Shown here piece by piece: positions 1 through 64,000 of a stretch of DNA of 64,000 nucleotides. The notes below the pieces were generated by a model that saw only the letters and a list, made by a program, of their open reading frames with translations, was not told where the DNA came from and made no database searches. The stretch comes from Escherichia coli. Lineage in GTDB: Bacteria; Pseudomonadota; Gammaproteobacteria; Enterobacterales; Enterobacteriaceae. The position numbers were made by a program, and so were the translations under genes. The first letter of the stretch is position 1; each line of letters opens with the position of its first letter. The stretch lies in assembly GCF_048403405.1 (NCBI RefSeq), contig NZ_CP183129.1; one strand, written 5' to 3'.

Positions 1-11389: not shown

Positions 11390-11989
11390 TCAGAAACGGT
11401 ATCCGATACCAACAATAAATGCATCCGTTCGCCAGTCGCCACTACCGGAACCTTCATAAGCAAGGTCAATGGTTACGGATTCGGTCGGGTTAAACTGCAC
11501 GCCAGCCCCCCACGCCAGAGACGTGTTGCTGTGGCGACCGTCATCACTTCCGGTCAGCACATCGTGCGTTTTCCCCTTGTTGTCAGTTACGCGGAGATAA
11601 TCCCCGGAGAAAGTCGACACACGGCTGTAAGCCACACCCACCATCGCATACGCGCTGAACCATTCATTCACGCGTACAGACGGCCCCGCCATCACGCTGA
11701 ACCAGCGGTTACGCACGGAATCTTCATGCCAGCGGGTATCGCTGTAGTGCGTTTTTTGCTCATCCTCAGCATTGGCATAACTGAAGGACGTAATCAGCCC
11801 CAGCGCGTCCGTAAACTCATAACGGTATTTCACGTTAATCCCGTTCAGATTATCGCTGCCGGGAGCGTTCGTACGGGCATGAAGATACCCCGCGCTCAGT
11901 GTGGACTGATGTTCAGACGCCCATGCAGGCGCACCGGATACGGACAGACAGATGGCTGCGGACAAAATGGCTGCACAAACTTTACGCAT
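11390..11989 (-). CDS. lom: Lom outer membrane protein (Ail/Lom family)
   Basis: 199 aa with signal peptide, GINVKYRYEF and C-terminal ...YEGSGSGDWRTDAFIVGIGYRF beta-barrel signature. Confidence 0.85.
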   Translation of the reverse strand: MRKVCAAILSAAICLSVSGAPAWASEHQSTLSAGYLHARTNAPGSDNLNGINVKYRYEFTDALGLITSFSYANAEDEQKTHYSDTRWHEDSVRNRWFSVMAGPSVRVNEWFSAYAMVGVAYSRVSTFSGDYLRVTDNKGKTHDVLTGSDDGRHSNTSLAWGAGVQFNPTESVTIDLAYEGSGSGDWRTDAFIVGIGYRF

Positions 11990-12056
11990 AATTACCTCTC
12001 GCTTTTCTGCAATAAAAAAGGCGCCATTTCTGGCGCCCGTATATGGGTTATAAAAT

Positions 12057-15000
12057 TCAGCTGATACTGATGCCTGCGGTGGCTTTCTTCATCACCACAA
12101 CCAGCAAATCGCTGATACTTGCTGTGGGATACCAGTTATTCACCAGCCATGCTGACACCGAAAACTCCAGCGTCATGTGGCCGCGACCAGCTGGCATATC
12201 AATAACACCACTGTAAATCAGCGTATTATCCAGCGCGGTACGGTTATAAATTTCAGCACCGTTTTTCCGTACTATCAGGCGGCATGACGAATAAATATCG
12301 TTATTCTCCCGCTCATGTTTAGCGCCGCTGAATGCCACCGCCGGAATAACAATTTGCCTGTCAAAAGGCTGATCGTCATAAATCCTGACGGTAATGGTCC
12401 CTGATGGCCACCGCTCCGGTGCCCGGGAGTCCCGCGGAAAAGCCTTACCCACTGTTTTGACTATATCGCCTTCAATCTGGTTGGCTGACAGTTTCCCCTT
12501 AATCTGACAGTTCTCATTAATTGTGACATTGTTGAGCGTCCCGGCGTTCGCATTCACACTGCCACTGATATCTGCATTTTTAGCGGTCAGTTTTCCGTCC
12601 GGTGTCAGGGAAAATGCCGGAGGATTACCGCCGCTGGTAATGGTGGGAGCCGTCAGGCGTTTCAGGAACACGTCGTTCATGAATATCTGATCGCCCTGAC
12701 CAACAAACATCGGCTTTGTGTTGCCATTCGCAGGATTAATCATCGCAATCCTGTCTGCCGCCAGCAGCACCTGACTCTGCATTCCTGCTGGCGTATTCTC
12801 AATACCGGCACCGATACCCGCAATATAAAGGCGTCCGTCCTGCATCTGCTGCAGCTTCACAGCCCACATGCTGTTCAGATTATTATTTGTATCAACCTGA
12901 ACCTTCTGTATCTGCTGGATTGCCGCACTCTGATTTTCCAGTTTTTTATTGACGGTCTGCGTGATTTCATTGCTGACATCCGTAATGGACGTCCTGATTT
13001 CAGCCAGGTCAGGCGCAAGCTGACCGTTATCAATCTGCGTCCACAACTCCTGAGCCAGATGGGTTTTCCCTATCTCTCCTTTGAAAAAATTCAGATAGCC
13101 GGATGCATCATCACTCGGCTGGCCAACAGCCTCCACAAATGCCGATTTGCCAACGGTGTTCACACTGCGGATGTAAAAATAATAATCATGGCCCGGTTTG
13201 ATATTGATACTGGCAGCTATCCAGTACAGCGCCGAGCCAAGATAGCGGGCTGCGGTTTCAACCTGCCTGATATCCGCAATCCGCTTTTCCGAGAACCAGA
13301 ACTCAAACTGTACCGTCGGGTCATACACCGCAAGACGCGGGACCGCCGTTATCTGAAAATAGCCCGGCGTCAGCTCAATCCGCGACGGTGCTGCCGGTGC
13401 GGCAATCCGGAATGTGGTGGTGGCAGGTTCACCCTGCTGGCCATAGCTGTTTATCGCCCGCACCGTCAGGGTGTATTCCCCCAGCGGCAGGCCGCTGAAA
13501 CGGTGCTCCGTGTCTGCGGTGATGGCGGTGGTCACCAGTCTGGCATCCGTTCCCTTACCACTGGTCAGGCGCAGACTGAAGCGCACACCCTTCACCACCC
13601 GCGGCGTGTCCCATTTCGCCTGCGCCAGATACTGTCCGTCAGCTGCGCTCACCTCCACCGTCAGGTGCTGCACTGCCGGTGGGATGACGCTGTTCAGGGA
13701 ACCTGACTGCGGCTCAAAGCGGGCACCGTTATCCACGATGGCTTCTTTTTCCGGTACGTGCTGCACCGCCGTGATGGCAAAGGTGCCGTCCGTGTTTTCC
13801 CGGACGGAGACACAGCGGAACAGGCGACGGCGCAGTGACGGCAGGGAGAGTCCCCACACCCCGTATGTCTCCACACCATCAGGCAGGGTACTGACCTGTA
13901 TCCGGTCCGGCGCGGGGTGTTCGGTGATGTCCACACTCACCGGCTTACCGCTGCCGTTAATCAGGTTCACCGTGGCGGCACCGGTCTCCGGAAGTGTCAC
14001 TTCACGGTCCAGCGTCAGGGTGCGGGTGGCAGCATCAATGGACAGGACACGTCCGCCGGTCAGGGTCCCGGCATAGTCGTTATCACAGATTTCAATGATG
14101 TCACCGGGTGTGTGCCGCAGCCCCTGAGACCCGAGCGTGAAATCCACCGTCTGCGTTTCCAGCAGTTCGGTCTTTATCACCCACAGTCCGGCACGGTGGG
14201 CCTGACCGCGGCTGGTACAGCCGAACGCGTCCATCTTCAGCAGGTTGCGTCCGTAGCGCAGTATGGCTTCCGGGTCTTCCACCAGTTCCGTGGAGGTCTG
14301 CCAGCCGTTCTGCGGGTCGGTGTAATTCACCTCCACCGCCGTGTGCCGGTCCTTCAGGGCACTGAAGCTGTAGCGGAATCCCACGCCGTTATCATCCACC
14401 ACCACATCGCTGTTGGTGTACGGCCACACCACATCCGACGGGCGGTCCTGAACGAACGTCAGCGTCTGACCGTTCCATACCGGCATACAGCGCATCGCAG
14501 AGCAGAAATCACTGAGAACGTCCCACGCCTTACGCTGTTGTGCCAGGTACGCATTAAAGGTCATCCGCGGCTCGGTCCCCCCGAAACCATCCGGGACCGT
14601 CTGGTCGCAGTACTGCCCGATGGCATACAGCGCCCACTTGTCCACATCCGCCGCCCCCAGACGTTTTCCCATGCCGTAGCGCGGGTGAGTCAGCATGTCC
14701 CACAGGCACCAGGCCGGGTTGTTGCTGTATGCCGGTTTCAGACTGCCGTCCCAGATACCACTGTACGTGCGTTTTTCCGGGTCATAGTTTGACGGCACCT
14801 GGATGATGCGACCGCGGATATGGTAGTTCACCGTCATCTGCTGGCCGCCGAACTGCTCCGCATCCACCTGCAGCCCCACAATGGCCGTGTTCGGGTAGCA
14901 CTGTTTCACATCGATGATTTCGGTGTATGACGACCACAGCGTCTTATTCTGCAGCTGGTCCGTGGTGCTGTCCGCCGTCTCCCTGACCATCCGGATGTTA

Positions 15001-15530
15001 AAGGGCCGGGGAGGCAGATTATCCAGAATCACCGAGGCCAGGAACTGCGAGGTGGTCTTGCCGTTAATGGTGACATCCTTTTCCGTCACCCAGCGGCCAT
15101 TACGCTGTAACTGAATCAGAATCCGGACAGAGGAAGGATTACGGTCGCCCTTTGACGTGGTCTGCACCAGTGACTGCACCCCGAAGGTAACCCGCAGGCG
15201 GTCAATGTTCGCGGACGTAATGGTGCGCGTCACCGGTTTTGCCTTCGTCACTTCCACGCCCAGTCCGGTTTCAGCACCGGAGGACTCAAAGCCTTCCGGT
15301 GGTGTCTGCTCCTGCTCCCCGGCGCGCCAGACCGCCGTCACACCGTGTATCACGGGATTACCGTCCGTGTCCGTCAGCGGGGTTTTGTTCACCAGGATAC
15401 TCTGCAGTCCCTTCACCGGACCTTCTATCGGTCCCTCACCAATCGCATCAATCACGCTCATCATCTGCGTGGATTTGAGATTATCCTTCGCCTCACGAGG
15501 CGTGTGTGCCTTACCGCCACCTTTTCCCAT
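12057..15530 (-). CDS. J: Tail tip / host specificity protein J
   Basis: 1157 aa, lambda gpJ-like throughout ([22 protein letters not shown]...). Confidence 0.9.
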
Positions 15531-15636
15531 ACAGCCTTCCCCTGAATAAATTAACCGCCACTTGCCATTCCGTACAGAAGTCGGATATCCTTCGCCCGAA
15601 AAGCATGAAACACATTTCTGCCATGCTAAAGAGAAA

Positions 15637-15668
15637 CCCCGGTATCAGCAGATACCGGGGTTTTCTTT
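15637..15668. terminator. Symmetric hairpin (possible bidirectional terminator) in the I-J intergenic insertion
   Basis: ccccggtatc-agca-gataccgggg followed by TTTTCTTT on + and by TTTCTCTTT on the - strand. Confidence 0.5.
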
Positions 15669-15735
15669 CATGCCCACCGATAATCCTGTTGGTTAAAACC
15701 GGTAATGGCATAAAAATTCTGAATATCTTCACATT

Positions 15736-15763
15736 TTCACAAACTGACTGTGGCGCGTATAAT
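15736..15763 (+). promoter_or_regulatory. Sigma70-like promoter in the I-J gap
   Basis: -35 TTCACA, 16 bp spacer, perfect -10 TATAAT. Confidence 0.45.
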
Positions 15764-15769
15764 TTCTCT

Positions 15770-15866
15770 GCGTTAATTTTTTTGTCGTGATATAAGAATA
15801 ATTCCTTACACTTAATCTTCGTAACTCTCCCGCAGTTCCTGTCCGCGATCACTGCGGGATTTTTTT
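15770..15866 (+). ncRNA. Candidate small RNA (~100 nt) between promoter and intrinsic terminator, antisense to the tail operon
   Basis: No ORF with start codon; ends in hairpin cccgcag...ctgcggg + T7 at 15829-15867. Confidence 0.3.
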
Positions 15867-15873
15867 ATTCTTT

Positions 15874-16554
15874 TTACCCCTGCCGCCCGATAACCACGAC
15901 CTTTCCGCCCCCGCCTTCATCACGGGTGCTGATGTCCTGGGATATACGGCGGGAGCCAACCAGCATTTCCCCGTAAGGCACCGGCATCGGGTTCCCCTGG
16001 GCAATCATGTTATCCAGTGAGGAAAAGTACGTGTTCTGTCTGCCGTTATCCGTTGCGCGGTAATCCGGTGTTTTTGCCTTCGGGGCCAGCATCTGGGCCA
16101 CACCGCCCAGAATCATGCTGGCTCCAAGTGAAAACAGCATCGTGGTGGCAGAAAAACCACCGGCTGCCAGGGCTGAACCCCATAACGCCATTGATGCCCC
16201 GGCAGTGAAGAAAGAGCCCACGATGGCTGCCGCCCCCAGCACAATCTGCAGTCCACCCTTTCCGGCCCCGGCCAGTCGCGGCACAATGTGGATGACCGTT
16301 CCCTCACCCAGCTGTTCGTGAAGACGGGCGTACACCGCCTCCGGTGCCGTGTCATAACCGGCAATACGTATCTGGTACCAGCCTTCGTTCATCTGACGGC
16401 GAAAGCCCGGCATCTGCATCGACAGGGCGCGAATGGCTTCCGCTGCCGTGTTCACATACAGGCTGAGGCGGCGGCCAAATCGTTGTAAATCCCCGTGAAG
16501 GCAGATGCGTGCCAGTGGCGGTGACGCCAGACTGAATGCGTTCGTCGTTGCCAT
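15874..16554 (-). CDS. I: Tail assembly protein I
   Basis: 226 aa MATTNAFSLASPPLARICLHGDLQRFGRR..., lambda gpI-like. Confidence 0.9.
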   Translation of the reverse strand: MATTNAFSLASPPLARICLHGDLQRFGRRLSLYVNTAAEAIRALSMQMPGFRRQMNEGWYQIRIAGYDTAPEAVYARLHEQLGEGTVIHIVPRLAGAGKGGLQIVLGAAAIVGSFFTAGASMALWGSALAAGGFSATTMLFSLGASMILGGVAQMLAPKAKTPDYRATDNGRQNTYFSSLDNMIAQGNPMPVPYGEMLVGSRRISQDISTRDEGGGGKVVVIGRQG

Positions 16555-17185
16555 TTTTCGGAATACCTCTCCCGTTTACTCAGTTGTTCAGGCAGATGGT
16601 GAAGCAGCTCACCGTTGCCGCAGTAAATGGCGGCATGGTTCGGTACCAGCAGCACAGCAGAATATCGCCCGCCTGTGCAGAGGACAGGGGCACCCGGTAA
16701 AAGCCGGTGACCGCCATATTGTCCAGGTAAAGGTTCTGACCGTTGCGCCACCAGTCATCCTCGCGATGAAAATCCGGCATCTCAGTCCCCGCCAGATGAT
16801 AAGCATCCCGGAACAGCGTGTAACAGTCCGTCACCCCGTGCTCAAAGCGCCGTCCTGTCAGATGTGGCACACAGCGGAATTTGTGAATGTCACCCCGGCA
16901 GACCAGCCACCAGGGCAGTGCGCTTTTTATCTGCAGCCGCCGGTCAGCCTCGCTCAGCCAGGGCAGCCCACCGGGATGACTGTGGACCAGTGCCACAATC
17001 TCCCCCTGCATCTCTGCCCGCAGCCAGTCTTCCGGTGCGATACGAAAATACGCCTCCGGCTCTGCAGAAATATTCACACAAGGGATATACCACTCCCCCT
17101 CCGGCGTGCTTATCACGAAGCCGCACGACTCCGCAGGCGCACACCGCCGGGCATGCGCCAGAATCGCTGATTCAGTCTGTGTCAT
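16452..17185 (-). pseudogene. K: Tail assembly protein K (MPN/JAMM + NlpC/P60), frameshifted
   Basis: N-terminal part MTQTESAILAHARRCAPAESCGF...ALVHSHPGG... in one frame (track ORF 16580..17446), C-terminal part ...VPNHAAIYCGNGELLHHLPEQLSKRERY...IYNDLAAASACM in another frame (track ORF 16452..16751); junction near 16645 in a ctgctg repeat. Confidence 0.7.
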
Positions 17186-17195
17186 AAACCGGGAT

Positions 17196-17894
17196 TTACT
17201 GCGAAAGTTTATTAATGGAAAGGAAACCGCCAAAATTGCCGACATTCCTGCGCAGTTCACACCCGCGCATGCACTTGCTGCATCTGTCCTTACGGATATC
17301 CGTGGTGGGGTTGTCGAACTCATCCGCCACCGCAGGACCGTTATACCCACATTCATCTCCCCGGTAATCCCACATACAGGTGTTCGCCAGCATGATGCGA
17401 CCGGGAAACAGCGCCCCGTCCGTCTCGGTCGGTGTAGCCAGCACAAACGAGGCCGTCATGGCTGTCAGCTGCGACATCTGCTCCACCACCCAGCGGTCAC
17501 TCAGCTCCTGCTCCGGGTCCGCCTCCGGATTGCCCGCAACGAAATTCACCGCATCCAGAAAACGGGCATACACCCGGCGGCGGACCACCGTGGCCCCCAC
17601 CAGACTCTGCAGGTCTTCCGCCATCCCGGTGACCAGACCGAACAGATTGGACACCGTCAGCGACGGTCTGGCACTGCTGCCCCGGCCGTTCATCTCAAAG
17701 CCGCTGCCGTCAATCGGGTATGCCTCATACTTACGCCCCTGCCAGGTGACCGGCTCCCCTTTTTCATTCAGCTCATTACAGAAAAAATACCGCTCACCAC
17801 CCTGTACCGTCAGGTCGATTTCCCAGAGTACCACCCGCGGTGACTGCTCTGACTTAACCGACTCGTTCAGACTTTCTTCGCGAATATCCTGCAT
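17196..17894 (-). CDS. L: Tail tip assembly protein L
   Basis: 232 aa MQDIREESLNESVKSEQSPRVVLWEIDLT..., lambda gpL-like. Confidence 0.9.
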   Translation of the reverse strand: MQDIREESLNESVKSEQSPRVVLWEIDLTVQGGERYFFCNELNEKGEPVTWQGRKYEAYPIDGSGFEMNGRGSSARPSLTVSNLFGLVTGMAEDLQSLVGATVVRRRVYARFLDAVNFVAGNPEADPEQELSDRWVVEQMSQLTAMTASFVLATPTETDGALFPGRIMLANTCMWDYRGDECGYNGPAVADEFDNPTTDIRKDRCSKCMRGCELRRNVGNFGGFLSINKLSQ

Positions 17895-18223
17895 CAGTTC
17901 ACCACCTGCTTAAACTCCGCGCTGAACTCAACGCGCAACATCCCGACCCGTGCAGACCACCCGGCACAGGTCACCTTTATCTGCCGGTATGCATAGGGTG
18001 GCTTCCACAAAAATGCCTTCCAGCCACCGTGCTCTGCCAGGAACGCTTCCAGATGCCGGGCCTCCTCCCGGGTCACGGAAAGCGTCACCCTGTATGTTTT
18101 CAGGTCAGCATTCAGCCCTGCCGCCATACGCTGTGAGTACCCGTCACCAAAACGCACTTCACGCACCGATGGCTGCGAGTTCACCTCCATATCCGGCTTC
18201 ACTTTCCAGCGAAAGGTTTTCAT
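17894..18223 (-). CDS. M: Tail protein M
   Basis: 109 aa MKTFRWKVKPDMEVNSQPSVREVRFGDGYSQR..., lambda gpM-like. Confidence 0.9.
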   Translation of the reverse strand: MKTFRWKVKPDMEVNSQPSVREVRFGDGYSQRMAAGLNADLKTYRVTLSVTREEARHLEAFLAEHGGWKAFLWKPPYAYRQIKVTCAGWSARVGMLRVEFSAEFKQVVN

Positions 18224-20793
18224 CGACCGCTCCCTGATAACAGACCGCCATCACGCAACTGCAGCCGGAGTTCATCCTGTGCCCCCTTGCGGGCCATGTC
18301 ATACACCGCCTTCATCAGCTGCGACCCCGCCTGTCCGTTGATACCGTCGTTCTGAATCACCACGTGATTGTTCTGATTAAAATTAATACCTTCGGCCCGC
18401 CGCATCTGCGCCGGACTTCCGGCACCGCCGACATAACCACCTTCCGCATACCCGCGCATCAGACGATACAGGTTGCCGACACCAATCCGGCTGGTTGCCT
18501 CCTTCGTGAAGACAAATTCACCACGGTGAACAATCCCCGCTGGCTCATATTTGCCGCCGGTTCCCGTAAATCCTCCGGTCGCAAAATGGAAGTTCGCCGC
18601 CGCAGCCTGAATGGCTGTACCGCCTGACGCGGATGCGCCACCACCAACAGCCCCGCCAATGGCGCTGCCGATACTTCCGACAATCCCCACCATTGCCTGC
18701 TTCAGAAAAATCTCTGTCAGCATGGACAGCACAGAACGGGTGAAACCACGCCAGTTCTGCTCACTGCCGGTCAGCATCGCCGCCATATTCTGTGCAATAC
18801 CGTCAAAGGTCTGCGTGGCCGCGTTTTTAACCTGCGAAAAACTGTCCGTCGCACTTTCCGCCCACTCGCCCCAGCCGGACTTCATCCCGGCCATCCAGCT
18901 TCCACGAAGCTGCTCCTCCGCAGACCAGGTGTTCTTCAGTGCCGATGTGGCCTTCGCCAGCGCAGCCGGATTATCACCGTACACCTCACGAAGGCGCTGC
19001 TCTTCCGACTCCCGCTGCGCCTGACGGTCAGTGAGGCCGCGGGCTTTTGCGCTGATTGCCGCCTGCTTCGCGCTCTGCTGCTGTTCAAACCGCGCCGCCT
19101 GCTGTGCCAGCTCATTCAGCCGCTTCTGGTGTTCTATCTTGTCGCCCAGCTCAGCCAGCTGGCGTTTGTACTCCAGCGTTTCTTTCTCATGGGCCAGCAG
19201 GGATTTTTCCTGCTCAGATAACTGCCGTTTCGTGGCGGCCTCTTTCAGGATCACATACTGATTTTCCGCTTCCCATAAATCCCGGCGCTGCTGGCTGATT
19301 TTCTCATTCACACCGCTGTGTTTTTCCAGCGTCCTGAGCTCGGTTTCAAGCGCCAGCATGGCTGCATGCGCCCGGTCTTCCTGGCGCTCACCGGCAGACA
19401 CCTTCACACCTGACGGCTTTTTCAGCGTCGATTCATAATCCTTTTTTGCCGACGCCATCAGCGTGTTGTAATCCGCCTGCAGGATTTTTCCGTCTTTCAG
19501 GGCCTTATTCAGCTCTTTCTGACGGGCGGTATATTTATCCAGCGGCGTCTGCAGGCGCTCATACGCCTTCTGCGCCTCTCCGGTATACTTCAGCTGTGAC
19601 GCCTCACGCTCAGCCCGGTCCCTTGCCGCCAGTTCACCGGCTTTTTCCATATCCGACTGCAGCGTGGCCGCTGCCAGACCCAGACGGGCATTTTCCCGGT
19701 CATCCCATGCCCCCTGAAGGTTCGCACGAAAAGAGGAGGTCTTTCCCCGGCGCTGGCTCCGGCTCTGGTACCACTGCCATTTTTTATCCGCCTCATCAAA
19801 TGCCTTCTGCGCACTGGCGAGCATATCCGCTGAGGATTCAGGACGACCGATATCCAGAATGGCATCCCACATCGATTTGAATGCCTTCCCTGTTTTATCC
19901 GCCCAGGTCTCCAGTGTTCCCATGTTTTCTTTCAGGCGACGGGTCTGCTCATCAAAGCCTTTCGTGGCGATATCGTTCGCCGCCTGCAATGCCCCGGCCT
20001 CGTCTCCGGAACGCTGCAGCTGTGCAACATACGCAATCTGCTCTGCCGTCACGTTACGGAACTGGCGCGCCATCGCCATCAGTCCCGACGTCGGGTCAGT
20101 GGTCAGCTTCCCGAAGGCTTCAGCGACTTTATCCACCTCCACACCGGATGCAGACGCAAAACGCGCGACACTCTGGTTGATGGCATCAAACTGTTCACCA
20201 CCACGCACACCGGCATTCATCAGGGCTGCCAGTGACTCTCTCGCCTGGTTAAACGTCAGCCCTGCTGCCTGCCCGGCTCTTGAGAGAGTCAGCATACGAT
20301 CGGCAGTCAGTCCGGACTGATTACCGGAAAGAACCAGGGTTTTATTAAACGCTGAAAGCGTGGAATCTCCCTGGTACCAGGCGTACACCAGCGCACCTGT
20401 CGCCACCGCCAGCGAGGTGACCCCGACCATCGGCAGGGTGATCGCACCGGCGAGCCCCCTGAACATGGGGATCATCCCGCCGAAGGAGTCCTTCACCTGA
20501 CCGCCCTGTTGCAGCAGGATCAGCCAGGGATTCTGACCACCGGCAAGCTGCGTGGCGATATCCGTAAACTGTGCGGGCAGGGTTCGCATGGCCGCTTTAT
20601 ACTGCCCGACGGAAATCCCGGCTTTTTGTGCAGCCAGCGCCTGGCGGCTCAGGCCCTGTTCAACAGCACTGGCGGTTTTTCTGGCGTCGGTATCCAGACC
20701 TGAAAAATGACGCCTTACCCGGCTCATCTGCTCATCGAAACGGACAGCATCCAGACTCAGGTCAATAACAAGATCACCAACCGGCTGGGACAT
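18220..20793 (-). CDS. H: Tail tape measure protein H
   Basis: 857 aa, coiled-coil-rich, lambda gpH-like; position between M and G-T. Confidence 0.9.
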   Translation of the reverse strand: MSQPVGDLVIDLSLDAVRFDEQMSRVRRHFSGLDTDARKTASAVEQGLSRQALAAQKAGISVGQYKAAMRTLPAQFTDIATQLAGGQNPWLILLQQGGQVKDSFGGMIPMFRGLAGAITLPMVGVTSLAVATGALVYAWYQGDSTLSAFNKTLVLSGNQSGLTADRMLTLSRAGQAAGLTFNQARESLAALMNAGVRGGEQFDAINQSVARFASASGVEVDKVAEAFGKLTTDPTSGLMAMARQFRNVTAEQIAYVAQLQRSGDEAGALQAANDIATKGFDEQTRRLKENMGTLETWADKTGKAFKSMWDAILDIGRPESSADMLASAQKAFDEADKKWQWYQSRSQRRGKTSSFRANLQGAWDDRENARLGLAAATLQSDMEKAGELAARDRAEREASQLKYTGEAQKAYERLQTPLDKYTARQKELNKALKDGKILQADYNTLMASAKKDYESTLKKPSGVKVSAGERQEDRAHAAMLALETELRTLEKHSGVNEKISQQRRDLWEAENQYVILKEAATKRQLSEQEKSLLAHEKETLEYKRQLAELGDKIEHQKRLNELAQQAARFEQQQSAKQAAISAKARGLTDRQAQRESEEQRLREVYGDNPAALAKATSALKNTWSAEEQLRGSWMAGMKSGWGEWAESATDSFSQVKNAATQTFDGIAQNMAAMLTGSEQNWRGFTRSVLSMLTEIFLKQAMVGIVGSIGSAIGGAVGGGASASGGTAIQAAAANFHFATGGFTGTGGKYEPAGIVHRGEFVFTKEATSRIGVGNLYRLMRGYAEGGYVGGAGSPAQMRRAEGINFNQNNHVVIQNDGINGQAGSQLMKAVYDMARKGAQDELRLQLRDGGLLSGSGR

Positions 20794-21238
20794 ATCTCAC
20801 ACCTCCCGGAATCCCCGCTGAAGCCATCATTAATGCGGCATCATCCACCATGACATCCGCCACATCCGCAGACGATAAAATATCGCGCCCTCCGTCCCCA
20901 CCGAACCGGACGCCTCCGGCAAGTCCTGCCGCTTTCTGCATCAGCATTTTGTCCTCATCCGGCCTCTCCACCTGCTCTTCCTCATGCCGGGGGACAAGCA
21001 GACTGAAATCAGAGGGATGCATATCCGGATCGCAAAAAAACAGGCTGAGTACAGCGTACGTCAGCCCGGAAAAATGCATATCCAGCTGGGTATCCTGAAA
21101 ATAATGCGTGCGGTAAAAACGGTGCCAGTCGGCATATTCGGTGGATGTCATCCCGGCAAGCATGGCGCGCCAGTCGGGTCTCCCCATCTCACGCGCCAGT
21201 CTGAGGGCAAAGTTCAGCTCGCCGTCAAAGACTTTCCC
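20774..21238 (-). CDS. T: Tail assembly chaperone T domain, expressed as G-T fusion by programmed -1 frameshift
   Basis: ORF in the -1 frame relative to G, continuing from the slippery site to a stop at 20774. Confidence 0.75.
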   Translation of the reverse strand, partial: GKVFDGELNFALRLAREMGRPDWRAMLAGMTSTEYADWHRFYRTHYFQDTQLDMHFSGLTYAVLSLFFCDPDMHPSDFSLLVPRHEEEQVERPDEDKMLMQKAAGLAGGVRFGGDGGRDILSSADVADVMVDDAALMMASAGIPGGVRYVPAGW

Positions 21239-21645
21239 GCAGAAAAATCATCATCAGTCAGCGTGTTATTTTTCGCCACTTCAGTAATATCAGTATCCGG
21301 ACGAACAGCTTCGATCATCCCGGACAGGCACAACACCACGTCTTCCGCCCGGGCAATGGCATCGGCAGGCCAGGTGGTGAGCACTTCCTGCTCTATCTTC
21401 ATCACGGCCTCATTCATTGACGGTGACTGCGTTTTCTGTGGATGGTTATGCCACAGGGACATCGCCACCAGAAACGCGCCGGTTCTGACGAGATCTTCCA
21501 CGCTTACCTGCAGGTTGCCGCAGGATTCTGCCTGTTCTGCACGCCGTTTCAGGAGGGCAAGATGCTCGATACGCTGCAGCGCAGACAATTCGGAAAGCGT
21601 GACAGACACACCGTTATATTCAAATTGTTCTGTTTTCAGAAACAT
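21214..21645 (-). CDS. G: Tail assembly chaperone G
   Basis: 143 aa MFLKTEQFEYNGVSVTLSELSALQRIEHLALLKRRAEQ..., lambda gpG-like. Confidence 0.9.
   Translation of the reverse strand: MFLKTEQFEYNGVSVTLSELSALQRIEHLALLKRRAEQAESCGNLQVSVEDLVRTGAFLVAMSLWHNHPQKTQSPSMNEAVMKIEQEVLTTWPADAIARAEDVVLCLSGMIEAVRPDTDITEVAKNNTLTDDDFSAGKSLTAS
21232..21238 (-). promoter_or_regulatory. Programmed -1 ribosomal frameshift slippery heptamer GGGAAAG (G/G-T)
   Basis: gcg-gga-aag near the 3' end of G, same heptamer as lambda. Confidence 0.8.
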
Positions 21646-21658
21646 GTATTACCTCCGT

Positions 21659-22411
21659 TTACCCTGCAGCGCCCGCTTCAGTAACGGTGACTTCAGCCAC
21701 TGCGGCGAACTGACCATTTCCGCTCACCACAGGGATCTGCACCTTACCTGTCGCCACGCCGTTTACCGTAATTGTCATATCTTTCACACTAATGGTGGCT
21801 TTCGACGGATCGGCGGAAACCGCTCTGAACGTCTTGTCGGTTGCACTTTCCGGCTCAAAAGAAACCGTCAGGGTGGTTGTTTTCCCTTTTGCCACCGTAC
21901 CGGATGTCGGCGTCACCTTAATCGCACTGACCGGCGTAATTTTGCTGCGTTCTTCCGCTACAGAAGGTTTACCCACGTTAGTGACTTTCACCGTGCGGGT
22001 GATCACTTCTTTCGCCGTCACGGCCTTACCGATACTGCTGACCCAGCCACGAAACACATCCACCGTGCCATTCGGAAAACGGATTTTATAGGCCCGGACA
22101 TCGCCGCTTTCAAACCAGCCTATAAGCCCTTTCTGGCCTTCCTCTCCCGGTTTCCAGGCCAGCGTAAAACTGGTATCACCTGCAGATTTCTGCCCCTGCC
22201 CGGTCGCGGTCCAGTCCGCGTCTTCATCATCCAGGTAGTTATCATCGTAGGATTCTGCCGTCATCTCGCCCGGCGTCAGATCCTTCACCTTAGCCAGTCG
22301 CTGCCAGTCATCGTCTGACAACGGGTTTGCATAAGCATCACCCTTGCCGTTGTAAACCCACAGAGTGGTACCGGCACCTTTTACCGGCTCAAGGGGATTT
22401 GGTGTTGCCAT
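21659..22411 (-). CDS. V: Major tail protein V
   Basis: 250 aa [31 protein letters not shown]..., lambda gpV-like with C-terminal Ig-like region. Confidence 0.9.
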
Positions 22412-22418
22412 ATCGTCC

Positions 22419-22814
22419 TCACATCTCGTATGTAATGGAATAAGTCAGATCTGCAGAACTCCATAACGCCATATCGTCATCACGACGATACTCATAGCCC
22501 TGCGTAACCATCGTGGTAATCAGTCCTGCCAGTGCCGGGATCGCGGTCATCGCCGGGTAAATCCGGCTTTCCATCCACTGATCAAGCTCTGAATCCGGTA
22601 CCTGTGCCGGTAAAAACACCTCAATATGCAGCGTGGCCCGCCAGGTATCTGCATCCAGCTCTTCACCGGTATACTCTGCATCCGTCAGATAAACCGCGAT
22701 CGCAGGAAAATCCTCTTCGTCAAAAACAACGGGGCGACCATCAAACAGCGTCGCCCCGTGTTCATGCTGCTCGAGTGCATCCAGCACTGCGGCACGAATG
22801 TCAGTGTGTTTCAT
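22419..22814 (-). CDS. U: Tail terminator protein U
   Basis: 131 aa [28 protein letters not shown]... Confidence 0.9.
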
Positions 22815-23386
22815 CGTTTTATCGCAATCCTCAGTTGTTGTTTCAGCGCGTATGCCAGTTCTTTAGGCAGGCGTTCACGCCGGATACGGTCAACATTCTC
22901 ATCAAATGCCTGTTTCAGTGGGGCCGCCATCGGGATTTTCACCACCTGAATGGGAAGGCGATTACGCTTTTTCCTTCCCTTGTCGTCATTGCCCTCCTCA
23001 TATCTGGCCTGAGGAAGACGTTGCATAACATGCCAGCGCCCATTATTTAATCGCTGGATAAATGCCCGCTGATAACGATGCTGACCGGCTTTGAGTATGC
23101 TGTCCGGACGACGCCCCAGCATTCTGATCCCCAGCTTAATCACAGGGAGATCACCGCGGTTAACGATAATTCTGGCATTCGGATTTCTGACCGTCGCCCG
23201 TTTCAGTCTGGACCGTTCCTTAACCAGTTTCCGGCGAACCTTTGTCTCCCGGGCAACCTGTGATGAAGACTGATTAATCGCCGTTGTGGCCACGCGGTTA
23301 ATGGCCATTGCTGAAGCCGCCGGAATGGCGTTTTTACGAACCCGGCTCAGATTGTCAATCGCCTGATCAAGCCCTTTTATCGCCAT
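22811..23386 (-). CDS. Z: Tail completion protein Z
   Basis: 191 aa MAIKGLDQAIDNLSRVRKNAIPAASAMAINR... Confidence 0.85.
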   Translation of the reverse strand: MAIKGLDQAIDNLSRVRKNAIPAASAMAINRVATTAINQSSSQVARETKVRRKLVKERSRLKRATVRNPNARIIVNRGDLPVIKLGIRMLGRRPDSILKAGQHRYQRAFIQRLNNGRWHVMQRLPQARYEEGNDDKGRKKRNRLPIQVVKIPMAAPLKQAFDENVDRIRRERLPKELAYALKQQLRIAIKR

Positions 23387-23401
23387 AATTTCACCCTGCG
23401 T

Positions 23402-23755
23402 TTATCGTCGCCGGTTAACTGCGGGTGGTTGACCACGGTTGAGCCAGAGATAACAGCTGCCCCCGTCATCCGGAGAAACACGATCCACCCAGAATATCTC
23501 ACCATTAATGGTCAGCGTGTCACCACGCCGCACGGCACGCACCGTATCCGTCCGCACAAATAATGACGGGCTGCTTCCTTCAATACGGACCCCGCCACCG
23601 GCAAACCCCAGCGACTCCGGATCGTCAAAAACCCCCTGAACTTCGCTGCCACACTGTGCCCCCGAGGTGAACTGCGCACAGAGCCCCATCACTTCAACGA
23701 TCGTACTGTCTACCCCGGCGAGGGCAGCATCAAAGGCATTCTGAAAATCACGCAT
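23402..23755 (-). CDS. FII: Head-tail connector protein FII
   Basis: 117 aa MRDFQNAFDAALAGVDSTIVEVMGLCAQF... Confidence 0.85.
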   Translation of the reverse strand: MRDFQNAFDAALAGVDSTIVEVMGLCAQFTSGAQCGSEVQGVFDDPESLGFAGGGVRIEGSSPSLFVRTDTVRAVRRGDTLTINGEIFWVDRVSPDDGGSCYLWLNRGQPPAVNRRR

Positions 23756-24131
23756 ATTCAGCCGTTCCGTGCTGTATCATGGCCGTTGCCAGTGATGATG
23801 GCACCAGAACACGCATACCCCGTAACGCCAGCTCAACGGGACGACCTGTCTCCGGGCAATACCCCATTACTTGCAGGCACTTCCGTACCCGGACGGCTTT
23901 AACATCATCCGGAGCATCCGTGTTGTTCAACTGCTCACCATCGTCTGTGTGATTTTGATCAGCCCCGCTCTCATCAGAGTGCATAATGCCCTCCGGGGAA
24001 ACAGCAAGCTCCTCTTCCCACTCAGACACACGTTGAGCAATATCCGCAGCACTCCCCGACATATCCGCCTCGCGCCCCAGCAGGCCAGCCAGTTGACGAA
24101 GACGATTCAGATTTTCTTCTTTTGTTGCCAT
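23748..24131 (-). CDS. FI: DNA packaging protein FI (start chosen at internal M; track ORF extends to 24179)
   Basis: MATKEENLNRLRQLAGLLGREADMSG...; position between E and FII. Confidence 0.7.
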   Translation of the reverse strand: MATKEENLNRLRQLAGLLGREADMSGSAADIAQRVSEWEEELAVSPEGIMHSDESGADQNHTDDGEQLNNTDAPDDVKAVRVRKCLQVMGYCPETGRPVELALRGMRVLVPSSLATAMIQHGTAEYA

Positions 24132-24182
24132 CTCAGCCTCCTGTGAAAAAAGACACGGGGGCATTTCGCCCCCGCTCACGGA

Positions 24183-25211
24183 TTATTTCACCTGTACCAC
24201 CACAAACTCATCCGGATCCGGCAGCACCATCAGCGGAGCGGACTGCGTCATGGTGAATTCACAGGACGGATCGCCCACGGTCAGCCAGTGTTTCGGGTAA
24301 CGGGAAGAAGCCACCACTCCTTCAGACAACGCCTGTGCATCCTTAATGGCACCATAGCAACGAATCCCCTCTGCCGCCGTATTCCCCAGCACCAGCATGC
24401 CCTCCGGCAGATAACGTTTTTCGGTACCGTCCTCTGCCACATAAGACGTTTTCGCCACCACAATGGCCAGATCGCCGTAATACCCCTTGAAGGACACCAC
24501 CGCCCCCAGGTCTTTCACTGCCGTTTCGAGTTGTGAATTTGAGCCGCGACGGGTATCCAGTTTTTCGCGGAACAGCTTAAAGCCATTCAGCAGACGCCAG
24601 ACCGTACCGTCCATAATGGCGATATTCACAAGGCCGCTGGCCTGATCGCAGTAGAGGTCAATATCATGCGTCGGATCAAACGTATCACGGTCCTGCTCAG
24701 ACCATTTTTTACCGTCAGCCTGCTCAATGTTATTTCCTTCAGAGCGCCCAAAATCCACCTCGACAGTATCAAACTGATCCCCTTCCATGGTGTATTTGCC
24801 ATACAGCACGGCATTCACCGCCTGCATTTCTTCCACCTGGACAATGGCGTGCTCTTCCTGTTTGAGGTTATCGGTAATGATACGCAGACGACGGTAGGCC
24901 GGGTCGTTCAGCTGAGCCGGATCTTCACCAGGAAGGCGCTCAACCGCCTGCTGGTAATTAAATTCGTGTTTGGGCTTGACGTAGCCCGGACGTAACACGC
25001 GGGTTTCACCACCGCGATGGCGAAGCACTTTTCCTTCAACGATCGGGGAGACATAGGCCGCCACCGGCGTTTTTCCGGTAATTTTGTCCAGCATCACCTC
25101 TTCGGTGTGGAAATTCACCGTACGGCGGAAAAACAGCTCCAGAAACAGCGCACGGAATTTAACTTTTTGTTCGGTATAACCGAGTAACTGGCGGGTCGTA
25201 AACAATCCCAT
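24183..25211 (-). CDS. E: Major capsid protein E
   Basis: 342 aa; blocks VSPIV.G.V.R.RGG, PGYVKPKHE, QVEEMQAV, KLDTRRGSNS.LETAVKDLG, MTQSAPLMVLPDPDEFV match lambda gpE. Confidence 0.9.
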   Translation of the reverse strand: MGLFTTRQLLGYTEQKVKFRALFLELFFRRTVNFHTEEVMLDKITGKTPVAAYVSPIVEGKVLRHRGGETRVLRPGYVKPKHEFNYQQAVERLPGEDPAQLNDPAYRRLRIITDNLKQEEHAIVQVEEMQAVNAVLYGKYTMEGDQFDTVEVDFGRSEGNNIEQADGKKWSEQDRDTFDPTHDIDLYCDQASGLVNIAIMDGTVWRLLNGFKLFREKLDTRRGSNSQLETAVKDLGAVVSFKGYYGDLAIVVAKTSYVAEDGTEKRYLPEGMLVLGNTAAEGIRCYGAIKDAQALSEGVVASSRYPKHWLTVGDPSCEFTMTQSAPLMVLPDPDEFVVVQVK

Positions 25212-25268
25212 AAATCAGTTCCTTTCATTAAGAAATCAGTCAGGCCAACGCGGTGGCCTGATAACGTG

Positions 25269-25616
25269 TTACGGCAGCGCCGCGTGACTCAGGGCACTGC
25301 CGGTAAAGGCGTTGGCCTTTTTGTGTTCATCCACACTTTCAGGCCAGCGGATTGCCTCCGTCGCAAAGGTCCCCGACTTGTAATAGGTCAGCACCTCCTC
25401 TGTGCCTTCAAGCGGCAGTACCAGTATGCCAACCGCACTACCGGCTTTCTGTCCGTCCCAGACCACCAGTTTCCCGGTGGCCCCATCCAGCATCAGGGGT
25501 GTCAGTGCCGGTGTTGCCGAGGAAATCCCGCTGCTGCCTGTGGCGGTGTGAGCCGGATCATTACCGGCAAAAATACGTACTTCCGCACGCTGTTCAGTGA
25601 TGGTTTTCGTCACCAT
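25269..25616 (-). CDS. D: Head decoration protein D
   Basis: 115 aa MVTKTITEQRAEVRIFAGNDPAHTATGSSGISS... Confidence 0.85.
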   Translation of the reverse strand: MVTKTITEQRAEVRIFAGNDPAHTATGSSGISSATPALTPLMLDGATGKLVVWDGQKAGSAVGILVLPLEGTEEVLTYYKSGTFATEAIRWPESVDEHKKANAFTGSALSHAALP

Positions 25617-25652
25617 ATTGTTAAAACCTCGTATTGATGTTCAGCACTGACT

Positions 25653-27157
25653 TCATGGCATGGCCATGAGCATTTTCACGCCCGCATCACCGTCTTCTGA
25701 CGCCTGTGACACGCCCCCCTGGACCGCAGCCGGTGAATGGTTCGCCATGAAATGTTCAAACAGGGCGGTTGTGGATGCAGAGACCGGTTCTGCCTTACCT
25801 GATCCCGCAGCCAGCACAGCCCGGGCGCTCTCCACAGTCATTCCCGGGCAGGCAGCCAGCTGTTCAGCCTGCGCCTCAGCCCCTTTTGCCTCATCCAGTG
25901 CCATGATCTGATCACGGAGTGATGGTCCGGCATTCGCCTGCGGTGAAGCAGCCAGGATCGGGCGGGCTTTTTCCACCGTCATCTCCGGCATCGCCGCCAG
26001 CGTTGCCGCCAGTTGTTCACGACCGTTCGCTTCTTCACACGCCATAATGCGATCGGCTTCACTCTGTGCGGATGCCACCGGCTGCTGCGGTGCCGCCGCG
26101 GCCAGAATCGCCCGGGCCTGTTCAACGCTCATGCCCTGTTGCCCTGCCAGCATCGTGGCAAGCTGTTCACGTCCTTTCGCTTCCTGGCATGTCAGGATCC
26201 CCATCACTCGCTGGTTCTCCTGCACGGCGGCTTCCGTTGCAGTTAATTGCGGCATAGTGCCTCCTCTGACATTACTGTTCAGCGCCGTGGCCATCACACT
26301 GATGGCATCCGACGCATTGATTAATTCATCCGCCAGCCCGGCCTCAATGCCGGACTGACCTTCAAAAACGGCAGCCTCTGTTCCCGTGACCGCATCAACA
26401 GACAGACCGGTATACATCGCCACTTTTTCGGCAAACATCCGGCGCGCCACATCAATCCGCTGCTGCATGTCCTGGCGAACCTCTGCCGGCAACGCTTCAA
26501 ACTGATTGCCATCCACCTTGTGCGCTCCTGAGTAAATCAGCGTGATATCCACACCGGCCTGCGCCAGATGACCGGCATAGCTGACATGGCTCATCATCAC
26601 GCCAATGGAGCCGATACGGGATGTCTGGGTAACCAGCCGTCGGGAGCAGGCCGACGCCAGCAGCATGGCTGCAGAACAGGCCGTGTCATTACACAGTGCC
26701 CAGACCGGCTTCTGCTGCCGGAGGCGGTAAATCATGTCAGCGCAGTCAAACGCGCCGGCGGCCTGCCCGCCCGGACTGTCAATGTCCAGCAGTATGCCCC
26801 GCACCTGGCTATCTGCCATTGCCTGCTGAAGACAGGCGACAATGCCGTCATAGCCAGTCATTCCGGAAAATGGCCGCATCCCCCCAGCCGGTGCACCAGC
26901 GTGCCGGTCACCGGCAGTACCGCAATACCGTTCACCACCCGGTAAACACGGGCCGGTCGTTTACCTCCGGCCATGTACTCGTCCGTTTCAGCCAGCATCC
27001 CGGGAGCATCAAGCTGTACCTGCTGTTGCGGTACCGAAAGACTTGCTGCCCCCATCTCGCGCCCGAGCGCGCAAAAGAAAACCCGCGCATAGGCGGGCTC
27101 CAGAAGCAGCGGTTCATTGAATGCTGCGGCAATAATGTGTGAAAGATTACGTCTCAC
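25653..27157 (-). pseudogene. C: Prohead protease/scaffold C (with nested Nu3), frameshifted
   Basis: N-terminal 99 aa ORF (26858..27157) ...NEPLLLEPAYARVFFCAL...VNGIAVLPVTGTLVHRLGG then premature stop; rest in another frame (25653..26879) MRPFSGMTGYDGIVACLQQAMADSQVRGILLDIDSPGG...; the shift is at a C6 run at 26881-26886 (seven C would restore the frame). Confidence 0.75.
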
Positions 27158-28739
27158 GTGGTGTTGTCTCCTCTTCCGGCCTGCGACTCTCCGCTATCTG
27201 CTGCTGATACGCCTGCGCTATCCACACCGGACGTGAGAGTCCGGCTTTTTCCCGCTCTGCAGATTCCCTGACCTGCTGGCGGAAAATGTCCTGATAATCC
27301 TCGCCCATCAGCGCCAGCTCTTTCTCATACGTGCTCAGTCCGGCCTCAATGCGCATCACTGATTCCTGAACCTCCTTGAGCCCGTCAATGGCCATTCTTC
27401 CGGCTCCAATCCACTCAGCCCGTGACCAGGCTGATCGCGCCTGATAAAAATCAAAACGCGCCCGTGGCGGACGAATAATCCCCCGAAGAAGTGCCTCTTC
27501 CAGCCAGCAGGAAAACATCTGCGTGGCCAGCCGGGACGCAATAAATTTTCGCCGCCCCATAAAATAGCGCCACGACTCATTGGCGGATGCGCGGGCACTT
27601 GAATAACTGACCTTCGAGTAATCACGGGACAACTGTTCGTAGGAAACGCCAAGACCGGCGGCGATATACCGCAGCAGCGCCTGTTCAAGCGCCGAAAATC
27701 CATTGTCTGAATCCTGCGCGGTCTGAAGTTTCAGATCATCACCGGGGAAAAGGTGCGGAATTTTGACACCGCCCAGCGTCACGCTATTCGTGTCATACCA
27801 GGTGGAGAACTTCTCCAGAATATTAATAAGCGGATTATCCTTCTGCCCCTGCGGCGCACCGGCGATATATTCAAAGGCCTTTTCGGTATCAAGTTCACTT
27901 TCAATCGTCGCTGCATACATCGCCTTCACTATGGCCGACTGAAGCTGTGTTGCCTGCAGGGAATCGAGCATCTTCAGCCGTTCCATTACGCTGTAAAACT
28001 GATTGGCCCCACGGGTCTGCCCGTCCTCCACCGGCTCGAAAATATGCAGCATGGCCGGACGCCCGGTGGGAAGTTCACGCGGGATCCGTTCCCATCGTCC
28101 ACTCCCGGAGCGAGGAAAATCATCCTCACAGATATGGTACGCAACGGCACGACCATATCGATCGACCTCCACACCGGCCCGCAGAAAACGGTTCCCCATA
28201 CCGTGTCCTGGCGTGTCCACCCGTTTCGGACTCACGGCTTTAAAACGCGTACGAAACAGTTGCGTGCTCTCCGTATCCCAGACCGGCTGCACAAAGATTT
28301 CGCCGTTAAACGCATGAACGCCCACACCTTCACGGATAAATTCCGTGAACGTGCGTTTCCCTTCCATGTCGATCTCGCCAAACATCCCTTCGGCGTATTC
28401 CGACCAGGCCGCCTCCACCTCATCGACAAAACTTTTTGCCGCAGTCTCCCGCATCCCCAGCCAGCGCCAGTTCGGACGGTAGCTGATCAGAAACATATGC
28501 CCGACAATATGATCCTTATGCAGGGCCACCGCATTAGCCGCTATCCCGTTATTGCGCACCAGATCATCTGCCCGGGCATTCCCCAGACGCAACGCAGGCA
28601 GCAGGGCTGCATCGGCACTCTGCGCCGGTGGCAACCACTCCGCCATTTGCCCGCCAAATCCTGCGCCGCCCCCGTTGTAGCTGAGACTCTCACGAAGCGG
28701 AACGCCGTTCACATCAATCAGGACAGGCGTTCGTTTCAT
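27147..28739 (-). CDS. B: Portal protein B
   Basis: 530 aa MKRTPVLIDVNGVPLRESLSYNGGGAGFGGQMAEWLPP..., lambda gpB-like. Confidence 0.9.
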   Translation of the reverse strand: MKRTPVLIDVNGVPLRESLSYNGGGAGFGGQMAEWLPPAQSADAALLPALRLGNARADDLVRNNGIAANAVALHKDHIVGHMFLISYRPNWRWLGMRETAAKSFVDEVEAAWSEYAEGMFGEIDMEGKRTFTEFIREGVGVHAFNGEIFVQPVWDTESTQLFRTRFKAVSPKRVDTPGHGMGNRFLRAGVEVDRYGRAVAYHICEDDFPRSGSGRWERIPRELPTGRPAMLHIFEPVEDGQTRGANQFYSVMERLKMLDSLQATQLQSAIVKAMYAATIESELDTEKAFEYIAGAPQGQKDNPLINILEKFSTWYDTNSVTLGGVKIPHLFPGDDLKLQTAQDSDNGFSALEQALLRYIAAGLGVSYEQLSRDYSKVSYSSARASANESWRYFMGRRKFIASRLATQMFSCWLEEALLRGIIRPPRARFDFYQARSAWSRAEWIGAGRMAIDGLKEVQESVMRIEAGLSTYEKELALMGEDYQDIFRQQVRESAEREKAGLSRPVWIAQAYQQQIAESRRPEEETTPRET

Positions 28740-28942
28740 AACCTCACTCCCAGCGGACGACGGCGACGTCGGGTTGTCCCCAGTACCGACTCCGCATCAT
28801 TGATCGCCCGGTTAAGCTCATCCAGAGAAGCCGCCGTATATTCAATTCTGCGACCATCTTTCTGGACAGACACCACCCGTTTACCGGTTAATAAATCAAG
28901 GCGCGCCTGACGCAGCGCCTGCAGTTCAGCGACTGTAACCAT
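28736..28942 (-). CDS. W: Head-tail joining protein W
   Basis: 68 aa [51 protein letters not shown]... Confidence 0.85.
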   Translation of the reverse strand: MVTVAELQALRQARLDLLTGKRVVSVQKDGRRIEYTAASLDELNRAINDAESVLGTTRRRRRPLGVRL

Positions 28943-30854
28943 TCACTCCTCCGGACAGCTTCGCTGCCAGTTCTTTAAGGGTTGGCCGGGTCGTCTCTTC
29001 TTCCCGGGATTTTGCCAGTACAGCCAGATCAAGCTGCCAGCGTTGCACGGACACACGTAATGCCGCATAGGCATACACCAGGCAGTCCAGCGCTTCGTTA
29101 CGCCGCTTTTTGTTATCCCACAGCAGACGCATCTTTCCTTTTTCCCACTTCTCCACAAGCTCTTCCGCGACCAGTTGCTGCGCCTCTGTCTGCGAAAAAA
29201 TCTCCGGATCATCAGGAAAACGGATGGCATACGACGTGGCTTCATCCGCAGGAGTGGGATCGGCTTTCATACGGGCATAGAGAATTTCTTTTGCGGTGTC
29301 CGTCCCCACTTCACACAGATACACGCCCCGCTGATTGCGGGTTTTCGGCATGGTGATCACCGGCTTGCCATAGACAGATGCGCCTTTTACCGGCAGCACC
29401 CGGAAAACACCGTGTTTTTTTGACCTCTGATAGACAATTTCACCATCGATCCCCCCGGTGTCCCAGCAGACACGGGAAATGGTCATTTCGGTGCCATCTG
29501 CATGGCAGTATTTTTTGTTGATCGCCGCATCCACACGTAACAGCGTCTCTTCCTCATCGGGACGGCCCATAATGATGATTTTATCCACCAGAAAAGCTTC
29601 CTCTCCCGGTGCCCATCCCCAGACATACATCTCAAAACGGTTTCGCTGCGAGTCAATGCCCGCCGTCAGATAAACCACCCGGGCTGGCACCGCCGCCGTG
29701 TAATGCACGACCTTATCCATCAGTACCTGGTGATCGAGTTTTTCGCCCACGGCCTCTTCCCAGGTCTCGCCCAGCGTGGTGTTCACAAAGGTTTTCAGGC
29801 CGTTGGGATCTTTCAGTGCATCCAGCCAGTCATAGACTATCTGTACCCAGGTGGTGAACGGACTGTACGCCGTCCAGATATGGAACGTGATGGAGCGCGG
29901 CGGCGGAATTTCATTATCCGCGGCGCTGAAAAACGTCAGACCGTCACGGGTCCACATCCCCGTGTTTTCACAGATCCACCGCCCGTTGCTCTGGTCAAGC
30001 TCAGACTGATGGATCACGCAGCCATGATGTTCACAGAGGTAGAAAACGCTTTCGGGGCTGTCCTTCTCCCATTTAAGGCCAAAAGGCGTGGATTCATCGC
30101 CAAATTTCAGATACTGCTCCTCCCCACAGTGTGGGCAGGGCACATAAAAACGCATGAAATGCGCCGACTCGTTGGCCGCTTTTTCGATCTGGCAGGTGCC
30201 TTTGATTTTAGGCGTCGAGCCGCGAATGGATTTGGGCCATACAGAGCCCTCAATACGTTTATCCCCAAGCAGGGTTGGCGACCCCTCTTTTTCGACATCC
30301 GGTTCGAACGAGGAAAGTTCGTCATAGCAGACCACGTCCACGGATTTTTCACGGTAGTTTTTAGCGGCAGCCCCGCCCAGGCACCAGAAGCCCACGCCCG
30401 ATGAAAAACGTTTCAGCGTGAGGGTATTATCACGATGTTTACGCCCAAACCACGGTGCAAGATCGAGTAAAACCGGCACATCCCTGATCGTGGGTTCCAC
30501 ATGAGATTTCATAAAATCTTCAGCAGCAGAATCCGTGGGCTGGAAAAGAAGGCTGTTGCGTGATTTATGCTCAATAAAATAAGCCTCCACTCCCAGCAAC
30601 ATCTTTGTATAACCAACACGGGCAGATTTAATCAGATTAACAGTGCGGATCCGGTCATTCCCCATGCTGTTCATGATGGCAACCTGAAACGGCAGTGTTT
30701 CCCACCGCCCCGGGGTGTAAGATGACTCTTTCGGAAGGTAATAATGTCGATCTGCCCACTGAACTGTCGTCAGAGGGACAGGAATTTTTAGCGCAAGGAG
30801 GCCGGTTGCTATCGCTCCTGCAGAATTAGCCGCCCTCAGTTCGTCTGAAATCAT
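28926..30854 (-). CDS. A: Terminase large subunit A (start set at internal M near the Nu1 stop; track ORF extends to 30896)
   Basis: ...[58 protein letters not shown]... lambda gpA-like over the whole length. Confidence 0.9.
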
Positions 30855-31374
30855 CAATCCACCTGCGCACATTCTCACCGGCTTCAGAAGCCACATCGGA
30901 TGCTTTCGCGATTTCAGTTTTCACAGCATCAAGATGTACGGGTGATATATCAGGGTATTTACGCTGCAGTGTCTGAGGGACACGGACAAGGATCCCTGAT
31001 ATATTCTGTGCCACTCGCTGAAAGATGTAGGTAAATAACTCCGTCTCGAGGACAAGGCCTTCCTCACGAGCATTTTTCAGCTCCTGTGCATCGGCCTGTG
31101 CCTTCGTCAGTCGGTAACGTTCGTAATCAATGGTGCAGGGCTGAAGGTCTGATTCGCTGGCAGCCCTCAAATCCTCGATCTCTTTACGGAGTTTTTCGTT
31201 TTCAATATCAGCTTCCCTCTGCGCATACCACTGAATGGCAGCAGTTGTATCAAAAACTGATTCAGTCCCTTTCCCTCCACCAGAAACTAGTGGTAACCCC
31301 TGACTCTGCCAGGCGGTGATGGTCCTGACATCAACGCCAAAAATATCGGCCAGTTTTTTCTTATTGACGTTCAT
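30826..31374 (-). CDS. nu1: Terminase small subunit Nu1
   Basis: 182 aa [36 protein letters not shown]..., lambda Nu1-like winged HTH. Confidence 0.9.
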
Positions 31375-31543
31375 ACACTCCCCCGGGAACCAGAAAGGAT
31401 CTGAAAATGGCGTTTTCTAACAAAAACAGCCTTTGTCAGATCCTTTTATATTTTTAAAATTCTATTGATAATCAATCAGTTAAAAAGAAGAAGAACGGAT
31501 CTGATTTTTCCCTAAAAATTTTCATAAATAGCGAAAACCCGCG

Positions 31544-31555
31544 AGGTCGCCGCCC
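31544..31555 (-). promoter_or_regulatory. cosN cohesive-end site (GGGCGGCGACCT on the late strand)
   Basis: + strand aggtcgccgccc = reverse complement of the lambda 12-nt cohesive end, about 190 bp upstream of Nu1. Confidence 0.85.
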
Positions 31556-31761
31556 CGTAACCGGTCGGATCGCCGGAAAGGACCCACGAAATGATAATTA
31601 TTATCATCTATATAAGGTTTATCACAACATGTGTGTACGCCATCAAACCACGAGAAATAATCAATTATGACGCAGGTATCGTATTAATTGATCTGCGTCA
31701 AATTAACGTAAAAGCAACTTCAGATAATACAAATCAGCAACACTGAATATGGGGAAACATT

Positions 31762-31947
31762 ATGTCATCAAAGAACAGAACCCGCAGAACAACAACCCGC
31801 AACATCCGATTTCCAAACCAGATGATTGAACAAATTAACATCGCTCTTGATCTGAAAGGTTCAGGAAACTTTTCAGCGTGGGTTATTGAAGCCTGCAGAA
31901 GAAGGCTGTCAACAGAGAGTTCGGGTATGAATTACATAATTAAGTAA
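31762..31947 (+). CDS. Small DNA-binding-like protein (YlcI/YnfO, DUF3950-like)
   Basis: 61 aa MSSKNRTRRTTTRNIRFPNQMIEQINIALDLKGSGNFSAWVIEACRRRL...; family call from memory of prophage homologs. Confidence 0.5.
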   Translation: MSSKNRTRRTTTRNIRFPNQMIEQINIALDLKGSGNFSAWVIEACRRRLSTESSGMNYIIK

Positions 31948-32570
31948 CATGGTGTTCACAGAACACGCAGTTACCGGACACATCAGTTTTCCATTCGCTC
32001 CCTGGCAGTACAGGCTTCCCCTCTGACGGGATAGCCTGAAAAAATAACACAGAAAATTATTTGTTATAATTAATATAACTTACTCAAAAAAAAGCGACGA
32101 GAAAATCAGCATCAACGAACAATAAGCGCCAATACGTGATAACAAATGGCAGCCATATTTATCTGCAGTATAAGCAATGGACAGGATAACCACTCCAGAA
32201 ACCGTCAGCATAAAATCCATTTGAACTTCCCCGGACAAAATCGACTCATCTAAAGATTTACAGCTCTTTTTATTATCAATATGTTAAAAGTAAAATAAAC
32301 AGATGTTCAATAACACGAATACAAAAACGTGCTGAAATTCAATGAATCCATTTCTGTGTCATCAATTAATAGTGATAAACATCCGGCTTCTTCCACCATC
32401 GCACCGGACAGGCGACTATGAGGGGACAACGCCGCGCTCCGTTAACGCGGTAAACCCCGGTGTGTGTCGTTTTTGATTATCCCCGCACACTCGCGCAGAG
32501 GAGTCTCCCTGTCGGGCTGCGGTCTCTGTTAATGCGGGGATACGGCGACAATACCGCGCATCAGCAAAAC

Positions 32571-33044
32571 CTATTTCAGGCACTGAGTGCGGATATAGTC
32601 CTGCGCCCCTTCCAGCTGCTTCTGCATCAGCATCAACCGTTCTCTGAGAGTGAAATAATCCCGTTCAGCGGTGTCTGCCAGTTGGGGGCCGGTTGTATTA
32701 TCCACGCGGGCGGTGCCGGTGGCTTCACGCACGGGACCTGGACAGGTGGCGTTGATACGCAGGCGCTTACGACCAGCGGCAACGTCAGCGCGAAGAGTTT
32801 CATTTTCAGCTCTCGCATCGGCTAATTCCCTCGAGTATTTTGCATCGAGCGCAGCAACATCGCGCTGGCGCACCTGCATATCAGTAATGGTTGCGTTCGC
32901 CAGCTTCAGTTCACTGGCTTTGTTATCGCGCTGCGCTTTGTAGGTAATCGCGTTATCACGGTAATGGTCTGTTGCCATCCACAGCGCTCCACAGGCCACC
33001 AGCAGAATAACGATAAACGCGGAAAGCATTCGGTTTATGTTCAC
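32571..33044 (-). CDS. Rz: Spanin inner-membrane subunit Rz
   Basis: 157 aa; ...[45 protein letters not shown]...[15 protein letters not shown]... lambda Rz-like. Confidence 0.9.
32633..32818 (-). CDS. Rz1: Spanin outer-membrane lipoprotein Rz1 (nested in Rz, +1 frame)
   Basis: 61 aa [61 protein letters not shown]; lipobox LVVSAC, Pro-rich. Confidence 0.85.
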
Positions 33045-33172
33045 CCCAGCAGCCCCGACGAAGACAACATCATCCAGGCCATGGAAAGAAAAAGAGCAAC
33101 CAGCATTAGTGAAAATGAAATGCCGACAATTACACAGAGGATCTTCGCCAGCGTTATGAGTTTGTCTGACAT
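33041..33172 (-). CDS. Small membrane protein (43 aa) coupled to the Rz start
   Basis: [52 protein letters not shown]; single TM helix. Confidence 0.5.
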
Positions 33173-33186
33173 GCTTAATCCTCCCT

Positions 33187-33369
33187 TCACGATTTCAACG
33201 CAATGACCAGTTTTGCCAGCCCATACAGCATCGGGGACACAGCAACACCGACCGCCACCCACTTAATGGCAAAAGCCAGTGCTCTGCTGATGTCATCAGT
33301 TACAGGCGCTTTCAGTTCAAGGCCGTTTTTCATAGTCAACCTCAACAGAATTCGTTTATACTTTTCCAT
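33187..33369 (-). CDS. Small membrane protein (~60 aa)
   Basis: [70 protein letters not shown]-terminal TM helix. Confidence 0.5.
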
Positions 33370-33402
33370 GTTCTCCCTTGCCTTATCCAAGGTCAGAAAC
33401 AC

Positions 33403-33437
33403 AAAACCCCGCTTGCAGCCAACAAACGGGGTTTTTA
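33403..33437. terminator. Bidirectional-looking intrinsic terminator between endolysin and downstream small genes
   Basis: aaaaccccg...cggggttttt with flanking A and T runs. Confidence 0.55.
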
Positions 33438-33525
33438 CTTTTATTCACTTAGGTTTTGCCAGTTCTCAGGATTTCGTGTTATCCGTCCGCATTAGCCAAC
33501 GTCATTTTTCAACAAAATATTCTGC

Positions 33526-34059
33526 TTATTTGTCAATTCCCCAGCACGCCAGCGCGCTCTCCTGGTCACGCCGTGAGACCTGTCCATAGCAGTTATTTGA
33601 ACGAATACGGCAGTCTCTGCCACCGTCCTTAATCCACCAGCGAATCGCCTCACATGCTCCCCTGCGATCGCCAGCATTAATTCGTCTGTAAAACGTCGAC
33701 GGGAAACACTTACCGGGACCAATGTTGTACGGACAGAATGACGCGATCCCCGCTTTCTGGGGTTCGGTCAATGGCACTTTGATGTTTTTCTCCACCCATG
33801 CCAGCGCCTTATCACGCTCAATGGCGTTAACCCGGTCGCATTTTTCCTTCGACAACTTCATGCCCGGAACGACAGGTTTGCCATCCACCAGGATGGCACC
33901 GCGGCAGATGGTCCAGATACCCGCGCCATCACGGTATGCCGTGGTGTGGTTACCTTCCTTTTCATCCAGAAACTGGTCGAGAATGTCAGGCGCAGGCGCA
34001 CCAGCGGCAATCAGCGCCAGAACGGCAGCCGACAGGCCGTATCTGATTTTTGCGTTCAT
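33526..34059 (-). CDS. R: SAR endolysin (GH24 lysozyme, R)
   Basis: 177 aa; N-terminal signal-anchor YGLSAAVLALIAAGA, catalytic E-x8-D-x5-T (EGNHTTAYRDGAGIWT). Confidence 0.85.
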   Translation of the reverse strand: MNAKIRYGLSAAVLALIAAGAPAPDILDQFLDEKEGNHTTAYRDGAGIWTICRGAILVDGKPVVPGMKLSKEKCDRVNAIERDKALAWVEKNIKVPLTEPQKAGIASFCPYNIGPGKCFPSTFYRRINAGDRRGACEAIRWWIKDGGRDCRIRSNNCYGQVSRRDQESALACWGIDK

Positions 34060-34164
34060 GGATATTTATCAGGATTTATCGGTTTCTGAGCCCTGGATAT
34101 GTTTATCAGTTCCAGCCTGTTGCCTCAGGCTGCTAACAGGTCAATACAATCATGAGGATTATTT

Positions 34165-34437
34165 ATGGACAATAACACCATTTCTCTACAGGAGTTGCTC
34201 GACAGCATTTCCAGGCTTCGGGAAGACGTGAATACCCTTACCGTCGCCTTCTCATATCTGGCATTCTCAATTCCAAGGGAACAGATGCAATCAACGCTGG
34301 CATCAATCCAGTTTGAATCATGCAATCCCAAATGGTCTCAGGAACAACAAGACTCTTTCAGGCGGCTTGCTGTATTACTGGATGAAAAATATGCTGGTAA
34401 AATTACCATTTCGGCGGACTCTTCAGAGAACCCGTAA
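34165..34437 (+). CDS. Hypothetical protein, opposite strand inside the lysis cassette
   Basis: 90 aa ORF with GAGGA RBS 7 nt upstream of ATG; 3' end overlaps the convergent gene 34403..34747. Confidence 0.35.
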   Translation: MDNNTISLQELLDSISRLREDVNTLTVAFSYLAFSIPREQMQSTLASIQFESCNPKWSQEQQDSFRRLAVLLDEKYAGKITISADSSENP

Positions 34438-34747
34438 TTATTCCCGGTAGTTTTCCTCTGTAGGTTATCAACACATCCTGCGCCTCTAAAATTACGGGGC
34501 GCTTTTCCGGCGACTGCTCATCCCCTTCACATAACCCGGCAGCAACATCCAGGAAGACCTGTCTGATGCTCCTTCTGGCTGCTGCCTCATAAAACTCCAG
34601 CGCGGCACCTTCAACACGGTCCAGCGAGATGTCCAGGTCAAAAATTTCACCGTCAAAGCGTTTTTTGTCCCGTAACGCTAAAGTTACCGTAACTTTATTC
34701 TCAAAATTGCGGATCCCTTTCACAATCAGTTTATAGTTTTGAGTCAT
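34403..34747 (-). CDS. Uncharacterized lysis-cassette protein (YdfR-like position between holin and endolysin)
   Basis: 114 aa ORF; start 4 nt after the S stop with RBS inside the S 3' end. Confidence 0.6.
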   Translation of the reverse strand: MTQNYKLIVKGIRNFENKVTVTLALRDKKRFDGEIFDLDISLDRVEGAALEFYEAAARRSIRQVFLDVAAGLCEGDEQSPEKRPVILEAQDVLITYRGKLPGIITGSLKSPPKW

Positions 34748-34751
34748 TGAA

Positions 34752-34967
34752 TTACTCTCCCCGTGCAGCCTTACGACGGTCCTCTCTGATTTTGAAATAC
34801 AGGTTAGTCAGATATGTCAGCAGCCCAAACAGCAGACTCCCCAGCACGCCTATTGCCGCCCACTGAGACGGGGAAACCCTGTCCAGCAACTGCAGGAACC
34901 AGTAGCCCGTTCCCACCGCTGACGTGGTGTATGACACACCTGTTGTGATTTTTTCCATCTGGTACAT
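34752..34967 (-). CDS. S: Pinholin S (phage 21 S21-type, dual start)
   Basis: [71 protein letters not shown]; two TM helices, M1/M4 dual-start motif. Confidence 0.85.
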
Positions 34968-35117
34968 ACCCCGTCTCCCGTTATCCGGAAGCTGACAACA
35001 ATAAAAAAAGCCACCAGTTAAGTACTGATGGCTCTGATAACTCATGCAGGCATCTCAGACGACCCACTGACACTACCGGTGAGTTTAACGATACCTTCCA
35101 TTTGGCTGGCTCACTTT

Positions 35118-36971
35118 TTATGATGATGCCGGTGCATTTATCTCCAGCACCAGACTTTCTATCTCAACGCCATACGCTGCATTTTTGGTAATATCCGTCA
35201 GCGTCAGCGCATTCAGCCCCAGTGTCAGACTGTCTTTTATGACCTGGAATGCCGGGCCAGCCACTCCATTCAGTTTCGGAGTAACCGTGGCACTGCCGGC
35301 GGTGAACACCAGCTCCAGCGTCTGCCAGTCGTTACTGTAATTCCCGAACTCGCCCAACTTTGTGTTTCCTGCTTTCTTGTGATGCATCAGATTCAGTTTG
35401 CCGTCTGTGGTCTGGGTGAAGAACGACATCAGGAACGGGTTACCAGTCCCGGTCATCGCCACGACGTCAGGTAACGCTACATCGGTATACAGATAAATTC
35501 CCAGACCGAACTGATTGTTGGTCAGTGCGCCTGACAGTCGAAACTTACAGCTCAGTCTGCCACCCCGTGTCAGCAGGGAGACTGCGTCATCCACCGGGCG
35601 CGTCAGGGACCAGGCTTTATTGCTCTGCTTGGTGATCTTAAATACACCATCTGACAACTGAATTCCGCCATTCTTAATGCTCCAGCCCTGCGCAGCAGCG
35701 TCTCCGGCTGTCGGCAACAGGGAGATTGTGCGTATGGATGCATCTTCAGACGGCCCCGATGGCGTGTCGCCGCCGGGCGAGAGTTTGATTTCCGGTGCCT
35801 TACCACTAATGAAGGCTAAGGTGCGACCGGCTACGTTCAGAATAGCAGTTGCCATACGATCGGGAATAATGCCACGACGCGCCCATGAGCTGAAATGCGT
35901 CGGGCGATTTGATGATACCCAGTTTTTGTTCGTTCGGGATGCCGAACCGTAATAACCAGACCCGACAATATCAGGATCTTCTGACGGGTTGTTTGTCGGT
36001 GTATTAACTCCGCTACCATCGGTCATAAAGGGAACAAAATAAATCTGCTGGGATTCTTTACCTTTATATGCACCATATACCACTTCATATTGCGTACCGT
36101 GTTCTTGTTTCCACGCGTATGTCGTGTCGCCACAAATCCAGGGGACTGATGCCGGACTTCCACCGTGACACTGCGCTGCCAGCCCGGCAAGGTCAGCACG
36201 GAACTGCTGTACCATTGCAAGAAATGCTGCTGGCTGCTGGGCGTAACTGGCATTCGTCATATCGAATTCCCCCTGCATCCAGCATATCGCCAGCAAAACG
36301 TTTTTCGGGTTTTTCTGCAATGCTGCCTTCGTGCGGAAAAGCAGATCCTGATATAACGGCTTACCCACTCCCCAGCGAGCCGAATCCTGACTGGCTCCCG
36401 TGGACTCGCTGAATGTCCCCTCCGTGCCCTGGGTGAATGCCGAACCACCACGACAGCATGGTACCAGCAGGATCCCCGCATTATTAGGGATATACGGAAG
36501 CAGTTTTTTGGCAATATGTAAGCCCTGTCCGACACAGCCGTACTGCCCTTTGCTCAGGTCAGCCCGGGGATGGTTAATCGTACTCATATCCTGAACATCA
36601 TGCAGACAATGGTCAGCAGGAATGATGTCGTTAAATACGCATACTTCACCACCGGGAGTCACTGTGTTACGACGGGCCAGTTGCTTAATGCGCGGATGGG
36701 GCGCATCGTATGAATCCGGAAGCGGAAGCCCTTCACCGTAAGCCATGGCATTGGATTGCCCGGCCAGTACGATGACGTAGTACCACTCCGGCTCAGTTGC
36801 ACCACTGACGACCACATCACCTTCTGCTGCAATCGCCTGCATCAGGGTATAAGGGGTTATGGCCACCGGACTACCAAACGGCTGCCAGCCCTCCTTCAGT
36901 TTTTGTGTCAGTCGTTTCGCAAGGTCTGACGGCGATGCCGCCCTGACCACGTCATAGTGTTTAAATGCCAT
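35118..36971 (-). CDS. nanS: Prophage sialate O-acetylesterase NanS-p-like (SGNH hydrolase)
   Basis: 617 aa; SGNH block I VLAGQSNAMAYG; sits upstream of the lysis genes as in Stx-type phages. Confidence 0.75.
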   Translation of the reverse strand: MAFKHYDVVRAASPSDLAKRLTQKLKEGWQPFGSPVAITPYTLMQAIAAEGDVVVSGATEPEWYYVIVLAGQSNAMAYGEGLPLPDSYDAPHPRIKQLARRNTVTPGGEVCVFNDIIPADHCLHDVQDMSTINHPRADLSKGQYGCVGQGLHIAKKLLPYIPNNAGILLVPCCRGGSAFTQGTEGTFSESTGASQDSARWGVGKPLYQDLLFRTKAALQKNPKNVLLAICWMQGEFDMTNASYAQQPAAFLAMVQQFRADLAGLAAQCHGGSPASVPWICGDTTYAWKQEHGTQYEVVYGAYKGKESQQIYFVPFMTDGSGVNTPTNNPSEDPDIVGSGYYGSASRTNKNWVSSNRPTHFSSWARRGIIPDRMATAILNVAGRTLAFISGKAPEIKLSPGGDTPSGPSEDASIRTISLLPTAGDAAAQGWSIKNGGIQLSDGVFKITKQSNKAWSLTRPVDDAVSLLTRGGRLSCKFRLSGALTNNQFGLGIYLYTDVALPDVVAMTGTGNPFLMSFFTQTTDGKLNLMHHKKAGNTKLGEFGNYSNDWQTLELVFTAGSATVTPKLNGVAGPAFQVIKDSLTLGLNALTLTDITKNAAYGVEIESLVLEINAPASS

Positions 36972-37199
36972 GAATCCTCCCGGGCGGGATAATGTTGTGA
37001 GTCAGATAAGGAGCAGGCTGAAGTCCGGAAGTTACAGGACAATGGCAGAAGGGAGACTACAGCCCGCAATTCGAAAAAGACCGCGCAGTTGCGCAGAGTG
37101 ATTACTATGGGGTATTATTCGCCAGCTGAAATATTACTTCACGTTTTATTGTTTATTCCTTGCCGCCCGCGTCTCCCAGCGCGGGCTTTTTTTGTCCAT

Positions 37200-37440
37200 A
37201 AGAAAGCCCCTCCGGAGAGGGGCTAAAGCCGCGTATCTGTATCATCATGCACATGGTGCCGGGTGCCTCCCGGTGAGTTCAGCCCGGTGCCACTAAACCC
37301 GCGTCATTCTCGTTTTGATAATCAGAGATTATACCGTCACCAGTCGCCCCTCCGCTCAGGGGGATTCACCATGCGAAATTTTTTTAACAAATGCCCAGTC
37401 TGACAGGCAACTGTCAACTTACTGAATTGTGAGCAACATA
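37200..37440. repeat. Structured repeat copy 1 (~240 bp) in the tRNA-to-nanS spacer
   Basis: Shares blocks aaagcccctccggagaggggct, catggtgccgggtgcctcccggtga, gcccctccgc.cagggggattcaccatgc, ctgaattgtgag with copy 2. Confidence 0.75.
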
Positions 37441-37685
37441 GCATTTAACGGGGAACCTGTTTTCTGCAGTAAAAAGGCCCACCGGAGCGGATGGGCCTGG
37501 AAGGATAGCGGTCATGTGATGCCGGTTTCCCGGTAACTCAGCACCGGTATCTGAGTCAACGTTTTCTCTACTGGGTCATTTCCGATACGCCCTGCCTGCT
37601 GACAGGCTTTCATCACATCTGAAAATATAGCACCCTGACTGATACTGTAGTACCTAAGGTTCCAGAAACTGTGATGTATCCGGCA

Positions 37686-37905
37686 CAGAAAAGCCCCTCC
37701 GGAGAGGGGCTGGAGAGTGGCGCTATGTGCCATTGCATGGTGCCGGGTGCCTCCCGGTGAATTCAGTACCAGCACCTGAATCCGCGATTATCCCATATAC
37801 CTACTCGCTGATTGCCCCTCCGCACAGGGGGATTCACCATGCCAGTTTCTTTTAACAAACTCCCCGCAAACCAGACAACAGTCAACCGCCTGAATTGTGA
37901 GACAT
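37686..37905. repeat. Structured repeat copy 2 (~220 bp)
   Basis: Paralogous to 37200-37440 with the same conserved hairpins. Confidence 0.75.
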
Positions 37906-37946
37906 TTAAAAAAAAGCCCGCAAAAGCGAGCCAGGGAAAATAAGTG

Positions 37947-38023
37947 TGGCGCGTTGTACTGGATTCGAACCAGTGACCGATTGCTTAGAAGGCAATTGCT
38001 CTGTCCGGCTGAGCTAACAACGC
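37947..38023 (-). tRNA. argO: tRNA-Arg (anticodon TCT)
   Basis: Clean cloverleaf read by hand: acceptor gcgttgt/acaacgc, D-stem gctc/gagc, anticodon loop cttctaa, T-loop ttcgaat, 3' CCA encoded. Confidence 0.85.
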
Positions 38024-38036
38024 AGGATACAGATAA

Positions 38037-38113
38037 TGGACCGCCTTCGGGGACCCGAACTCCGCGCAACCAGCTTCGAAGGCTGGCGCTCTTTCCTGAT
38101 GAGCTAATGGCGG
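38037..38113 (-). tRNA. tRNA-like gene, possibly tRNA-Arg (anticodon TCG), imperfect stems
   Basis: Cloverleaf can be drawn (anticodon loop cttcgaa) but acceptor and T stems each have a mismatch and the T-loop lacks the usual A58. Confidence 0.5.
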
Positions 38114-38120
38114 TATGTGA

Positions 38121-38196
38121 TGGTGGCCCTTGCTGGATTTGAACCAGCGACCTGGCGATTATGAGTCGCTCGCTCTCACCACTGAGCTAAAGGGCC
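38121..38196 (-). tRNA. ileZ: tRNA-Ile2-type (anticodon CAT)
   Basis: ggccctttagctcagtggtgagagc...ctcataa...ggttcaaatccagcaagggccacca; closely resembles ileX-type tRNA. Confidence 0.85.
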
Positions 38197-38245
38197 GGAA
38201 GCAGAATAATAATGGTGCGTAATTAATTCTGCAATCTCATCCGTT

Positions 38246-38572
38246 TCAAACGATTAAATCCTGAACTTCCCTGACTGTCTGCTCAAAACGTCCGGTCTCC
38301 AGTTCAACGCCAATCGCACGACGCCCGAGCGCCAGTGCCGCTTTTACCGTTGAACCTGAGCCCATAAAAAAATCTGCAACCAGGTCTCCCGGACGACTGC
38401 TTGCGCTGATTATCTGCTGCAGCATTTCTGCCGGTTTTTCGCACGGATGTTTCCCGGGATAGAACTGCACCGGTTTATGCGTCCAGACATCGGTATACGG
38501 CACCTGCGCTGTCACGCCAAAATACCGCCGCAGTCGGCATTCACAACCACAAGCGTGTTTAACGTACTGCAC
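38246..38572 (-). pseudogene. 3' remnant of a beta-class N6/N4 DNA methyltransferase gene
   Basis: 108 aa ORF holds only the C-terminal SAM-binding motif (DLVADFFMGSGSTVKAA...IGVE); no DPPY-containing N-terminal part and no room for it upstream. Confidence 0.65.
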
Positions 38573-38682
38573 AGCTTTTCAGACATAAAAAGGCCGCCTG
38601 ATAGCAGCCTTTTCACATTAAAATTAAGTTTTTCTTTACTCTGTAGTATGGGAAATTAGCATTCCCTACTGGGTTTATACAA

Positions 38683-39426
38683 CTAATCTGACGTCACACG
38701 CACCATTATACTTACTAAAGAAAAGTCATCATCAGGTCCGGCTCTCTCTATACGACGCAAAATACCATTAGAAAACTTCTGACTATTACTCATAGTATTT
38801 GATGTAAATCTGGGGCGTTTTTCCCAAACGTTATGAACTCCATCAGACATGATACACAGATGATACAACCCGTTAATACCAGGCAAATCTTTCCACGGGA
38901 TAAAATCACAGTCGTATTCCATATCAACATTTGAGGCTATGGCAGTCGTTAAGATATTTTTTCCCGGTTTATTCTTCAAATCTCTGGGTTTAAAAATATT
39001 CTGATCAATTAACATCTGATGTCTGGTATCGTCCTTCGTCAATTGATATGCTTTCTTTTCTCCAATGCAATACAAGCGACAATCACCAATATGACCAATA
39101 ATAATTCCGCTATCACAAACATAACAAAAGGTAAGTGTAGTAGCAGCTTTATCGAACTCATCATTAACTTCAGCTAACGACATAACTTTTCGCTTAACTT
39201 CAGCAAATACATTCGGAACTGCATCAAAAGATAAACTTGTCAATGCTGAAAGTTCAGCGATTGCCATGGATGAAGCATAACTGGCACCAGAGTATGAACC
39301 TACACCATCAGCTACGGCAAATAAGATGCCGTCTCCTACAATTTTTGGAGGAAGCAATGAATCTTCGTTGACCCTACCTGGTTCTTTTGGATACGAGAAT
39401 GATGAAGTCGCTATCAGCTGAATCAT
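38683..39426 (-). CDS. PP2C-family (PPM) Ser/Thr protein phosphatase
   Basis: 247 aa; PPM motifs NEDS, AVADGVGS, GDCRLY, IMSDGVHNV, DDDFSLV; AAGGAG RBS; AT-rich. Confidence 0.8.
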   Translation of the reverse strand: MIQLIATSSFSYPKEPGRVNEDSLLPPKIVGDGILFAVADGVGSYSGASYASSMAIAELSALTSLSFDAVPNVFAEVKRKVMSLAEVNDEFDKAATTLTFCYVCDSGIIIGHIGDCRLYCIGEKKAYQLTKDDTRHQMLIDQNIFKPRDLKNKPGKNILTTAIASNVDMEYDCDFIPWKDLPGINGLYHLCIMSDGVHNVWEKRPRFTSNTMSNSQKFSNGILRRIERAGPDDDFSLVSIMVRVTSD

Positions 39427-39529
39427 GACTCACTCCTTAAAAAAGAATGCGCAAAATCAAACGCCACATCATCTATTGTCTGATATCTATCATCTTTATC
39501 CATCCTTGTGCACTTAGCTATGATAGGCT

Positions 39530-40186
39530 TTATTTTTTATCATCTAAATTTAAGTCTTCAATTAACCGTCCCACAGCATAAACATCAGTCTTAACTGAAT
39601 ACTCTGCATTATATAAAATCTCGGGAGCCATATATCTTGTACTTCCCATACGGGTACCGATCTCGGTCAATTTAGTGGTATCCCCTTCGGGATTCGTATC
39701 TTTTACCAGACCAAAATCAGACACCTTGTATGTTCCGTCGCTAAATCGCAAAACATTAAAGGGTTTTATATCTCTGTGTAAATAGCCTTTGGCATGGATG
39801 TAAGCTACACCATCTAATACCATTTTCACTATTGAAATTTTTTGATCTGTTGTAAGAAGGTTGTTCGTTATTTCGTGCTCAAGATCACATTCTGCTTTAT
39901 CCATAATGAACCATGGATTCTCAACAAACAAATCGCACAAATAAATAGGAACAATATTGCTATGTACGCAATGTGATTGATACACAACCTCCCTTTTAAA
40001 ACGCCTTCTAAACTGCTCTATTTGCGCCAAAAGCTCTGGTTTTTCGGGTGCTAAAACCTTTCTAGCATAATCCCCGCATTCACCTTTATTGAGGTTGTAA
40101 ACCTTAACGTGTTCAACAAAGCCAAATGCCCCTCTTCCAATCAACTGAATTCGTTTTATAAAGTAATTACCGTGCTGTTCTTCCAT
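39530..40186 (-). CDS. Hanks-type Ser/Thr protein kinase (compact, ~219 aa)
   Basis: G-loop GRGAFGFV, Lys in YARKVL, catalytic loop HRDIKPFN, SDFG, MAPE, TDVYAVG; start set at MEEQ with GGTGAG RBS (track ORF extends to 40261); AT-rich. Confidence 0.8.
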   Translation of the reverse strand: MEEQHGNYFIKRIQLIGRGAFGFVEHVKVYNLNKGECGDYARKVLAPEKPELLAQIEQFRRRFKREVVYQSHCVHSNIVPIYLCDLFVENPWFIMDKAECDLEHEITNNLLTTDQKISIVKMVLDGVAYIHAKGYLHRDIKPFNVLRFSDGTYKVSDFGLVKDTNPEGDTTKLTEIGTRMGSTRYMAPEILYNAEYSVKTDVYAVGRLIEDLNLDDKK

Positions 40187-40260
40187 TAAGCTCACCGACC
40201 TAAATTGTAACAATATCCATATATTACAACTACAGATAAAAAGGTCCACAGAGTTAAGCA

Positions 40261-40290
40261 AAAAACCCGCACATTTGAGCGGGTTTATAC
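40261..40290 (-). terminator. tR'-like intrinsic terminator downstream of the late promoter
   Basis: On the late strand cccgctcaaatgtgcggg followed by TTTTTT. Confidence 0.65.
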
Positions 40291-40321
40291 ACTTTACAGC
40301 AATATATCACATTTACATAAA

Positions 40322-40350
40322 ATATATGCTATCTAATTGACTTTTGCAAT
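40322..40350 (-). promoter_or_regulatory. Late promoter pR'-like
   Basis: Late strand -35 TTGCAA, 17 bp spacer, -10 TATATT, about 50 nt upstream of the terminator, overlapping the Q-like gene 3' end. Confidence 0.55.
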
Positions 40351-41028
40351 ATCTCGCTGCAAAAATGCCGCTTTTTGTTGAGATCTCCTTTTCACAGTGC
40401 AAATCAGAGATTCGGTATCGAGGTTCATAAAAATGTCGAGTATTTCACGCCAGTAGCTCACATAATTGTGGCTCCAGTTGTCAGGCTTAATCCCACACAG
40501 ACGGGCAAGCTCCTGTTGCTGGTAGATATCATGTCCTATAACCCATCTCCTGACATCCTGTGCAGCCAGCCAGATTAATTTTTTCAGGCGTTCCTGTGTC
40601 TTCCCTGCAATTTTCCTGGTACCAGAGTGAGTCTTAAATTCTGTCCATGCCCACTGCGTTATCGCGATCTGATACTCCCAGCAAGTATTTCCGCTGTAAC
40701 ACCACAACAACCAGGCTTTATGATGTTCTTCAAGAGACAAAACAGCCCGCCGCCATGATGATGTAGAAAAAGCAACCTGACTGACCAGAGGAATTGACGT
40801 CCCCTTCGCCAGCGATTGTTTTCCCGGGATTGGTGGATTATCCCGCGTTATCATTTTTCCGGTCACTTCATCGCGGTACCGGATTTTTTTACGCCTGTAA
40901 CGCCCTGTATCGAACATGGCATTCTCCTGCCAGGCTTCAAGCTGACCTTTTGTTGCCCCACTCAAATCAGCGGTGGCGATAATGAGCTGCTCACGCACAA
41001 ACTGTAAATACTGGTTATTCATGCGCAC
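40333..41028 (-). CDS. Putative late-gene antiterminator (Q-like by position)
   Basis: 231 aa ORF directly upstream of the pR'/tR' unit and downstream of rusA. Confidence 0.45.
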   Translation of the reverse strand: MRMNNQYLQFVREQLIIATADLSGATKGQLEAWQENAMFDTGRYRRKKIRYRDEVTGKMITRDNPPIPGKQSLAKGTSIPLVSQVAFSTSSWRRAVLSLEEHHKAWLLWCYSGNTCWEYQIAITQWAWTEFKTHSGTRKIAGKTQERLKKLIWLAAQDVRRWVIGHDIYQQQELARLCGIKPDNWSHNYVSYWREILDIFMNLDTESLICTVKRRSQQKAAFLQRDIAKVN

Positions 41029-41378
41029 TCCAGTTCTGTGATTTTTATCCCCAGCCGCCCACCAGGAACGAGCTGACCGCGCACAATATTGATTTCATCA
41101 AACTGCTCGTCGTCTATAAGTAGTCCGGCATGCGTCAGCGCATCCAGTGGTGCCTTCAGGATATTGTCCAGGTCGCGGCGGCGCTTATCCGGTGGCTCTG
41201 CAATCACCTTTATCGCCAGCCTTCCGGACAGGCTTAATTTCAGCCGCTGCTGGCGAACAATAAGCGCCACAGCCCGGCGATAACGCTTTCCCTCCTCCGA
41301 GATAAAATATGTGCTGCCACGGCGTCGCCAGTAAGTGTTCACCGTCGGCGGGTAAGGTAAAACCAAATCTATGAGCAT
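41019..41378 (-). CDS. rusA: Holliday junction resolvase RusA
   Basis: 119 aa; ...PPDKRRRDLDNILKAPLDALTHAGLLIDDEQ... RusA signature. Confidence 0.85.
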   Translation of the reverse strand: MLIDLVLPYPPTVNTYWRRRGSTYFISEEGKRYRRAVALIVRQQRLKLSLSGRLAIKVIAEPPDKRRRDLDNILKAPLDALTHAGLLIDDEQFDEINIVRGQLVPGGRLGIKITELECA

Positions 41379-41390
41379 CAGTCACCTCTT

Positions 41391-42437
41391 TTACCCAAGC
41401 ACGCCAGTTGCAAAGGCGTGATCAAGAAAACGAAAAATTAAATCAACCTGAGAACCATGCTTTTCTTCGAACGCCAGAGGATCCGCATGAAGCTCGTTGT
41501 GATGCTCCCGACACAGCGGTAGCGTGAAAATATCGTGAGATTTTGTCCCCATTCCGCCCTGACCATGACCAATCAGGTGATGGGGATCGTCGGCTGGCTT
41601 ACCACAACACGCACACGGCTGTGTCTTCACCCAGCGTGTGTATTTCTCGTTAACCCAGCGGCGACGTTTAGGTCGTTTCATGAAAGATTCCGGAGACTCA
41701 GGATCAACGGCAATGCTGACCACCGTCTCTTCCTGTGGCGGGTTTTGCTGGTGGGCGTGAGGCAGCGGCGCAAGATTTTTTGTGCGCTGCTTCAGTATGC
41801 TGGTGGCGGTCTGCTCTCCCGGTACGATGTCGCTTTCACGGTACATTGAGCGGATTTTTTCCGCACGCAACCCCAGCGAACGACGTAATACCGCTTCCGG
41901 TAGCGCGTCCGCCACCTGATTGCGGACCGCCCACCAGGATAATTCAGCCAGCGATAATTCCCGTTCCTGCGAGCCATTCATTGCATGGCGTATGACGTCA
42001 ATCATCCATGCAGACAGGTTTTGGTGAGCAAGTTGCCCGAGTGATTCGGAGGTCTGGTCGCGCAGCTGGTTGTCGCAGTGCCAGCACAACACCATTGCGC
42101 CGGTACCATAACGGTGAATGACGGTTTCACTGTGGTGATAATCGCCGTGTGGCCACTGGCAGGATTTAACATGGCGCAGTAACCAATCAGACAATGCGCC
42201 AGCGCCACCAGCAGCACGAATCACTCGTTCGTCGCTGAAAAATGGCAGTAATGATTTATCCTCCGCCAGCGGCTGGCGAACGGCAGGAACGACCCCGGAC
42301 GGCAGATTACGCATGCTTTTCGGTTCCGGCTCCACCAGTACCCGGGTATTGTGGAATACCGGCATGGATTCACGGCCCGGCTTAACGATCACCAGCCCGA
42401 GTTCCGGTACCAGAACAGGTCGAAGTAATACCCGCAC
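41391..42437 (-). CDS. DUF968/YdfU-like protein with C-terminal HNH-like zinc motif
   Basis: 348 aa; C-terminal CACCGKPADDPHHLIGHGQGGMGTKSHDIFTLPLCREHHNELH. Confidence 0.6.
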   Translation of the reverse strand: MRVLLRPVLVPELGLVIVKPGRESMPVFHNTRVLVEPEPKSMRNLPSGVVPAVRQPLAEDKSLLPFFSDERVIRAAGGAGALSDWLLRHVKSCQWPHGDYHHSETVIHRYGTGAMVLCWHCDNQLRDQTSESLGQLAHQNLSAWMIDVIRHAMNGSQERELSLAELSWWAVRNQVADALPEAVLRRSLGLRAEKIRSMYRESDIVPGEQTATSILKQRTKNLAPLPHAHQQNPPQEETVVSIAVDPESPESFMKRPKRRRWVNEKYTRWVKTQPCACCGKPADDPHHLIGHGQGGMGTKSHDIFTLPLCREHHNELHADPLAFEEKHGSQVDLIFRFLDHAFATGVLG

Positions 42438-42438
42438 G

Positions 42439-42723
42439 TTACCTCCAGATGCGTTGCTGGAATGTGCGGGACGGACGCGGTGGGCGTTCGGAATAAGGGA
42501 GTCTGACGTAGATTATCCAGTGACGATAATCGAGGGTGAGGGCTTTCCTAAACTCATATCCACGTCTGCGGTAGTTATGAATCAGCCATTCGGCCTGTTC
42601 TTCAGTACAGGGATCGTGCTGATACCAGTCATATTTGAATGCGTGAGAACGCCACCCGTGCCTGCTGGCAAAGGCAGAATCAGAATTGCGAAATTTGAAA
42701 TTATGCGCCATTGTCATCTCCAA
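42439..42723 (-). CDS. Hypothetical phage protein
   Basis: 94 aa ORF abutting the DUF968 gene. Confidence 0.4.
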   Translation of the reverse strand: MEMTMAHNFKFRNSDSAFASRHGWRSHAFKYDWYQHDPCTEEQAEWLIHNYRRRGYEFRKALTLDYRHWIIYVRLPYSERPPRPSRTFQQRIWR

Positions 42724-42770
42724 TGGCGCTGCAGGTTGCCAGTTGTTCAGGCTGGCTCACGTATTATAAC

Positions 42771-42992
42771 TTATTCCCGAACTACCTTGAAACCGAGTCT
42801 TTCCAAGTATTCAATGAATGCCTCAACAGATAACACTACATGATCATCAGGAATTAACGCTGTGTAGGTAATACCCCCATTCTCAACGCGCACAGCATAG
42901 AGGCCATCTTCACTAAAAATTTCACGTAATTCTTCGATTTTCATCAACAGAATCCTTCCAGATAAATAGCACTCCCCCTGTTCGGGGTCCAT
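42771..42992 (-). CDS. Hypothetical phage protein
   Basis: 73 aa ORF. Confidence 0.4.
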   Translation of the reverse strand: MDPEQGECYLSGRILLMKIEELREIFSEDGLYAVRVENGGITYTALIPDDHVVLSVEAFIEYLERLGFKVVRE

Positions 42993-43074
42993 CCCTCTTC
43001 TCCCTGCGCGCTACTTAAGTATTTTTGATTCTATTCTGGCACCGTCCAAAACTTCAAACACGTTGAAAATAAAA

Positions 43075-43096
43075 ACAAAAAACCCGCCGAAGCGGG
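43075..43096 (-). terminator. Intrinsic terminator after the XRE-peptidase gene
   Basis: Late strand cccgcttcggcggg followed by TTTTTTGTTTTT; same hairpin as at 44912-44936. Confidence 0.7.
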
Positions 43097-43101
43097 TATA
43101 C

Positions 43102-44208
43102 TCAAACAATCTGGAAAATATTTCTTGGATTTGTAATAGGTCTGTTGATGGAGAACAACTCACGAATTAAATCTTGGCTCAAGCCAGTTTTCATAAGAAT
43201 TCTTAGCCAGGTTGCATCATCCAGCATTTCAATCGCCTCGGCCAGCATGCCGGGTTCTTCAGGGCGCAAAAGTTCATCACCAGGTTCAACTCTCGTATAC
43301 CCTCTGGAATTAAGATGCATATAGCCAGTTCTTGCCTGTTCCTGGGTCAATAAGCCTAATGCGCTGGCTCGATAAATACACATTTTAAGGCTGATTTTCC
43401 ATCTAAGTTTAAATTCAACCAGAGCATTCCAGTCGAATTGCTTACCTCGTATTCGTGGAAATTCTTTAATGAAAGATAACCTGGGAACTAATAAGGCGCT
43501 CGAAAAGTGATCGGCTTGTGATTCCGTAAGTTTATCACCTGTCGTTATGCCCTCATGCATTACTAAATGCCCTAATTCATGACCTAAATCAGAGCGAAAT
43601 CTACATATGCTTTTTTTAACATTGTTCCTGATGATAACAGGCCTGTTATTGTGAACAGTAAAAGCATCAACACGATCATCGACTCCCGTAACATGCGCAA
43701 CGATTACCCCTAAACTCTCCGCCAATTTAACCATTGATGATATAGGGCCAAGACCTAAATTCCAGGCACGGCGACAATCTTCTGCCACTCGCTCAATATC
43801 ATTCGGAGTAAGTAATTCAGCCCCTGGGTGCTCCGGTATGTTAACGTCAGGAAATTCGATTTCACCTTCAACAGCAGAAATTATAATATTAAGAATCTCA
43901 GCCCTGGCCAATACACTATTAGTCAGCGTTTGAGTCCTGGACTTCTTACTCCGAAAATGGCAGACATCACTTTCCAGAGCGTATTTTCGTTCAGTAAAAA
44001 GAAAACTGGACTTAATCATAAGCGCTGAAGATATTAACTCAAGACATTGCTCCGATGGCCTGCACCCCTTCTCCAGTTTGCTAACGAATTGCTTTGTCTT
44101 GCCAATTTTTTCGGCTAACTCTTCACAAGAAAGCCCAACAGCCATTCTCGCTAGTTTGAGCTTATCACCCCGATACTCAGTGAAGTTATTCACCTGATGT
44201 TCCATCAC
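43102..44208 (-). CDS. XRE-family HTH regulator fused to ImmA/IrrE-type (COG2856) zinc metallopeptidase
   Basis: 368 aa; N-terminal HTH (LKLARMAVGLSCEELAEKIGKTKQFVSKLEKG), C-terminal HEXXH (HELGHLVMH); AT-rich. Confidence 0.75.
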   Translation of the reverse strand: MMEHQVNNFTEYRGDKLKLARMAVGLSCEELAEKIGKTKQFVSKLEKGCRPSEQCLELISSALMIKSSFLFTERKYALESDVCHFRSKKSRTQTLTNSVLARAEILNIIISAVEGEIEFPDVNIPEHPGAELLTPNDIERVAEDCRRAWNLGLGPISSMVKLAESLGVIVAHVTGVDDRVDAFTVHNNRPVIIRNNVKKSICRFRSDLGHELGHLVMHEGITTGDKLTESQADHFSSALLVPRLSFIKEFPRIRGKQFDWNALVEFKLRWKISLKMCIYRASALGLLTQEQARTGYMHLNSRGYTRVEPGDELLRPEEPGMLAEAIEMLDDATWLRILMKTGLSQDLIRELFSINRPITNPRNIFQIV

Positions 44209-44836
44209 TGCTCACATCCAAATCTTTATCCTTCGTACGCCGACGAAGAGGCACCTTATTAATCTCCGCTTCGTCAGGGAGTGTGTTATAATCAAGAGGC
44301 ATAAGCGGCATCGATGCTGTAGATTGATGAGAAACTATACTAATCTGAGCACCATAAGTATTAAATCCAACAAGAGCTACCTCCCAACGAGGCAGTGTGG
44401 ACTCTAATTCACCATCGCCCTCTTCGGATAAAAAAGGCTCAGCTATGACTCGCCATGTAATATCTTGCTCAGCCTCAACATCACCAAACAATGAGAGCTG
44501 CTCATACTCTACTTTATTTCGACGCAGACGATGTTTCTTTTTGGGGTTATTAATGCAATCTTTGGTAAATTGTAGCGGAACTTTATTTAAAGCAACTACA
44601 TAGTCCAACCCCTTGGAAATCATCTCAAGGCCAGGAATTGCATCTTCATTTTGAATAAGATGATTTCTGACCCAATCATAAGCCCTTACACCTTCAGACC
44701 AGTTGCTGTCTAATGCGTGCTTATGATAGTACAGCTGCTCAAGTACGTTAGCGATCTCCGCCAACAAGTGGCGAACATAGTTTTCAGCAAGATAAGGTTG
44801 AAATTCCCAACAAGGAGCTAACTGATTTTCATTCAT
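44186..44836 (-). CDS. Uncharacterized protein (216 aa), upstream partner of the XRE-peptidase gene
   Basis: ORF overlaps the downstream gene by 23 nt; TTGACA -35 element upstream; no recognisable motif. Confidence 0.55.
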   Translation of the reverse strand: MNENQLAPCWEFQPYLAENYVRHLLAEIANVLEQLYYHKHALDSNWSEGVRAYDWVRNHLIQNEDAIPGLEMISKGLDYVVALNKVPLQFTKDCINNPKKKHRLRRNKVEYEQLSLFGDVEAEQDITWRVIAEPFLSEEGDGELESTLPRWEVALVGFNTYGAQISIVSHQSTASMPLMPLDYNTLPDEAEINKVPLRRRTKDKDLDVSSDGTSGE

Positions 44837-44911
44837 TTCAAGTTTCGCTTTTTTTAGAATTCGTAAACCACATATTTTCGCATTTTTCTATTTTTGTCAA
44901 CCAGACTAATG

Positions 44912-44936
44912 CAAAAACCCGCCGAAGCGGGTTAAG
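44912..44936 (-). terminator. Intrinsic terminator after hok
   Basis: cccgcttcggcggg hairpin followed by T-run on the late strand. Confidence 0.7.
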
Positions 44937-45001
44937 TGCGGGTGCGTTGAGGATGCCTGGCACATCAGAGGTGGCGGGAGATTACTCCCCCGCCGGGTCT
45001 C

Positions 45002-45157
45002 TTACTCCTCAGGTTCGTAAGCTGTGAAGACAGCGACCTCCGTCTGGCCGGTTCGGATTCGTACCTCGCAGAGGTCTTTCCTCGTTACCAGTGCCGTCAC
45101 AATGACGGTTAAACAGATGACGATCAGGGCGATTAACATCGCCTTTTGCTGCTTCAT
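45002..45157 (-). CDS. hokD: Hok/Gef-family type I toxin (HokD/RelF-like, 51 aa)
   Basis: MKQQKAMLIALIVICLTVIVTALVTRKDLCEVRIRTGQTEVAVFTAYEPEE matches HokD; track ORF has an in-frame upstream extension. Confidence 0.85.
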   Translation of the reverse strand: MKQQKAMLIALIVICLTVIVTALVTRKDLCEVRIRTGQTEVAVFTAYEPEE

Positions 45158-45394
45158 AGCCTGCTTCCCCTTGCCTTTCGGCACGTAAGAGGCTAACCTA
45201 CATTTGTGAGACATAGATTGGGCCTCAGATTAATGTTAAGCGTCTTGCAGGACGCGAAATGTTAACTGGGGCTTTTCTCTATCTGCCTTTCAGTGTTCAT
45301 GCCTGAGACAGATAGCCTCAAGCACCCGCAGCCATTCTACTTAACTCACGTCACCTCGCCAATATGAAATCAATCAGAAAGGTGATCCATAAAA

Positions 45395-46081
45395 TCACTC
45401 CTTCTCTTCTTTTCCGTAGTGGAGTTGGCCAATTTTGATAAGAGGGCGTCCCTGAGATTTGCGGTGTAGATTGGTATCGCGCAGAGAATACACACAGCCA
45501 CAATATTCCTGCTGATAGAATTTTTCGCGCTTGCTGATTTCAATCATACGGGACGAGCCGCCCTGCTTGCGCCAGTTATAATCCCAGTACACCATACCCG
45601 GATAATGCGCAACAGCTCGCCGCCCACACTCGTTAACCTGCTGCATATTTTTCCAGCGTGAAATGCCCAGTGAACTGCTGATCACACTGAAACCATTTTC
45701 AGCAGCGTACAACGCTGTCCGCTCAAAACGCATGTCAAAACACATGGTACAACGGATCCCCCTCTCAGGCTCCCATTCCATTCCTTTGGCACGTTCAAAC
45801 CAGTTGTCGGTGTCGTAATCAGCATCGATAAACGGCACGCCGTGTTGTTCAGCAAAGCGAATATTTTCATCCTTACGAATTAAATACTCTTTCTGAGGAT
45901 GAATGTTCGGGTTGTAGAAAAAGATGGTGTAGTCGATTCCCGAGGCCTGAAGCGCCTCCATCACTTCACCGGAACATGGAGCACAGCAAGAGTGCAGTAG
46001 TAGTTTGTTTGCCCCGTTTGGGAGCTCCAATTTAGGCCGTTTGAAATCAGCAATAGTCATAAATATTTTTATTGGGGTCAT
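45395..46081 (-). CDS. QueH-like (DUF208) putative epoxyqueuosine reductase
   Basis: Conserved Cys motifs [12 protein letters not shown] and YCGCVYS; start ambiguous (M at 46081 or 46060); family call from memory. Confidence 0.55.
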
Positions 46082-46135
46082 GAAAATAGCACAGAGTGTA
46101 GCATCAGAGTGTACTGACCCCAAAAAGTTGGACAG

Positions 46136-46987
46136 TTAAACACGAGGCATATAGGTCTGATTCCGATATTCAATTGGAGTCAGACCTTTTAATTTCAGGC
46201 TAATTCTTCTGCTGTTGTAGTATTCAATATATTCCGTAACAGCATCCTTCAGTTCGCTTATATTACTGAACTCATCAAGATAAAAACACTCCGACTTTAA
46301 GGTTCCAAAGAAACACTCCACCACAGCATTATCCAGACAATTGCCTTTTCTGGACATGCTTTGTTTAATACCATGTTCTTTAAGGATATTTTGATATCTT
46401 CTCATACGATACTGCCATCCCTGGTCAGAGTGCAGAACAGGATGCTCGTGAGGATTAAGCTTTTTGAATGCCTGATCGAGCATATTCTCAACCATGTTCA
46501 TCACTGGTCTTTCCGAAAGGCTGTAAGAAATAACTTCGTTGTTGAAGAGATCTATTACTGGAGACAAATACAGCTTGCGCCCATTGACTGCAAATTCAGT
46601 AACATCGGTAACCCACTTCTCGTTTGGCCGCGTAGCCTTGAAATCTCTTTGGAGAACATTAGGGGCGGTTTGCCCTACCTCTCCTCTGTAAGAGCGGTAT
46701 CGCTTGACCTTAATCGCTGCTTTAAGTGAGAGGGTTCCCATCAGGCGCTGAACAGCTTTATGGTTAATCTGTTTCCCTTCTCGATGAAGAGACAGCGTTA
46801 CCCTACGGTATCCGTATCGGCCTCTATTCTCGTGATAAATCTCACTAATACGCTTTTTAACGTCCGCATACTTGTCAGGCTTGCTGAGAGCCTTTAGATG
46901 ATAATAAAACGTACTGCGCGGTATCTCCGCAGCCCTGAGAAGCTCATCAAGAGGATAAAACTGCCTTAGCTCGTTGAGTACTTTCAC
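46136..46987 (-). CDS. insK: IS150 transposase OrfB (DDE domain)
   Basis: 283 aa; ...[48 protein letters not shown]... Confidence 0.9.
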
Positions 46988-47505
46988 TTTTTCGTGGGAT
47001 GAGCTAAGGCTTTCAGCTTTTTTAGATACATAAGCCGCGTTTCAAGAAATCGAACTTGCCTTTCAAGATCCTCAATGCGTCGGTCTTTTGACAGCTCCAA
47101 TGCTGATGCCGCTTTTTCTGGATCAACTGATATTGCAATGTTTCTTTTGGTGCCAATCTTGAGCGCGCGTAAACCAGCTTCTCCGCGCTCTTCATAGACC
47201 TTCAGCCACCTGGCTACAGAACCACTACCAGCAAGCATAAAGTGAGCAGCAGCCTGATTAAGGGACATGTGCTGCTCGATCACAGCTTTCACGACCTTAA
47301 TACGCAACTCTGGATCAGCACTAACGCCTTTAGGTTTGGGAATTAAACCTTTTTCTCCATGTTTTTCATAGAGGGCAACCCATGTCCTGACCTGGGTTCG
47401 GGGGACACCAAAACGTGCCGAGATGATCCTGTAACCATCATCAGTTGTGAAGTAGTGATTCACGACTTCAAGGCGCTTTTCAAAAGGGTATTTTGGCTTT
47501 GACAT
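46984..47505 (-). CDS. insJ: IS150 transposase OrfA (HTH)
   Basis: 173 aa MSKPKYPFEKRLEVVNHYFTTDDGYRIISARFGVPRTQVRTWVALYEKHG...; 4 nt overlap with orfB. Confidence 0.9.
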   Translation of the reverse strand: MSKPKYPFEKRLEVVNHYFTTDDGYRIISARFGVPRTQVRTWVALYEKHGEKGLIPKPKGVSADPELRIKVVKAVIEQHMSLNQAAAHFMLAGSGSVARWLKVYEERGEAGLRALKIGTKRNIAISVDPEKAASALELSKDRRIEDLERQVRFLETRLMYLKKLKALAHPTKK

Positions 47506-47680
47506 ATTAGGGGCTATTCCATTTCATCGTCCAACAAAATGGGTGCAGTACAGAGCAGGGCTATCGGGAATATATGTCTAAATCTGGTAATATCTGGTTT
47601 TGACGCAAAGCGGACAACCACGCTGGCTCTACCCTGCGCCATGAAAATGTCAATTCACATCTGAACTAATGCTCTTTAAT

Positions 47681-48121
47681 CTAGTAACGTCTAAAATACC
47701 TAACATTTCCTTGATAAAATGCCAGTACACGCTGCATAGCTTCGCTCTTCCGGCACTCGCGACAGATTATATTCAGGCGCCTGTCGTAGCGGCGTATTTC
47801 GCCGTCTGGTAACGACCAGATAAGGTCCGGATCAACCACTGCAGGTTTCTTCACCTTTGCCCTTGAGAGTTTTTTGCGAGCATTTTGCCAGTCCTTACGC
47901 GCCTGTTCAGACGGGAATAACCCGTAACCAGAGTTGTATACATCGCCACTGGCAACCAGCTCTCTGGCGAGAACACTCATCAGATATCTTGTCGCACCTG
48001 TCTTGGCTTCCAGTTGCCGCAACGTCTCGCGACCGCTCAGACGTACAAGTTCAACAACCTGCCCTTTAATTTTTTCCCGCTCTTCTTGTGTAAATACTTT
48101 TGCCATAAGCGCCTCCGGCAA
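47681..48121 (-). CDS. Hypothetical phage protein
   Basis: 146 aa ORF; C-terminal Cys pair (CRECRK). Confidence 0.4.
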   Translation of the reverse strand: MPEALMAKVFTQEEREKIKGQVVELVRLSGRETLRQLEAKTGATRYLMSVLARELVASGDVYNSGYGLFPSEQARKDWQNARKKLSRAKVKKPAVVDPDLIWSLPDGEIRRYDRRLNIICRECRKSEAMQRVLAFYQGNVRYFRRY

Positions 48122-48910
48122 TCACTTTTCCGATACAACACGGCGGGAAGAATCAGTAATCTGTCGAACAATATCCCGGTGCTTGTTCAGCTCCCGCAGC
48201 GCGGCGCAGACTCGCTCCCACTTCTGAACATCACTTTTCGCCCTGCGCAGCGCCAGGTTTGCCCTGCGAAGGGACGGAAAAATCAGCTCATCTGCTTGCG
48301 TTTCGGTAAACGATGGCAACGGCTGCACAATGTCCGCCACAGTTTCTGTTTTAATTTCTTCCTGTGTTGCGGCTTCCCGGACTGGTAACGCAGCACCTGC
48401 TGGCTGAGGAAAGGCCTTACCATCACTTTCCGTTACCAGCGCGGCTTTCGGCTCTGCTGGTAAATTATCGCCCGGCATGCAGTAACGAAATTTACCGTTC
48501 TGATTAACGCGTGCCAGCCGCCCCGTTGCGGTTACCACCGCCAGCGTGGAAGCAACCTTGCGAGTACTGACACCGAACTTACCCGCCAGTTCCTCACACG
48601 TTTTAGCCCCATCCTGACCGATAAACTCAATCATCATGTCTGCGGTAACTTTTTGTTCGACCTCCCCGGTCAGCATATCCTGTGCTTCAGATTTTACTGG
48701 CCGCTCTTCGGTTACCCGGGATTCACCTTCGCCAGCCAGAAACCAGGTGTGACCAGTTTTATCAACGACGCCTTTTCTTTTGAGTTCCCACAGCTCGTTG
48801 AGAACCTCTTCACGACTGATATCAAGTCGCGCGGCCAGTTCTACCGATGTGGCTTTTCCCATTGCTTTCAGTGCGTCAAATACGGTTTCCATTAAAATTT
48901 CCTCCGACAA
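48122..48910 (-). CDS. Hypothetical phage protein with tandem winged-helix-like segments
   Basis: 262 aa ORF upstream of the replication genes. Confidence 0.45.
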
Positions 48911-48925
48911 AATCGTTTCTCAGAT

Positions 48926-49591
48926 TCAAATAAAACCAGCTGCCTTCCGGCGTTCGTATTCCTGTTTCAGCCGTTCAATTGGCGTTGGCCCTTGCGGGTG
49001 TTTCGCCCCTTCCAGTTGTCGTCGCACTGGCGGAACACTCATCCCGTTACCAACATGCTTTGCCCATTTCGTCAGTTGCCGTTCCGCAAGTCGTTTTAAC
49101 TCACCCTGCGTCATCTGGCGCTCAATCCCTCTGGTACGCATTTCGAGGCAGATGTGGTACAGCACAGGCTGAGGCCACGGATATTTGTCGCTTCCGTCAT
49201 ATCGCCAGGACTCATCACGCCAGCGGCGGTACTCCTCCATCACAGCATCCACCGTCAGGCCAAATGGATTGGCCCCGCTTTCTGAAATCAGCGCCACAAA
49301 CTCAGCCAGGTCCGGAGGCCATGTTTCACCCGCCCGGCAGCGGTCCATGCACTGGCGGCAGACCTGTCGGATTTGCTGCTCAGTCATCGCGCCAATCTGT
49401 GCAATCCAGAGCTTCGAAGGTGCGGCCCCGTTCTTCTGGGTCCAGCGGTTCGAATAAACCTCCCCCATGAGTTCCCACAGCTTCCAGACCGTTTCCGTCG
49501 CTGATAAATCCGTTTTCACGTTCCCACTGCTCACGTGCTGCCCGAATTTCCTGAACTGCCCGTGATGCGGTGCCACCTGGTGCTGCTGCAT
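48926..49591 (-). CDS. Replication protein P-like (helicase loader); start uncertain
   Basis: Blocks resembling lambda P (PPDLAEFVALI, YPWPQPVLYHICLEM, TQGELKRLAERQL); longest ORF overlaps the O-like gene by ~210 nt. Confidence 0.55.
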   Translation of the reverse strand: MQQHQVAPHHGQFRKFGQHVSSGNVKTDLSATETVWKLWELMGEVYSNRWTQKNGAAPSKLWIAQIGAMTEQQIRQVCRQCMDRCRAGETWPPDLAEFVALISESGANPFGLTVDAVMEEYRRWRDESWRYDGSDKYPWPQPVLYHICLEMRTRGIERQMTQGELKRLAERQLTKWAKHVGNGMSVPPVRRQLEGAKHPQGPTPIERLKQEYERRKAAGFI

Positions 49592-50426
49592 GGTTTACCC
49601 CCTTGCTGACTGGCTTAACCTGCGCCCTGACGTGATTTACGTGACGGGCGAATTTCTGCTCCCACTGAACCTGCGTGAAAACTTTCCCCTCCGCTGCCCA
49701 GTAGTCCCGGAAAGCGGCAAGTTCAGCAGGTGTAAATTCCGGCTCCGGCAAAGCCATCCCCCACAACGCAGCCCGTCGTCGAAAATCCGGCGACGGATGC
49801 CAGTCATCGACCATCGGAAATTTCCCGATGGGTTCGCTCAGTCCATCCAGGGATGCAGGTTCTGCTGCCTGCAACGGCGTACCACTCGACTCACTGGTCG
49901 GAGCACTCTCGCGCACGTGCGCGTTATGTGTGGGGTTTAATTCTTTATCTGTATCTTTATCTGTCGTGACTCGTCGTGACATGTCGTGACATATGCGTGA
50001 CTCGTCGTGACACCCCTCATTCTGTTTTCGTAATTTTTCCCTCTCGCGCTGCGCTCTCTTGCGCTCTGCCGGGGATTTCGCGGTTTGTGAAACGTTGCCA
50101 TTGTCCTCTTTCAGTACCTGGCGTTTTTCCCATCCGGTGATTAAATCTCCATCAAGTACCCGCCCCTGCATTGCCTGTAAAATTGAATCAATTACTTCTT
50201 CCGTCACATCAAGCGCACTTGCTAAATCTTCCGTCGTGACATCAATGTGACCACGTAGTGACACGCCGTGACATGTCGTGACATTTCGTGACGCGCTCAC
50301 CAGAAGGTGGATATACACTGCCATCACTGTTGCAATTGGCTGCCCTGACACCCTGGCAATTGTTCGCCACTTAGGGTCATTTGGCATGTCATGCCATAAT
50401 CTGAGCCAGGCGTTAGCCATACTCAC
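49380..50426 (-). CDS. Putative replication initiator (O-position) with internal origin iterons
   Basis: 348 aa ORF between ydaT-like and P-like genes; contains two GTCGTGAC-type repeat clusters. Confidence 0.5.
   Translation of the reverse strand: MSMANAWLRLWHDMPNDPKWRTIARVSGQPIATVMAVYIHLLVSASRNVTTCHGVSLRGHIDVTTEDLASALDVTEEVIDSILQAMQGRVLDGDLITGWEKRQVLKEDNGNVSQTAKSPAERKRAQREREKLRKQNEGCHDESRICHDMSRRVTTDKDTDKELNPTHNAHVRESAPTSESSGTPLQAAEPASLDGLSEPIGKFPMVDDWHPSPDFRRRAALWGMALPEPEFTPAELAAFRDYWAAEGKVFTQVQWEQKFARHVNHVRAQVKPVSKGVNHAAAPGGTASRAVQEIRAAREQWERENGFISDGNGLEAVGTHGGGLFEPLDPEERGRTFEALDCTDWRDD
49961..50011. repeat. Iteron cluster 1 (about five copies of tcgtcgtgac / tgtcgtgac)
   Basis: Direct repeats within the O-like gene, preceded by an AT-rich stretch. 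Confidence 0.7.
50233..50291. repeat. Iteron cluster 2 (cgtcgtgac / tgtcgtgac / tttcgtgac variants)
   Basis: Second cluster of the same repeat within the O-like gene. Confidence 0.65.
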
Positions 50427-50491
50427 CTCTTCTGATACCGAATCTTTTTACTCACAAATTGCCGGAAGTGATCCGGTATGAATATTGCGAG

Positions 50492-50917
50492 TCAATGCAC
50501 AGCCACAATATTTCCTGCAGGGCCACCACGATTCATCTGGTTGAAACCAGCGATCGCCACTGCGACAAAATCATCAGCGTCTCTCACCAGTCGTTCCCGC
50601 GTCTCCACCAGCTCCCGAAAATAAGCTGAACTGTGGCTGCGCATTCGGGCCACCAGCAGAGGCGGCATTGCTTTTTCGATCGCTGGTAACAACGCCTGAA
50701 TTTTTTTAACCGCATCAGGAGTGTCTTTCTCCACCCAGCGGAAAATTTTCTGGGTATTGCGAGCCAGGGCTTCCGGATGGCTGTCGTCATATAATTCCGG
50801 GAACGTCATACCAAGCTCAAAATAAGCCCGGGTTATTTCAGCTGCCGGAACTTTTTCACCGTCCGGATGCGCCCAGGCATTCATCGCCATGCGGATGTGC
50901 TCATGCCTGATTTTCAT
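50492..50917 (-). CDS. YdaT-like (CII-position) regulatory protein
   Basis: 141 aa ORF directly downstream of the cro-like gene. Confidence 0.5.
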   Translation of the reverse strand: MKIRHEHIRMAMNAWAHPDGEKVPAAEITRAYFELGMTFPELYDDSHPEALARNTQKIFRWVEKDTPDAVKKIQALLPAIEKAMPPLLVARMRSHSSAYFRELVETRERLVRDADDFVAVAIAGFNQMNRGGPAGNIVAVH

Positions 50918-51182
50918 GAATCAACTCCGATGCATTTGGTGTGTTAGCCTTGAATCCAACAGGTAAGCCGTCGGTTGGATTCGGGTAAATATCAGGCCGG
51001 AGTTCATGAGGTGTAACCTCGAAATTCGTTACTTCAGCAACACGTAATGCTTTTTCAGGGCTGAATCTTTCATAGCCCCCCAGCACTCGACTTACATGCA
51101 CCTGAGATAAACCCGTTAGCTTCCCAAACTGTAGCTGGGTGATATGTTTCTCTTTTAAATAGTCTCTTAAGTTCATAGCCAA
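50901..51182 (-). CDS. Cro-like HTH protein (YdaS/DicC position)
   Basis: 93 aa, divergent from the repressor gene; HTH QLQFGKLTGLSQVHVSRVLGG. Confidence 0.6.
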   Translation of the reverse strand: MAMNLRDYLKEKHITQLQFGKLTGLSQVHVSRVLGGYERFSPEKALRVAEVTNFEVTPHELRPDIYPNPTDGLPVGFKANTPNASELIHENQA

Positions 51183-51283
51183 CCTTCTACGTTATGCCTC
51201 GAGCAAATATTAGCCCCGCTAATTTTAAAGATCAATAGCCAGACTATCTTTGATAATATTGGTAAAACAAATAAACTCTATGT

Positions 51284-51745
51284 ATGAAAAAAACACGCGA
51301 AGTGATTGCAACTCCAGAAGCGAGCAAGAATTTAAAAGCCGCATGGAATGCAAGAAAAAAAGAGCTGAAGCTGACTCAAGAGCTGGCGGCTGAGTTGTTG
51401 GGATTCGAATCTCAAGGCACCGTTAGCCAGTATCTGAACGGCAAGATACCGGTAAATACCGACGCTGCGCTAAAATTTGCGGCTCTGTTAAAGGTAAAAC
51501 CAGAGGACATTCGAGAAGACCTTAAAGACTTAATGAATTATGTAAGATCATCAGATACTTATGATGATAACTTTTCAGGCAAAGGATGGAGGCTGGTCAA
51601 TGAAGAACAGGCAGAGTTACTTAACCTCTTCGAGATTCTACCTGCGTCAGAAAAAGCCAAACTCCTTAACCAGCTACGTGGACTAAACAAGCTCTACGAG
51701 GAAGCCTTCGAGAACATGCTGGCACTAAAGAAACGTAACCAGTAG
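51284..51745 (+). CDS. Prophage repressor (DicA/RacR-like XRE-family)
   Basis: 153 aa, divergent from cro-like; HTH LTQELAAELLGFESQGTVSQYLNG; C-terminal ELLNLFEILPASEKAKLLNQL resembles DicA. Confidence 0.7.
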   Translation: MKKTREVIATPEASKNLKAAWNARKKELKLTQELAAELLGFESQGTVSQYLNGKIPVNTDAALKFAALLKVKPEDIREDLKDLMNYVRSSDTYDDNFSGKGWRLVNEEQAELLNLFEILPASEKAKLLNQLRGLNKLYEEAFENMLALKKRNQ

Positions 51746-51772
51746 CCACCGCTCACTACCCCATCCACAACA

Positions 51773-51805
51773 AAAAAACCGACGTCTTAGTCGGTTTTTT
51801 TGTGC
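51773..51805. terminator. Intrinsic terminator after the repressor gene
   Basis: aaaaaaaccgacgtcttagtcggttttttt. Confidence 0.7.
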
Positions 51806-51898
51806 CATAACTTCTGCAAATCAGCTGTATAACTAATATTTTTCCCTTGAAAAAACATTTACATAGTTACCAAATCAAAAATATCATACGCCATACTG

Positions 51899-51927
51899 TT
51901 GACTTAAAATATCCGCGTTACTAATAT
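51899..51927 (+). promoter_or_regulatory. Early-left promoter (pL-position)
   Basis: -35 TTGACT, 17 bp spacer, -10 TAATAT upstream of ydfA. Confidence 0.5.
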
Positions 51928-51998
51928 TTCTATCAAGAACAGCACGGCGCTGTAGGTTTTAGTTCCGCCACCCGGCGTTAAGGGGAAATGAGGTCAGC

Positions 51999-52154
51999 AT
52001 GGATACTATCGAGCTTGGCAACAACGAATCTCTGGTGTACGGCGTGTTTCCCAACCAGGACGGCACATTCACCGCGATGACGTATACCAAAAGCAAAACG
52101 TTTAAAACCGAAAATGGTGCCCGTCGCTGGCTGGAAAGAAACTCAGGTGAGTGA
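51999..52154 (+). CDS. ydfA: YdfA-like small protein (51 aa)
   Basis: MDTIELGNNESLVYGVFPNQDGTFTAMTYTKSKTFKTENGARRWLERNSGE; GAGG RBS. Confidence 0.65.
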   Translation: MDTIELGNNESLVYGVFPNQDGTFTAMTYTKSKTFKTENGARRWLERNSGE

Positions 52155-52155
52155 T

Positions 52156-52284
52156 ATGGATTTCGACACAATCATGGAAAAGGCTTACGAAGAATACTTC
52201 GATGGTCTTGCCGAAGGCGAAGAAGCTCTCAGCTTCAGTGAATTTAAACAGGCGCTTTCCAGTTCGGGAAAATCTAACGGCTGA
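52156..52284 (+). CDS. ydfB: YdfB-like small protein (42 aa)
   Basis: MDFDTIMEKAYEEYFDGLAEGEEALSFSEFKQALSSSGKSNG; the 69 aa track ORF 52151..52360 in another frame is judged spurious. Confidence 0.55.
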   Translation: MDFDTIMEKAYEEYFDGLAEGEEALSFSEFKQALSSSGKSNG

Positions 52285-52313
52285 TAAGCGAAACAGCACC
52301 GCGAGGAATCAGT

Positions 52314-52532
52314 ATGCAGAAACGAGAACCCGTCATCATCGCGCCAGACTATACCGATGATGAACTTTATGAGTGGATGCGCCAGAAAATTAATGCAGTG
52401 CAGGATCTGAAATGGGCCAATGAAGCCAGGACTAAGCAGGCTGAAAATCTGTCCGCTCTGGAGCAGGATATCACCAGGCTGGAAAAAGCAGCGGCATTAA
52501 GCATTGCCAGAATGGTTACATACCCACGTTAA
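52314..52532 (+). CDS. ydfC: YdfC-like protein (72 aa)
   Basis: MQKREPVIIAPDYTDDELYEWMRQKINAVQDLKWANEARTKQAENLSALEQDITRLEKAAALSIARMVTYPR. Confidence 0.6.
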   Translation: MQKREPVIIAPDYTDDELYEWMRQKINAVQDLKWANEARTKQAENLSALEQDITRLEKAAALSIARMVTYPR

Positions 52533-52554
52533 TAGCTAACCAACGAGGCTAATA

Positions 52555-52956
52555 ATGGAATTTAAAGATTTACCAATGCCATTCCAGGAAATGGCAGCGA
52601 ATGTGGTTCGCTCTCAACTGGCGACTCTTGACCTGAGTACTGTAGAAAAGGAAACCATCGATACTATATCCGGTAACGTGCGTCGTGCCTTTATAGGTCT
52701 GTATGAAGAGAAGCGCCTATTCGGCGGACAGAATTCGCCTGAAAACAAGAATCAAGCAAATGATGAGAAGCTGAAACACATTATCGCCTTACTTTTGGAA
52801 GACGCAAAACGTCTACAGCAACTGGAACCAAATGCAGGCACAGAGGCCCGCATTTGGATTGCCATGAAATCACTCAAATGTGAAAGCAGTGATTATTTCA
52901 AAACAACAATTAAAACTACTCAACTTTCGGGAGAGCTACTGAAGAAATTGCCATAA
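52555..52956 (+). CDS. Hypothetical protein (133 aa) in the early-left operon
   Basis: ORF track; between ydfC-like and dicF. Confidence 0.45.
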   Translation: MEFKDLPMPFQEMAANVVRSQLATLDLSTVEKETIDTISGNVRRAFIGLYEEKRLFGGQNSPENKNQANDEKLKHIIALLLEDAKRLQQLEPNAGTEARIWIAMKSLKCESSDYFKTTIKTTQLSGELLKKLP

Positions 52957-53194
52957 GAGCATGGTCTTTCTCTTGTTCTGCAAGATGAGCATTAATACCT
53001 GGTATGGTTTTTTCAAATTTATCTATCTGTTGAATAACAACTTCGCGGTATACGTTTGTTTTTGTACCACCAAGCGCAGCCGTTAATGCAGAAAGCATAT
53101 TTAGTATCATATCAGTGCGATATGAAAGAATCCTGATAGCTTCATCTTGTTCTTCAATAATAGATTGCAGGGCCTCAATTTGCTTTTTATCCAT
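52916..53194 (-). CDS. Counter-oriented hypothetical coiled-coil protein (92 aa)
   Basis: MDKKQIEALQSIIEEQDEAIRILSYRTDMILNM... with perfect AGGAGG RBS; convergent with 52555..52956. Confidence 0.5.
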   Translation of the reverse strand: MDKKQIEALQSIIEEQDEAIRILSYRTDMILNMLSALTAALGGTKTNVYREVVIQQIDKFEKTIPGINAHLAEQEKDHALMAISSVALPKVE

Positions 53195-53529
53195 TTCACC
53201 CTCCTGAGGGTTGGTAATTAAGGAGTTCTCCACTGGTCAGGTGGAGTGCGTGCGCCGGACACGGGTGAGCATCCGGCACTGACAGTTTACTGAAAGGATA
53301 TGTCCCTGAAAAGTCAGGGCATAACGCGAAAGCGCACGGCGAAATTGGTCTCTCTGTACGGTGTCGTTAAATTTAGTTCGACCGTGCGCTTCCGGTTGTG
53401 GCACTCCGCGAAATGGCGCGGCGGTAAGTATGGCTGGGGTTTCCTCCATTGCTCCAGAAAATGCACCGGGTTGTCAGGTTGACCATACGCTTAAGTGACA
53501 ACCCCGCTACAACGCCCTCTGTTATCAAT

Positions 53530-53587
53530 TTTCTGGTGACATTTGGCGGTATCAGTTTTACTCCGTGACTGCTCTGCCGCCCTTTTT
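53530..53587 (+). ncRNA. dicF: DicF small RNA (cell-division inhibitor sRNA)
   Basis: tttctggtgacatttggcggtatcagttttactccgtgactgctctgccgccc + T-run matches the remembered DicF sequence; lies upstream of dicB. Confidence 0.7.
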
Positions 53588-53765
53588 AAAGTGAATTTTG
53601 TGATGCGGTGAATGCGGCTATGCGCACGCGGAACAGTTAAAGCAGTAAGGCGGTATTTTACGGGCGTAACGAGCATCAACTAACCCGGCGTTAATTGTTA
53701 ACTGGTTAACGTCACCTGGAGGCACCAGGCACTGCATCACAAAATTCATTGTTGAGGACGCGATA

Positions 53766-53954
53766 ATGGAAACGTTATTACCAAACGTTAATACGTCTGA
53801 AGGTTGTTTTGAAATTGGTGTCACTATCAGTAACCCTGTATTTACTGAAGATGCCATTAACAAGAGAAAACACGAACGGGAGTTATTAAATAAAATATGC
53901 ATTCTTTCAATGCTGGCCCGTTTACGTCCGATACAAAAAGGATGTGCACAATGA
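53766..53954 (+). CDS. dicB: Cell division inhibitor DicB
   Basis: 62 aa METLLPNVNTSEGCFEIGVTISNPVFTEDAINKRKHERELLNKICILSMLARLRPIQKGCAQ. Confidence 0.85.
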   Translation: METLLPNVNTSEGCFEIGVTISNPVFTEDAINKRKHERELLNKICILSMLARLRPIQKGCAQ

Positions 53955-54142
53955 ATACAGCATTTGCACTTGTTCTGACAGTTTTTCTTGTTTCCGGAGA
54001 GCCAGTTGATATTGCAGTCAGTGTTCACAGGACAATGCAGGAGTGTGTGACTGCAGCAACCGAACAGAAAATTCCCGGTAACTGTTACCCGGTCGATAAA
54101 GTTATTCACCAGGATAATAACGAAATCCCGGCAGGTCTTTAA
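53950..54142 (+). CDS. ydfD: YdfD-like small protein with signal-peptide-like N-terminus
   Basis: MNTAFALVLTVFLVSGEPVDIAVSVHRTMQECVTAATEQKIPGNCYPVDKVIHQDNNEIPAGL; ATGA overlap with dicB. Confidence 0.65.
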
Positions 54143-54234
54143 AACAGTTCCGTAATAAATATCCGGTTTCATTCTTATATGCCAGCAATGGCAGGGATTT
54201 GTTCACCCTTAAATCTGTAATGAGGTAAAACAAA

Positions 54235-56706
54235 ATGAGTAAAGTCTTTATTTGCGCCGCCATTCCGGACGAACAGGCAATAAAGGAAGAAGGTGCAGTC
54301 GCTGTAGCCACTGCCATTGAAGCCGGTGATGAACGTCGCGCCCGCGCAAAATTTCACTGGCAATTCCTGGAACATTATCCGGCTGCTCAGGACTGCGCTT
54401 ATAAATTTCTTGTCTGCGAGGATAAACCCGGTATACCCCGCCCTGCCCTAGATTCCTGGGATGCTGAATATATGCAGGAAAACCGCTGGGATGAGGCGTC
54501 TGCTTCCTTTGTCCCGGTTGAGACTGAATCAGATCCGATGAACGTCACTTTTGACAAGCTGGCCCCTGAAGTACAGAACGCTGTCATGGTTAAGTTCGAC
54601 ACATGTGAAAACATCACCGTTGATATGGTGATTAGCGCGCAGGAACTGTTGCAGGAAGACATGGCAACATTCGACGGACATATCGTTGAAGCGTTGATGA
54701 AAATGCCAGAAGTTAACGCCATGTATCCGGAGCTTAAGCTGCATGCCATCGGGTGGGTTAAGCATAAATGTAAGCCTGGTGCCAAATGGCCCGAAATTCA
54801 GGCAGAGATGCGCATCTGGAAAAAACGTCGCGAAGGTGAACGCAAGGAAGCCGGAAAATACACGTCTGTTGTTGATCTCGCCCGCGCCAGAGCCAATCAA
54901 CAGCACACTGAAAATTCAACAGGAAAAATCAACCCGGTCATTGCTGCCATTCATCGCGAATACAAGCAGACATGGAAAACACTGGATGACGAACTGGCCT
55001 ACGCTCTCTGGCCTGGTGATGTGGATGCCGGAAACATTGACGGCAGCATCCATCGCTGGGCAAAAAATGAAGTTATCGACAACGACCGCGAAGACTGGAA
55101 GCGTATCTCGGCATCAATGCGCAAACAGCCTGATGCCCTTCGCTACGACCGCCAGACTATTTTTGGCCTTGTCCGTGAACGTCCGATCGACATTCACAAA
55201 GACCCTGTGGCACTGAACAAATACATTACTGAATACCTGACTACAAAGGGCGTGTTTGAAGATGAAGGAACAAATCAGAGCGCAACTGATACTCTCTCGT
55301 CGCCAGTACCAGAAACTGATGCAGTGGAAACGGCAATTCCGGACAACGAAAAAACCGAATGCAAAGTGGAAGTCGAACCATCTGTAGAACGTGAGGGGCC
55401 GTTCTACTTCCTCTTCACCGACAAGGATGGCGAAAAATACGGTCGCGCAAACAAACTTTCTGGTCTGGATAAGGCGCTGTCTGCTGGGGCTACTGAAATC
55501 ACGAAAGAAGAATATTTCGCCCGCAAAAACGGTACATACTCAGGTTCACAACAAAATACTGGTGCATCTGACACGACCGCACAACCAGGGTCAGTAAAAG
55601 TTACCGCTGACGAAGTAAACAAAATTATGCAGGCAGCCAATATCAGCCAGCCTGACGCCGATGAACTGCTTGCAGTATCACGTGGTGAATTTGTTGAAGG
55701 GATTAGCGACCCGAATGATCCGAAATGGGTTAAGGGGAACCAGACCCGCGATTCTGTGAACCAGAACCAGCAAGAAACGGAACAGAACGACCAGAAAGCG
55801 GAACAAAACAGCCCAAATGCGTTACAAAACGAGCCAGAAACGAAACAGCCTGAATCAGTGGCGCAACAGGAAGTGGAAAAAGTCTGCACCGCCTGCGGTC
55901 AGACCGGCGGCGGCAACTGCCCTGATTGTGGCGCGGTAATGGGCGACGCAACATACCAGGAAACATTCGATGAAGAGTATCAGCCTGAAGTTCAGGAAGA
56001 TGATCCGGAGGAAATGGAAGGCGCTGAACATCCACACAAGGAGAACACTGGCGGCAATCAGCATCACGATAGCGATAATGAAACTGGCGAGACGGCAGAT
56101 CACTCAATTAAGGTGAACGGTCATCAAGAAATCACATCCACCAGCAGGACGTGTGACCATCTAATGATCGACCTTGAAACCATGGGAAAAAATCCTGATG
56201 CCCCGATCATCTCAATAGGTGCAATATTTTTCGATCCGCAAACCGGAGATATGGGACCGGAATTTAGTAAGACTATCGATCTGGAAACTGCTGGCGGAGT
56301 CATTGATCGGGACACCATTAAATGGTGGCTTAAGCAATCACGCGAAGCGCAATCTGCCATTATGACCGATGAAATCCCGTTAGATGATGCACTGTTACAA
56401 TTGCGGGAATTTATCGACGAAAACTCCGGTGAATTTTTTGTTCAGGTTTGGGGAAATGGAGCCAACTTCGACAACACGATTTTGCGCCGTTCATACGAAC
56501 GGCAGGGGATCCCCTGCCCGTGGCGTTACTACAACGATCGCGATGTACGCACAATCGTTGAGCTGGGGAAAGCCATAGACTTCGATGCCAGAACGGCTAT
56601 TCCATTCGAAGGTGAGCGCCATAATGCACTTGATGACGCCCGTTACCAGGCAAAATACGTTTCAGCTATCTGGCAAAACCTGATCCCAAATCAGGCTGAT
56701 TTTTAA
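54235..56706 (+). CDS. Large early-region exonuclease-like protein (central zinc ribbon, C-terminal DnaQ-like 3'-5' exonuclease domain)
   Basis: 823 aa; CxxC...CxxC (CTACGQTGGGNCPDCG); C-terminal DEDDh motifs MIDLETMG, NGANFD, HNALDDARYQA. Confidence 0.65.
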   Translation: MSKVFICAAIPDEQAIKEEGAVAVATAIEAGDERRARAKFHWQFLEHYPAAQDCAYKFLVCEDKPGIPRPALDSWDAEYMQENRWDEASASFVPVETESDPMNVTFDKLAPEVQNAVMVKFDTCENITVDMVISAQELLQEDMATFDGHIVEALMKMPEVNAMYPELKLHAIGWVKHKCKPGAKWPEIQAEMRIWKKRREGERKEAGKYTSVVDLARARANQQHTENSTGKINPVIAAIHREYKQTWKTLDDELAYALWPGDVDAGNIDGSIHRWAKNEVIDNDREDWKRISASMRKQPDALRYDRQTIFGLVRERPIDIHKDPVALNKYITEYLTTKGVFEDEGTNQSATDTLSSPVPETDAVETAIPDNEKTECKVEVEPSVEREGPFYFLFTDKDGEKYGRANKLSGLDKALSAGATEITKEEYFARKNGTYSGSQQNTGASDTTAQPGSVKVTADEVNKIMQAANISQPDADELLAVSRGEFVEGISDPNDPKWVKGNQTRDSVNQNQQETEQNDQKAEQNSPNALQNEPETKQPESVAQQEVEKVCTACGQTGGGNCPDCGAVMGDATYQETFDEEYQPEVQEDDPEEMEGAEHPHKENTGGNQHHDSDNETGETADHSIKVNGHQEITSTSRTCDHLMIDLETMGKNPDAPIISIGAIFFDPQTGDMGPEFSKTIDLETAGGVIDRDTIKWWLKQSREAQSAIMTDEIPLDDALLQLREFIDENSGEFFVQVWGNGANFDNTILRRSYERQGIPCPWRYYNDRDVRTIVELGKAIDFDARTAIPFEGERHNALDDARYQAKYVSAIWQNLIPNQADF

Positions 56707-56770
56707 TGTTCAACCCCGGTCGTTGCCCACCAGCTATAGTGGCGGCGACCATGATTAGCGAACGACGCTC

Positions 56771-57019
56771 ATGGCAAGACTTATTCTGCTCACTGAGTGG
56801 GCAAAAGAGGAATTCAGTGAACCGGTCCCTACTCCGAGTACGTTAAGTAAATACGCTAAAGCCGGAATGATATTTCCTCTCCCCAAAAAAGTTGGAAGAC
56901 GCTGGCGAGTGGATCCGCAAGCTCGCTTTGTCGGAATGGTAAACAAGCCGGAGGTGATCGCCACAGATCACCCTGCTTTGAAGAGGATACTGGAAGATGG
57001 CGCGCCCGCGAAAATATAA
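56771..57019 (+). CDS. xis: Excisionase (Xis-like)
   Basis: 82 aa, overlaps the int start; ...GMIFPLPKKVGRRWRVD... lambda Xis-like. Confidence 0.7.
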   Translation: MARLILLTEWAKEEFSEPVPTPSTLSKYAKAGMIFPLPKKVGRRWRVDPQARFVGMVNKPEVIATDHPALKRILEDGAPAKI

Positions 57020-58127
57020 AACCGATGTTCCGGGATTATCTCCGTATTTTGACAAAAGAAATAACAAAGTTTACTGGCGTTACAGGCATCCCATAACAGG
57101 CAAAAATCACGGTCTCGGCAGTATTGACCAGAAACTGGCAGAAACTATTGCAGCAGAAGCGAACAGCCGTCTTGCCCGGCAGCAAATGGAACAAATGCTC
57201 AGTCTGCAGGAGAAAATTATTAGTGATACCGGCGGTTCATCAACCGTTACCATTTTTCTGAATAATTACAGAAAAATTCAACAGGAAAGATATGAAAACG
57301 GCGAGATCAAACTCAACACGCTGAAACAGAAAGCGGCCCCTCTCAGGGTATTTGATGAACGTTTTGGCACCAGACCGTTAGATGCCATAACCGTAAAAGA
57401 TGTGGTATCAGTACTGGAAGAGTACAAGGCCAGAGGACATAACAGAATGGGACAAATTTTCAGGAAAGTACTGATCGATGTTTTCCGGGAAGCTCAGCAA
57501 ACGGGCGATGTCCCGCCAGGCTTTAACCCTGCAGAATCGGCAAAAAAACCGCAGGTGCGGATATCAAGACAGCGACTGACTTTTGATGAGTGGATGATGA
57601 TTTATAACGCAGCGGAAAAGAATGGTTACTTTTTACAGCGCGGTATGCTGCTGGCACTGATGACAGGCCAGCGCCTTTCAGATATTTGCAAAATGCAATT
57701 TTCGGATATCCGGGATGGTTATCTTCATGTCGAACAGCAAAAAACAGGAACCCGGATTGCCATCCCTCTGGCTCTGCGTTGCGATAAATTAAATCTCACC
57801 CTGGATGATGTAGTGTCATCCTGCCGCGATTGCGTTCTTAGTCCGTGGCTATTGCACCACCATCACGCGAAAGGGACAGCTAAGCGCGGCGGGATGGTTA
57901 AGCCAGCAACATTAACCGTTGCATTTAAAAAAGCCCGGGATTCTGTGGATTACAACTGGCGTGCTAATGGCACCCCACCCTCTTTCCATGAGCAGAGATC
58001 TTTATCAGAGCGATTGTTCAGAGAGCAGGGGGTTGATACCAAAATTTTGCTAGGCCATTCGAATCAAAAAATGACCGATATTTACAACGATGTACGCGGT
58101 AAGGAGTGGAAAAAACTGGTCATTTGA
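56997..58127 (+). CDS. int: Tyrosine site-specific integrase
   Basis: 376 aa; C-terminal catalytic region with R...HxxR...Y (FHEQRSLSERL, LLGHSNQKMTDIY); next to att. Confidence 0.9.
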   Translation: MARPRKYKTDVPGLSPYFDKRNNKVYWRYRHPITGKNHGLGSIDQKLAETIAAEANSRLARQQMEQMLSLQEKIISDTGGSSTVTIFLNNYRKIQQERYENGEIKLNTLKQKAAPLRVFDERFGTRPLDAITVKDVVSVLEEYKARGHNRMGQIFRKVLIDVFREAQQTGDVPPGFNPAESAKKPQVRISRQRLTFDEWMMIYNAAEKNGYFLQRGMLLALMTGQRLSDICKMQFSDIRDGYLHVEQQKTGTRIAIPLALRCDKLNLTLDDVVSSCRDCVLSPWLLHHHHAKGTAKRGGMVKPATLTVAFKKARDSVDYNWRANGTPPSFHEQRSLSERLFREQGVDTKILLGHSNQKMTDIYNDVRGKEWKKLVI

Positions 58128-58172
58128 TGACCAGTTTTGCAGAAGAGTTTTGCAGAGGTTTTGCAGAGAAAA

Positions 58173-58826
58173 TTAAAAACGATATCCTGCCGAGAACATA
58201 AACACCCACGGGTCAAGGCGTACATTGTCGCTATAACTGCCTTTAGCCAGTTTACGACCATCAGATTTATACTTCGCGGTGGTATCGATATCCATGTACC
58301 AGACTGACATGTTAACCAACCAGTCACGGTTAATCAGATAATCAACCCCCACCTGCCCGGCAGCTCCCCAGGAATCTTTCAGACTGAGATCGGAAAGCCC
58401 CGCCTCTTTGCCATGATCGTTAAATCCATTATCAAAGAAGGTGGTGTAGTTAATACCTGCCCCAACGTAAGGACGGAATTTGCTGCTGGCATCACCAAAA
58501 TACCACTGCGCCATCAGTGTTGGCGGCAGATGATGAACGGTTGCAATATCGCCGGTCGCCCGGGTGCCGATTTTATGGCGGAACGGCGTCGCTGCCAGCA
58601 ATTCCACACCAATGTTATCGGTCGCCATATAAGTAAACGTCAGGCCCAGTTGCGTGTTATTGGTCACGCTGAATCCACCCAGACTTCCTAACGTACCACC
58701 AGCACCTTCTGTTGGACGTACGGTTGCAGACCCTGCACGCATAAAAAATTCGCCTGCTTCATGCGCATAGGCACTGCCAGAGAGAAGAGTTGTTACTGCC
58801 AAAGCCGCCACTGTTAACTTTTTCAT
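58173..58826 (-). CDS. ompW: Outer membrane protein OmpW with phage-supplied variant C-terminal segment
   Basis: 217 aa; N-terminal 183 aa canonical OmpW; C-terminal ...TTAKYKSDGRKLAKGSYSDNVRLDPWVFMFSAGYRF differs from the chromosomal remnant at the left junction (...TTANYKLGGAQQHDSVRLDPW...). Confidence 0.9.
   Translation of the reverse strand: MKKLTVAALAVTTLLSGSAYAHEAGEFFMRAGSATVRPTEGAGGTLGSLGGFSVTNNTQLGLTFTYMATDNIGVELLAATPFRHKIGTRATGDIATVHHLPPTLMAQWYFGDASSKFRPYVGAGINYTTFFDNGFNDHGKEAGLSDLSLKDSWGAAGQVGVDYLINRDWLVNMSVWYMDIDTTAKYKSDGRKLAKGSYSDNVRLDPWVFMFSAGYRF
58277..58301. repeat. attR core region (shared with 5954-5978)
   Basis: cggtggtatcgatatccatgtacca repeated at both prophage ends. Confidence 0.6.
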
Positions 58827-59182
58827 ATCCGCTCCGTCGTTATGGTTATAAAAACGTGACGAATATACCTACATTGGAGTAACAAATGATCCTACATAGG
58901 TCACATTACATATGATAATTCACCATTTATTGATCTGGATTAATTTAGAAGTTGCATTGAGAATCCTGGTTAATGTGATTTAAATCAATTTTTAAATATT
59001 TTCGCTACGCAAATATTAACTCGACCGCCACTTGCCGCGATTTGCCCACGTCTGAAGGCCAGCAATTACCTCCGCTTTACAAAGATATGCTTTTCCATAC
59101 AAGACCTGATGCTGCCACCCGAGGCTTAACCAGGGTACAATTGCCCGCTAATTAACACCTGCATAAAACTCAAGGAGAGTGC

Positions 59183-59926
59183 ATGTCTATCACGGCGCAG
59201 TCCGTATACCGTGACACCGGAAATTTCTTCCGTAATCAATTTATGACCATTCTGTTGGTATCGTTGCTATGTGCGTTTATCACAGTGGTGTTAGGGCATG
59301 TTTTCTCACCCAGTGATGCACAGCTTGCGCAGCTCAATGACGGCGTGCCCGTTAGCGGCAGTAGTGGGTTGTTCGACCTGGTTCAGAATATGTCACCGGA
59401 ACAGCAACAAATTTTGCTGCAGGCTTCAGCGGCGTCCACTTTTTCAGGATTAATCGGTAACGCCATTCTCGCCGGAGGCGTAATATTAATTATCCAGCTG
59501 GTGTCTGCGGGTCAGAGAGTCAGTGCGCTGCGAGCTATTGGTGCCAGTGCGCCGATATTGCCAAAGTTATTTATTCTGATTTTTCTGACTACCCTTTTAG
59601 TACAGATTGGCATCATGCTGGTGGTCGTTCCGGGAATTATCATGGCCATTTTACTGGCCCTGGCACCGGTGATGTTGGTACAGGACAAAATGGGCGTTTT
59701 TGCCTCGATGCGTAGCAGTATGCGGCTGACTTGGGCGAATATGCGTCTGGTGGCACCCGCAGTACTGAGCTGGTTGCTGGCAAAAACACTGTTGCTGCTT
59801 TTTGCCTCTTCTTTTGCCGCATTAACCCCGGAAATTGGTGCCGTACTGGCGAACACCTTGAGCAACCTGATTTCAGCCGTACTGCTCATCTATCTGTTCC
59901 GCCTGTATATGTTGATTCGCCAATAA
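59183..59926 (+). CDS. yciC: Inner membrane protein YciC (UPF0259)
   Basis: 247 aa multi-TM ORF, conserved position after ompW. Confidence 0.85.
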
Positions 59927-59955
59927 CCTTAAGCATTTGATTACGGAATCGTAAA

Positions 59956-60495
59956 ATGAAGCAGTTTCTTGATTTTTTACCGCTGGTTGTCTTTTTCGCG
60001 TTTTACAAGATTTATGACATCTATGCGGCTACTGCGGCGCTGATCGTCGCCACGGCGATTGTGCTTATATATAGCTGGGTTCGCTTTCGTAAGGTTGAGA
60101 AGATGGCCCTGATCACTTTTGTTCTGGTGGTCGTCTTCGGTGGCTTGACCCTGTTCTTCCACAATGATGAGTTTATTAAATGGAAGGTTACTGTCATTTA
60201 TGCCCTGTTTGCGGGTGCCCTGTTAGTCAGCCAATGGGTGATGAAAAAGCCGCTAATTCAGCGGATGCTGGGTAAAGAACTCACGCTGCCGCAACCGGTA
60301 TGGTCGAAGCTGAATCTGGCCTGGGCTGTTTTCTTTATCCTTTGCGGTCTTGCAAACATCTACATCGCATTCTGGCTGCCGCAAAATATTTGGGTCAACT
60401 TTAAAGTCTTTGGCCTGACCGCCCTTACCTTAATCTTCACATTGTTAAGCGGTATCTATATCTACCGCCACATGCCGCAGGAAGATAAATCCTAA
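59956..60495 (+). CDS. yciB: Intracellular septation protein A (YciB)
   Basis: 179 aa multi-[36 protein letters not shown]... Confidence 0.85.
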
Positions 60496-60599
60496 CCAGA
60501 CTGCCAGTCCTTCGGGGCTGGCGCTGTATCTCCTCTGTTCTCCTCAGGAAAATCATAGTAGCATCGCGCCTGTGATTTTCCTTTTAAGTCGGTTTTACC

Positions 60600-60998
60600 A
60601 TGTCTACAACACATAACGTCCCTCAGGGCGATCTTGTTTTACGTACTTTAGCCATGCCCGCCGATACCAATGCCAATGGTGACATCTTTGGTGGTTGGTT
60701 AATGTCACAAATGGATATTGGCGGCGCTATTCTGGCGAAAGAAATTGCCCACGGTCGCGTAGTGACTGTGCGGGTTGAAGGAATGACTTTCTTACGGCCG
60801 GTTGCGGTCGGCGATGTGGTGTGCTGCTATGCACGCTGTGTCCAGAAAGGGACGACATCGGTCAGCATTAATATTGAAGTGTGGGTGAAAAAAGTAGCGT
60901 CTGAACCCATCGGGCAACGCTATAAAGCGACAGAAGCATTATTTAAGTATGTCGCGGTTGATCCTGAAGGAAAACCTCGCGCCTTACCTGTTGAGTAA
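60600..60998 (+). CDS. yciA: Acyl-CoA thioester hydrolase YciA (hotdog fold)
   Basis: 132 aa MSTTHNVPQGDLVLRTLAMPADTNANGDIFGGWLMSQMD... Confidence 0.85.
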   Translation: MSTTHNVPQGDLVLRTLAMPADTNANGDIFGGWLMSQMDIGGAILAKEIAHGRVVTVRVEGMTFLRPVAVGDVVCCYARCVQKGTTSVSINIEVWVKKVASEPIGQRYKATEALFKYVAVDPEGKPRALPVE

Positions 60999-61037
60999 TA
61001 ATCAAAAGCCTCCGGTCGGAGGCTTTTGACTTTCTGC

Positions 61038-61757
61038 TTACTGAATTTCGGTGGTGCCGTTAATTTTAAACAGGATATTCACCACAATCCCACTGCCTGG
61101 CTTACCCGGCTCATAACGCCATCTGCGCATCGCATTTTTCACCTCACGCTCAAACATATTCGCAGGCTTGGCTGAGAGGATTTGTACGTTATCCACGCGA
61201 CCATCCGGCGTGACGTCAAATTTAACTTTAACCTGCCCTTCAATGCGCAATGCCTGTGCTCGTGCCGGATACTGCGGCTGATTACGGCTTAATGCGCGTG
61301 GTCCTGAAGCCACACTGGTAACCGGCTTGCTGGTTGCAGCCGTCGCCGTACTTGATGTCGGGCGTGCCGGTGCCGTATTTTCAAACGGTGATGCCGGACG
61401 CGACTCTACGGGTTTGACATCGCGTTTTGGCTGTTCCTGTACCTTTTTCACCGGCTTCGGTTTTGGCTTAGGTTTCGGCTTCGGCTTTTCAATGACCACC
61501 GGTGCTTCTTTTGGCGGTTCGGGGATCGGCTCAGGTTCCGGTTCTGGCTCTACCACCGGCTCCGGTGGCGGCTGAACGGCTTGTGGCGGTTCGAGATCCG
61601 CAGGCGCAACCATCGTGACAGAAATTGGCTGCGCAGGCGCAGGTAGTTCAATAACCTGATGTACCGAGGTATAGAGCAGACCCGCCACAACAGCACCATG
61701 AATGCAGACCGAAAGTAACGTCGGCCAGGGGAAGCGGCGAGGTAAATCAAGGGTCAT
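61038..61757 (-). CDS. tonB: TonB energy transducer
   Basis: [29 protein letters not shown]..., Pro-rich (EP)n/(KP)n spacer, C-terminal domain; start set at MTLDL (track ORF extends to 61808). Confidence 0.9.
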
Positions 61758-61980
61758 TGAAGTCATAATCATTTCAGTAGAAAAACCAGGCCTCGATTTT
61801 AAATGCAAATAGCAATCATATTCAATAAGGCAAGACGATCAGGATCAGTGAAAATGTCATTTTTGGCGTAATTGACCTTACTTTATGCATGGTCTTAACA
61901 AAGACATCATCTTTCCGTTGCAGATCTTCGCCCTTTCAAATAACGTACTTTACAACTTTCCCGAACAAGGAGTTGTGCCC

Positions 61981-62277
61981 GTGTTGTATGTTATTTACGC
62001 TCAAGACAAAGCTGATAGCCTCGAAAAACGCCTTTCCGTTCGTCCGGCACATTTAGCACGTTTACAGTTACTGCATGATGAAGGTCGTTTGTTGACAGCT
62101 GGTCCAATGCCAGCGGTAGACAGTAACGATCCAGGGGCTGCGGGATTTACTGGCTCAACCGTTATTGCTGAATTTGAATCGCTGGAAGCAGCTCAGGCCT
62201 GGGCCGATGCTGACCCGTACGTAGCGGCAGGAGTCTATGAACACGTTTCAGTGAAACCATTTAAGAAAGTGTTCTGA
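61981..62277 (+). CDS. yciI: YciI-like protein (98 aa, likely GTG start)
   Basis: (V)[41 protein letters not shown]...; track ORF extends upstream to 61885. Confidence 0.7.
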
Positions 62278-62577
62278 ATAGAGATTCAATATTTAAGGGC
62301 ACGGTTTTTGCAACCGTGTTCTTGTTTGGCCTTTCCTTATAGGTCGGTCAGTGCATTCCCCCCCACAAGCAGATAATAACTTTATCTGTATTTCTTTATA
62401 TGATGTGAGCATATTCAGGAAAAATGCCCTTTCCTGACGCAGAGTTGCTCACTCAAAACCTTTGATTACTGCGGATAAAGTCATCTACTATTGTTTAACA
62501 CATTCACGCGCTGCATGTATGTTCAGAAAATGTGCACGCTAAGATAATTAAACAAAATTGTGGTTACAGAGGTATCA

Positions 62578-63831
62578 GTGAGTCACTGGGCTACATTCAA
62601 ACAAACAGCAACTAATTTATGGGTGACCCTACGGCACGACATTCTCGCGCTGGCCGTCTTTTTAAATGGATTGCTTATTTTTAAAACAATCTATGGTATG
62701 TCGGTCAATTTGCTAGATATTTTCCATATCAAAGCATTTTCAGAGTTGGATCTCTCATTGCTGGCAAACGCCCCACTCTTTATGCTCGGCGTCTTTCTTG
62801 TCCTGAACTCCATTGGCTTACTGTTCCGGGCAAAGCTCGCATGGGCAATCAGTATCATTTTGTTGTTGATAGCGCTAATTTACACCCTGCATTTTTATCC
62901 CTGGCTGAAATTTAGTATTGGATTTTGCATTTTTACGCTGGTGTTTTTGCTGATACTGCGCAAAGACTTCTCCCACAGTAGCGCCGCAGCCGGGACAATT
63001 TTCGCATTTATTAGTTTCACGACGTTACTGTTTTACTCCACCTACGGTGCGCTTTATTTAAGCGAAGGTTTTAATCCGCGAATAGAAAGTTTGATGACCG
63101 CGTTCTATTTTTCGATAGAAACCATGTCAACCGTCGGCTATGGCGATATTGTCCCTGTTTCTGAATCAGCACGATTGTTCACTATTTCGGTCATTATTTC
63201 CGGCATTACCGTTTTTGCCACCTCCATGACTTCAATTTTTGGTCCGCTTATCCGCGGGGGATTCAACAAACTTGTAAAAGGAAACAATCATACAATGCAT
63301 CGTAAAGATCATTTTATTGTTTGCGGACATTCGATTCTCGCCATCAATACGATTCTGCAACTGAATCAACGCGGACAAAACGTAACGGTTATCAGCAATT
63401 TGCCTGAAGATGATATCAAGCAACTTGAGCAACGCTTAGGTGATAACGCTGATGTTATCCCCGGTGACAGTAATGACAGTTCAGTATTAAAGAAAGCAGG
63501 AATCGATCGATGCCGGGCCATTCTGGCGCTGAGTGATAACGATGCAGATAACGCGTTTGTTGTACTCTCGGCAAAAGATATGAGCAGTGATGTCAAAACA
63601 GTTCTCGCCGTCAGTGATAGCAAAAACCTGAATAAGATTAAGATGGTACATCCGGATATCATTCTCTCACCGCAACTGTTTGGCAGCGAAATTCTGGCGC
63701 GAGTTTTAAATGGTGAAGAGATTAATAATGATATGCTCGTTTCAATGTTGTTGAACTCCGGTCATGGTATTTTCAGCGATAACGATGAACAAAAAACGAA
63801 AGCTGACAATAAAGAATTGGCGCAAAAATAG
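62578..63831 (+). CDS. kch: Voltage-gated potassium channel Kch (likely GTG start)
   Basis: Selectivity filter TVGYGD, six TM helices, C-terminal RCK/TrkA-like domain; track ORF starts at 62560. Confidence 0.85.
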   Translation: MSHWATFKQTATNLWVTLRHDILALAVFLNGLLIFKTIYGMSVNLLDIFHIKAFSELDLSLLANAPLFMLGVFLVLNSIGLLFRAKLAWAISIILLLIALIYTLHFYPWLKFSIGFCIFTLVFLLILRKDFSHSSAAAGTIFAFISFTTLLFYSTYGALYLSEGFNPRIESLMTAFYFSIETMSTVGYGDIVPVSESARLFTISVIISGITVFATSMTSIFGPLIRGGFNKLVKGNNHTMHRKDHFIVCGHSILAINTILQLNQRGQNVTVISNLPEDDIKQLEQRLGDNADVIPGDSNDSSVLKKAGIDRCRAILALSDNDADNAFVVLSAKDMSSDVKTVLAVSDSKNLNKIKMVHPDIILSPQLFGSEILARVLNGEEINNDMLVSMLLNSGHGIFSDNDEQKTKADNKELAQK

Positions 63832-64000
63832 ACTTTAAAGACGGAAGAGTAAACTTATTGGGCACCGCAATGGTGCCCAGTACATTTAGATATTGTAGAT
63901 CGCAAACAATAACGAGTTACGCTGTTTGTTTAGAATGCACTTCCTGATGCTGTGGATACGCATATTTCGGCGCGACTGCCCCTCAAGCCAACGCGATTTA

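Follow-up and report, generated by a model that had tools for sequence, protein, structure and literature searches.

Judged by its sequence and position, the second of three tRNA genes in an Escherichia coli prophage is argN, the tRNA-Arg(UCG) of the ileZ–argN–argO operon of Stx and other lambdoid phages. The allele carried by the 64-kb stretch of DNA analysed here (hereafter, the window) is probably a known helper tRNA for rare codons that now experiences relaxed selection and is impaired in its folding, its processing or its use by EF-Tu and the ribosome, and it possibly keeps weak activity. Across related prophages, the middle slot of the operon is a graveyard of damaged or re-targeted tRNAs between two nearly frozen neighbours, which is a small, tidy observation. 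We infer both the reduced function of the allele and the cause of the relaxed selection from comparisons among alleles.

Records of Stx phages have carried an argN annotation for decades, and finding the gene matters little in itself: it and its cluster are already known, and RefSeq (PGAP) already labels the sequence identical to the window allele as tRNA-Arg. However, pipelines thereby give a probably poorly folding allele a plain tRNA-Arg label, so any count of the ‘rare-codon helper tRNAs’ of E. coli prophages would overstate the number of working genes. The allele is also relevant to users of argN on expression-helper plasmids, and the erosion of the slot might merit analysis at population scale.

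The tRNA operon in the window

ARAGORN calls three tRNA genes in the window, and each is encoded on the minus strand. They lie in one putative promoter–terminator unit with the following parts.

38206–38234, minus: putative promoter pT (−35 TTGCAG at 38234–38229, 17-nt spacer, −10 TATTAT at 38211–38206), assigned by homology to a feature of phage SC370
38121–38196, minus: ileZ, tRNA(cat), tRNA-Ile2 with anticodon CAU (ARAGORN; Rfam, 72.5 bits)
38114–38120, minus: ileZ–argN spacer, UCACAUA, 7 nt
38037–38113, minus: argN allele, tRNA-Arg(UCG), 77 nt, CCA encoded (ARAGORN; Rfam, 43.4 bits)
38024–38036, minus: argN–argO spacer, 13 nt (mean pairwise distance of 0.19 among seven loci)
37947–38023, minus: argO, tRNA-Arg(UCU) (ARAGORN, tct; Rfam, 70.1 bits)
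37908–37932, minus: Rho-independent terminator, GGCUCGCUUUUGCGGGCU and then a U-run (terminator scan)

The putative pT ends 9 nt upstream of ileZ. Its counterpart in the phage SC370 record was annotated by the depositors as ‘pT; putative tRNA promoter’, at −38 to −10 of ileZ. No site upstream of ileZ passed a scan for the sigma-70 consensus, and pT matches 8 of the 12 consensus positions; its assignment as a promoter is putative and relies on homology to the SC370 annotation, a weaker basis than a consensus match. Across seven aligned loci, TTGCA and most of TTATTAT are invariant, and position 6 of the −35 element and one spacer base vary. A tRNA promoter is also mentioned in PMC2858043. At the other end of the unit, the terminator hairpin proper spans 37932–37915, with the U-run after it, and is homologous in position to the annotated terminator after argO in SC370. 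Two open reading frames that overlap the tRNAs (37788–38069, minus, and 37897–38142, plus) were treated as spurious, and weak Rfam matches over the tRNAs to Plastid-ycf2, YrlA and AaHKsRNA20, all far under their gathering scores, as artefacts of tRNA shape.

E. coli strain 118UI matches the window at 100% identity in this region, and RefSeq annotates tRNA-Ile, tRNA-Arg and tRNA-Arg there within the gene order Q, Ser/Thr kinase, PP2C phosphatase, truncated DNA methylase, three tRNAs, esterase, holin and lysozyme. In contrast to Stx phages, stx genes are absent after argO in the window prophage; the cluster belongs to an stx-less lambdoid E. coli prophage. By the 118UI annotation, the stretch between Q and the tRNAs (window approximately 38246–41028, minus) encodes the Ser/Thr protein kinase, the PP2C phosphatase and a DNA methyltransferase that lacks its N terminus; the methylase is full length at that position in most related prophages.

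The 311-bp cluster matches 289 phage records, mostly of Stx2-converting phages, and 3,060 of 5,426 complete E. coli genomes. In the Stx2a phage F765, ileZ, argN and argO are annotated between Q and stxA. Like the annotated argN, the window gene lies between ileZ (CAU) and argO (UCU), downstream of Q and within a single putative promoter–terminator unit. argN of the phage 933W cluster was reportedly first described by Plunkett et al. in J Bacteriol in 1999. A search of the open-access literature on ileZ, argN and argO found no paper containing ‘ileZ’, and a search on rare codons and prophage tRNAs found nothing specific to the cluster.

Sequence and predicted fold of the window allele

Broken at its structural elements and read 5′ to 3′, the RNA of 38037–38113 is CCGCCAU UA GCUC AUCAGGAAA GAGC G CCAGC CUUCGAA GCUGG UUGCG CGGAG UUCGGGU CCCCG AAGGCGG U CCA. 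Its D arm, anticodon loop and encoded CCA are normal, with the anticodon UCG at 38079–38077, and 19 of the 21 cloverleaf pairs are standard. The alignment by cmscan has one non-standard pair in the acceptor stem and another in the T stem; an explicit check of the cloverleaf places these at A6·A67 (window 38108/38046) and A52·C62 (38061/38051). The T loop, UUCGGGU, has G58 (38055) where nearly all tRNAs have A58. Other conserved bases of the tertiary fold (U8, A14, G18G19, U33 and U54-U55-C56-G57) are present.

An initial annotation, which did not recognise the gene as the argN that is annotated in Stx phages, had described it as a tRNA-like sequence with anticodon TCG by hand folding, mismatched acceptor and T stems and an atypical T loop, between a clean tRNA-Ile(CAT) and tRNA-Arg(TCT). 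That description holds. ARAGORN calls the middle gene tRNA-Arg(tcg) with cat and tct genes on either side, the RefSeq annotation of the identical DNA agrees on tRNA-Ile, and the flanking genes score well above the middle one, which with 43.4 bits and two mismatches is not a high-scoring canonical tRNA. Even so, its score exceeds the gathering score of 29 for Rfam RF00005, with E=6.5e-06 over the whole 64-kb window, and the sequence is a genuine tRNA homologue, not a chance match. A gene that clears the Rfam threshold, is called by ARAGORN and carries the PGAP label tRNA-Arg is not dead by annotation standards.

The identity set of E. coli ArgRS consists of A20, C35, U36 or G36, and the discriminator A73 or G73. 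The window allele has A20 (in the D loop, AUCAGGAAA), C35 and G36; its discriminator is U73, as in every allele of the family, intact ones included, rather than A73 or G73. The chromosomal tRNA-Arg species of E. coli (argQVYZ with ICG, argX with CCG, argU with UCU and argW with CCU) share with argN a 9-nt D loop with A20 as well as C35 and G36 or U36, and carry A73 or G73. argN differs from these isoacceptors in U73 and in an unusual combination of U15 and G48. To our knowledge, no tRNA of strain K-12 has the anticodon UCG.

The minimum-energy fold of the window allele is not the cloverleaf. It is predicted at −27.0 kcal/mol, compared with −26.4 kcal/mol for the cloverleaf (a difference of 0.6), and combines a 5-bp acceptor stem with a T arm re-registered as a UUCGG/CCGAA hairpin, which G58 and A67 each strengthen. 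The corresponding fold of an intact allele keeps all cloverleaf pairs and adds one at the anticodon stem. The folding z-score of the window allele is −0.45 and that of the intact allele −1.49; ileZ and argO have −4.0 and −2.0, respectively.

The base at −1 (window 38114) is A in all 21 aligned loci, with spacers of 1, 7 or 9 nt, and is complementary to U73 (38040). An extended acceptor helix of 8 bp is therefore possible and could shift cleavage by RNase P.

Departure from intact alleles

Intact argN alleles (L019, L020, L002 and L024) have U67, G52 and A58, all 21 pairs standard and a T loop of UUCGAGU or UUCAAGU. They score 54.8–58.0 bits in Rfam, also below ileZ and argO, partly because of family-wide oddities that include U73 and U15/G48. 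The score of the window allele is lower by a further 12–15 bits. Relative to the intact alleles, the window allele carries U67A, G52A and A58G. A52 and A67 occur in no examined allele outside the window lineage and are therefore derived. G58 is missing from the intact alleles but recurs on other backgrounds, including a few alleles with perfect stems.

A close known relative is argN of Stx2 phage 933W and related Stx and lambdoid phages, which occupies the same slot downstream of Q and a DNA methylase gene, in an operon with the same putative promoter and terminator flanks. It shares with the window allele the anticodon, the length, the 5′ strand of the acceptor stem, the D arm, U73 and the encoded CCA, and 70 of 77 bases are identical (90.9%, 7 differences; F765/933W type). 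However, the 933W-type gene has a perfect cloverleaf, the canonical T loop UUCGAGU and 54.8 bits, whereas the window allele has A6·A67, A52·C62 and G58. A much closer relative, in the STEC O103:H2 strain 12009 (L021), has all three defects and is one base apart, with U32 in the anticodon loop where the window allele has C32.

Alleles on either side of the window allele are also known. An intermediate (L023) has U67, yet keeps A52·C62 and G58. Among its descendants, some have an extra A50·C64 mismatch (L094 in IMG/VR, L022 in an E. coli genome), and others have a D stem broken by G10U or an end changed from CCA to UCA.

Erosion of the middle slot

Across 20 loci that span the range of identity, the slot holds an intact Arg(UCG), a point-damaged Arg(UCG), a Lys(UUU) form, an 80–81-nt form, a variant of this 80–81-nt form whose T arm has poly-G expansions, or a 17-nt-deletion form, or is absent. 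The deletion affects the anticodon arm and is found in an Stx2c phage (L017). Where the slot is absent (L014), ileZ is followed directly by argO, and both are still annotated. PGAP gives many of the damaged forms no annotation, or calls them ‘tRNA-OTHER’ or ‘tRNA-Val’. The eroded relatives (the phiP27/Stx2e type of 80–81 nt, the Stx2c type of 66 nt and the multi-mismatch type of L003) have a homologous acceptor stem, D arm and 3′ end and the same flanks, but no default ARAGORN call and Rfam scores below threshold; the window allele is far less damaged.

Among seven loci with 77-nt alleles, the mean pairwise distance is 0.000 for ileZ, 0.136 for the middle tRNA, 0.190 for the argN–argO spacer and 0.019 for argO, in locus samples that, here and below, are small, partly redundant, overlapping and not independent, and with rates that take no account of phylogeny or recombination. 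The middle slot evolves about as fast as the adjacent spacer, whereas the flanking tRNAs barely change.

We also scanned IMG/VR for the invariant 3′ end of ileZ and 5′ end of argO at a distance of 78–108 bases, a search that avoids bias toward the middle gene. At least 120 loci were found, with 56 distinct slot sequences among the matches listed. A tRNA was counted as canonical if its stems had no mismatch and it kept a canonical T loop, G18G19 and CCA. By this definition, the middle tRNA is canonical in 46 of the 115 IMG/VR loci listed (40%), compared with 109 (95%) for ileZ and 92 (80%) for argO. The ileZ sequence is identical in 17 of 21 loci and, among the matches listed, in 102 of 115 IMG/VR loci; among argO alleles there is even a C50G change compensated by G64C. 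Of the 115 listed loci, 14 belong to the window lineage, in 6 variants, and its singletons in this sample include the G10U break and the change of CCA to UCA.

A minimum spanning tree of 34 slot alleles has 30 changes at unpaired positions, 14 that preserve a pair through G·U, 11 that break a pair and no compensatory doubles. Among stem changes, the bias towards pair-preserving G·U (14 of 25) indicates that structural selection is weakened, not absent. Compensatory changes among 36 alleles separate only the Arg forms from the Lys forms, with borderline shuffle controls (12 of 500).

These comparisons bear on the suggestion in the initial annotation that the middle gene is decaying or specialised. 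Decay is supported by the three departures from intact alleles, the damaged descendants, the rate of the slot and the minority of canonical copies; specialisation found no support.

Several slot forms have structures of their own. The 80–81-nt form keeps the acceptor stem and D arm of argN, but in place of the anticodon arm it has a stem, ACGAC/GUUGU, that closes a loop of 11 nt (ACGAUAACAGG or ACCAUAACAGG). Many E. coli carry it, as do phiP27 (L015, 345–598), L004–L010 and L012, and approximately 26 of the 115 IMG/VR loci among the matches listed. Most copies have a broken T loop and poly-G runs of variable length, and PGAP gives no annotation, ‘tRNA-OTHER’ or ‘tRNA-Val’. Only the phiP27 copy is called by ARAGORN, and only with the threshold relaxed; the call is Cys(aca) with a 4-nt intron. 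In L013 (417–493), L018 (416–492) and L102, the slot is filled by a Lys(UUU) paralogue of argN. It shares the acceptor, D and T arms, its anticodon stem is changed from CCAGC/GCUGG to UCAAC/GUUGA by compensatory changes, and its anticodon loop, CCUUUAA, has C33 instead of the near-universal U33. In L013, tRNA-Thr and tRNA-Gly follow the Lys gene, at the usual place of argO.

The neighbours have peculiarities as well. ileZ has an A27·C43 mismatch atop the anticodon stem in every allele seen; it is conserved, and one mismatch alone therefore does not mark a phage tRNA of this kind as decaying. In at least 7 IMG/VR loci, argO is cut off just past the anticodon arm (...GCAGCTGTGGTTGCACTCC...) and continues into unrelated sequence, which suggests a recurrent recombination or insertion breakpoint inside argO.

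Constraint thus differs greatly among the three tRNAs of the cluster: ileZ and argO hardly change, and the middle slot erodes or switches its anticodon. Because constraint differs in this way, we suggest that what the phage needs is decoding of AUA and of AGA/AGG, rather than of CGA.

Probable relaxed selection on a rare-codon helper

tRNA-Ile2(CAU) reads AUA after lysidine modification, tRNA-Arg(UCU) reads AGA and AGG, and a UCG anticodon would read CGA and probably CGG. The operon would thus supply tRNAs for codons (AUA, CGA/CGG and AGA/AGG) that are rare in E. coli and enriched in the prophage; in the open reading frames of the window, frequencies per 1,000 codons are 4.6 for CGA, 11.3 for CGG, 6.2 for AGA, 4.6 for AGG and 7.4 for AUA. 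CGA is read in E. coli by the tRNA-Arg(ICG) of the host itself, and it is plausible that argN is for this reason the least needed of the three and drifts.

Both the T54–A58 pair and the T stem contribute to the tRNA elbow, to recognition by RNase P and to binding of EF-Tu. In the window allele, U67A would open pair 6:67 of the acceptor stem, G52A would open pair 52:62 of the T stem, and A58G would remove the conserved T54–A58 pair of the T loop. Together the three changes would account for the loss of approximately 12–15 bits and make the UUCGG/CCGAA hairpin slightly more stable than the canonical T arm, and on the strength of this score loss and alternative hairpin the allele is most likely impaired in folding, processing or use by EF-Tu and the ribosome. 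It would represent one mildly damaged stage in the general erosion of the slot.

Possible, although clearly less likely, is that the window allele works fully as a rare-codon tRNA-Arg(UCG) and tolerates its mismatches and G58 at no real cost, as many low-scoring but functional phage tRNAs do. All detectors and PGAP call it tRNA-Arg, and its anticodon and D arms are intact, as are A20, C35, G36 and CCA. The prophage uses CGA and CGG. The allele and a one-base variant are frequent, in several copies per genome, and such a high frequency could mean that the allele is tolerated or useful rather than dying. G58 is found on otherwise perfect alleles and so may be harmless, and working tRNAs can have A·C and A·A mismatches, as ileZ does with A27·C43. 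Yet all three changes depart from the intact alleles and all are structural, the cost is 12–15 bits and a cloverleaf that is no longer the minimum-energy fold, the lineage keeps gathering further damaging changes, and the rate of the slot is near that of spacer DNA. We therefore favour impairment under relaxed selection.

Published data touch on this question at several points. According to a 2025 preprint, an O157:H7 argN on plasmid pRARE2, not necessarily the window allele, appeared only as fragments in tRNA-seq (bioRxiv 10.1101/2025.08.20.671396); a search of a plasmid collection found no pRARE-like record. A comparison of O157:H7 clades describes few single-nucleotide polymorphisms, located in the tRNA promoter, the ileZ–argN spacer and the first tRNA-Arg (PMC2858043). 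According to a survey of Stx phages, tRNA sets vary by Stx subtype and only two tRNAs are called in Stx2e phages.

Possible alternative roles for the slot

We consider it improbable that the middle gene has a specialised, non-translational role, such as a processing signal for RNase P that frees ileZ and argO, a decoy or escape from tRNA-cutting toxins or defence nucleases, or a source of small-RNA fragments. Such a role would fit the conservation of the acceptor stem, D arm, CCA and downstream spacer even where the anticodon or T arm is wrecked, the replacement of an Arg UCG by a Lys UUU anticodon arm, with compensation in the stem, and the strengthening of one alternative hairpin by both G58 and A67. 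But the slot is missing from L014 and internally deleted by 17 nt in L017, and is thus dispensable; conservation of the 5′ half is indistinguishable from simple youth of the alleles; and no nuclease or partner was identified. Nor do G58 and C63 covary across alleles: co-evolution of the two positions to build the alternative hairpin was considered and rejected, as all four 58/63 combinations occur.

Slightly less probable still, and frankly speculative, is that the slot, rather than simply decaying, is a tRNA cassette that diversifies fast through conflict with toxins or defence nucleases that target tRNAs. The three changes would then be a selected re-fold that acts as a decoy or resists nucleases, and the Arg(UCG), Lys(UUU, C33) and 11-nt-loop forms would be alternative solutions.

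Frequency of the allele

In 231 complete E. coli records, among them that of the type strain DSM 30083 = ATCC 11775, the best match is the exact 77-nt sequence, which also occurs in 6 IMG/VR loci among the matches listed; all 7 of the exact-match records for which annotation was listed have it as tRNA-Arg. A further 636 records match at 95–99% identity. The one that was read (L021, 98.7%) has the same three defects; other matches at 98.7%, identified by identity alone and not read individually, are from O157:H7 and other STEC, often with 4–6 copies per genome. Such recurrence marks the allele as real and widespread, and an error of sequencing or assembly, or a chance tRNA-like sequence, can be dismissed given 77 identical nucleotides in 231 independent complete-genome records and at least 6 IMG/VR loci, together with the strength of the match to the tRNA model over the whole window.

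Other RNA features near the operon

Directly past the operon terminator, the window has two copies of the STnc100 small RNA family (37194–37403 and 37681–37871, minus; 165 and 136 bits). In Stx2 phages, stxAB lies between argO and a single STnc100 copy, with AsxR/AgvB adjoining (L002). Further RNA families above threshold in the window are IS009 at 7671–7869 (225 bits), the sok antitoxin RNA of a hok/sok module at 45152–45327 (120 bits) and the DicF small RNA at 53531–53582 (77 bits).

Follow-up and report, generated by a model that had tools for sequence, protein, structure and literature searches.

A mobile kinase-PP2C gene pair in the stx slot of a lambdoid Escherichia coli prophage, with a frameshift in its kinase gene

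Background

What is a pair of AT-rich genes, read in an initial annotation as a Ser/Thr kinase and a PP2C phosphatase, doing behind the late promoter of an Escherichia coli prophage, at the position where Stx phages carry stx? The pair lies in a 64,000-nucleotide stretch of E. coli DNA (hereafter the window), in a lambdoid, Stx-phage-like prophage that is located at ompW and carries no stx.

A prophage-encoded system combining kinases with a phosphatase has been characterised. In KKP (PfpC, PfkA, PfkB), found in Pf6, P2, P4 and Mu-like prophages, kinase toxins and a phosphatase antitoxin together defend against lytic phages (Guo et al. 2024, PMC11341870). The KKP kinases are toxic and are neutralised by their own PP2C, and the system controls Pf prophage induction via phosphorylation of the silencer protein MvaU (PMC11341870). 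Its genes are ordered PP2C-kinase-kinase and encode proteins of 300-430 aa each; toxicity requires both kinases, PfkA with its cold-shock domain and PfkB with its FHA domain (PMC11341870).

The initial annotation had considered a kinase-phosphatase pair in a lambdoid late operon to be undescribed. This holds for the two-gene module: the literature searches brought up no paper on it, and no kinase-PP2C pair is described in the papers on DefensePredictor or by Vassallo et al. However, a prophage kinase-kinase-phosphatase system, KKP, was described in 2024 and is the sole characterised relative that these searches yielded. We refer to the pair as the KP module, a mobile two-gene cassette in which a Hanks-type kinase of about 250 aa without helix alpha-G is followed by a PP2C of about 247 aa.

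Organisation of the locus

The features of the region, all on the minus strand, are given below from the antiterminator gene onwards.

40333..41022, minus strand: Q-like late antiterminator gene (phrog_304 'anti-termination protein Q-like', 5.8e-102; RefSeq annotation in identical genomes)
40321..40349, minus strand: pR'-like late promoter, TTGCAA-17-TATATT, sigma-70-like, overlapping the end of Q (consensus scan, pattern match only)
40257..40286, minus strand: intrinsic terminator t1, located between pR' and the kinase, with a GC-rich stem of 8 bp followed by U6
39530..40186, minus strand: truncated Ser/Thr kinase gene, 218 aa, core through helix alpha-F (Pfam, phrog_2361, RefSeq WP_225092651.1)
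39533..39538, minus strand: A6 run, site of a 1-nt deletion (A7 in intact alleles), with a premature TAA at 39530-39532 (VR50 alignment)
39423..39529, minus strand: 3' remnant of the kinase gene, now out of frame; its product would be IKPIIAKCTRMDKDDRYQTIDDVAFDFAHSFLRSES, with the near-invariant R234-Y235
38683..39426, minus strand: intact PP2C (PPM) phosphatase gene, 247 aa (Pfam, NCBIfam)
38583..38618, minus strand: intrinsic terminator t2, directly 3' of the PP2C gene
38246..38533, minus strand: DNA methyltransferase pseudogene, C-terminal third (PADLOC MTase_II positions 238-333 of 333, 2.5e-50; annotated pseudogene)
37947..38196, minus strand: three tRNA genes (Ile2/CAT, Arg, Arg; ARAGORN, Rfam)

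The two genes originally claimed correspond to minus-strand ORFs at 38683-39426 (247 aa) and 39530-40261, and the contrast in base composition attributed to them was borne out, with a GC content of 0.34-0.41 over 38650-40450 and of 0.48-0.58 in the flanks. Gene order in the window (Q, promoter-like site, t1, kinase, PP2C, t2, methyltransferase remnant, three tRNAs, SASA esterase, holin, lysozyme) runs parallel to that of phage 933W (Q, pR', terminators, tRNAs, stx2AB, SASA esterase, S, R), tRNA genes downstream of pR' being part of the Stx phage layout as well. The cassette thus occupies the accessory-gene position behind pR'/tR', and its description as the first genes after the promoter/terminator unit, in the stx slot, agrees with the position of stx in 933W.

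The promoter arrangement recurs in E24377A and NY1601, with TACATT as the -10 element, and the pR'-like site is predicted to function as a promoter. The RNA of t1 folds at -15.5 kcal/mol (z -4.5), a value equalled by none of 200 shuffles, and the terminator is conserved in E24377A and in a further locus, L028. That of t2 folds at -20.4 kcal/mol (z -6.65), and t2, which shows homology to NY1601 and E24377A, corresponds to the terminator behind pR' in a cassette-less relative; t2 is thus the original tR', and the cassette sits between pR'/t1 and t2. A consensus scan of the window found no promoter of the cassette's own between t1 and the kinase. Two other elements of this leader were considered and rejected: TGnTACAAT at 40212-40204, a candidate extended -10, has no -35 and is without its TG in E24377A and L028, and the inverted repeat TTGTAA...TTACAA, a candidate operator or hairpin, is not conserved in L028, the leader folding no better than shuffles (z -1.1).

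The cassette had also been thought to have replaced the 5' half of a DNA methyltransferase gene. The remnant of that gene is present, but in E24377A, which has the same cassette, an intact ORF of 65 aa and a methyltransferase of 349 aa come after it, and the window shows a separate deletion of 1,182 bp whose junction lies near 38533-38535, the 5' edge of the pseudogene, so that the truncation is independent of the cassette. The layout before insertion would be that of the cassette-less relative NY1601 (Q, small ORF, methyltransferase), the Q of which is about 84% identical; when the joined cassette flanks were used as a query, no E. coli genome was found to hold both contiguously at megablast level.

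The kinase, its frameshift and the phosphatase

Profile and fold searches identified both products as genuine kinase and phosphatase folds with catalytic residues conserved across their families, and all the motifs originally quoted for them were found in the translations of the two ORFs. The kinase matches Pfam Pkinase (PF00069) at 3.5e-33 over model positions 3-187 of 263 and phrog_2361 at 1.4e-88, Pkinase and PK_Tyr_Ser-Thr being the only Pfam domains found in it. Its AlphaFold2 model (pLDDT 89) has PknB as top fold match (TM-score 0.76). The residues G17, G19, G22, K43, E66, H137, R138 and D139, and likewise K141, N144, D157, F158, G159 and E189, are invariant in 34 family members and present in the window ORF, which possesses the Gly-rich loop, beta-3 Lys, alpha-C Glu, HRDxKxxN, DFG and APE elements of a Hanks-type kinase; T174 in the activation loop is nearly invariant. 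The mechanical ORF start, a TTG at 40261, lies inside the U-tract of t1, and translation likely starts at the ATG at 40186, as in the RefSeq annotation.

The initial annotation had described a compact kinase without subdomains X-XI. This turned out to be a frameshift allele (A7 to A6), the intact 254-aa protein carrying the subdomain XI Arg, the residue that pairs with the APE Glu. In 2.9 kb aligned with VR50, the A6 run against A7 is the sole internal difference. The frameshifted protein stops after ...DDKK; the intact kinase of VR50 and E24377A ends ...KCTRMDKDDRYQTIDDV... and its gene overlaps the PP2C ATG by 4 nt. Residues 219-254, the last 36, are lost with the near-invariant R234 and Y235 among them, and the C-lobe of the window allele is incomplete, ending after alpha-F without R234. 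Absence of alpha-G is another matter: the whole kinase family natively lacks about 28 residues that form alpha-G of S. aureus Stk1. Loss of the 36 residues, including the subdomain XI Arg, would probably leave the window kinase inactive or unstable and its PP2C an orphan. The deletion is recent, because nothing else within these 2.9 kb sets the region apart from the intact VR50 allele; four complete genomes and a single IMG/VR contig have this A6 allele.

The short ORF, together with its AT-rich, horizontally acquired character, is all that favours an earlier alternative, that of an effector kinase of the OspG/NleH kind, natively minimal, secreted through a type III system, activated by host ubiquitin/E2 and acting on eukaryotic cells. 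We consider this highly improbable: the shortness is that of a frameshifted allele, the nearest relatives in both sequence and fold are the bacterial kinases PknB, Stk1 and StkP, the kinase has a constant PP2C partner and belongs to a family found in prophages of many genera, and its context is one of phage accessory-gene slots, with no effector loci.

The PP2C matches Pfam PP2C_2 at 1.1e-13 and NCBIfam Stp1_PP2C at 2.2e-27, residues 19-238 aligning to model positions 10-229 of 232. It has the Asp motifs of PP2C/PPM phosphatases (PF13672, PF00481; xED, DGxG, GD, (S/T)DG, DD), aligns to the DGMGG and HIGDSR motifs of PstP (1txo), and retains D22, D40, G41, D115, D195, G196, D233 and D234, all invariant in 34 members. 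Its gene keeps a strong AAGGAG Shine-Dalgarno sequence. Pfam detected no sensor or DNA-binding domain in either protein.

Distribution and decay of the KP module

Kinase and PP2C were paired in 88 of 88 loci examined, the PP2C lying directly downstream on the same strand in 80/80 IMG/VR loci and 8/8 genome loci, and no second kinase adjoined the module in any of the 88. The gap between the two genes measures -4 nt in about 30 of the 40 representatives, their pairwise identities co-vary (Spearman 0.75, 780 pairs), and the GC content of the module is below that of its flanks in 40/40 representatives. Kinases of the family are 241-284 aa long and therefore have no space for an additional domain. 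Longer PHROG profiles (kinase on 2-212 of 415; PP2C on 273-520 of 565) had hinted at fused homologues, a suggestion that was dropped, the relatives being nearly all of about 250 aa.

At least 25 gammaproteobacterial genera carry the module, the hosts of the kinase family including free-living and plant-, insect- and fish-associated genera, and the elements that carry it range from lambdoid, P2/HP1-like and corticovirus-like phages and phages with E217-like tails to non-phage islands. About 1% of the complete genomes of E. coli have the Q-slot copy, those of the model pathogens 55989, E24377A and VR50 among them. At the DNA level the window cassette is absent from all 50,697 phage records searched; the phage relatives, Flotzy and phiES15, are related at the protein level only. 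Outside phages the module adjoins a NACHT STAND NTPase, a PNP_UDP_1 protein and SocA_Panacea.

Within phages it occupies several slots. Five representatives, as well as the window, phiES15 and Yersinia copies, lie after Q, nine after Rz/endolysin and five after a CI-like repressor, and roughly half of the classified representatives are in late operons. In E. coli SCU-113, the one genome inspected of 15 with the weak DNA match that pointed to this locus, cI is followed by kinase, PP2C and a terminator, and none is predicted to separate cI from the kinase; the module holds the position of rexAB and of 933W stk, and judging from this position it would be expressed in lysogens. The initial view of a late-operon pair is thus correct for the slot in the window but not as a property of the module, which also resides in cI/rex and Rz-terminase slots.

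The two genes decay unequally. A broken kinase beside an intact PP2C was seen in the window allele and in L030 (10-bp deletion), L060 (nonsense), L091 (frameshift) and L090, whereas no locus among those examined combined an intact kinase with a broken PP2C; with about five independent events, some of them possibly assembly errors, the one-sided binomial probability is about 0.03. The window cassette might be regarded as decaying cargo without current function, a kinase pseudogene and a leftover PP2C. The frameshift removes residues 219-254 with R234 and Y235, the adjacent methyltransferase is truncated as well, and insertion sequences have entered or flank the module in other genomes, all of which fits. 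Yet the 1-nt event is recent in a region otherwise identical to VR50 over 2.9 kb, the PP2C is intact with its AAGGAG and every family-invariant residue, and the A6 allele is that of the four complete genomes and the IMG/VR contig mentioned above. We think this description somewhat unlikely; it covers the window copy only and is compatible with a toxin-antitoxin explanation of the module.

Relation to characterised systems

KKP is the closest characterised system. Like KP it places Hanks-type kinase(s) and a PP2C in one operon of a prophage, in Gram-negative hosts, and is horizontally mobile. KP nevertheless lacks its defining features: none of the 88 loci has the triplet PP2C-kinase-kinase, and the KP kinases carry no cold-shock or FHA fusions. 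Instead, two genes, kinase then PP2C, encode proteins of about 250 aa each without accessory domain, in other phage hosts and other slots (lambdoid Q, Rz, cI).

Stk, a kinase encoded in the cI operon of the Stx2 phage 933W, was reported to exclude HK97 by abortive infection. It too is a eukaryotic-like kinase of a lambdoid, Stx-type prophage, and some KP modules share its post-cI position, but Stk has 348 aa, no phosphatase partner, 24% identity to the KP kinase over the catalytic core, and a slot unlike that of the window copy. Staphylococcal Stk2 and E. coli PD-T4-6 resemble KP in their kinase domain and act in phosphorylation-based abortive infection or defence; they differ as single genes with additional C-terminal regions and no PP2C. 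In PADLOC the KP kinase matches PD-T4-6 (1.4e-34), Stk2 (1.7e-27) and also mad6, with only the catalytic core aligning to the first two (11-201 of 327; 161-348 of 500), and the PP2C has no meaningful model (best match 0.0035). We did not take the three kinase matches as evidence of membership, for they reflect a generic kinase domain and 933W Stk scores about equally.

The best solved-structure matches of both KP proteins belong to housekeeping kinase/PP2C pairs. PknB/PstP, Stk1/Stp1, StkP/PhpP and E. coli YegI/PphC share with KP the logic of opposing activities in one operon, but their kinases are large, usually membrane-anchored proteins of the chromosomal core with PASTA or other sensors, while those of KP are bare, mobile catalytic domains. 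Lambda rexAB, bor, lom and stx, finally, share with KP their slots, AT-richness and a terminator behind; the proteins are unrelated.

Functional interpretation

The reading best backed by context is a role in exclusion or abortive infection. Intact KP would be a kinase-toxin/phosphatase-antitoxin module of this type, disabled in the window, and we hold this tentatively, at slightly less than even confidence. The kinase would be a growth-arresting effector that auto-activates via activation-loop phosphorylation, and the co-translated PP2C would hold both the kinase and its targets dephosphorylated. Were the balance upset, for instance by a superinfecting phage, kinase activity would be freed and the infection aborted or the invader excluded. 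The same logic has been shown for KKP. For KP we infer toxicity, a defence role and the timing of expression. The constant pairing, the mobility, the copies in the cI/rex slot, the defence-type neighbours outside phages, the kinase-only decay and the KKP precedent favour defence. Against it, defence needs expression in lysogens, whereas in the window t1 parts the cassette from pR' and no promoter was found after t1; moreover, roughly half of the classified representatives are in late operons, which would suit a role in the lytic cycle just as well.

Such a role is the first of two further alternatives. KP might be a module for host takeover or timing, expressed alongside the lysis and morphogenesis genes and only once Q antitermination has occurred. 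Late in infection it would reprogram phage or host proteins through phosphorylation, its effect limited by the PP2C; the kinase gp0.7 of T7 is a functional likeness, although KP would be expressed late. A terminator stands between the antiterminator gene and the kinase, with lysis genes following, in the window, phiES15, Yersinia and L070/L074/L082, nine representatives lie on the late strand between lysis genes and terminase, and the promoter scan yielded no separate promoter for the kinase of the window. A lytic role would not predict the loss of kinases with retention of PP2C, however, nor does it sit well with modules in the cI operon, where expression in lysogens is predicted, or with copies outside prophages that adjoin defence-type genes. 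Late-operon accessory genes often have promoters of their own, which also counts against a purely lytic function, and we judge it distinctly unlikely.

More doubtful still is a regulator of lysogeny or host physiology, in which the kinase/phosphatase balance on a nucleoid or regulatory protein would tune prophage induction or a host trait. KKP does act on prophage induction through phosphorylation of MvaU (PMC11341870), some KP copies adjoin cI, N-like, Ant or Q regulators, and the cassette is AT-rich in 40/40 representatives. The module shifts, however, among unrelated phage types and non-phage islands, which disfavours a phage-specific regulatory circuit, and both proteins are without DNA-binding or sensor domains.

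Returning to exclusion or abortive infection, one may go a step further and see in KP a minimal family of toxin-antitoxin/Abi systems, separate from KKP, Stk2 and PD-T4-6 and absent from the 2023 PADLOC library, with an alpha-G-less kinase, a translationally coupled PP2C that both restrains it and serves as infection sensor, and residence in rex, stx and bor slots. We put this forward somewhat more tentatively than the defence role itself.

Conclusion

The structural description, that is, the identity of the two proteins, their pairing, mobility and slots, and the frameshift in the window, is near certain. The KP module is an AT-rich moron of temperate phages of Gammaproteobacteria and moves between them. 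The window copy being a recent loss-of-function allele, it is the intact alleles that should be studied. If intact KP is indeed a defence module, no simpler anti-phage system based on phosphorylation would be known: it consists of two bare catalytic domains, each of about 250 aa, without sensor or adaptor domains. Kinase/phosphatase modules would then share slots with rexAB, stx and bor, and KP would offer a compact system for the sensing of infection by a PP2C and the choice of substrates by a kinase without alpha-G.

Organization of the prophage late region

The window carries a degenerate version of a widespread accessory cassette, in which a Hanks-type Ser/Thr kinase gene is followed by a PP2C phosphatase gene. 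The host element is a complete-looking lambdoid prophage with an integration site adjoining ompW, and its relevant genes all lie on the minus strand.

Genes of the late region, in order of transcription
upstream of the Q-like gene, minus strand: DUF968 gene, then RusA
40333-41022, minus strand: Q-like antiterminator (phrog_304, 5.8e-102)
between the Q-like gene and PP2C, minus strand: kinase ORF
38683-39426, minus strand: PP2C ORF
38246-38533, minus strand: methyltransferase remnant
37947-38196, minus strand: three tRNA genes
downstream of the tRNA genes, minus strand: SASA/NanS-p-type esterase, holin and lysozyme

This region parallels that of the Stx2 phage 933W (Q, pR', terminators, ileZ-argN-argO, stx2AB, SASA esterase, S, R); stx is absent from the window. 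The tRNA at 38121-38196, called Met (anticodon CAT) by ARAGORN and tRNA-Ile by RefSeq, is presumably ileZ-type, as in 933W, and decoded as Ile after lysidine modification. The interval from the Arg tRNA to the SASA esterase, the location of stx in Stx phages, is occupied on the minus strand by two strong tandem copies of the STnc100 sRNA family (Rfam RF02076; 37194-37403 and 37681-37871; scores of 165 and 136 bits, gathering score 47). A terminator hairpin closes each copy, and a weak third match (37469-37642; 30 bits, below threshold) lies between them. Two further prophage genes, for a hokD type I toxin and a QueH epoxyqueuosine reductase, separate the replication genes from the DUF968/RusA/Q block (approximately 45002-45157 and 45395-46060, mapped onto the window from L097).

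The initial annotation described an AT-rich kinase and PP2C pair, and this description was borne out both by Pfam matches (Pkinase, 3.5e-33; PP2C_2, 1.1e-13) and by a GC content of 0.34-0.41 in the cassette versus 0.48-0.58 in both flanks. NCBIfam matches to the Stk1 and Stp1 families fell under the equivalog cut-offs. Catalytic motifs are conserved in both proteins. Among solved structures, the nearest relatives of the kinase are PknB, Stk1 and StkP, and those of the phosphatase are PstP and Stp1. The top PHROG profiles (phrog_2361, phrog_5650) greatly exceed the proteins in length: the kinase covers positions 2-212 of 415 and PP2C 273-520 of 565. The representative library includes a small number of PP2C relatives of 371-580 aa, and some relatives may be fused or multi-domain.

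A frameshift interrupts the kinase gene of this allele

Over 2.9 kb, the sole internal difference between the window and E. coli VR50 is the shortening of an A7 tract to A6 at 39533-39538, which introduces a TAA after ...DDKK. The intact kinase of VR50 and E24377A has 254 aa, continuing ...IKPIIAKCTRMDKDDRYQTIDDVAFDFAHSFLRSES, and its stop codon overlaps the PP2C start (ATGA). The window kinase lacks residues 219-254, which a confident model (pLDDT 89) folds into two C-lobe helices; in a profile alignment the tail matches subdomain XI of S. aureus Stk1, and an alignment of 34 family members shows R234 and Y235 to be nearly invariant. In kinases generally, pairing between the subdomain XI Arg and the APE Glu stabilises the C-lobe, so the truncated product is probably inactive or unstable. 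What had been taken for a kinase lacking subdomains X-XI is therefore a defect of this allele; natively absent in the family are about 28 residues matching helix alpha-G. Since the A6 allele is common to 118UI, ECO_1_S, ECO_2_R, MSB1_7C and one IMG/VR contig, a one-off assembly error is unlikely.

Transcription signals and surroundings of the cassette

A sigma-70-like site (TTGCAA-17-TATATT, 40349-40321) overlaps the end of Q and is followed by a strong intrinsic terminator, t1 (40286-40263 plus U6; -15.5 kcal/mol, z -4.5). The TTG at 40261, a mechanical choice of kinase start, falls inside the t1 U-tract; the credible start is the ATG at 40186, as in RefSeq. A second strong terminator, t2 (approximately 38618-38583; -20.4 kcal/mol, z -6.65), lies downstream of PP2C. 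In the cassette-less relative NY1601, whose Q is 84% identical, pR' runs straight into a t2 homologue, then a 65-aa ORF (annotated there as TrmB-family) and a full methyltransferase gene; by this comparison, the cassette and t1 sit between pR' and the original tR'. A promoter scan of the window found none between t1 and the kinase, and the simplest reading of these pattern matches is that the cassette would be transcribed late and Q-dependently in this slot. The late-operon placement and t1 are also the main support for a rival proposal, namely that the pair has a Q-dependent function in the lytic cycle.

An exact 11-nt direct repeat, TGTATAAACCC, brackets the cassette: its copies lie immediately 5' of t1 (40281-40291) and immediately 3' of the PP2C stop (38671-38681), and are 9/11 identical in E24377A. 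The repeat may mark a recombination junction left by cassette insertion. A leader of about 90 nt 5' of the kinase start, GAAAATTAAACCTATTGATATGGTGTGG...TGTGAGTAAGCT, is conserved in three IMG/VR loci (L070, L074, L082) having Q genes of different PHROG families and differing upstream terminators; the mobile unit therefore includes the 5' leader.

The proposal that the cassette had replaced the 5' half of a methyltransferase gene did not hold, as E24377A carries the cassette followed by t2, the intact 65-aa ORF and a 349-aa methyltransferase. Window 38760-38535 aligns with E24377A positions 3-228 and window 38532-38121 with positions 1411-1822, revealing a deletion of 1,182 bp that is separate from the cassette and lies downstream of t2 (junction approximately 38533-38535); it took out the 65-aa ORF and the 5' two-thirds of the methyltransferase gene.

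Distribution, pairing and genomic slots

The cassette occurs in 48 of 5,426 complete E. coli genomes, including 55989, E24377A, VR50, ML35 and BEN2908. Relatives (kinase 241-284 aa, PP2C about 245-255 aa) were found in many genera, among them Raoultella, Cronobacter, Yersinia, Hafnia, Providencia, Proteus, Xenorhabdus, Photorhabdus, Serratia, Pantoea, Pectobacterium, Aeromonas, Vibrio, Photobacterium, Pseudomonas, Xanthomonas, Haemophilus and Acinetobacter. A PP2C ORF lay immediately 3' of the kinase on the same strand in all 80 IMG/VR loci from a kinase-profile scan, and the same pairing was seen in 8/8 genome loci and in phages Flotzy and phiES15. Among 40 representatives, the intergenic gap is -4 nt in about 30, an overlap that fits translational coupling, all 40 modules are AT-richer than their flanks, and pairwise identities of kinase and PP2C co-vary (Spearman 0.75); the two genes are inherited together. 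The tight PP2C family is small: among 45,455 PP2C-like matches, about 20 clusters (50% identity) exceeded 220 bits and 83 had E <=1e-30.

This mobile module sits in slots used by accessory genes. For 30 divergent IMG/VR representatives, the closest gene upstream on the same strand was assigned with PHROGs: it was an Rz spanin or endolysin in nine (with a terminase or glycosyltransferase accessory gene downstream), a Q-like antiterminator in five, a CI-like repressor or related regulator in five, an N-like protein, Ant, another transcriptional regulator (phrog_129) or DNA polymerase in one each, and unknown in seven. Further Q-slot cases are the window, phiES15 and a Yersinia prophage. A second, divergent module (kinase 241 aa, 47% identical) lies in a lambda-like prophage of E. 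coli SCU-113 (locus 3006-4471), in the order cI (S24 repressor), kinase, PP2C, terminator, kil, gam, bet, exo, with no terminator predicted between cI and the kinase. This is the exact rexAB position, also that of stk in 933W. The locus was identified from a weak DNA match; 15 complete E. coli genomes have this match, and SCU-113 alone was inspected. An intrinsic terminator follows PP2C in the window, Flotzy, phiES15, this cI-slot copy and Yersinia. Outside prophages, the pair adjoins a NACHT STAND NTPase in Xanthomonas and transposases and a PNP_UDP_1 protein in P. putida; in P. syringae it adjoins a SocA_Panacea protein at a P2/HP1-like prophage edge.

Asymmetric decay of the module

Among about 90 loci surveyed, a broken kinase accompanies an intact PP2C in the window allele, L030 (10-bp deletion), L060 (in-frame stop), L091 (frameshift near residue 226) and the IMG/VR locus L090 (rearranged partial copies); the reverse, an intact kinase with a broken PP2C, occurs in none. 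SY033 has IS elements in both genes. This asymmetry (approximately five events, possibly including assembly errors, against zero; one-sided binomial approximately 0.03) matches the prediction for a toxic kinase and a protective phosphatase and is only suggestive. In L090 (1-2534), a PP2C ORF of 366 aa (508 bits) comes after three tandem partial kinase copies (query residues 4-200, 77-227 and 111-241); the locus may be a rearranged or duplicated module.

Relation to known systems

In the prophage kinase-kinase-phosphatase module KKP, Hanks-type kinases are jointly toxic, PP2C neutralises them catalytically, and defence is triggered by a phage protein that inhibits PP2C (PMC11341870). By analogy, the kinase described here would auto-activate via its activation loop, as suggested by the near invariance of T174 in the family alignment; PP2C would keep the kinase and its substrates dephosphorylated, and an upset balance could arrest the cell or block a competing phage. 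The kinase of the window copy is probably disabled. Alternatively, the pair might regulate lysogeny or physiology, or might be in plain decay.

The module falls outside the KKP definition, having two genes rather than three, the reverse gene order, and neither the cold-shock nor the FHA domains of KKP. The 933W Stk is 24% identical to the kinase. PADLOC kinase matches (mad6, PD-T4-6, Stk2) span the catalytic core only, with 933W Stk scoring equally, and PP2C had no meaningful PADLOC match. RefSeq names for both genes are generic, and our literature search found neither a publication on this two-gene module nor an experimental study of the cassette. The finding of the initial annotation is thus real, if partly misread, and the module is best classed with known prophage kinase/phosphatase toxin-antitoxin or defence modules, as a variant. 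Given KKP, Stk2, PD-T4-6 and 933W Stk the concept is unsurprising, and the window copy is unsuited for a functional test; the family as a whole is a good, readily testable defence candidate.

Follow-up and report, generated by a model that had tools for sequence, protein, structure and literature searches.

A probable phage 82-type late-gene control unit with a short leader in a lambdoid prophage of Escherichia coli

The DNA between the Q antiterminator gene and a Ser/Thr kinase gene in this E. coli lambdoid prophage very probably forms the late-gene control unit, made up of the promoter pR', a Q-utilisation site and the terminator tR', and paired with a Q protein of the phage 82 family. This conclusion draws on the elements present in the sequence, on their precise spacing, on which of their positions relatives conserve and on the family to which Q belongs. 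The unit is an unannotated member of the well-characterised phage 82-type pR'-qut-tR' kind, and its sole distinction is a short leader, common to phage 434 and phiES15. Promoter, pause element, terminator and the surrounding genes are all on the minus strand of the window, by which we mean the whole 64,000-nucleotide stretch of DNA that was analysed; the coordinates are collected in Table 1. A preliminary description of the window had proposed a TTGCAA-17-TATATT promoter overlapping the 3' end of the Q gene, and the consensus scan and the coordinates confirm it, adding the strand, which had been left unnamed.

The Q protein matches PF06323 in a Pfam search with full-length coverage of the profile (E 5.6e-84). 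That entry represents the Q82 family; there are three families of Q proteins, unrelated to one another (PMC9388147, PMC7171158). Alignment with phage 82 Q gives 67% identity across 229 residues, gap-free, with the differences located mostly in the C-terminal third. No solved relative of Q was detectable by sequence similarity in a PDB sequence search. The mechanical list of open reading frames begins the Q frame at a GTG at 41028 (40333-41028), whereas the annotated start is the ATG at 41022; RefSeq annotates the identical sequence of E. coli 118UI as a 229-aa antitermination protein Q with this ATG start. The rusA stop codon and the Q start codon share an ATGA overlap at 41019-41022 (minus strand), which suggests translational coupling from rusA to Q. 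At the 3' end, the Q stop codon is a TAG at 40335..40333 (minus strand), and its position therefore puts the -35 hexamer of pR' inside the last Q codons and the -10 hexamer just past the stop.

Table 1. Coordinates of the elements of the predicted control unit and of the adjacent genes (all on the minus strand of the window).
Feature	Position	Strand	Basis and remarks
Q antiterminator gene	40333..41022	-	229 aa, phage 82 family; 690-nt CDS in RefSeq
-35 hexamer of pR', TTGCAA	40349..40344	-	Consensus scan; 4/6 to consensus; in the last Q codons (I-A-K)
17-nt spacer, candidate Q-binding element (QBE)	40343..40327	-	AAGTCAATTAGATAGCA; includes the Q stop codon
-10 hexamer of pR', TATATT	40326..40321	-	Consensus scan; 5/6 to consensus
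Predicted transcription start, AAA	40314..40312	-	+1 at 40314, 7 nt past the -10 hexamer
Predicted sigma70-dependent pause element, extended -10-like, TGaTATATT	40309..40301	-	TG at +6/+7, TATATT at +9..+14
GCT triplet	40300..40298	-	+15..+17; counterpart of the G/C-rich 'discriminator' GCC of 82 pR'
Predicted promoter-proximal pause site, TGT	40291..40289	-	+24..+26; predicted from 82 pR' and the alignment
Intrinsic terminator tR'	40286..40260	-	Terminator scan; stem AAACCCGC/GCGGGTTT, loop tcaaatgt, T6 at 40265..40260
Predicted terminated leader RNA, ~55 nt	40314..40260	-	Predicted from +1 and the T run at +50..+55
Ser/Thr kinase gene, first past tR'	39530-40186	-	Pfam Pkinase; RefSeq annotation
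PP2C phosphatase gene	38683-39426	-	Pfam PP2C_2; RefSeq annotation

The spacer that separates the two hexamers is the candidate site for Q. In lambdoid pR' promoters the QBE sits between -35 and -10, and that of 82 pR' lies within -31..+30 (PMC4914094). Spacer positions -29, -28, -26 and -23 to -21 are invariant in the relatives and partly coding; the 5' half of the spacer as a whole is conserved but also coding, and constraint on the last Q codons could explain much of the conservation of both the -35 hexamer and the spacer. Phage 82 differs from this prophage both in the sequence of the spacer and in the C-terminal third of its Q, so that the placing of the Q-binding site here can only be approximate. 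Q-responsiveness of a pR' is a property of the pause element and the Q-binding site in the spacer together.

For comparison, the layout of phage 82 was rebuilt from the published positions (PMC5001585) and from the sequence of PhiR47_2, which has the closest relative of Q82 (97% identity). The 82-like relatives read AAATCTGATATTTTGCCGATTTTGT and PhiR47_2 reads AAATCTGATATTTTGCCAATGTTGT, with GCC at +15-17 and T at +25 in both. It is on this that the predicted start depends: +1 was placed at the AAA because the 82-like relatives then show these bases at the positions reported for 82 pR' (PMC5001585). The phage 82 record itself (X92588) ends TTGCAAAACTGGATTAA, so that its -35 hexamer occupies the same place in the last Q codons.

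A second element, missed in the preliminary description, follows shortly after the predicted start and consists of TGaTATATT and the adjoining GCT. The element that induces the pause in 82 pR' resembles a -10 element and has an extended -10, the GCC discriminator at +15-17 helps to set the pause site, and insertions at +9 shift all that the pause needs; positions +18-25 are AT-rich, and polymerase pauses at +25/26, where the base at +25 is U (PMC5001585). The present unit reads AAATGTGATATATTGCTGTAAAGTGTAT, in which the TG at +6/7, the TATATT at +9-14 and the GCT at +15-17 are followed by an AT-rich stretch ending GTGT. Its TATATT is nearer to consensus than the corresponding element of phage 82. 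By analogy, polymerase would be expected to pause at about +24 to +26. The alignment shows one extra base ahead of the conserved TGTAT in this unit, and the base at +25 is G, which is disfavoured at the pause end (PMC5001585); the pause may therefore be shifted or weaker, and the extra base and this G together leave its exact site uncertain.

The terminator that follows has a hairpin (40286..40263) of eight pairs, five of them G-C, closed by an 8-nt loop, and it begins 34 nt beyond the -10 hexamer. When the predicted leader is folded as RNA, this hairpin is the centroid structure, at about -13 kcal/mol, and the fold has a z-score of -2.8 against shuffles. The strong intrinsic terminator that had been described about 50 nt downstream of the promoter thus holds up, as an 8-bp hairpin with a T6 run that ends about 55 nt past the predicted start. 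We infer that the ~55-nt leader is the counterpart of lambda 6S RNA.

The geometry of the unit recurs throughout the loci with which it was compared, namely 80 IMG/VR loci with close Q relatives, phage 434, eight further Q82-family phages and the partial record of phage 82. Each locus was anchored on its -35 hexamer, and the block from -35 to +28 was compared. The geometry is retained without gaps in 89 of these 90 Q82-family loci, among which Q identity ranges from 45 to 100% and 24 distinct blocks can be told apart. The sole misfit is Gifsy-1 (L082 1254-1500), in which the TTGCAA-17-TAnnnT / TGnTAnnnT geometry is absent after the Q82-family gene. The C-terminus of this Gifsy-1 gene product is divergent.

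Conservation within the block is selective. The 24 distinct blocks from the 89 loci all have TTG.AA at the -35 hexamer, and their only invariant non-coding positions are -11A, -7T, -6T, +6T, +7G, +9T, +10A, +11T and +14T; positions -10, -9 and -8 of the -10 hexamer vary among the relatives, as do the remaining positions of both hexamers. Apart from -6T, the invariant set comprises two key -10 positions, the extended -10 TG and the key positions of the second -10-like hexamer. This is the pattern that would be expected under selection on sigma70 recognition, rather than from shared ancestry alone. At +15-17 the relatives have G in 21, C in 20 and C in 21 of the 24 blocks, respectively. Neither the sigma70 pause element nor its spacing varies among the Q82-family phages of Escherichia, Klebsiella, Enterobacter and Cronobacter.

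Of 38 distinct variants, 37 have a G+C-rich hairpin and a T run past the pause region, with 17 distinct stems among them. These hairpins were detected in each sequence separately, because MAFFT misaligned the non-homologous hairpins of four short leaders and the RNAalifold covariation counts were uninformative. Leader length falls into three classes, with ends at about +53, +71 and +98. The short class, with a T run ending at +52 to +55, comprises this unit, another group of loci with the kinase (L052 and 13 others, 14 in all), phage 434 and phiES15; in the 82-like majority the run extends to +69 to +78, and in two Klebsiella phages to +98. In the alignment, the short class resembles an 82-type leader that lacks ~19-21 nt after the pause region and ahead of the hairpin.

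Phage 82 thus provides the closest experimental reference, sharing with this unit the PF06323 Q family, the -35 TTGCAA in the last Q codons, the 17-nt spacer, the AAA start, the extended -10-like element at +6..+14 and the G/C-rich triplet at +15-17, followed by an intrinsic terminator. The differences are that the pause element is TATATT here and TATTTT in phage 82, that the triplet is GCT rather than GCC, that G replaces U at +25, and that the leader is ~20 nt shorter than in 82-like loci, the T run ending at +55 compared with about +70-78. Phage 434 (OL657226) is 78% identical in DNA across the unit and has a homologous Q end, promoter, pause element and short leader; its T run ends at +54, its terminator stem is again AAACCCGC, and its record annotates the homologous hairpin as a terminator. 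It departs from the present unit in its -10 hexamer (TATACT), its pause element (TGgTATGTT) and the GTA at +15-17, and in having membrane-protein genes next in place of the kinase and PP2C genes. In Cronobacter phage phiES15, a Q82-family gene (45% identity) is followed by a similarly compact promoter-pause-terminator unit, with its T run ending at +52, and then by kinase and PP2C phosphatase genes (43% identity each) that lead directly into the lysis genes. This phage infects another host genus, and it differs in its -35 (TTGAAA), its -10 (CAGAAT), its terminator stem and the longer intergenic region before its kinase gene.

More distant comparisons place the unit among lambdoid late promoters in general. 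The lambda pR'-6S RNA-tR' region follows the logic proposed here, with a constitutive promoter just past Q, a QBE in the spacer and, in the initial transcribed region, a pause element of the -10 type, and yields a short terminated RNA as well as processive Q antitermination (PMC4914094, PMC9388147). In lambda, however, Q belongs to the unrelated family PF03589, polymerase pauses at +16/17 and the leader has a length of 193 nt (PMC4914094), and the lambda unit is a functional analogue of this one, not a homologue. Stx phages have in common with this prophage a cargo locus between tR' and the tRNA and lysis genes, a short terminated leader in lysogens (PMC7547250; predicted here) and the downstream order of tRNA, esterase and lysis genes, the cargo here being a kinase and a PP2C phosphatase instead of Shiga toxin.

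Homology with phage 82 allows the start site, pausing, Q binding and read-through to be combined in the following proposed scheme. Sigma70 holoenzyme would initiate at the AAA at 40314 from TTGCAA-17-TATATT, and the retained sigma70 would bind again at TGaTATATT, +6..+14; with the help of the G/C-rich segment at +15-17, the complex would be held in a scrunched pause at about +24 to +26. When Q is absent, polymerase would escape, halt at the hairpin and U6 and free the ~55-nt leader RNA. Once Q has accumulated, it would bind the spacer DNA between -35 and -10 and engage the paused complex, probably assisted by NusA; Q-dependent, NusA-stimulated read-through of terminators is known for phage 82 (PMC4914094, PMC9388147). 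Q would then ride with the polymerase, making it resistant to tR' and to later terminators, so that the kinase and PP2C genes, the tRNAs and the esterase, lysis and terminase genes would be transcribed.

The released leader could also have a function of its own. That it additionally serves as a trans-acting small RNA of the lysogen, as StxS does in Stx phages, would be compatible with its place in late-gene control but is unlikely. pR' promoters are constitutive, short terminated RNAs can become Hfq-binding sRNAs (PMC7547250), and the leader ends in the hairpin and U6 tail typical of such RNAs. An Rfam scan of 37000-41500, however, assigned the leader to no family at threshold, its only hits being to Leu/Trp leaders below threshold. 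Hits of that kind are typical for any hairpin with a T run. Moreover, conservation from +1 to +28 is explained by a pause element acting at the DNA level, and the 5' part of the leader shows no complementarity above chance to the start regions of the kinase and PP2C genes in duplex prediction (35% and 26% of shuffles, respectively, pair equally well). We regard as distinctly improbable the further proposal that an StxS-like constitutive leader acts on the host or on the kinase and phosphatase, the short leader of phage 434, phiES15 and this prophage having been selected rather than arising by neutral deletion.

On the one strand, Q and the pR'-tR' unit are followed by the Ser/Thr kinase gene, the PP2C phosphatase gene, a methylase fragment, three tRNAs and a SASA-type esterase gene; beyond the esterase, the identical prophage of E. 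coli 118UI has holin, lysozyme, Rz-type lysis protein and terminase small subunit genes on the same strand. Such an order is normal for a lambdoid late operon, and the cargo locus occupies the place of stx in Stx phages. Besides 118UI, the E. coli strains VR50, ML35 and BEN2908 carry this prophage. The PF06323 Q, the 82-like layout and the lysis and terminase genes on the same strand all support the Q-type late-control arrangement put forward in the preliminary description. With this unit, late transcription of the prophage is predicted to begin near 40314 (minus strand), and the kinase/PP2C pair therefore comes first behind tR', in the position of stx in Stx phages. In phiES15 the corresponding pair (L092 948-2467) likewise comprises the first genes after the Q82-like gene and its compact pR'-tR', and this shared position, with 43% identity for each protein, makes the module look old and conserved. 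The practical value of the assignment is in the timing of kinase and phosphatase production; otherwise the unit is a textbook element, of interest mainly for comparison.

Synteny with phiES15 also supports the earlier proposal that late transcription, including that of the kinase and phosphatase genes, begins at pR', which may not be their only promoter. The 70 nt between tR' and the kinase ATG at 40186 contain no sigma70 promoter matching at least 9 of 12 positions in the consensus scan; a TGGACC-16-TAATAT match (8/12) can be picked out there by eye. A further kinase promoter within this interval is possible, and a defence-type kinase would be expected to act in lysogens. The kinase matches the PADLOC defence-kinase models mad6, PD-T4-6 and Stk2, and the PP2C protein matches none. 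From this resemblance to anti-phage defence kinases, which are expected to be expressed in lysogens, it might be argued that the promoter described here is a moron promoter that chiefly serves the kinase and phosphatase in the lysogen, with the hairpin as a leaky attenuator instead of a Q-controlled terminator; the short leader indeed accompanies the kinase cassette here, in the L052 group and in phiES15. We consider this very unlikely, since phage 434 has the short leader without a kinase, and the promoter, pause element and terminator are also found after Q82-type genes that are followed by tRNAs, membrane proteins, a holin or no cargo. Sequences past the terminator differ widely among the relatives (kinase, tRNA genes, membrane-protein genes, holin, other ORFs), and retention of the promoter, pause element and terminator despite this shows that the unit belongs to Q and not to the cassette.

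Several other features were seen in the region downstream of tR'. A 10-bp hairpin or palindrome, UUGUAAUAUA ... UAUUGUUACAA, lies at 40204-40229 (minus strand), ~20 nt upstream of the kinase start. The second kinase-carrying group (L052 and 13 others) has T>G on one of its arms and G>C on the other (U.G to G-C), changes that would fit either an RNA structure or an operator. The methylase fragment is the C-terminal part of an N6/N4 DNA methyltransferase (38246-38572, minus strand) and is annotated as a pseudogene in the identical prophage of E. coli 118UI, in which an IS3 element follows the tRNAs. The three tRNA genes (37947-38196, minus strand) have the anticodons CAT, TCG and TCT and are downstream of the cargo, as in Stx phages; the CAT tRNA is called Met by ARAGORN and Ile by RefSeq. 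Between the tRNAs and the SASA esterase gene are two full copies (37194-37403 and 37681-37871) and one weak copy (37469-37642) of the Rfam sRNA family STnc100, all on the minus strand. Each copy ends in a terminator-like hairpin, which late transcription would need to read through.

Taken singly, the hexamer and hairpin matches of the unit are near chance and not significant. In the region 36000-46000, 19 promoter-like sites were found compared with 15.4 +/- 4.5 expected, and 19 terminator-like sites compared with 10 +/- 3.1; a 9/12 match to consensus, that of the whole promoter, is a level as frequent as chance in this region. With hexamer pairs at the chance rate and the -35 hexamer in coding sequence, the hairpin and T run could be supposed merely to end the early-right (nin/rusA/Q) operon, the hexamers having arisen by chance and no late promoter being present. 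This is highly improbable. The invariant non-coding positions include the key ones of two elements a fixed distance apart, the -10 hexamer and a second, -10-like element of the extended type, and the overall layout is that of the experimentally defined 82 pR'. A lambdoid late operon, furthermore, requires a promoter past Q. A search of the 64-kb window for the composite TTGMAA-N17-YANNNT-N11-TGNTANNNT gives a single hit (40301..40349, minus strand), and 100 shuffles give none. It is this composite pattern and the comparison with relatives, not the single matches, that support a function for the unit.

Hardly any weight can be given to the idea that the relevant signal is instead a paQ-type antisense promoter that reads back into Q from the plus strand. 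TTGACT-18-AAAAAT preceded by TG is indeed present at 40337-40366 (+), and at the equivalent place the record of phage 434 has an annotated paQ -35 and CII site. However, the plus-strand -10 is not conserved (ATTTTT here is CTTTTC in relatives), the CII repeat TTGC-N6-TTGC of 434 is TTGC-N6-TCGC here, and the early region of this prophage is of the YdaS/YdaT type, not the lambda type; this candidate was rejected for want of conservation in the relatives.

The early region also contains, on the minus strand, a gene for a protein with HTH and M78 peptidase domains (43102-44208) that matches the PADLOC model RmrA (E 6e-105), and beside it a match to RmrT (44186-44836; E 5e-25). The two (43102-44836) are a candidate anti-phage defence pair.

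What the first reader, a model, noticed from the sequence alone, without database searches (positions are those of the whole stretch)
45002..45394. hokD-type toxin gene without relBE and upstream of a different two-gene module
The Hok peptide is identical to the remembered HokD/RelF sequence and has a typical structured 5' leader region. In K-12 Qin, hokD is the third gene of relB-relE-hokD; here relBE is absent and the XRE-peptidase module lies downstream instead. Whether this hok is regulated by a Sok-like antisense RNA or is silent is unclear.
Basis: partly seen in the sequence, partly recalled or inferred. Interest (0 to 1): 0.3.

Follow-up and report, generated by a model that had tools for sequence, protein, structure and literature searches.

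The report
Complete prophage hok/sok toxin-antitoxin locus

Summary
Window 45002-45157 (- strand) encodes a 51-aa Hok peptide identical to K-12 HokD, relBE is absent from all 64 kb, and an HTH/peptidase two-gene module lies downstream.

The open question (Sok-regulated or silent?) is answered at sequence level. The locus, 44912-45362, carries every canonical hok/sok element:
- its own promoter;
- the 5' tac element, which pairs with the 3' fbi element;
- a metastable 5' hairpin and the alternative tac-ucb stem;
- an in-frame 70-codon mok;
- an antisense Sok gene on the + strand (45206-45276), with a promoter identical to the mutationally tested sokW promoter;
- a terminator.

The leader scores 120.5 bits on Rfam RF01794. 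The locus is 93% identical to hokW-sokW of Sp5/933W, a proven type I toxin-antitoxin system.

K-12 shares only 44912-45171. There, relBE replaces the leader, the mok start and Sok, so K-12 is the rearranged form. The leader occurs in 4238 of 5426 complete E. coli genomes, against 1165 with the relE-hokD junction.

The downstream module is a RosmerTA defence cassette inserted after the hok terminator.

Verdict: already known, low interest. Expression and toxicity were not tested.

The parts
45334..45362 (-). hok promoter: -35 TTGGCG (45362-45357), 17-nt spacer, -10 TAGAAT (45339-45334)
   Evidence: This was the only sigma-70-like site in 44800-45500. The -10 TAGAAT or a near variant is conserved in all 12 aligned loci. 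It sits 7 nt upstream of the inferred transcript start at 45327.
44912..45327 (-). Full-length hok mRNA (~416 nt; the start is inferred from the -10 element and from position 1 of the Rfam model, the end from the terminator)
   Evidence: The MFE is -167 kcal/mol, with z = -5.3 against shuffles. On 12 homologous loci 90.8% of cells are paired, against 35-42% when partners are slid. Fifteen pairs carry double-sided changes, against 4-8 in the slid controls.
45316..45327 (-). tac (translational activator) element, GGGUGCUUGAGG, at the mRNA 5' end
   Evidence: It is invariant in 12 of 12 loci. It pairs with fbi in the full-length fold. It pairs with the sequence immediately downstream in the first 35 nt, forming the metastable hairpin at -16.9 kcal/mol. 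It pairs with AAGC-CCC (ucb) in the first 60 nt, as in the Rfam consensus.
45002..45214 (-). mok reading frame (70 codons, in frame with hok and containing it); SD GAGG at 45226-45223
   Evidence: It appears in the ORF list. The product MSHKCRLASYVPKGKGKQA-Hok compares with annotated MokW MLNTCRLASYVPKGKEKQA-HokW.
45002..45157 (-). hok toxin ORF (51 aa), preceded by the SD-like AAGGGGAAG (45170-45162)
   Evidence: It is identical to K-12 HokD and matches Pfam PF01848 at 3e-23. PGAP annotates it as hokD in the 100%-identical strain 118UI.
45171..45199 (+). Sok promoter: -35 TTGCCT (45171-45176), 17-nt spacer, -10 TAACCT (45194-45199)
   Evidence: It is base-for-base identical to the corresponding 933W/Sp5 sequence. 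In Sp5 the sokW '-10' mutant primer YO-421 replaces AGGTTA (the reverse complement of TAACCT), and this abolished antitoxin activity (PMC8621323). The generic promoter scan did not call it, because the -10 matches only 3 of 6 positions.
45206..45276 (+). Sok antisense RNA (71 nt): single-stranded 5' tail complementary to the mok start and SD, a long hairpin, and a U-rich 3' end
   Evidence: Coordinates were transferred from the sokW misc_RNA annotation of 933W and VT2-Sakai. The two RNAs have the same length. Four of the seven substitutions lie in the 5' tail and three in the hairpin. The fold gives -29.6 kcal/mol with z = -4.8, as a tail plus hairpin plus U-tract.
44973..44994 (-). Stem-loop just after the hok stop codon; by analogy with R1, the 3' hairpin of the processed (truncated) mRNA
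   Evidence: It is helix 15 of the fold, with compensatory changes (AU<->GC) at two pairs across the 12 loci. Its role is inferred from PMC9841398.
44940..44952 (-). fbi (fold-back inhibition) element, CCUCAACGCACCC, complementary to tac
   Evidence: It forms helix 1 of both the MFE and the centroid structures. It is 94.4% paired across the 12 loci. The changes seen are single-sided (mainly C->U, giving G-U); the unpaired cells come from the two loci whose 3' UTR was replaced.
44916..44933 (-). Intrinsic terminator of hok mRNA (AACCCGCTTCGGCGGGTT followed by TTTTG)
   Evidence: It was called by the terminator scan. It is shared with K-12 and most prophage copies.

Best explanation
Window 44912-45362 is a complete hok/mok/sok type I toxin-antitoxin locus of the hokD/hokW allele group. 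It lies in the early-right (replication-to-Q) region of a lambdoid prophage integrated next to ompW.

The mechanism below is inferred from the R1 paradigm and from hokW-sokW; it was not measured here.
- The hok promoter makes a stable ~416-nt mRNA. Its 5' tac element is locked to the 3' fbi element, so neither ribosomes nor Sok can act on it.
- While the mRNA is being transcribed, a metastable 5' hairpin prevents premature translation.
- Slow 3' trimming removes fbi. tac then switches to the ucb partner, which exposes the mok ribosome-binding site and the Sok target.
- Hok is translated only through coupling to mok.
- The 71-nt Sok RNA is unstable and made constitutively from the opposite strand. 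It pairs with the mok start region, and the duplex is cleaved by RNase III.
- When Sok synthesis stops, through loss of the element or prophage induction, processed hok mRNA is translated. The 51-aa Hok peptide then damages the inner membrane.

The K-12 relB-relE-hokD arrangement is a derivative in which relBE replaced everything upstream of the hok SD.
For: The following are shown.
- The Hok peptide is identical to HokD and matches Pfam HOK_GEF.
- The leader scores 120.5 bits on Rfam RF01794.
- tac-fbi closure appears in both the MFE and the centroid structures.
- The metastable hairpin and the tac-ucb stem are predicted for the 35-nt and 60-nt 5' fragments.
- The structure holds on 12 loci, with 90.8% of cells paired against about 40% when slid, and compensatory changes in excess.
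- The mok ORF is intact and homologous to the annotated mokW.
- The Sok promoter is identical to that of sokW, and Sok folds as a tail plus hairpin plus U-tract.
- The locus is 93% identical to hokW-sokW. For that locus, toxin activity, antitoxin activity, dependence on the -10 element, and RNase III/Hfq involvement were shown experimentally (PMC8621323).
- K-12 homology stops at 45171.
- No IS element lies inside the locus.

The mechanism is taken from PMC9841398.
Against: - Nothing here measures transcription, processing or toxicity.
- The Sok -10 element is weak by consensus (3 of 6) and the generic promoter scan missed it.
- The hok SD carries GGGG where most copies have GGAG. In the window's fold this adds a C-G pair to a helix covering the SD, which could lower Hok output.
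- The MFE of the truncated mRNA prefers the metastable hairpin over the tac-ucb stem by 3.3 kcal/mol.
- Native chromosomal hokA, hokB and hokC loci did not give post-segregational killing in earlier work (cited in bioRxiv 10.1101/2025.08.07.668861).
Confidence: 0.88

Rival explanations
1. The locus is structurally complete but physiologically inert. Both hok and Sok are transcribed, yet Hok is never released in amounts that matter. On this view it is a selfish passenger of the prophage, giving no post-segregational killing, no help with lysis and no phage exclusion.
For: Native chromosomal hokA, hokB and hokC loci failed to mediate post-segregational killing or respond to rifampicin in earlier work, as summarised. 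The SD variant GGAG->GGGG, with an added pair over the SD, may weaken translation further.
Against: The 93%-identical hokW-sokW is active in its native prophage. Sok disappears and HokW accumulates on induction, and deleting the locus halves phage release (PMC8621323). All regulatory elements are conserved, with compensatory changes, across phages, plasmids and chromosomes, which argues for selection on function. The GGGG allele occurs as an exact 61-mer in 492 records.
Confidence: 0.15
2. hok is expressed here mainly as the distal part of a longer operon transcript that reads through from QueH and the prophage early-right operon. This would resemble relBEF in K-12, with the Sok/leader system playing only a minor role.
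For: hok has the same orientation as the replication genes, QueH, RosmerTA, DUF968, RusA and Q. Only 33 nt separate the QueH stop (45395) from the hok -35 element, and no terminator was detected between them.
Against: The locus has its own conserved promoter. Its transcript start coincides with an invariant tac element that must be at the 5' end to work. Homologous loci sit behind many unrelated upstream genes, including paa, ABC-three-component genes, repL of P1 and 933W late-region genes, so the unit is autonomous. In this window an IS150 lies 50 bp upstream of QueH and probably interrupts early-operon read-through.
Confidence: 0.07
3. One reading: an orphan hokD that has lost its relBE partners and may lack any antitoxin control.
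For: relBE is indeed absent from the window.
Against: relBE is a separate type II system and is not the regulator of hok. K-12 is the copy that lacks the leader, the mok start and Sok. The window has all of them, including the Sok gene.
Confidence: 0.02

Closest known systems
hokW-mokW-sokW of Stx2 prophages Sp5 (VT2-Sakai) and 933W
   Same: It has the same architecture and 93% nucleotide identity over ~410 nt. The tac, fbi, Sok -35/-10 elements and spacer are identical, Sok is the same 71-nt length, and Hok is 51 aa with residues 1-44 identical. It was shown experimentally to be a type I TA system that assists lysis and phage release on induction (PMC8621323).
   Different: The Hok C-terminus is TAYEPEE here against VDYESEK. 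The Mok N-terminus and four bases of the Sok 5' tail differ, as do three bases in the hairpin. The hok SD is GGGG against GGAG. The window and K-12 copies end in a terminator hairpin that 933W lacks. The position in the phage genome also differs: here it lies between the replication genes and Q, whereas in 933W it lies near the right attachment end.
hokD (relF) of the relBEF operon, Qin prophage, E. coli K-12
   Same: The Hok peptide is identical. The two share 97.7% identity over 260 bp, covering the SD, ORF, 3' hairpin, fbi and terminator. Both lie in a homologous prophage neighbourhood with a DUF968 gene, Q, dicB and ydfABC.
   Different: K-12 lacks the hok promoter, tac, ucb, the mok start and the Sok gene and promoter. 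relB-relE occupies that position instead. K-12 goes from the hok terminator straight to rem, whereas the window has RosmerTA inserted there.
hok/sok (parB) of plasmid R1, the family prototype
   Same: It shares the same set of elements and the same three alternative pairings of tac: metastable, tac-fbi and tac-ucb (mechanism from PMC9841398). Both fall in the same Rfam and Pfam families.
   Different: The sequences are divergent: HokW, which matches the window's Hok at 46 of 51 residues, is 44% identical to R1 Hok (PMC8621323). R1 is plasmid-borne and serves plasmid maintenance. I did not align R1 directly; the comparison runs through the Rfam model and the literature.
hokC/mokC/sokC (gef) of the E. 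coli chromosome
   Same: It is about 75-77% identical over the whole locus, with conserved tac and fbi and an in-frame mok.
   Different: It sits at a fixed chromosomal site between dnaJ and nhaA rather than in a prophage. Its Sok hairpin region is shorter.

Membership tests
[quoted passage not shown] | Small hydrophobic Hok/Gef-family toxin peptide | tested here: met
   Pfam PF01848 HOK_GEF scores 3e-23 and 81.6 bits against a cutoff of 22. The peptide is identical to HokD, WP_000813254.1.
[quoted passage not shown] | Overlapping mok reading frame with its own SD, starting upstream of hok | tested here: met
   A 70-codon ORF runs 45214-45002, with GAGG 8 nt upstream of its start. It is homologous to the annotated mokW.
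[quoted passage not shown] | Cis-encoded antisense Sok gene (promoter, 5' tail over the mok start region, hairpin and U-tract) | tested here: met
   The promoter TTGCCT-17-TAACCT is identical to the sokW promoter tested by mutation. The 71-nt RNA folds as a tail plus hairpin with z = -4.8. This is sequence-level evidence only.
[quoted passage not shown] | Leader RNA fits the family covariance model | tested here: met
   Rfam RF01794 gives 120.5 bits against a gathering score of 59, over the full model 1-157, at 45152-45327. The model matches the hok-sense strand.
[quoted passage not shown] | Long-range 5' tac / 3' fbi pairing that closes the full-length mRNA | tested here: met
   A 12-bp helix joins 45327-45316 to 44952-44940 in both the MFE and the centroid structures. 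It is 94.4% paired across the 12 loci.
[quoted passage not shown] | Alternative tac pairings (metastable 5' hairpin; tac-ucb stem of the processed mRNA) | tested here: met
   Both are MFE structures, for the 35-nt and 60-nt 5' fragments respectively. In the 372-nt truncated RNA the tac-ucb form lies 3.3 kcal/mol above the MFE.
[quoted passage not shown] | Hok toxicity, Sok antitoxin activity, and 3' processing of hok mRNA | not testable with these tools
   These are known only for homologues. HokD peptide toxicity is reported in bioRxiv 10.1101/2025.08.07.668861, and hokW-sokW activity in PMC8621323.
relBEF (relB-relE-hokD) operon of Qin | relB and relE immediately upstream of hokD, in one operon | tested here: not met
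   RelB and RelE have no tblastn hit better than E = 1.4 in the window. The upstream neighbour is QueH.
RosmerTA defence/TA system (downstream neighbour, not part of hok/sok) | Two genes: toxin RmrT, followed by antitoxin RmrA with an HTH and a Zn-peptidase domain | tested here: met
   PADLOC RmrT matches the 216-aa ORF at 4.6e-25 and RmrA matches the 368-aa ORF at 6.2e-105. Pfam finds HTH_3 and Peptidase_M78. The system definition comes from bioRxiv 10.1101/2022.05.11.491447. The phage-defence phenotype was not tested.

The most novel reading that the evidence does not exclude
The QueH - hok/sok - RosmerTA stretch could be a co-selected accessory islet of the prophage early region. In it, hok/sok would act with RosmerTA as an abortive-infection or lysis-timing device. 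The recurrent GGGG allele, which changes the SD and causes Mok E16G, would retune how much Hok is released. The IS150 upstream would uncouple the islet from early-operon read-through.
Probability: 0.1. Interest if true: 0.3.

Novelty: already known. Interest (0 to 1): 0.08.

Why it matters
The finding has little importance beyond correct annotation. It shows that the textbook K-12 hokD is the truncated exception, and that most E. coli genomes carry the full hokD/hokW-type hok/sok unit in prophages. PGAP labels only the 51-aa CDS; mok, Sok and the leader go unannotated, which is why a reader working from K-12 memory could think regulation was missing. Prophage hok/sok loci are of some current interest for lysis timing and phage defence (PMC8621323; bioRxiv 10.1101/2025.08.07.668861). 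This copy adds no new principle.

Tried and rejected
- I searched the whole window for RelB, RelE and Rem by tblastn. There is no relBE, and only the N-terminal 26 residues of a Rem-like ORF at 42870-42947.
- The generic promoter scan found the hok promoter but not the Sok promoter, because the Sok -10 matches only 3 of 6 positions. Sok was instead placed by homology to the annotated and mutationally tested sokW.
- Permissive Rfam hits to rsmX and isrK in the 3' UTR (E = 0.16-0.23, far below the gathering scores) are just the terminator hairpin and were dismissed.
- I looked for tac-fbi covariation. Both elements are nearly invariant, so the helix is supported by conservation and G-U changes only, not by double compensations. 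Compensatory support comes from other helices.
- The MFE of the truncated mRNA did not reproduce the tac-ucb stem. Enforcing the stem costs 3.3 kcal/mol, and the 60-nt fragment adopts it on its own.
- I did not fetch R1 hok/sok DNA. blastn from this locus does not reach it.
- I considered that the IS150 might inactivate hok, as IS elements do at hokA, hokC and hokE in K-12. It lies about 750 bp upstream of the hok promoter, beyond QueH and outside the locus.

Full report
**Observation**

The - strand ORF 45157->45002 encodes MKQQKAMLIALIVICLTVIVTALVTRKDLCEVRIRTGQTEVAVFTAYEPEE.
- It is identical to K-12 HokD.
- It carries the same RefSeq protein accession in a 100%-identical genome (E. coli 118UI) and in a K-12 derivative.
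- It matches Pfam HOK_GEF at 3e-23.

In K-12 the order relB-relE-hokD-rem is confirmed. RelB and RelE have no credible match anywhere in the 64-kb window (best E = 1.4). Downstream of hok lie a 216-aa ORF and a 368-aa HTH + Peptidase_M78 ORF. The given interval leaves out the 3' UTR (44912-45001), which is part of the unit.

**Anatomy**

Reading the - strand, the locus contains:
- **hok promoter.** TTGGCG-17-TAGAAT at 45362-45334 is the only sigma-70-like site in the region. It places the transcript start at about 45327.
- **Leader.** The RNA begins GGGUGCUUGAGG. From that base to the hok AUG it fits Rfam RF01794 end to end, at 120.5 bits against a gathering score of 59. This Rfam "sok" model matches the hok-sense strand, not the antisense strand.
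- **mok.** A 70-codon ORF starts at 45214, with GAGG 8 nt upstream, and runs in frame through hok.
- **3' UTR.** After the stop codon come a GC-rich hairpin (44994-44973), the sequence CCUCAACGCACCC (44952-44940) and an intrinsic terminator (44933-44916).
- **Sok.** On the + strand, TTGCCT-17-TAACCT (45171-45199) precedes a 71-nt RNA (45206-45276). This RNA folds as a single-stranded 5' tail, a long hairpin and a U-tract (-29.6 kcal/mol, z = -4.8). Its 5' part is complementary to the mok start codon and SD.

**RNA switch**

The 416-nt mRNA folds with z = -5.3. In both the MFE and the centroid structures its first 12 nt pair with 44952-44940, giving the tac-fbi closure. The first 35 nt alone form a hairpin in which tac pairs with the sequence just downstream (-16.9 kcal/mol). 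The first 60 nt form the tac-ucb stem drawn in the Rfam consensus.

These are the three states of the R1 hok mRNA model summarised in PMC9841398: metastable, closed full-length and open truncated. In the 372-nt truncated RNA the tac-ucb form lies 3.3 kcal/mol above the MFE. That is a caveat, not a contradiction.

I projected the window's MFE structure onto an alignment of 12 loci from phages, plasmids, other prophages and hokC.
- 90.8% of cells are paired, against 35-42% when partners are slid.
- 15 pairs carry double-sided changes, against 4-8 in the slid controls.
- tac is invariant and fbi varies mainly by C->U.

**Relatives**

The region is 93% identical to hokW-mokW-sokW of 933W and VT2-Sakai/Sp5, where sokW is annotated as a 71-nt antisense RNA. 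The Sok -35 element, spacer and -10 element are identical between the window and 933W.

In Sp5 the "promoter-less" sokW mutant was made with primer YO-421, which replaces AGGTTA, the complement of TAACCT. This mutant unmasked HokW toxicity. The same paper shows several further results (PMC8621323):
- RNase III and Hfq are involved in antitoxin activity.
- Sok is lost and HokW accumulates on prophage induction.
- Phage release drops two-fold when the locus is deleted.

The HokD peptide itself was among the toxic controls in a recent survey, which also found hok enriched in prophages (bioRxiv 10.1101/2025.08.07.668861).

**What K-12 really has**

K-12 matches the window only over 44912-45171, at 97.7% identity. 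The match begins 14 nt upstream of the hok AUG. Upstream of that point K-12 has the 3' end of relE. K-12 therefore lacks the hok promoter, tac, ucb, the mok start and the whole Sok gene. This agrees with the published statement that K-12 hokD was inactivated by a genomic rearrangement (PMC12214031, citing Pedersen & Gerdes 1999).

Counts in 5426 complete E. coli genomes:

| Feature | Genomes |
|---|---|
| Leader/Sok segment absent from K-12 hokD, at >=80% coverage | 4238 |
| relE-hokD junction | 1165 |
| hok-RosmerTA junction | 231 |

"hokD without relBE" is thus the usual state. Some leader matches may come from other hok paralogues. Most are 90-95% identical.

**Context**

The window is the same ompW-adjacent lambdoid prophage as in strain 118UI, at 99.98-100% identity. 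The exception is an IS150 at 46110-47550.

The gene order on the - strand is: replication genes, DUF1627, DUF977, [IS150], QueH, hok/sok, RosmerTA, a Rem-like ORF, a hypothetical ORF, DUF968, RusA, Q. In related phages the hok terminator is followed directly by rem.

Here a 1.8-kb cassette (43098-44911) sits between two copies of the terminator hairpin, at 43076-43097 and 44912-44932. Its two proteins hit PADLOC RmrT (4.6e-25) and RmrA (6.2e-105). This is the RosmerTA defence/TA system, with a Zn-peptidase antitoxin (bioRxiv 10.1101/2022.05.11.491447). It is a separate unit with its own terminator, not a partner of hok.

**Caveats**

- No expression data exist for this locus.
- The Sok -10 element is weak by consensus.
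- The hok SD reads GGGG where most copies have GGAG (position 45167, also causing Mok E16G). In the window's fold this adds a C-G pair over the SD. The exact 61-mer occurs in 492 records, so it is a standing allele rather than a lesion.
- Chromosomal hok loci tested earlier did not give post-segregational killing, so physiological inertness remains a rival, at about 0.15.
- Read-through from QueH is possible, but the autonomous, conserved promoter and tac start argue against it as the main mode.

**Verdict**

This is a correctly spotted but ordinary feature: a complete, already-described kind of prophage hok/mok/sok locus. Novelty: already known. Interest: low.

Noticed in passing
window 43098-44911 (rmrT 44186-44836 -, rmrA 43102-44208 -); repeats at 43076-43097 and 44912-44932: The two-gene module downstream of hok is a RosmerTA defence/TA cassette (PADLOC RmrT 4.6e-25, RmrA 6.2e-105). 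It sits between two copies of the hok terminator hairpin. K-12 and several phages go straight from that terminator to rem. The hok-RosmerTA junction occurs in 231 of 5426 E. coli genomes.
   Followed up: partly
window 46110-47550: An IS150 copy (99.9-100% identical to copies annotated as the IS150 family) is inserted 50 bp upstream of the QueH start. It is absent from the otherwise 99.98-100% identical prophage of strain 118UI. It probably interrupts early-operon read-through into QueH, hok and RosmerTA.
   Followed up: partly
window 45167 (- strand G): The hok Shine-Dalgarno reads AAGGGGAAG instead of the usual AAGGAGAAG, which also changes Mok residue 16 from E to G. In the window's predicted fold the G pairs with C in a CCCC/GGGG helix. 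The exact 61-mer is present in 492 E. coli records.
   Followed up: partly
window 45017-45019 (Hok Tyr47 codon TAC within UUACGAA): The UACG motif targeted by TadA A-to-I mRNA editing in hok genes is conserved here. PMC12214031 reports low-level editing of K-12 hokD that recodes Tyr to Cys.
   Followed up: no
window 45152-45327: The Rfam family RF01794, named 'sok antitoxin', matches the hok-sense leader strand and ends at the hok AUG. The real Sok is on the opposite strand. Automatic annotation from this model would give the wrong strand for the antitoxin.
   Followed up: yes
window 45395-46060 (-): An epoxyqueuosine reductase QueH homologue (Pfam 9.6e-66) lies immediately upstream of hok, as a prophage accessory gene. 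Its stop codon is only 33 nt from the hok -35 element.
   Followed up: no
window 37194-38196 (-), 53531-53582 (+), 7671-7869 (-): Other Rfam gathering-level hits are two STnc100 copies flanking three tRNA genes downstream of Q, DicF antisense RNA in the immunity-side dicB region, and IS009.
   Followed up: no
L013 (plasmid pAH25-2) and L009 (phage 666R9): Two hokD-type copies lose homology just after the stop codon and so lack fbi. pAH25-2 has an IS421 transposase gene about 190 bp downstream of hok. These look like 3'-disrupted hok loci, comparable to the IS-inactivated hokA, hokC and hokE of K-12.
   Followed up: no

Follow-up and report, generated by a model that had tools for sequence, protein, structure and literature searches.

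Queuosine (Q) is a modification of position 34 of tRNA-Asn, -Asp, -His and -Tyr. The last step of its synthesis is carried out by an epoxyqueuosine reductase, and QueH is an iron-sulfur, cobalamin-independent enzyme of this kind. The conversion of epoxyqueuosine (oQ)34-tRNA to Q34-tRNA is catalysed by two enzymes that are not orthologous, QueG and QueH (PMC5372724, PMC12632869). QueG is cobamide-dependent (PMC5175355, PMC11841063), QueH has been described as iron-dependent, and Q is made solely on the GUN-anticodon tRNAs for Asn, Asp, His and Tyr (PMC9508795). The QueG of Escherichia coli belongs to a protein family unrelated to QueH and requires two [4Fe-4S] clusters as well as the cobamide. 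In Providencia and Erwinia, QueH is encoded at chromosomal housekeeping loci: the gene neighbors tmcA and purC in the former and lies between purL and glrK in the latter. Genes from the queuosine/archaeosine pathway (those for FolE, QueC/D/E, DpdA and others) are also carried by phages. These 7-deazaguanine systems modify phage DNA and require the DpdA transglycosylase, and the survey that defined them found no QueA, QueG or QueH in the viruses analysed (PMC6884629). A literature search on QueH, DUF208 or epoxyqueuosine reductase in combination with phages or prophages turned up no account of a phage-borne QueH or of another queuosine-specific enzyme carried by a phage.

The queH gene considered here lies in a window of 64,000 nucleotides of E. 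coli DNA, in which the features of Table 1 were located. Unlike these chromosomal genes, it is carried by a temperate phage, as a prophage in a host that already has QueG; unlike the phage 7-deazaguanine genes, it stands alone. In our reading, to which we give a probability of roughly 80%, it encodes a genuine QueH carried as prophage cargo, which would provide a second, B12-independent route to Q, and the IS150 element upstream of it is a recent arrival with a neutral or reducing effect on its expression. The gene itself is real, well conserved and already named in RefSeq, but its location on phages is not discussed in the literature found.

Table 1. Location of queH, IS150 and associated features in the window
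Feature	Position	Strand	Basis
tRNA cluster: Arg(UCU), Arg(UCG), CAU (Ile2/Met)	37947..38196	(-)	ARAGORN; VR50 annotation
queH CDS (221 aa + stop)	45395..46060	(-)	homology-supported start ATG 46060; Pfam, PDB, Cys, AF2 model
Leader between IS150 end and queH start, 49 nt	46061..46109	(-)	sequence; promoter scoring
Target-site duplication GAG, copy by right inverted repeat (IRR)	46107..46109	.	
IS150, complete, 1443 bp	46110..47552	(-)	1443/1443 identity to MG1655 IS150; IS3-family transposase matches
IS150 insB (orfB, transposase catalytic part)	46136..46987	(-)	
IS150 insA (orfA, 173 aa)	46984..47505	(-)	
Target-site duplication GAG, copy by left inverted repeat (IRL)	47553..47555	.	
Native queH upstream remainder, displaced by IS150	47556..47680	(-)	alignment; HannyBb and MIN14 annotations
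DUF977 (Ren-like) gene	47681..48106	(-)	RefSeq annotation of VR50, SCZE5, GF47, MIN14, Z1832

Family identity of the prophage protein

The preliminary description had reported a protein of about 229 aa. An open reading frame ending at 45395 is indeed present, and translation from its first in-frame ATG (46081) yields 228 aa; the second ATG, however, which gives a product of 221 aa, is the one backed by the N-termini of homologs and by the way RefSeq annotates the identical VR50 gene. Between the two ATGs lie seven codons, which contain non-synonymous changes in phage HannyBb, and no Shine-Dalgarno motif was found ahead of either candidate start.

The protein matched Pfam PF02677 (QueH/DUF208) over the full length of the model (positions 1-174 of 175, E 1.2e-65), and phmmer matched it to the sequences of the T. 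maritima QueH crystal structures in the PDB (E 8e-22). A scan of NCBIfam gave no match, though RefSeq names the gene QueH, and is uninformative. Seven cysteines (C25, C26, C29, C104, C107, C187 and C189 in the 221-aa numbering) are invariant in an alignment of 40 sequences, with the same result in a second check of 62 representatives at 50% clustering, and all seven are present in the prophage protein. Its HSCCAPC and CGC motifs supply metal-ligand cysteines conserved across the family, and the remaining invariant residues (N, Y, R, E, R, K and Q) are also kept.

The fold was tested as well, QueH being adenine-nucleotide alpha-hydrolase-like. The AF2 model of the prophage protein (pLDDT 94.1, pTM 0.90) was used in a Foldseek search, in which the top five PDB matches were all QueH (for 7lc5, rmsd 1.2 Å, target-normalised TM 0.92, E 1e-14) and the next-best were TtuA and its relatives, at E 1e-4. 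The prophage protein thus has the same full-length domain and predicted fold as T. maritima QueH (7lc5), and the same cysteine set (CCxxC, CxxC and CxC), which serves the [4Fe-4S] cluster and the adjacent iron of QueH. The two proteins differ at Asp13 of the T. maritima enzyme, which is replaced by Cys, the majority residue of the family at this position (55/62 representatives). They also differ in a basic C-terminal tail of about 20 residues, which extends past the region aligned to T. maritima QueH and is common to the enterobacterial QueH proteins compared (Providencia and Photorhabdus). The prophage QueH is 80-86% identical to the chromosomal QueH of Providencia, Erwinia, Photorhabdus and other Enterobacterales, and by sequence the gene is orthologous to the queH found among the core genes of the three named genera. 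Sequence, conserved residues and predicted fold agree on the QueH/DUF208 membership first proposed from the motifs; judged by these, the frame encodes a genuine full-length QueH, with predicted catalytic activity.

Prophage context, substrate and distribution of queH

The gene had been placed on a prophage, and this is borne out: the host element is a lambda-like prophage integrated at ompW and is 99.9%-identical to a prophage in VR50. Within it, queH is a stand-alone cargo gene in a variable region flanked by the replication genes on one side and the Q antiterminator on the other. In all the E. coli prophage copies examined, queH directly follows the DUF977 gene, which is the last of the replication block in the early-right operon. 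The annotation of the VR50 prophage lists no further que, tgt or dpdA gene, and no DpdA/TGT-like or preQ0-synthesis gene was found in the prophage. Since the prophage has no other gene for queuosine or 7-deazaguanine, the substrate must be the oQ-tRNA of the host, made by host Tgt and QueA. The prophage QueH would convert this oQ-tRNA to Q-tRNA; it may act in phage development and, if the gene is transcribed in the lysogen, in the host.

The site of queH is a cargo hot spot with defence-related neighbors, here hokD and a RosmerTA-like pair, and PADLOC matched neighboring genes to RmrT and RmrA; the equivalent place in other prophages holds an NgoMIV restriction-modification system or a KwaB-like protein. 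Other phages, moreover, use 7-deazaguanine chemistry for DNA modification (PMC6884629). These facts would fit a QueH-like protein recruited to another job, such as phage DNA modification or anti-defence, with no action on tRNA. We consider this very improbable, given the high identity to housekeeping QueH proteins encoded on chromosomes, the conservation of all catalytic residues, the want of a prophage gene that would supply an alternative substrate, and the absence of QueH from the known phage deazaguanine systems (PMC6884629). A defence role in particular was rejected, as QueH matched no known defence protein model in PADLOC.

The preliminary description had also connected the enzyme with three tRNAs encoded by the prophage. 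The three tRNAs are present, but their anticodons are UCU, UCG and CAU; none is GUN, so none can be a substrate of QueH or carry queuosine, and they were rejected as its targets. The NAU fraction of the Asn, Asp, His and Tyr codons is 0.59 in the early and 0.55 in the late prophage genes, which is not above the 0.60 of the chromosomal flanks. Codon use therefore does not point to a need for Q specific to the phage.

The view that E. coli normally lacks QueH is true of K-12, but 18% of the complete E. coli genomes (994 of 5,426) contain queH alongside queG. Every row listed among these 994 genomes has the RefSeq name "epoxyqueuosine reductase QueH". The two enzymes differ in status: queG is core (5,425/5,426 genomes), whereas queH is accessory and prophage-borne. 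Because queG is nearly always present, QueH would represent a second, cobalamin-independent route to Q; and because QueG requires a cobamide, the phage copy most likely adds a route that is independent of the vitamin B12 supply. We infer the benefit of this independence from what is known of the cofactors that the two enzymes require. The gene is also present on the isolated phage HannyBb and on 185 IMG/VR contigs. In HannyBb it is annotated as a hypothetical protein, and the PHROG family covering the prophage protein is labelled "unknown function"; these labels reveal a gap in the annotation of phage QueH. QueH is thus common as prophage cargo in E. coli.

Among five prophage and phage alleles, the dN/dS of queH was 0.04-0.09 at dS up to 0.46, and the reading frame was intact in every copy examined, indicating that queH on phages is kept by strong purifying selection. 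This evidence bears on the idea that queH is a neutral passenger or a decaying remnant without function, with IS150 as one step of prophage decay. Insertion of IS elements is a common route of prophage degradation, and the region does hold gene relics: the native DNA upstream of queH is what remains of the 3' part of a DNA methyltransferase ORF, and there are other pseudogenes in the VR50 annotation. No promoter or Shine-Dalgarno motif is evident either. Against this, the selection on queH is strong, the frame is intact in every copy examined, the gene occurs in 994 genomes and on an isolated, presumably viable phage, and IS150 spared the coding sequence; we hold functionless decay to be highly unlikely. 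The methyltransferase relic is itself conserved along with queH in other phage contexts.

The IS150 insertion and transcription of queH

IS150 had been reported at 46110-47541, about 30 bp upstream of the gene, with a GAG duplication. The start and the 3-bp duplication are as reported, but the element ends at 47552. Its distance from queH is 28 bp if translation starts at ATG 46081, and 49 bp from the homology-supported ATG 46060. The insA and insB genes are joined by an A6G programmed frameshift site at position 530 of IS150, and RefSeq marks the IS150 transposase in SCZE5 as "programmed frameshift"; the IS3 transposase HMM matched with E 1e-104. The terminal inverted repeats are imperfect. 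The element is co-oriented with queH, with its right inverted repeat abutting the queH side, and the coding sequence of queH was left uninterrupted. Deletion of IS150 and one GAG copy restores exactly the VR50 sequence, which represents the empty site. IS150 was found at this site in 0 of the 5,426 complete E. coli genomes, and the same junction was absent from all 96 loci retrieved for comparison, which included 80 IMG/VR contigs carrying an identical queH. By these sequence comparisons, it is a recent, strain-specific simple insertion.

The preliminary description had suggested that IS150 replaced or activated the queH promoter. If so, a hybrid promoter or an outward IS promoter would make a lytic-phase gene constitutive in the lysogen. 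IS3-family ends frequently contain -35 boxes that form hybrid promoters (PMC12095673). Similar to the IS3-family insertions upstream of genes, the IS150 here is co-oriented with queH and lies near the start codon, and its right end contains the -35-like hexamer TTGGGG; the leader contains TACACT, a weak -10-like hexamer. The junction thereby creates TTGGGG-N17-TACACT, 34 nt upstream of the ATG. In addition, no terminator-like site was found on the queH strand within IS150, so read-through from the transposase promoter would be possible. However, this best hybrid scores 7/12, no better than the native TTCCCG-N18-TACACT that it replaced, and 150-bp IS150 ends were picked for reporter assays for their lack of detectable promoter activity (PMC12095673). 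The insertion is also unique to this strain, so nothing suggests repeated selection. In contrast to the activating insertions of the IS3 family, there is no evidence of activation here; nothing was found in support of the suggestion, and we regard it as unlikely.

Consensus promoter scans of the queH strand, which are crude, found no site reaching 9/12 at either the empty site or the junction, and a relaxed scan yielded only candidates of 7-8/12. The two best native candidates, which are the sole 8/12 matches, lie in the upstream remainder beyond the insertion point, and IS150 shifts both of them 1.4 kb away from queH. Phage morons, cargo genes expressed from a prophage, have a promoter and a terminator of their own; a crude consensus scan found no terminator-like site after queH. 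Since no sigma-70-like promoter was found upstream of queH, expression in the lysogen is only putative and may be limited to lytic growth. IS150 severs queH from its native upstream DNA, and the gene could then be transcribed only from a weak hybrid promoter or through read-through that begins either in the early operon or at the promoter of the IS150 transposase. The net effect of IS150 is therefore most likely neutral or reduced expression of queH, not activation. The insertion is an ordinary strain-specific event, useful mainly as a natural experiment on queH transcription.

Possible meaning for tRNA queuosine in E. coli

Under the reading of queH as functional prophage cargo, temperate coliphages might, by means of QueH, uncouple the last step of Q synthesis from the B12 supply in about one-fifth of E. 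coli strains, and might thereby, in niches where B12 is scarce or while the phage develops, shift the Q/oQ state of host tRNA and with it the way NAU/NAC codons are decoded. We advance this broader proposal tentatively. For Shewanella, a 2026 preprint (10.64898/2026.03.05.709803) reports that phage infection elicits a response specifically at the oQ-to-Q step.

Should the prophage QueH prove active, many E. coli strains, O157:H7 and extraintestinal pathogens among them, would complete Q synthesis without cobalamin. E. coli has to import cobalamin or its corrinoid precursors, and competes for both in the gut. The queuosine status of tRNA would likewise become a trait that lysogeny can alter. 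Queuosine has been linked in published work to biofilm formation, virulence, and metal and oxidative stress. With an active QueH, a tRNA-modification enzyme would join the list of phage auxiliary genes.

Identity and reading frame of the prophage QueH

The protein encoded by the prophage gene queH was covered in its entirety by the Pfam family QueH (PF02677; E 1.2e-65, model positions 1-174 of 175). A sequence search of solved structures matched solely T. maritima QueH and its mutants (E ~1e-21). An AlphaFold2 model, for which 40 diverse homologs served as input, reached a mean pLDDT of 94; its top five PDB matches were all QueH (rmsd 1.2 Å, target-normalised TM 0.92), and TtuA-type tRNA thiolases came next, with other enzymes of the alpha-hydrolase fold, weaker by ten orders of magnitude. 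Seven cysteines (CCxxC, CxxC and CxC) and nine further positions are invariant or nearly so across family representatives, and the prophage protein keeps all of them. T. maritima QueH carries Asp13 where the prophage protein has Cys, the family majority (55/62). The Pfam assignment, the T. maritima matches, the modelled fold and the conserved cysteines thus bear out the QueH identity proposed in the preliminary description. As modelled, the protein lacks none of the sequence and structural hallmarks of QueH; all computationally testable features of the family were found, and the catalytic function is predicted.

The nearest proteins in the large protein database searched, named QueH and 80-86% identical, belong to Erwinia, Providencia, Proteus, Photorhabdus, Gibbsiella, Sodalis and other Enterobacterales. 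The neighbours of queH are tmcA, purC and bamC in Providencia, and purL and glrK flank it in an Erwinia-like genome; both neighbourhoods are core chromosomal. Together with the high identity, this indicates that the phage gene is orthologous to a housekeeping enzyme rather than a diverged paralog of one.

Two in-frame ATG codons could begin the gene, and sequence comparison favours the one at 46060. In 59 close homologs the protein begins 20-22 residues ahead of the HSCCAPC motif, the identical gene of E. coli VR50 is listed at 221 aa in RefSeq, and the seven codons separating the two ATGs carry non-synonymous changes in phage HannyBb, with conserved codons downstream. A TTG start at 46123, produced by mechanical extension in the ORF list, falls within IS150 and is an artefact.

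Prophage setting and distribution

The window contains a complete lambda-like prophage, integrated at ompW and adjoining the trp operon. Its minus-strand genes run from the repressor and a Cro-like gene through YdaT, O-like and P replication genes, DUF1627, DUF977 and IS150 to queH; then follow hokD, a pair matching RmrT and RmrA, DUF968, RusA, the Q antiterminator, a kinase/phosphatase pair, three tRNAs, and the lysis and structural genes. This order places queH in the early-right operon, where the variable cargo region begins. queH likewise follows DUF977 in other E. coli prophages, and the genes after it vary, including an NgoMIV restriction-modification system (an O157:H7 strain) and a KwaB-like protein (SCZE5). 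A search of the prophage for other queuosine or 7-deazaguanine genes found none.

Features of the prophage and related loci (window coordinates unless a locus is named)
Feature	Position	Strand	Remarks
queH ORF	ends 45395	-	228 aa from the in-frame ATG at 46081, 221 aa from that at 46060
hokD, type I toxin gene	45002-45214	-	directly downstream of queH
Sigma-70-like site	45362-45334	-	TTGGCG-N17-TAGAAT, queH-hokD gap
RosmerTA-like pair	43102-44836	-	two genes just past hokD; PADLOC RmrT E 5e-25, RmrA E 6e-105
PP2C-family Ser/Thr phosphatase and Ser/Thr protein kinase	~38682-40186	-	side by side, between Q antiterminator and tRNA cluster
Tape-measure gene	18220-20793		857 aa; VR50 counterpart L016 12497-15070
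IS150	46110-47552		1443 bp; identical at all positions to annotated K-12 MG1655 IS150 (L015 1634-3076)
insA	46984-47505	-	in IS150
insB	46136-46987	-	in IS150
Terminator-like hairpin	46153-46187	+	15-bp stem and T-run, inside 3' end of insB
GAG duplication	46107-46109 and 47553-47555		flanks IS150
Segment upstream of queH	47556-47680	-	~125 bp
Methyltransferase relic, phage HannyBb	L003 5741-5947		annotated 68-aa 'DNA methyltransferase'
Methyltransferase relic, strain MIN14	L010 5757-5942		annotated 'methyltransferase, incomplete'

The sigma-70-like site beyond queH probably serves the hok/mok transcript. The RmrT/RmrA-matching pair, named 'hypothetical protein' and 'helix-turn-helix domain-containing protein' in RefSeq, is a prophage-borne RosmerTA-like anti-phage toxin-antitoxin. 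The phosphatase and kinase take their assignment from VR50, whose 99.9%-identical prophage is annotated in RefSeq. The tape-measure gene of that otherwise identical prophage carries a frameshift in the VR50 annotation; the window has a single uninterrupted ORF in its place. The segment upstream of queH co-travels with the gene across phage contexts and derives from a degraded DNA methyltransferase ORF, of which it is the 3' end.

queH was found in 994 of 5,426 complete E. coli genomes, nearly always as a single copy, and RefSeq labels it 'epoxyqueuosine reductase QueH' in all entries listed. IMG/VR holds 185 viral contigs with queH, at least 80 of them with the identical protein. Among five prophage and phage alleles, dN/dS was 0.04-0.09 at dS up to 0.46; judged from these alleles, the gene has evidently been under long-term purifying selection while phage-borne. 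Synonymous sites are saturated relative to Providencia and Photorhabdus queH, which argues that phage capture was not recent.

The isolated phage HannyBb carries queH at 96.8% identity, annotated as a hypothetical protein. PHROGs places the protein in family 3217 ('unknown function'), whose profile begins at Met41 (residues 41-228 of the 228-aa form) and therefore lacks the CCAPC metal-binding motif; phage annotation pipelines thus miss the QueH identity. Several database representatives likewise begin at Met41. The NCBIfam library gave no match to the protein, despite its RefSeq name.

The IS150 insertion and queH expression

IS150 retains its A6G frameshift site, and the sequence minus the element and one GAG exactly matches E. 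coli VR50. This empty site shows that the element had been correctly described except for its end, placed 11 bp short at 47541. The element ends 28 bp from the ATG at 46081 and 49 bp from the homology-supported ATG at 46060. No IS150 occupies this site in any of the 5,426 complete genomes, though ~26 bear the prophage at 99.9% identity, and the IS150-queH junction is absent from all 96 fetched loci. The unique site and the 100% identity to the K-12 copy mark a recent, strain-specific transposition. The insertion is ordinary. The MG1655 copy sits within hokA/sokA and the window copy ~0.9 kb from hokD; in SCZE5, ECJXMCRH7 and XH993 a related prophage has another IS150 within this same cargo region. 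Chance or a regional target preference could account for this.

The element is co-oriented with queH, its right end adjoining the gene, and on insertion a native 7/12 site (TTCCCG-N18-TACACT) was replaced by a hybrid 7/12 site (TTGGGG-N17-TACACT). Its only terminator-like hairpin faces away from queH, oriented to halt transcription entering the right end from the queH side, so read-through into queH from the early operon or the transposase promoter is possible. A consensus promoter scan of the queH strand found none at the empty site or the junction. A relaxed scan gave two 8/12 candidates in native upstream DNA, at distances of 62 and 82 nt from the ATG; both lie beyond the insertion point and were displaced 1.4 kb. 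The 150-bp ends of IS150 were selected for undetectable promoter activity in a massively parallel reporter study (PMC12095673). Activation of queH by IS150, suggested in the preliminary description, is judged unlikely; expression is more likely unchanged or reduced, and the element may possibly exert polarity on downstream early genes, including the Q antiterminator.

Predicted role and significance

The final step, from epoxyqueuosine (oQ34) to queuosine (Q34) in tRNA, is carried out by either of two non-orthologous enzymes, QueH and QueG (PMC5372724, PMC12632869). QueG is a cobalamin/[4Fe-4S] enzyme, among the cobamide-dependent enzymes of E. coli (PMC5175355, PMC11841063), and QueH is reported to be iron-dependent (PMC9508795). 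queG was present in 5,425 of the 5,426 genomes, and both enzymes are therefore encoded together in at least 993 of the 994 genomes with queH. E. coli is not known to synthesise cobalamin de novo. A 1988 paper reports in its title that oQ reduction in E. coli depends on cobamide. Phage queH travels with no partner genes. Its product may provide a cobalamin-independent route to complete queuosine on the host's four GUN-anticodon tRNAs, and the beneficiary would be the developing phage, the lysogen or both.

A phage-phase role is plausible by analogy with phage-infected Shewanella, where queG was the sole queuosine-pathway gene upregulated and the Q/oQ ratio rose (2026 preprint, 10.64898/2026.03.05.709803). 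Codon usage gives this role no support, since prophage genes use NAU codons no more often than the chromosomal flanks do. A proposed link to the prophage tRNAs fails: queuosine substitutes G34 in GUN anticodons only (PMC9508795), and these tRNAs, Arg(UCU), Arg(UCG) and a CAU tRNA (Ile in RefSeq), therefore cannot be QueH substrates. Their co-occurrence with queH on one prophage implies no functional link.

RefSeq already names the gene as QueH, searches across 8 million papers turned up none that treats QueH in phages or prophages, and the principal survey of 7-deazaguanine genes in viruses reported no QueA, QueG or QueH homologs among those it analysed (PMC6884629). We therefore rate this as a known enzyme in an undescribed, though database-visible, phage context. 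In sum, phage queH is mechanistically nothing strange, and its 18% prevalence and strong selection merit bench attention from specialists in queuosine and phage cargo.

What the first reader, a model, noticed from the sequence alone, without database searches (positions are those of the whole stretch)
52555..53194. Extra convergent gene pair inserted between ydfC and dicF
Relative to the Qin ydfABC-dicF-dicB layout, this prophage has a 133 aa + strand gene and a counter-oriented 92 aa coiled-coil gene with a perfect AGGAGG RBS between ydfC and dicF. A gene transcribed against the early-left operon is reminiscent of superinfection-exclusion or anti-repressor morons.
Basis: partly seen in the sequence, partly recalled or inferred. 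Interest (0 to 1): 0.35.

Follow-up and report, generated by a model that had tools for sequence, protein, structure and literature searches.

The report
Variable small-gene slot beside prophage dicF
The two extra genes are real, and the backward-facing one is one of at least 14 unrelated small genes that sit behind the same conserved promoter and folded RNA leader in prophages of E. coli and its relatives, which marks a swap-in accessory-gene site of unknown function.

Summary
Gene A is 52555-52956 (+, 133 aa). Gene B is 53194-52916 (-, 92 aa), with AGGAGG 5 nt before its ATG. They lie between ydfC and DicF, and their 3' ends overlap by 41 nt. K-12 Qin lacks exactly 52553-53208. Both genes are under purifying selection. 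Neither has a homologue of known function by sequence, and B has none by fold.

The new result is that B sits behind a conserved expression platform pointing against the early-left operon. The platform has a sigma-70-like promoter (53312-53284) and an ~85-nt leader (53280-53195) with a 5' hairpin, a second hairpin and a hairpin that pairs the Shine-Dalgarno sequence. At least 14 unrelated small ORFs (30-104 aa) start at the same ATG behind this leader in E. coli, Salmonella, Pluralibacter and Edwardsiella prophages. Promoter plus leader occur in 61% of complete E. coli genomes and are never annotated. K-12 keeps them but has no cargo.

A is an early-operon gene with a conserved 53-aa N-terminal module and an exchangeable C-terminal module.

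Best reading: a moron-type, hypervariable accessory-gene slot. The architecture is well supported. A role in exclusion, defence or counter-defence is inferred only. An obligate toxin-antitoxin pair and an antirepressor are disfavoured.

The parts
52555..52956 (+). Gene A, 133 aa, a gene of the early-left operon (ydfA-ydfB-ydfC-A-dicF-dicB). PHROG phrog_1363, function unknown.
   Evidence: ORF and RBS. RefSeq CDS WP_000394529.1. phrog_1363, E 3e-45. 263 homologues. AlphaFold2 model: N-terminal part confident, C-terminal part poor.
52555..52713 (+). A N-terminal module (aa 1-53), a two-helix hairpin. It is the conserved left flank of the variable region.
   Evidence: Nucleotides 23-182 of the query are found in about 1433 E. 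coli genomes, while the rest of A varies. pLDDT is about 80 for aa 1-50. The module also occurs in phrog_6937, phrog_2151 and phrog_9419.
52756..52956 (+). A C-terminal module (aa 68-133), exchangeable. It is a stand-alone 71-aa gene in Salmonella prophages.
   Evidence: Salmonella loci L087 and L090 carry a 71-aa ORF homologous to aa 68-133, convergent with the B homologue. dN/dS is 0.19-0.55. Other alleles carry unrelated C-modules.
52916..53194 (-). Gene B, 92 aa, a soluble acidic predicted three-helix protein. PHROG phrog_18692, function unknown. It is one 'cargo' allele of the slot.
   Evidence: ORF. RefSeq CDS WP_000358769.1. phrog_18692, E 8e-63. dN/dS 0.08-0.25. Only 21 relatives among 1.84 billion representative proteins. 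AlphaFold2 pLDDT 74.8. No membrane segment; pI 5.1.
52916..52956 (.). The 41-nt overlap of the 3' ends of A and B.
   Evidence: Coordinates. The same 41-nt overlap is found in Salmonella (L087, L090) and in the P2-like locus L095. Other alleles overlap by 0-44 nt or not at all.
53200..53205 (-). Shine-Dalgarno AGGAGG of B, 5 nt before the ATG.
   Evidence: Read. It is conserved in front of all cargo alleles.
53195..53280 (-). Predicted structured 5' leader of B. HP1 is 53279-53252, HP2 is 53246-53228, and the anti-SD 53225-53220 pairs with 53206-53201.
   Evidence: Covariance model R1 matches 53192-53280 on the minus strand at 104 bits. 87% of cells are paired, against 37-51% when the partners are slid, and 0 of 500 shuffles reach the covariation score. 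HP1 has invariant G.U pairs that exist only on the minus strand. Each sequence folds into these hairpins on its own.
53284..53312 (-). Sigma-70-like promoter P_B: -35 TTTTCA (53312-53307), a 17-nt spacer, -10 TAAACT (53289-53284). The predicted start is near 53277-53281.
   Evidence: It is the best-scoring site in the 420 nt upstream of B. A -10-like hexamer lies 6-9 nt before HP1 in at least 6 unrelated upstream sequences (L087, L090, L095, L132, L168, L217). The stricter scan did not list it.
52553..53208 (.). The segment absent from E. coli K-12 Qin. It runs from the SD of B through 2 nt before the ATG of A.
   Evidence: blastn of the window against NC_000913.3. The K-12-type junction is found in 2697 of 5426 genomes.
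52828..52857 (-). A 12-bp G+C-rich hairpin about 60-90 nt downstream of the B stop codon, inside gene A. It has no U tract. It may mark the 3' end of the B transcript or stabilise it.
   Evidence: Fold. It is conserved in L087 and L090 and coincides with the peptide PNAGTEARIW of A.
53531..53582 (+). DicF small RNA (context; right neighbour).
   Evidence: Rfam RF00039, 77 bits, E 2.7e-16.
52314..52532 (+). ydfC (context; left neighbour).
   Evidence: RefSeq annotation of the identical locus L001. 96% identical to K-12.

Best explanation
The interval holds two separate things that happen to abut.

(1) Gene B is the cargo of a conserved expression platform pointing against the early-left operon. 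The platform is a sigma-70-type promoter followed by an ~85-nt leader. The leader starts with an almost invariant 11-bp hairpin, continues with a second hairpin whose sequence varies in a compensatory way, and ends in a hairpin that pairs the Shine-Dalgarno sequence. Many unrelated small ORFs start at the same ATG behind this leader in different prophages, so the site is a hypervariable accessory-gene (moron) slot. B is one allele of it: a 10-kDa soluble three-helix protein.

(2) Gene A belongs to the early-left operon. It has a conserved N-terminal two-helix module, which serves as the left homology arm for exchange, and an exchangeable C-terminal module. Its reading frame runs 41 nt into the 3' end of B.

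Inferred, not shown: B is transcribed independently of the early-left promoter, in the lysogen and/or right after infection. Its translation is throttled by the SD-pairing hairpin. It acts by binding another protein in phage-phage or phage-host conflict (exclusion, defence or counter-defence). Convergent transcription from P_B also opposes read-through from the early-left promoter towards the toxic dicF-dicB.
For: Both genes are real and constrained.

All cargo alleles share the sequence up to the ATG and diverge immediately after it. They include the 92-, 91-, 77-, 73-, 57-, 61-, 64-, 69- (two families), 70-, 80-, 94-, 104- and 30-aa ORFs.

The leader structure is supported. 87% of cells are paired, against 37-51% when slid, and 0 of 500 shuffles reach the score. 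5 of 6 HP2 pairs change on both sides. The anti-SD pair flips between A-U (24 sequences) and U-A (15). The G.U pairs of HP1 are valid only on B's strand.

A promoter-like -10 sits at a fixed distance from HP1 in unrelated upstream sequences.

Intrinsic terminators follow B homologues in L093, L094, L003 and L095.

The platform is in 3321 of 5426 E. coli genomes and in isolated phages. K-12 retains the promoter, HP1, HP2 and the anti-SD without an SD or cargo.

Remote B homologues always lie close to the repressor or integrase and face against the repressor or early-left genes.
Against: There are no transcription or translation data. Three public E. coli transcript-mapping (TSS / 3'-end) supplements that could be searched held nothing for this site.

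The window's own -10 (TAAACT) and -35 (TTTTCA) are mediocre, and the stricter consensus scan did not list them.

The window allele has no clear terminator after B.

The conserved DNA is also part of the + strand dicF precursor, so some of the conservation could serve that RNA. Both strands fold, with z -5.7 on the minus strand and -1.6 on the plus strand.

The sequences used for covariation are related, and the alignment was fitted to the model.

The function of B and of every other cargo is unknown. PADLOC gives no hit.
Confidence: 0.55

Rival explanations
1. A and B form an obligate two-gene system, either toxin-antitoxin-like or sensor-effector. The C-terminal module of A and B act on each other, and the 3' overlap couples their expression through antisense RNA.
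For: Each cargo type tends to come with its own A C-module. The same 41-nt overlap is kept in E. coli, Salmonella and a P2-like phage. B has a very weak RelB-like hit (E 0.014, 15.6 bits against a cut-off of 50).
Against: The window-type A occurs with a different, non-overlapping 57-aa cargo (L004, L217). The type-3 A occurs with B deleted in at least 12 viral loci and about 25. B relatives occur with no convergent partner, followed by their own terminator (L091, L093, L094). The conserved tail of A (TTQLSGELL) is simply the antisense of B's conserved C-terminus. There is no toxin or antitoxin domain. Genes of type II systems are co-directional.
Confidence: 0.12
2. The main product is RNA. P_B makes an antisense transcript that interferes with the early-left operon (ydfABC-A), and so limits the dicF/dicB expression that depends on read-through. 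The ORFs behind it are secondary passengers.
For: The promoter and leader are far more conserved and widespread than any cargo: 3321 genomes against 123 for this pair. About half of E. coli genomes keep the platform with no cargo, so its transcript would be purely antisense to ydfC. dicB and dicF are toxic (PMC5069750).
Against: B is under clear purifying selection (dN/dS 0.08-0.25). A strong SD and ATG are conserved in front of every cargo. An SD-pairing hairpin with a compensatory flip only makes sense if translation matters. This reading is compatible with the best explanation rather than exclusive of it.
Confidence: 0.15
3. B is an antirepressor that inactivates the prophage repressor to trigger induction.
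For: The window's repressor (51284-51745) has an HTH domain but no peptidase S24 domain, a type that often depends on antirepressors (own knowledge of the Gifsy and 186 systems). B relatives always lie next to the immunity region. B is small and helical.
Against: B relatives also sit next to cleavable S24 repressors (L093, L094). No CTGT-N8-ACAG box was seen by eye near P_B in the sequences, and there is no operator-like sequence shared with the immunity region. The same slot carries many unrelated proteins while the repressors differ. There is no homology to known antirepressors.
Confidence: 0.08
4. One or both ORFs are chance reading frames in the long untranslated region upstream of dicF.
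For: K-12 describes this region as untranslated (PMC5069750). The C-terminal half of A models poorly (pLDDT 35-56).
Against: Both frames are kept open at 71-74% amino-acid identity, with an excess of synonymous changes. Both have good ribosome-binding sites. Both are PHROG families.
Confidence: 0.03

Closest known systems
Phage 'morons' (independent promoter-gene-terminator units present in one lambdoid phage and absent from its relatives, e.g. HK97/HK022 morons, lambda lom/bor, rexAB, sieB; own knowledge of Juhala et al. 2000)
   Same: It shows presence/absence polymorphism between otherwise collinear prophages. It has its own promoter-like site, and homologues have intrinsic terminators. It sits inside an operon without belonging to it. 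Its location next to the immunity region matches that of lysogen-expressed exclusion genes.
   Different: The promoter and a structured leader are themselves conserved and reused for many unrelated ORFs. The unit faces against the operon and overlaps the neighbouring gene's 3' end. There is no homology to any characterised moron product. Expression in the lysogen is not shown.
Anti-CRISPR (acr-aca) loci and other fixed-position variable small-gene loci of temperate phages; the P2/P4 defence hotspots (PMC9122126)
   Same: A fixed genomic position is flanked by conserved sequence. It is filled with diverse, mostly unannotated small genes that are exchanged between related phages.
   Different: There is no associated aca-type regulator gene. 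Each slot holds a single ORF of 30-104 aa, much smaller than the P2 hotspot systems. None of the cargos matches a known anti-defence or defence family. Regulation appears to lie in an RNA leader.
Lambda oop RNA / cII, and 3'-overlapping type I toxin-antitoxin pairs of prophages (txpA/RatA, bsrG/SR4; own knowledge)
   Same: Convergent transcription with overlapping 3' ends inside a prophage regulatory region. The expected outcome is mutual antisense or RNase III effects.
   Different: Both partners here encode conserved soluble proteins. There is no small hydrophobic toxin. The overlap length is not conserved between alleles (0-44 nt).
E. coli K-12 Qin dicBF operon (ydfA-ydfB-ydfC-dicF-dicB-ydfD; PMC5069750)
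   Same: The flanking genes are the same and DicF is nearly identical (the flanks are 92-96% identical to K-12). The spacer upstream of dicF, which contains P_B and the leader, is the same.
   Different: K-12 lacks the 656 bp that carry the SD of B, B itself and A.

Membership tests
Moron (autonomous accessory transcription unit in a phage genome) | Present in some and absent from other closely related, collinear phage genomes | tested here: met
   The K-12-type empty junction is in 2697 genomes. The A N-module marks occupied sites in about 1433 genomes. The exact pair is in 123.
Moron (autonomous accessory transcription unit in a phage genome) | Own promoter, independent of the surrounding operon | tested here: inconclusive
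   A sigma-70-like site lies at 53312-53284. A -10-like hexamer sits at the same distance from the leader in at least 6 unrelated upstream sequences. The stricter scan missed it. No transcription data were found.
Moron (autonomous accessory transcription unit in a phage genome) | Own transcription terminator | tested here: inconclusive
   Intrinsic terminators follow B homologues in L093, L094, L003 and L095. In the window there is only a 12-bp hairpin without a U tract (52828-52857) and a weak site inside ydfC.
Moron (autonomous accessory transcription unit in a phage genome) | Expressed from the repressed prophage | not testable with these tools
   This needs RNA or protein data from a lysogen.
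Type II toxin-antitoxin system | Two co-directional, co-transcribed genes that always occur together | tested here: not met
   The genes are convergent. A occurs with another cargo or with none, and B relatives occur alone.
Type II toxin-antitoxin system | Homology to a known toxin or antitoxin family | tested here: not met
   Pfam, NCBIfam and PADLOC give nothing above threshold. The best match is RelB-like at 15.6 bits against a cut-off of 50.
Type I toxin-antitoxin with 3'-overlapping antisense RNA | Small hydrophobic membrane toxin | tested here: not met
   The maximum Kyte-Doolittle 19-residue window is 0.52 for A and 0.93 for B. Both are hydrophilic.
Superinfection-exclusion proteins (SieB, RexAB, Sie/Imm types) | Sequence or fold similarity, or membrane localisation | tested here: not met
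   There are no family hits. Foldseek on the B model gives only generic three-helix matches with E > 0.3. There is no transmembrane segment.
LexA-controlled antirepressors (Tum, Gfo/Gfh types) | LexA box at the promoter, and homology | tested here: not met
   No CTGT-N8-ACAG box was seen by eye near P_B in the sequences. There is no homology. No sequence is shared with the immunity-region operators.
Anti-CRISPR-type variable small-gene locus | Fixed position occupied by diverse small ORFs | tested here: met
   At least 14 unrelated ORFs lie behind the same leader.
Anti-CRISPR-type variable small-gene locus | Adjacent conserved aca HTH regulator, and anti-defence activity | tested here: not met
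   No HTH gene lies in the unit. Activity is not testable here.
Any Rfam RNA family (for the leader) | Match to a curated covariance model | tested here: not met
   Only DicF is found in 53150-53620 at E <= 10.
PHROG phrog_1363 (A) and phrog_18692 (B) | Profile match over the full length | tested here: met
   E 3.4e-45 over aa 1-131 for A, and E 8e-63 over aa 1-92 for B. Both families are of unknown function.

The most novel reading that the evidence does not exclude
The promoter plus the three-hairpin leader is a previously undescribed cis-regulatory RNA 'cassette expression site' of enterobacterial temperate phages. It would keep a rotating set of small conflict proteins (defence or counter-defence) translationally silent until a signal opens the SD hairpin. 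That signal could be antisense pairing with the early-left/dicF precursor transcript during induction or infection, or a host RNA-binding factor that recognises the invariant 5' hairpin. The orphan copy in K-12 Qin would then be a relic that still makes an antisense RNA against ydfABC.
Probability: 0.3. Interest if true: 0.7.

Novelty: new variant of a known kind. Interest (0 to 1): 0.45.

Why it matters
If the platform works as proposed, a 90-nt search handle (covariance model R1) would pull out a catalogue of small, unannotated prophage proteins. These are probably involved in phage exclusion, defence or counter-defence. The handle is present in about 60% of E. coli genomes, often in several copies, including Stx-phage-carrying strains.

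It would also put an unrecognised antisense promoter inside the classic dicBF operon of K-12. That could help explain how the toxic dicF/dicB genes are kept silent.

For the finding as written, the practical message is narrower. The pair is real and already annotated as hypothetical. It is better seen as an early-operon gene plus an independent swap-in gene than as a functional pair.

Tried and rejected
Homology and fold searches:
- Pfam, NCBIfam, PADLOC and PHROGs on A, B and 12 alternative alleles gave only unknown-function PHROGs. One alternative 94-aa cargo has a sub-threshold GhoS match.
- A PDB sequence search with profiles of A and B found nothing.
- The B model searched against PDB and BFVD gave only generic three-helix bundles such as bS20, GAT and BAG, all with E > 0.3.
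- The A model was too poor in its C-terminal half for a fold search.
- An HMM search of 1.84 billion proteins, plus an iterated profile search, found a narrow Enterobacterales-only B family with no names or domains.
- Source names for six alleles are all 'hypothetical'.

Experimental evidence and literature:
- Thomason 2015 is not held. The supplements of three other papers contain nothing for about 164913x.
- Literature searches for ydfC, dicF and antisense found only descriptions of the K-12 operon.

Other attempts:
- The genome-contig scan used too degenerate a pattern and returned mostly random G+C-rich hits. Only Pluralibacter, Edwardsiella and E. albertii were useful.
- Small antisense ORFs of 49-58 aa opposite B in L093 and L094 were first taken for partner genes. 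They were rejected because the conserved stretch is B's intrinsic terminator read backwards.
- I looked for operator sequences shared between the immunity region and P_B and found none.
- I tried to assign the strand of the conserved region by folding energy alone. Both strands fold, so this was not decisive.

Full report
**Observation**

The window carries a + strand ORF at 52555..52956 (133 aa, 'A') and a - strand ORF at 53194..52916 (92 aa, 'B'). On the minus strand AGGAGG lies at 53205..53200, 5 nt before the ATG of B. A has GAGG 6 nt before its ATG. The two 3' ends overlap by 41 nt.

The neighbours are a cI-like HTH gene (51284-51745), ydfA, ydfB, ydfC (52314-52532), then the pair. After it come DicF (53531-53582; Rfam 77 bits), dicB, a DUF1482 gene, an exonuclease, xis and int. 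RefSeq annotates both ORFs as hypothetical proteins in identical loci.

Against K-12 Qin the window has exactly 52553-53208 extra, and the flanks align at 92-96% identity.

**Are the ORFs genes?**

The identical pair is in 123 of 5426 complete E. coli genomes. Salmonella prophages of the Rac type carry a 93-aa B homologue (71-74% identity). It converges, with the same 41-nt overlap, on a stand-alone 71-aa gene homologous to residues 68-133 of A.

Nei-Gojobori estimates give dN/dS of 0.08-0.25 for B and 0.19-0.55 for the C-terminal module of A, at dS of 0.6-1.6. Both are coding.

B is acidic and soluble, with no membrane segment. AlphaFold2 predicts three helices (pLDDT 74.8). A has a confident N-terminal two-helix hairpin (aa 1-55, pLDDT about 80) and a poorly modelled C-terminal half.

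**What is known about them?**

Nothing functional.
- Pfam, NCBIfam and PADLOC give no significant hits.
- PHROGs places A in phrog_1363 and B in phrog_18692, both of unknown function.
- PDB sequence searches and Foldseek searches against PDB and BFVD give nothing specific.
- A profile of B scored against 1.84 billion representative proteins finds only 21 relatives, and an iterated profile finds 50. All are from Enterobacterales and all are unnamed.

**The locus is polymorphic**

Partial matches in about 1433 E. coli genomes cover only the first ~160 nt of A and the region right of B. Reading five RefSeq loci and 80 viral contigs showed several forms of the same position:
- 133 aa + 92 aa (this window);
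- 106/109 aa + 91 aa, where the 91-aa protein is a 28%-identical relative of B;
- 135 aa + 77 aa (O157 prophages);
- 133 aa + 57 aa, not overlapping;
- 124 aa with the counter-oriented gene deleted;
- an IS-disrupted form.

A is thus a conserved 53-aa N-terminal module fused to exchangeable C-terminal modules, which matches its split PHROG hits.

**The expression platform**

The sequence upstream of B on B's strand is conserved far beyond E. coli. It is found in Salmonella, in a P2-like element (L095), in Pluralibacter and in Edwardsiella. It consists of three elements:
- A nearly invariant hairpin, GUGCCGGAUGC-ucaccc-GUGUCCGGCGC (window 53279-53252). Its 11 base pairs include invariant G.U pairs that would be A.C mismatches on the + strand.
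- A second hairpin (53246-53228) that exists in several different, self-complementary sequence versions. Five of its six pairs change on both sides.
- An anti-SD (53225-53220) that pairs with the SD (53206-53201). One pair flips between U-A and A-U (15 and 24 distinct sequences).

Every version folds into these hairpins on its own, with the SD at least partly paired. On 40 distinct sequences, 87% of cells are paired, against 37-51% when the partners are slid. None of 500 shuffles reaches the covariation score. The caveats are that the sequences are related and that the alignment was fitted to the model. Rfam has no family for this leader.

Six to nine nucleotides upstream of the first hairpin there is always a -10-like hexamer. 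In the window it is TAAACT (53289-53284), with TTTTCA 17 nt upstream. Other versions include TG-n-TAAGCT, TAAAAT, TG-n-TATTAT and TAGTAT. These lie in upstream sequences that are otherwise unrelated. Conservation of position without conservation of sequence is the main argument for a promoter. The stricter consensus scan did not list the window's site, and I found no experimental start-site data.

**Variable cargo**

Scanning viral contigs for the first hairpin, then reading the first ORF after the SD, gave at least 14 unrelated small proteins of 30-104 aa. All start at the same ATG behind the same leader, and B and its 91-aa relative are among them. All are of unknown function. One 94-aa cargo has a sub-threshold GhoS-like match.

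Many loci carry the K-12-type empty junction or the B-deleted form. The promoter plus leader (115 nt) is present in 3321 of 5426 complete E. coli genomes, in up to five copies, with nothing annotated under it. It is also present in isolated phages.

K-12 keeps the promoter, both hairpins and the anti-SD but lacks the SD, B and A. I read this as a deletion rather than as the ancestral state. That is an inference.

**Are A and B a functional pair?**

Each cargo tends to travel with its own A C-module. The 41-nt overlap recurs in three lineages. Against an obligate pair:
- The window-type A occurs with the unrelated 57-aa cargo.
- The type-3 A is common without any cargo.
- Remote B relatives stand alone next to cI or an integrase, followed by their own intrinsic terminators.
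- The conserved tail of A (TTQLSGELL) is the antisense reading of B's conserved C-terminus (ISSVALPK). Small 'partner' ORFs in L093 and L094 are B's terminator read backwards.

Co-variation is therefore best explained by physical linkage within one exchange unit. That unit is bounded on the left by the A N-module and on the right by the leader.

**Mechanism proposed**

B is an autonomous, counter-oriented accessory gene, that is, a moron-type unit. It would be transcribed from P_B independently of the early-left promoter, which lies at 51858-51927, after the terminator of the cI-like gene. Its translation would be limited by the SD-pairing hairpin.

B would act as a small binding protein. The hypervariability of the slot and its position next to the immunity region resemble lysogen-expressed exclusion or defence genes and variable counter-defence loci. 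This part is inference only.

Because P_B fires towards the early-left promoter, it should also reduce read-through into dicF-dicB and generate RNA antisense to A and ydfC. In the cargo-less K-12 form that would be its only effect.

**Rivals**

- An obligate toxin-antitoxin-like pair: disfavoured, for the reasons given above.
- An antirepressor. The repressor here lacks an S24 domain. However, B relatives also sit beside S24 repressors, and no LexA box or shared operator was found.
- A purely RNA-level function. This is compatible with the main reading, but it does not explain the purifying selection or the conserved SD and ATG.
- Spurious ORFs: rejected.

**Novelty and score**

The two proteins are already in databases as hypotheticals, and variable accessory slots in temperate phages are a known kind of thing. 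I did not find the following described in the searched literature or in Rfam:
- a conserved promoter and three-hairpin leader reused for many unrelated small ORFs;
- their orientation against the early-left operon, beside dicF;
- the orphan copy in K-12.

I rate it a new variant of a known kind and of moderate interest. The function and the expression remain untested.

Noticed in passing
window 53330-53440: Between the proposed promoter and dicF there is a further conserved region. It has a long-range helix (CCGGAAGCGCAC paired with GTGCGCTTTCG) and a small GCGCC/GGCGC-type hairpin. It is shared by E. coli, Salmonella and the P2-like locus L095. No Rfam family matches, and the strand and role are unknown. 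It could be part of the dicF precursor or a regulatory region for P_B.
   Followed up: partly
loci L226, L275, L299, L314 (cargo ORF behind the same leader): One alternative 94-aa cargo (MAKFTVRIELRD...) has a sub-threshold Pfam match to the GhoS endoribonuclease antitoxin (E 0.0012, 19.2 bits against a cut-off of 21). It is the only cargo with any functional hint.
   Followed up: no
E. coli K-12 NC_000913.3 about 1649050-1649145 (L006 4055-4145), minus strand: K-12 Qin retains the promoter-like site, both hairpins and the anti-SD, but no SD or ORF. If the promoter is active, it would make an unannotated RNA antisense to ydfC-ydfA.
   Followed up: partly
window 53580-53798 (+): There is a weak match to the Salmonella sRNA family STnc100 between dicF and dicB (31 bits against a 47-bit gathering score, E 6e-4).
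   Followed up: no
window 51776-51806 and 51858-51927: The cI-like gene ends in a clean intrinsic terminator (AAACCGAC-gtctta-GTCGGTTTTTTT). Two promoter-like sites follow, so ydfA-...-dicB is a separate transcription unit. A direct repeat, ACTAATATTT, flanks these promoters and could be an operator.
   Followed up: no
window 52828-52857: A 12-bp G+C-rich hairpin inside gene A coincides with its most conserved peptide (PNAGTEARIW). It is conserved in Salmonella. It is unclear whether the protein or an RNA structure (the 3' end of the B transcript) is the constraint.
   Followed up: partly
locus L087 3734-3782 (-): Salmonella Rac-like prophages carry a DicF-like RNA below the Rfam threshold (36 bits against 48). 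It sits in the same position relative to the leader and the B homologue.
   Followed up: no
window 53618-54172 (-): A 184-aa minus-strand ORF overlaps dicB and the DUF1482 gene. It is not annotated in RefSeq and is probably a chance frame.
   Followed up: no
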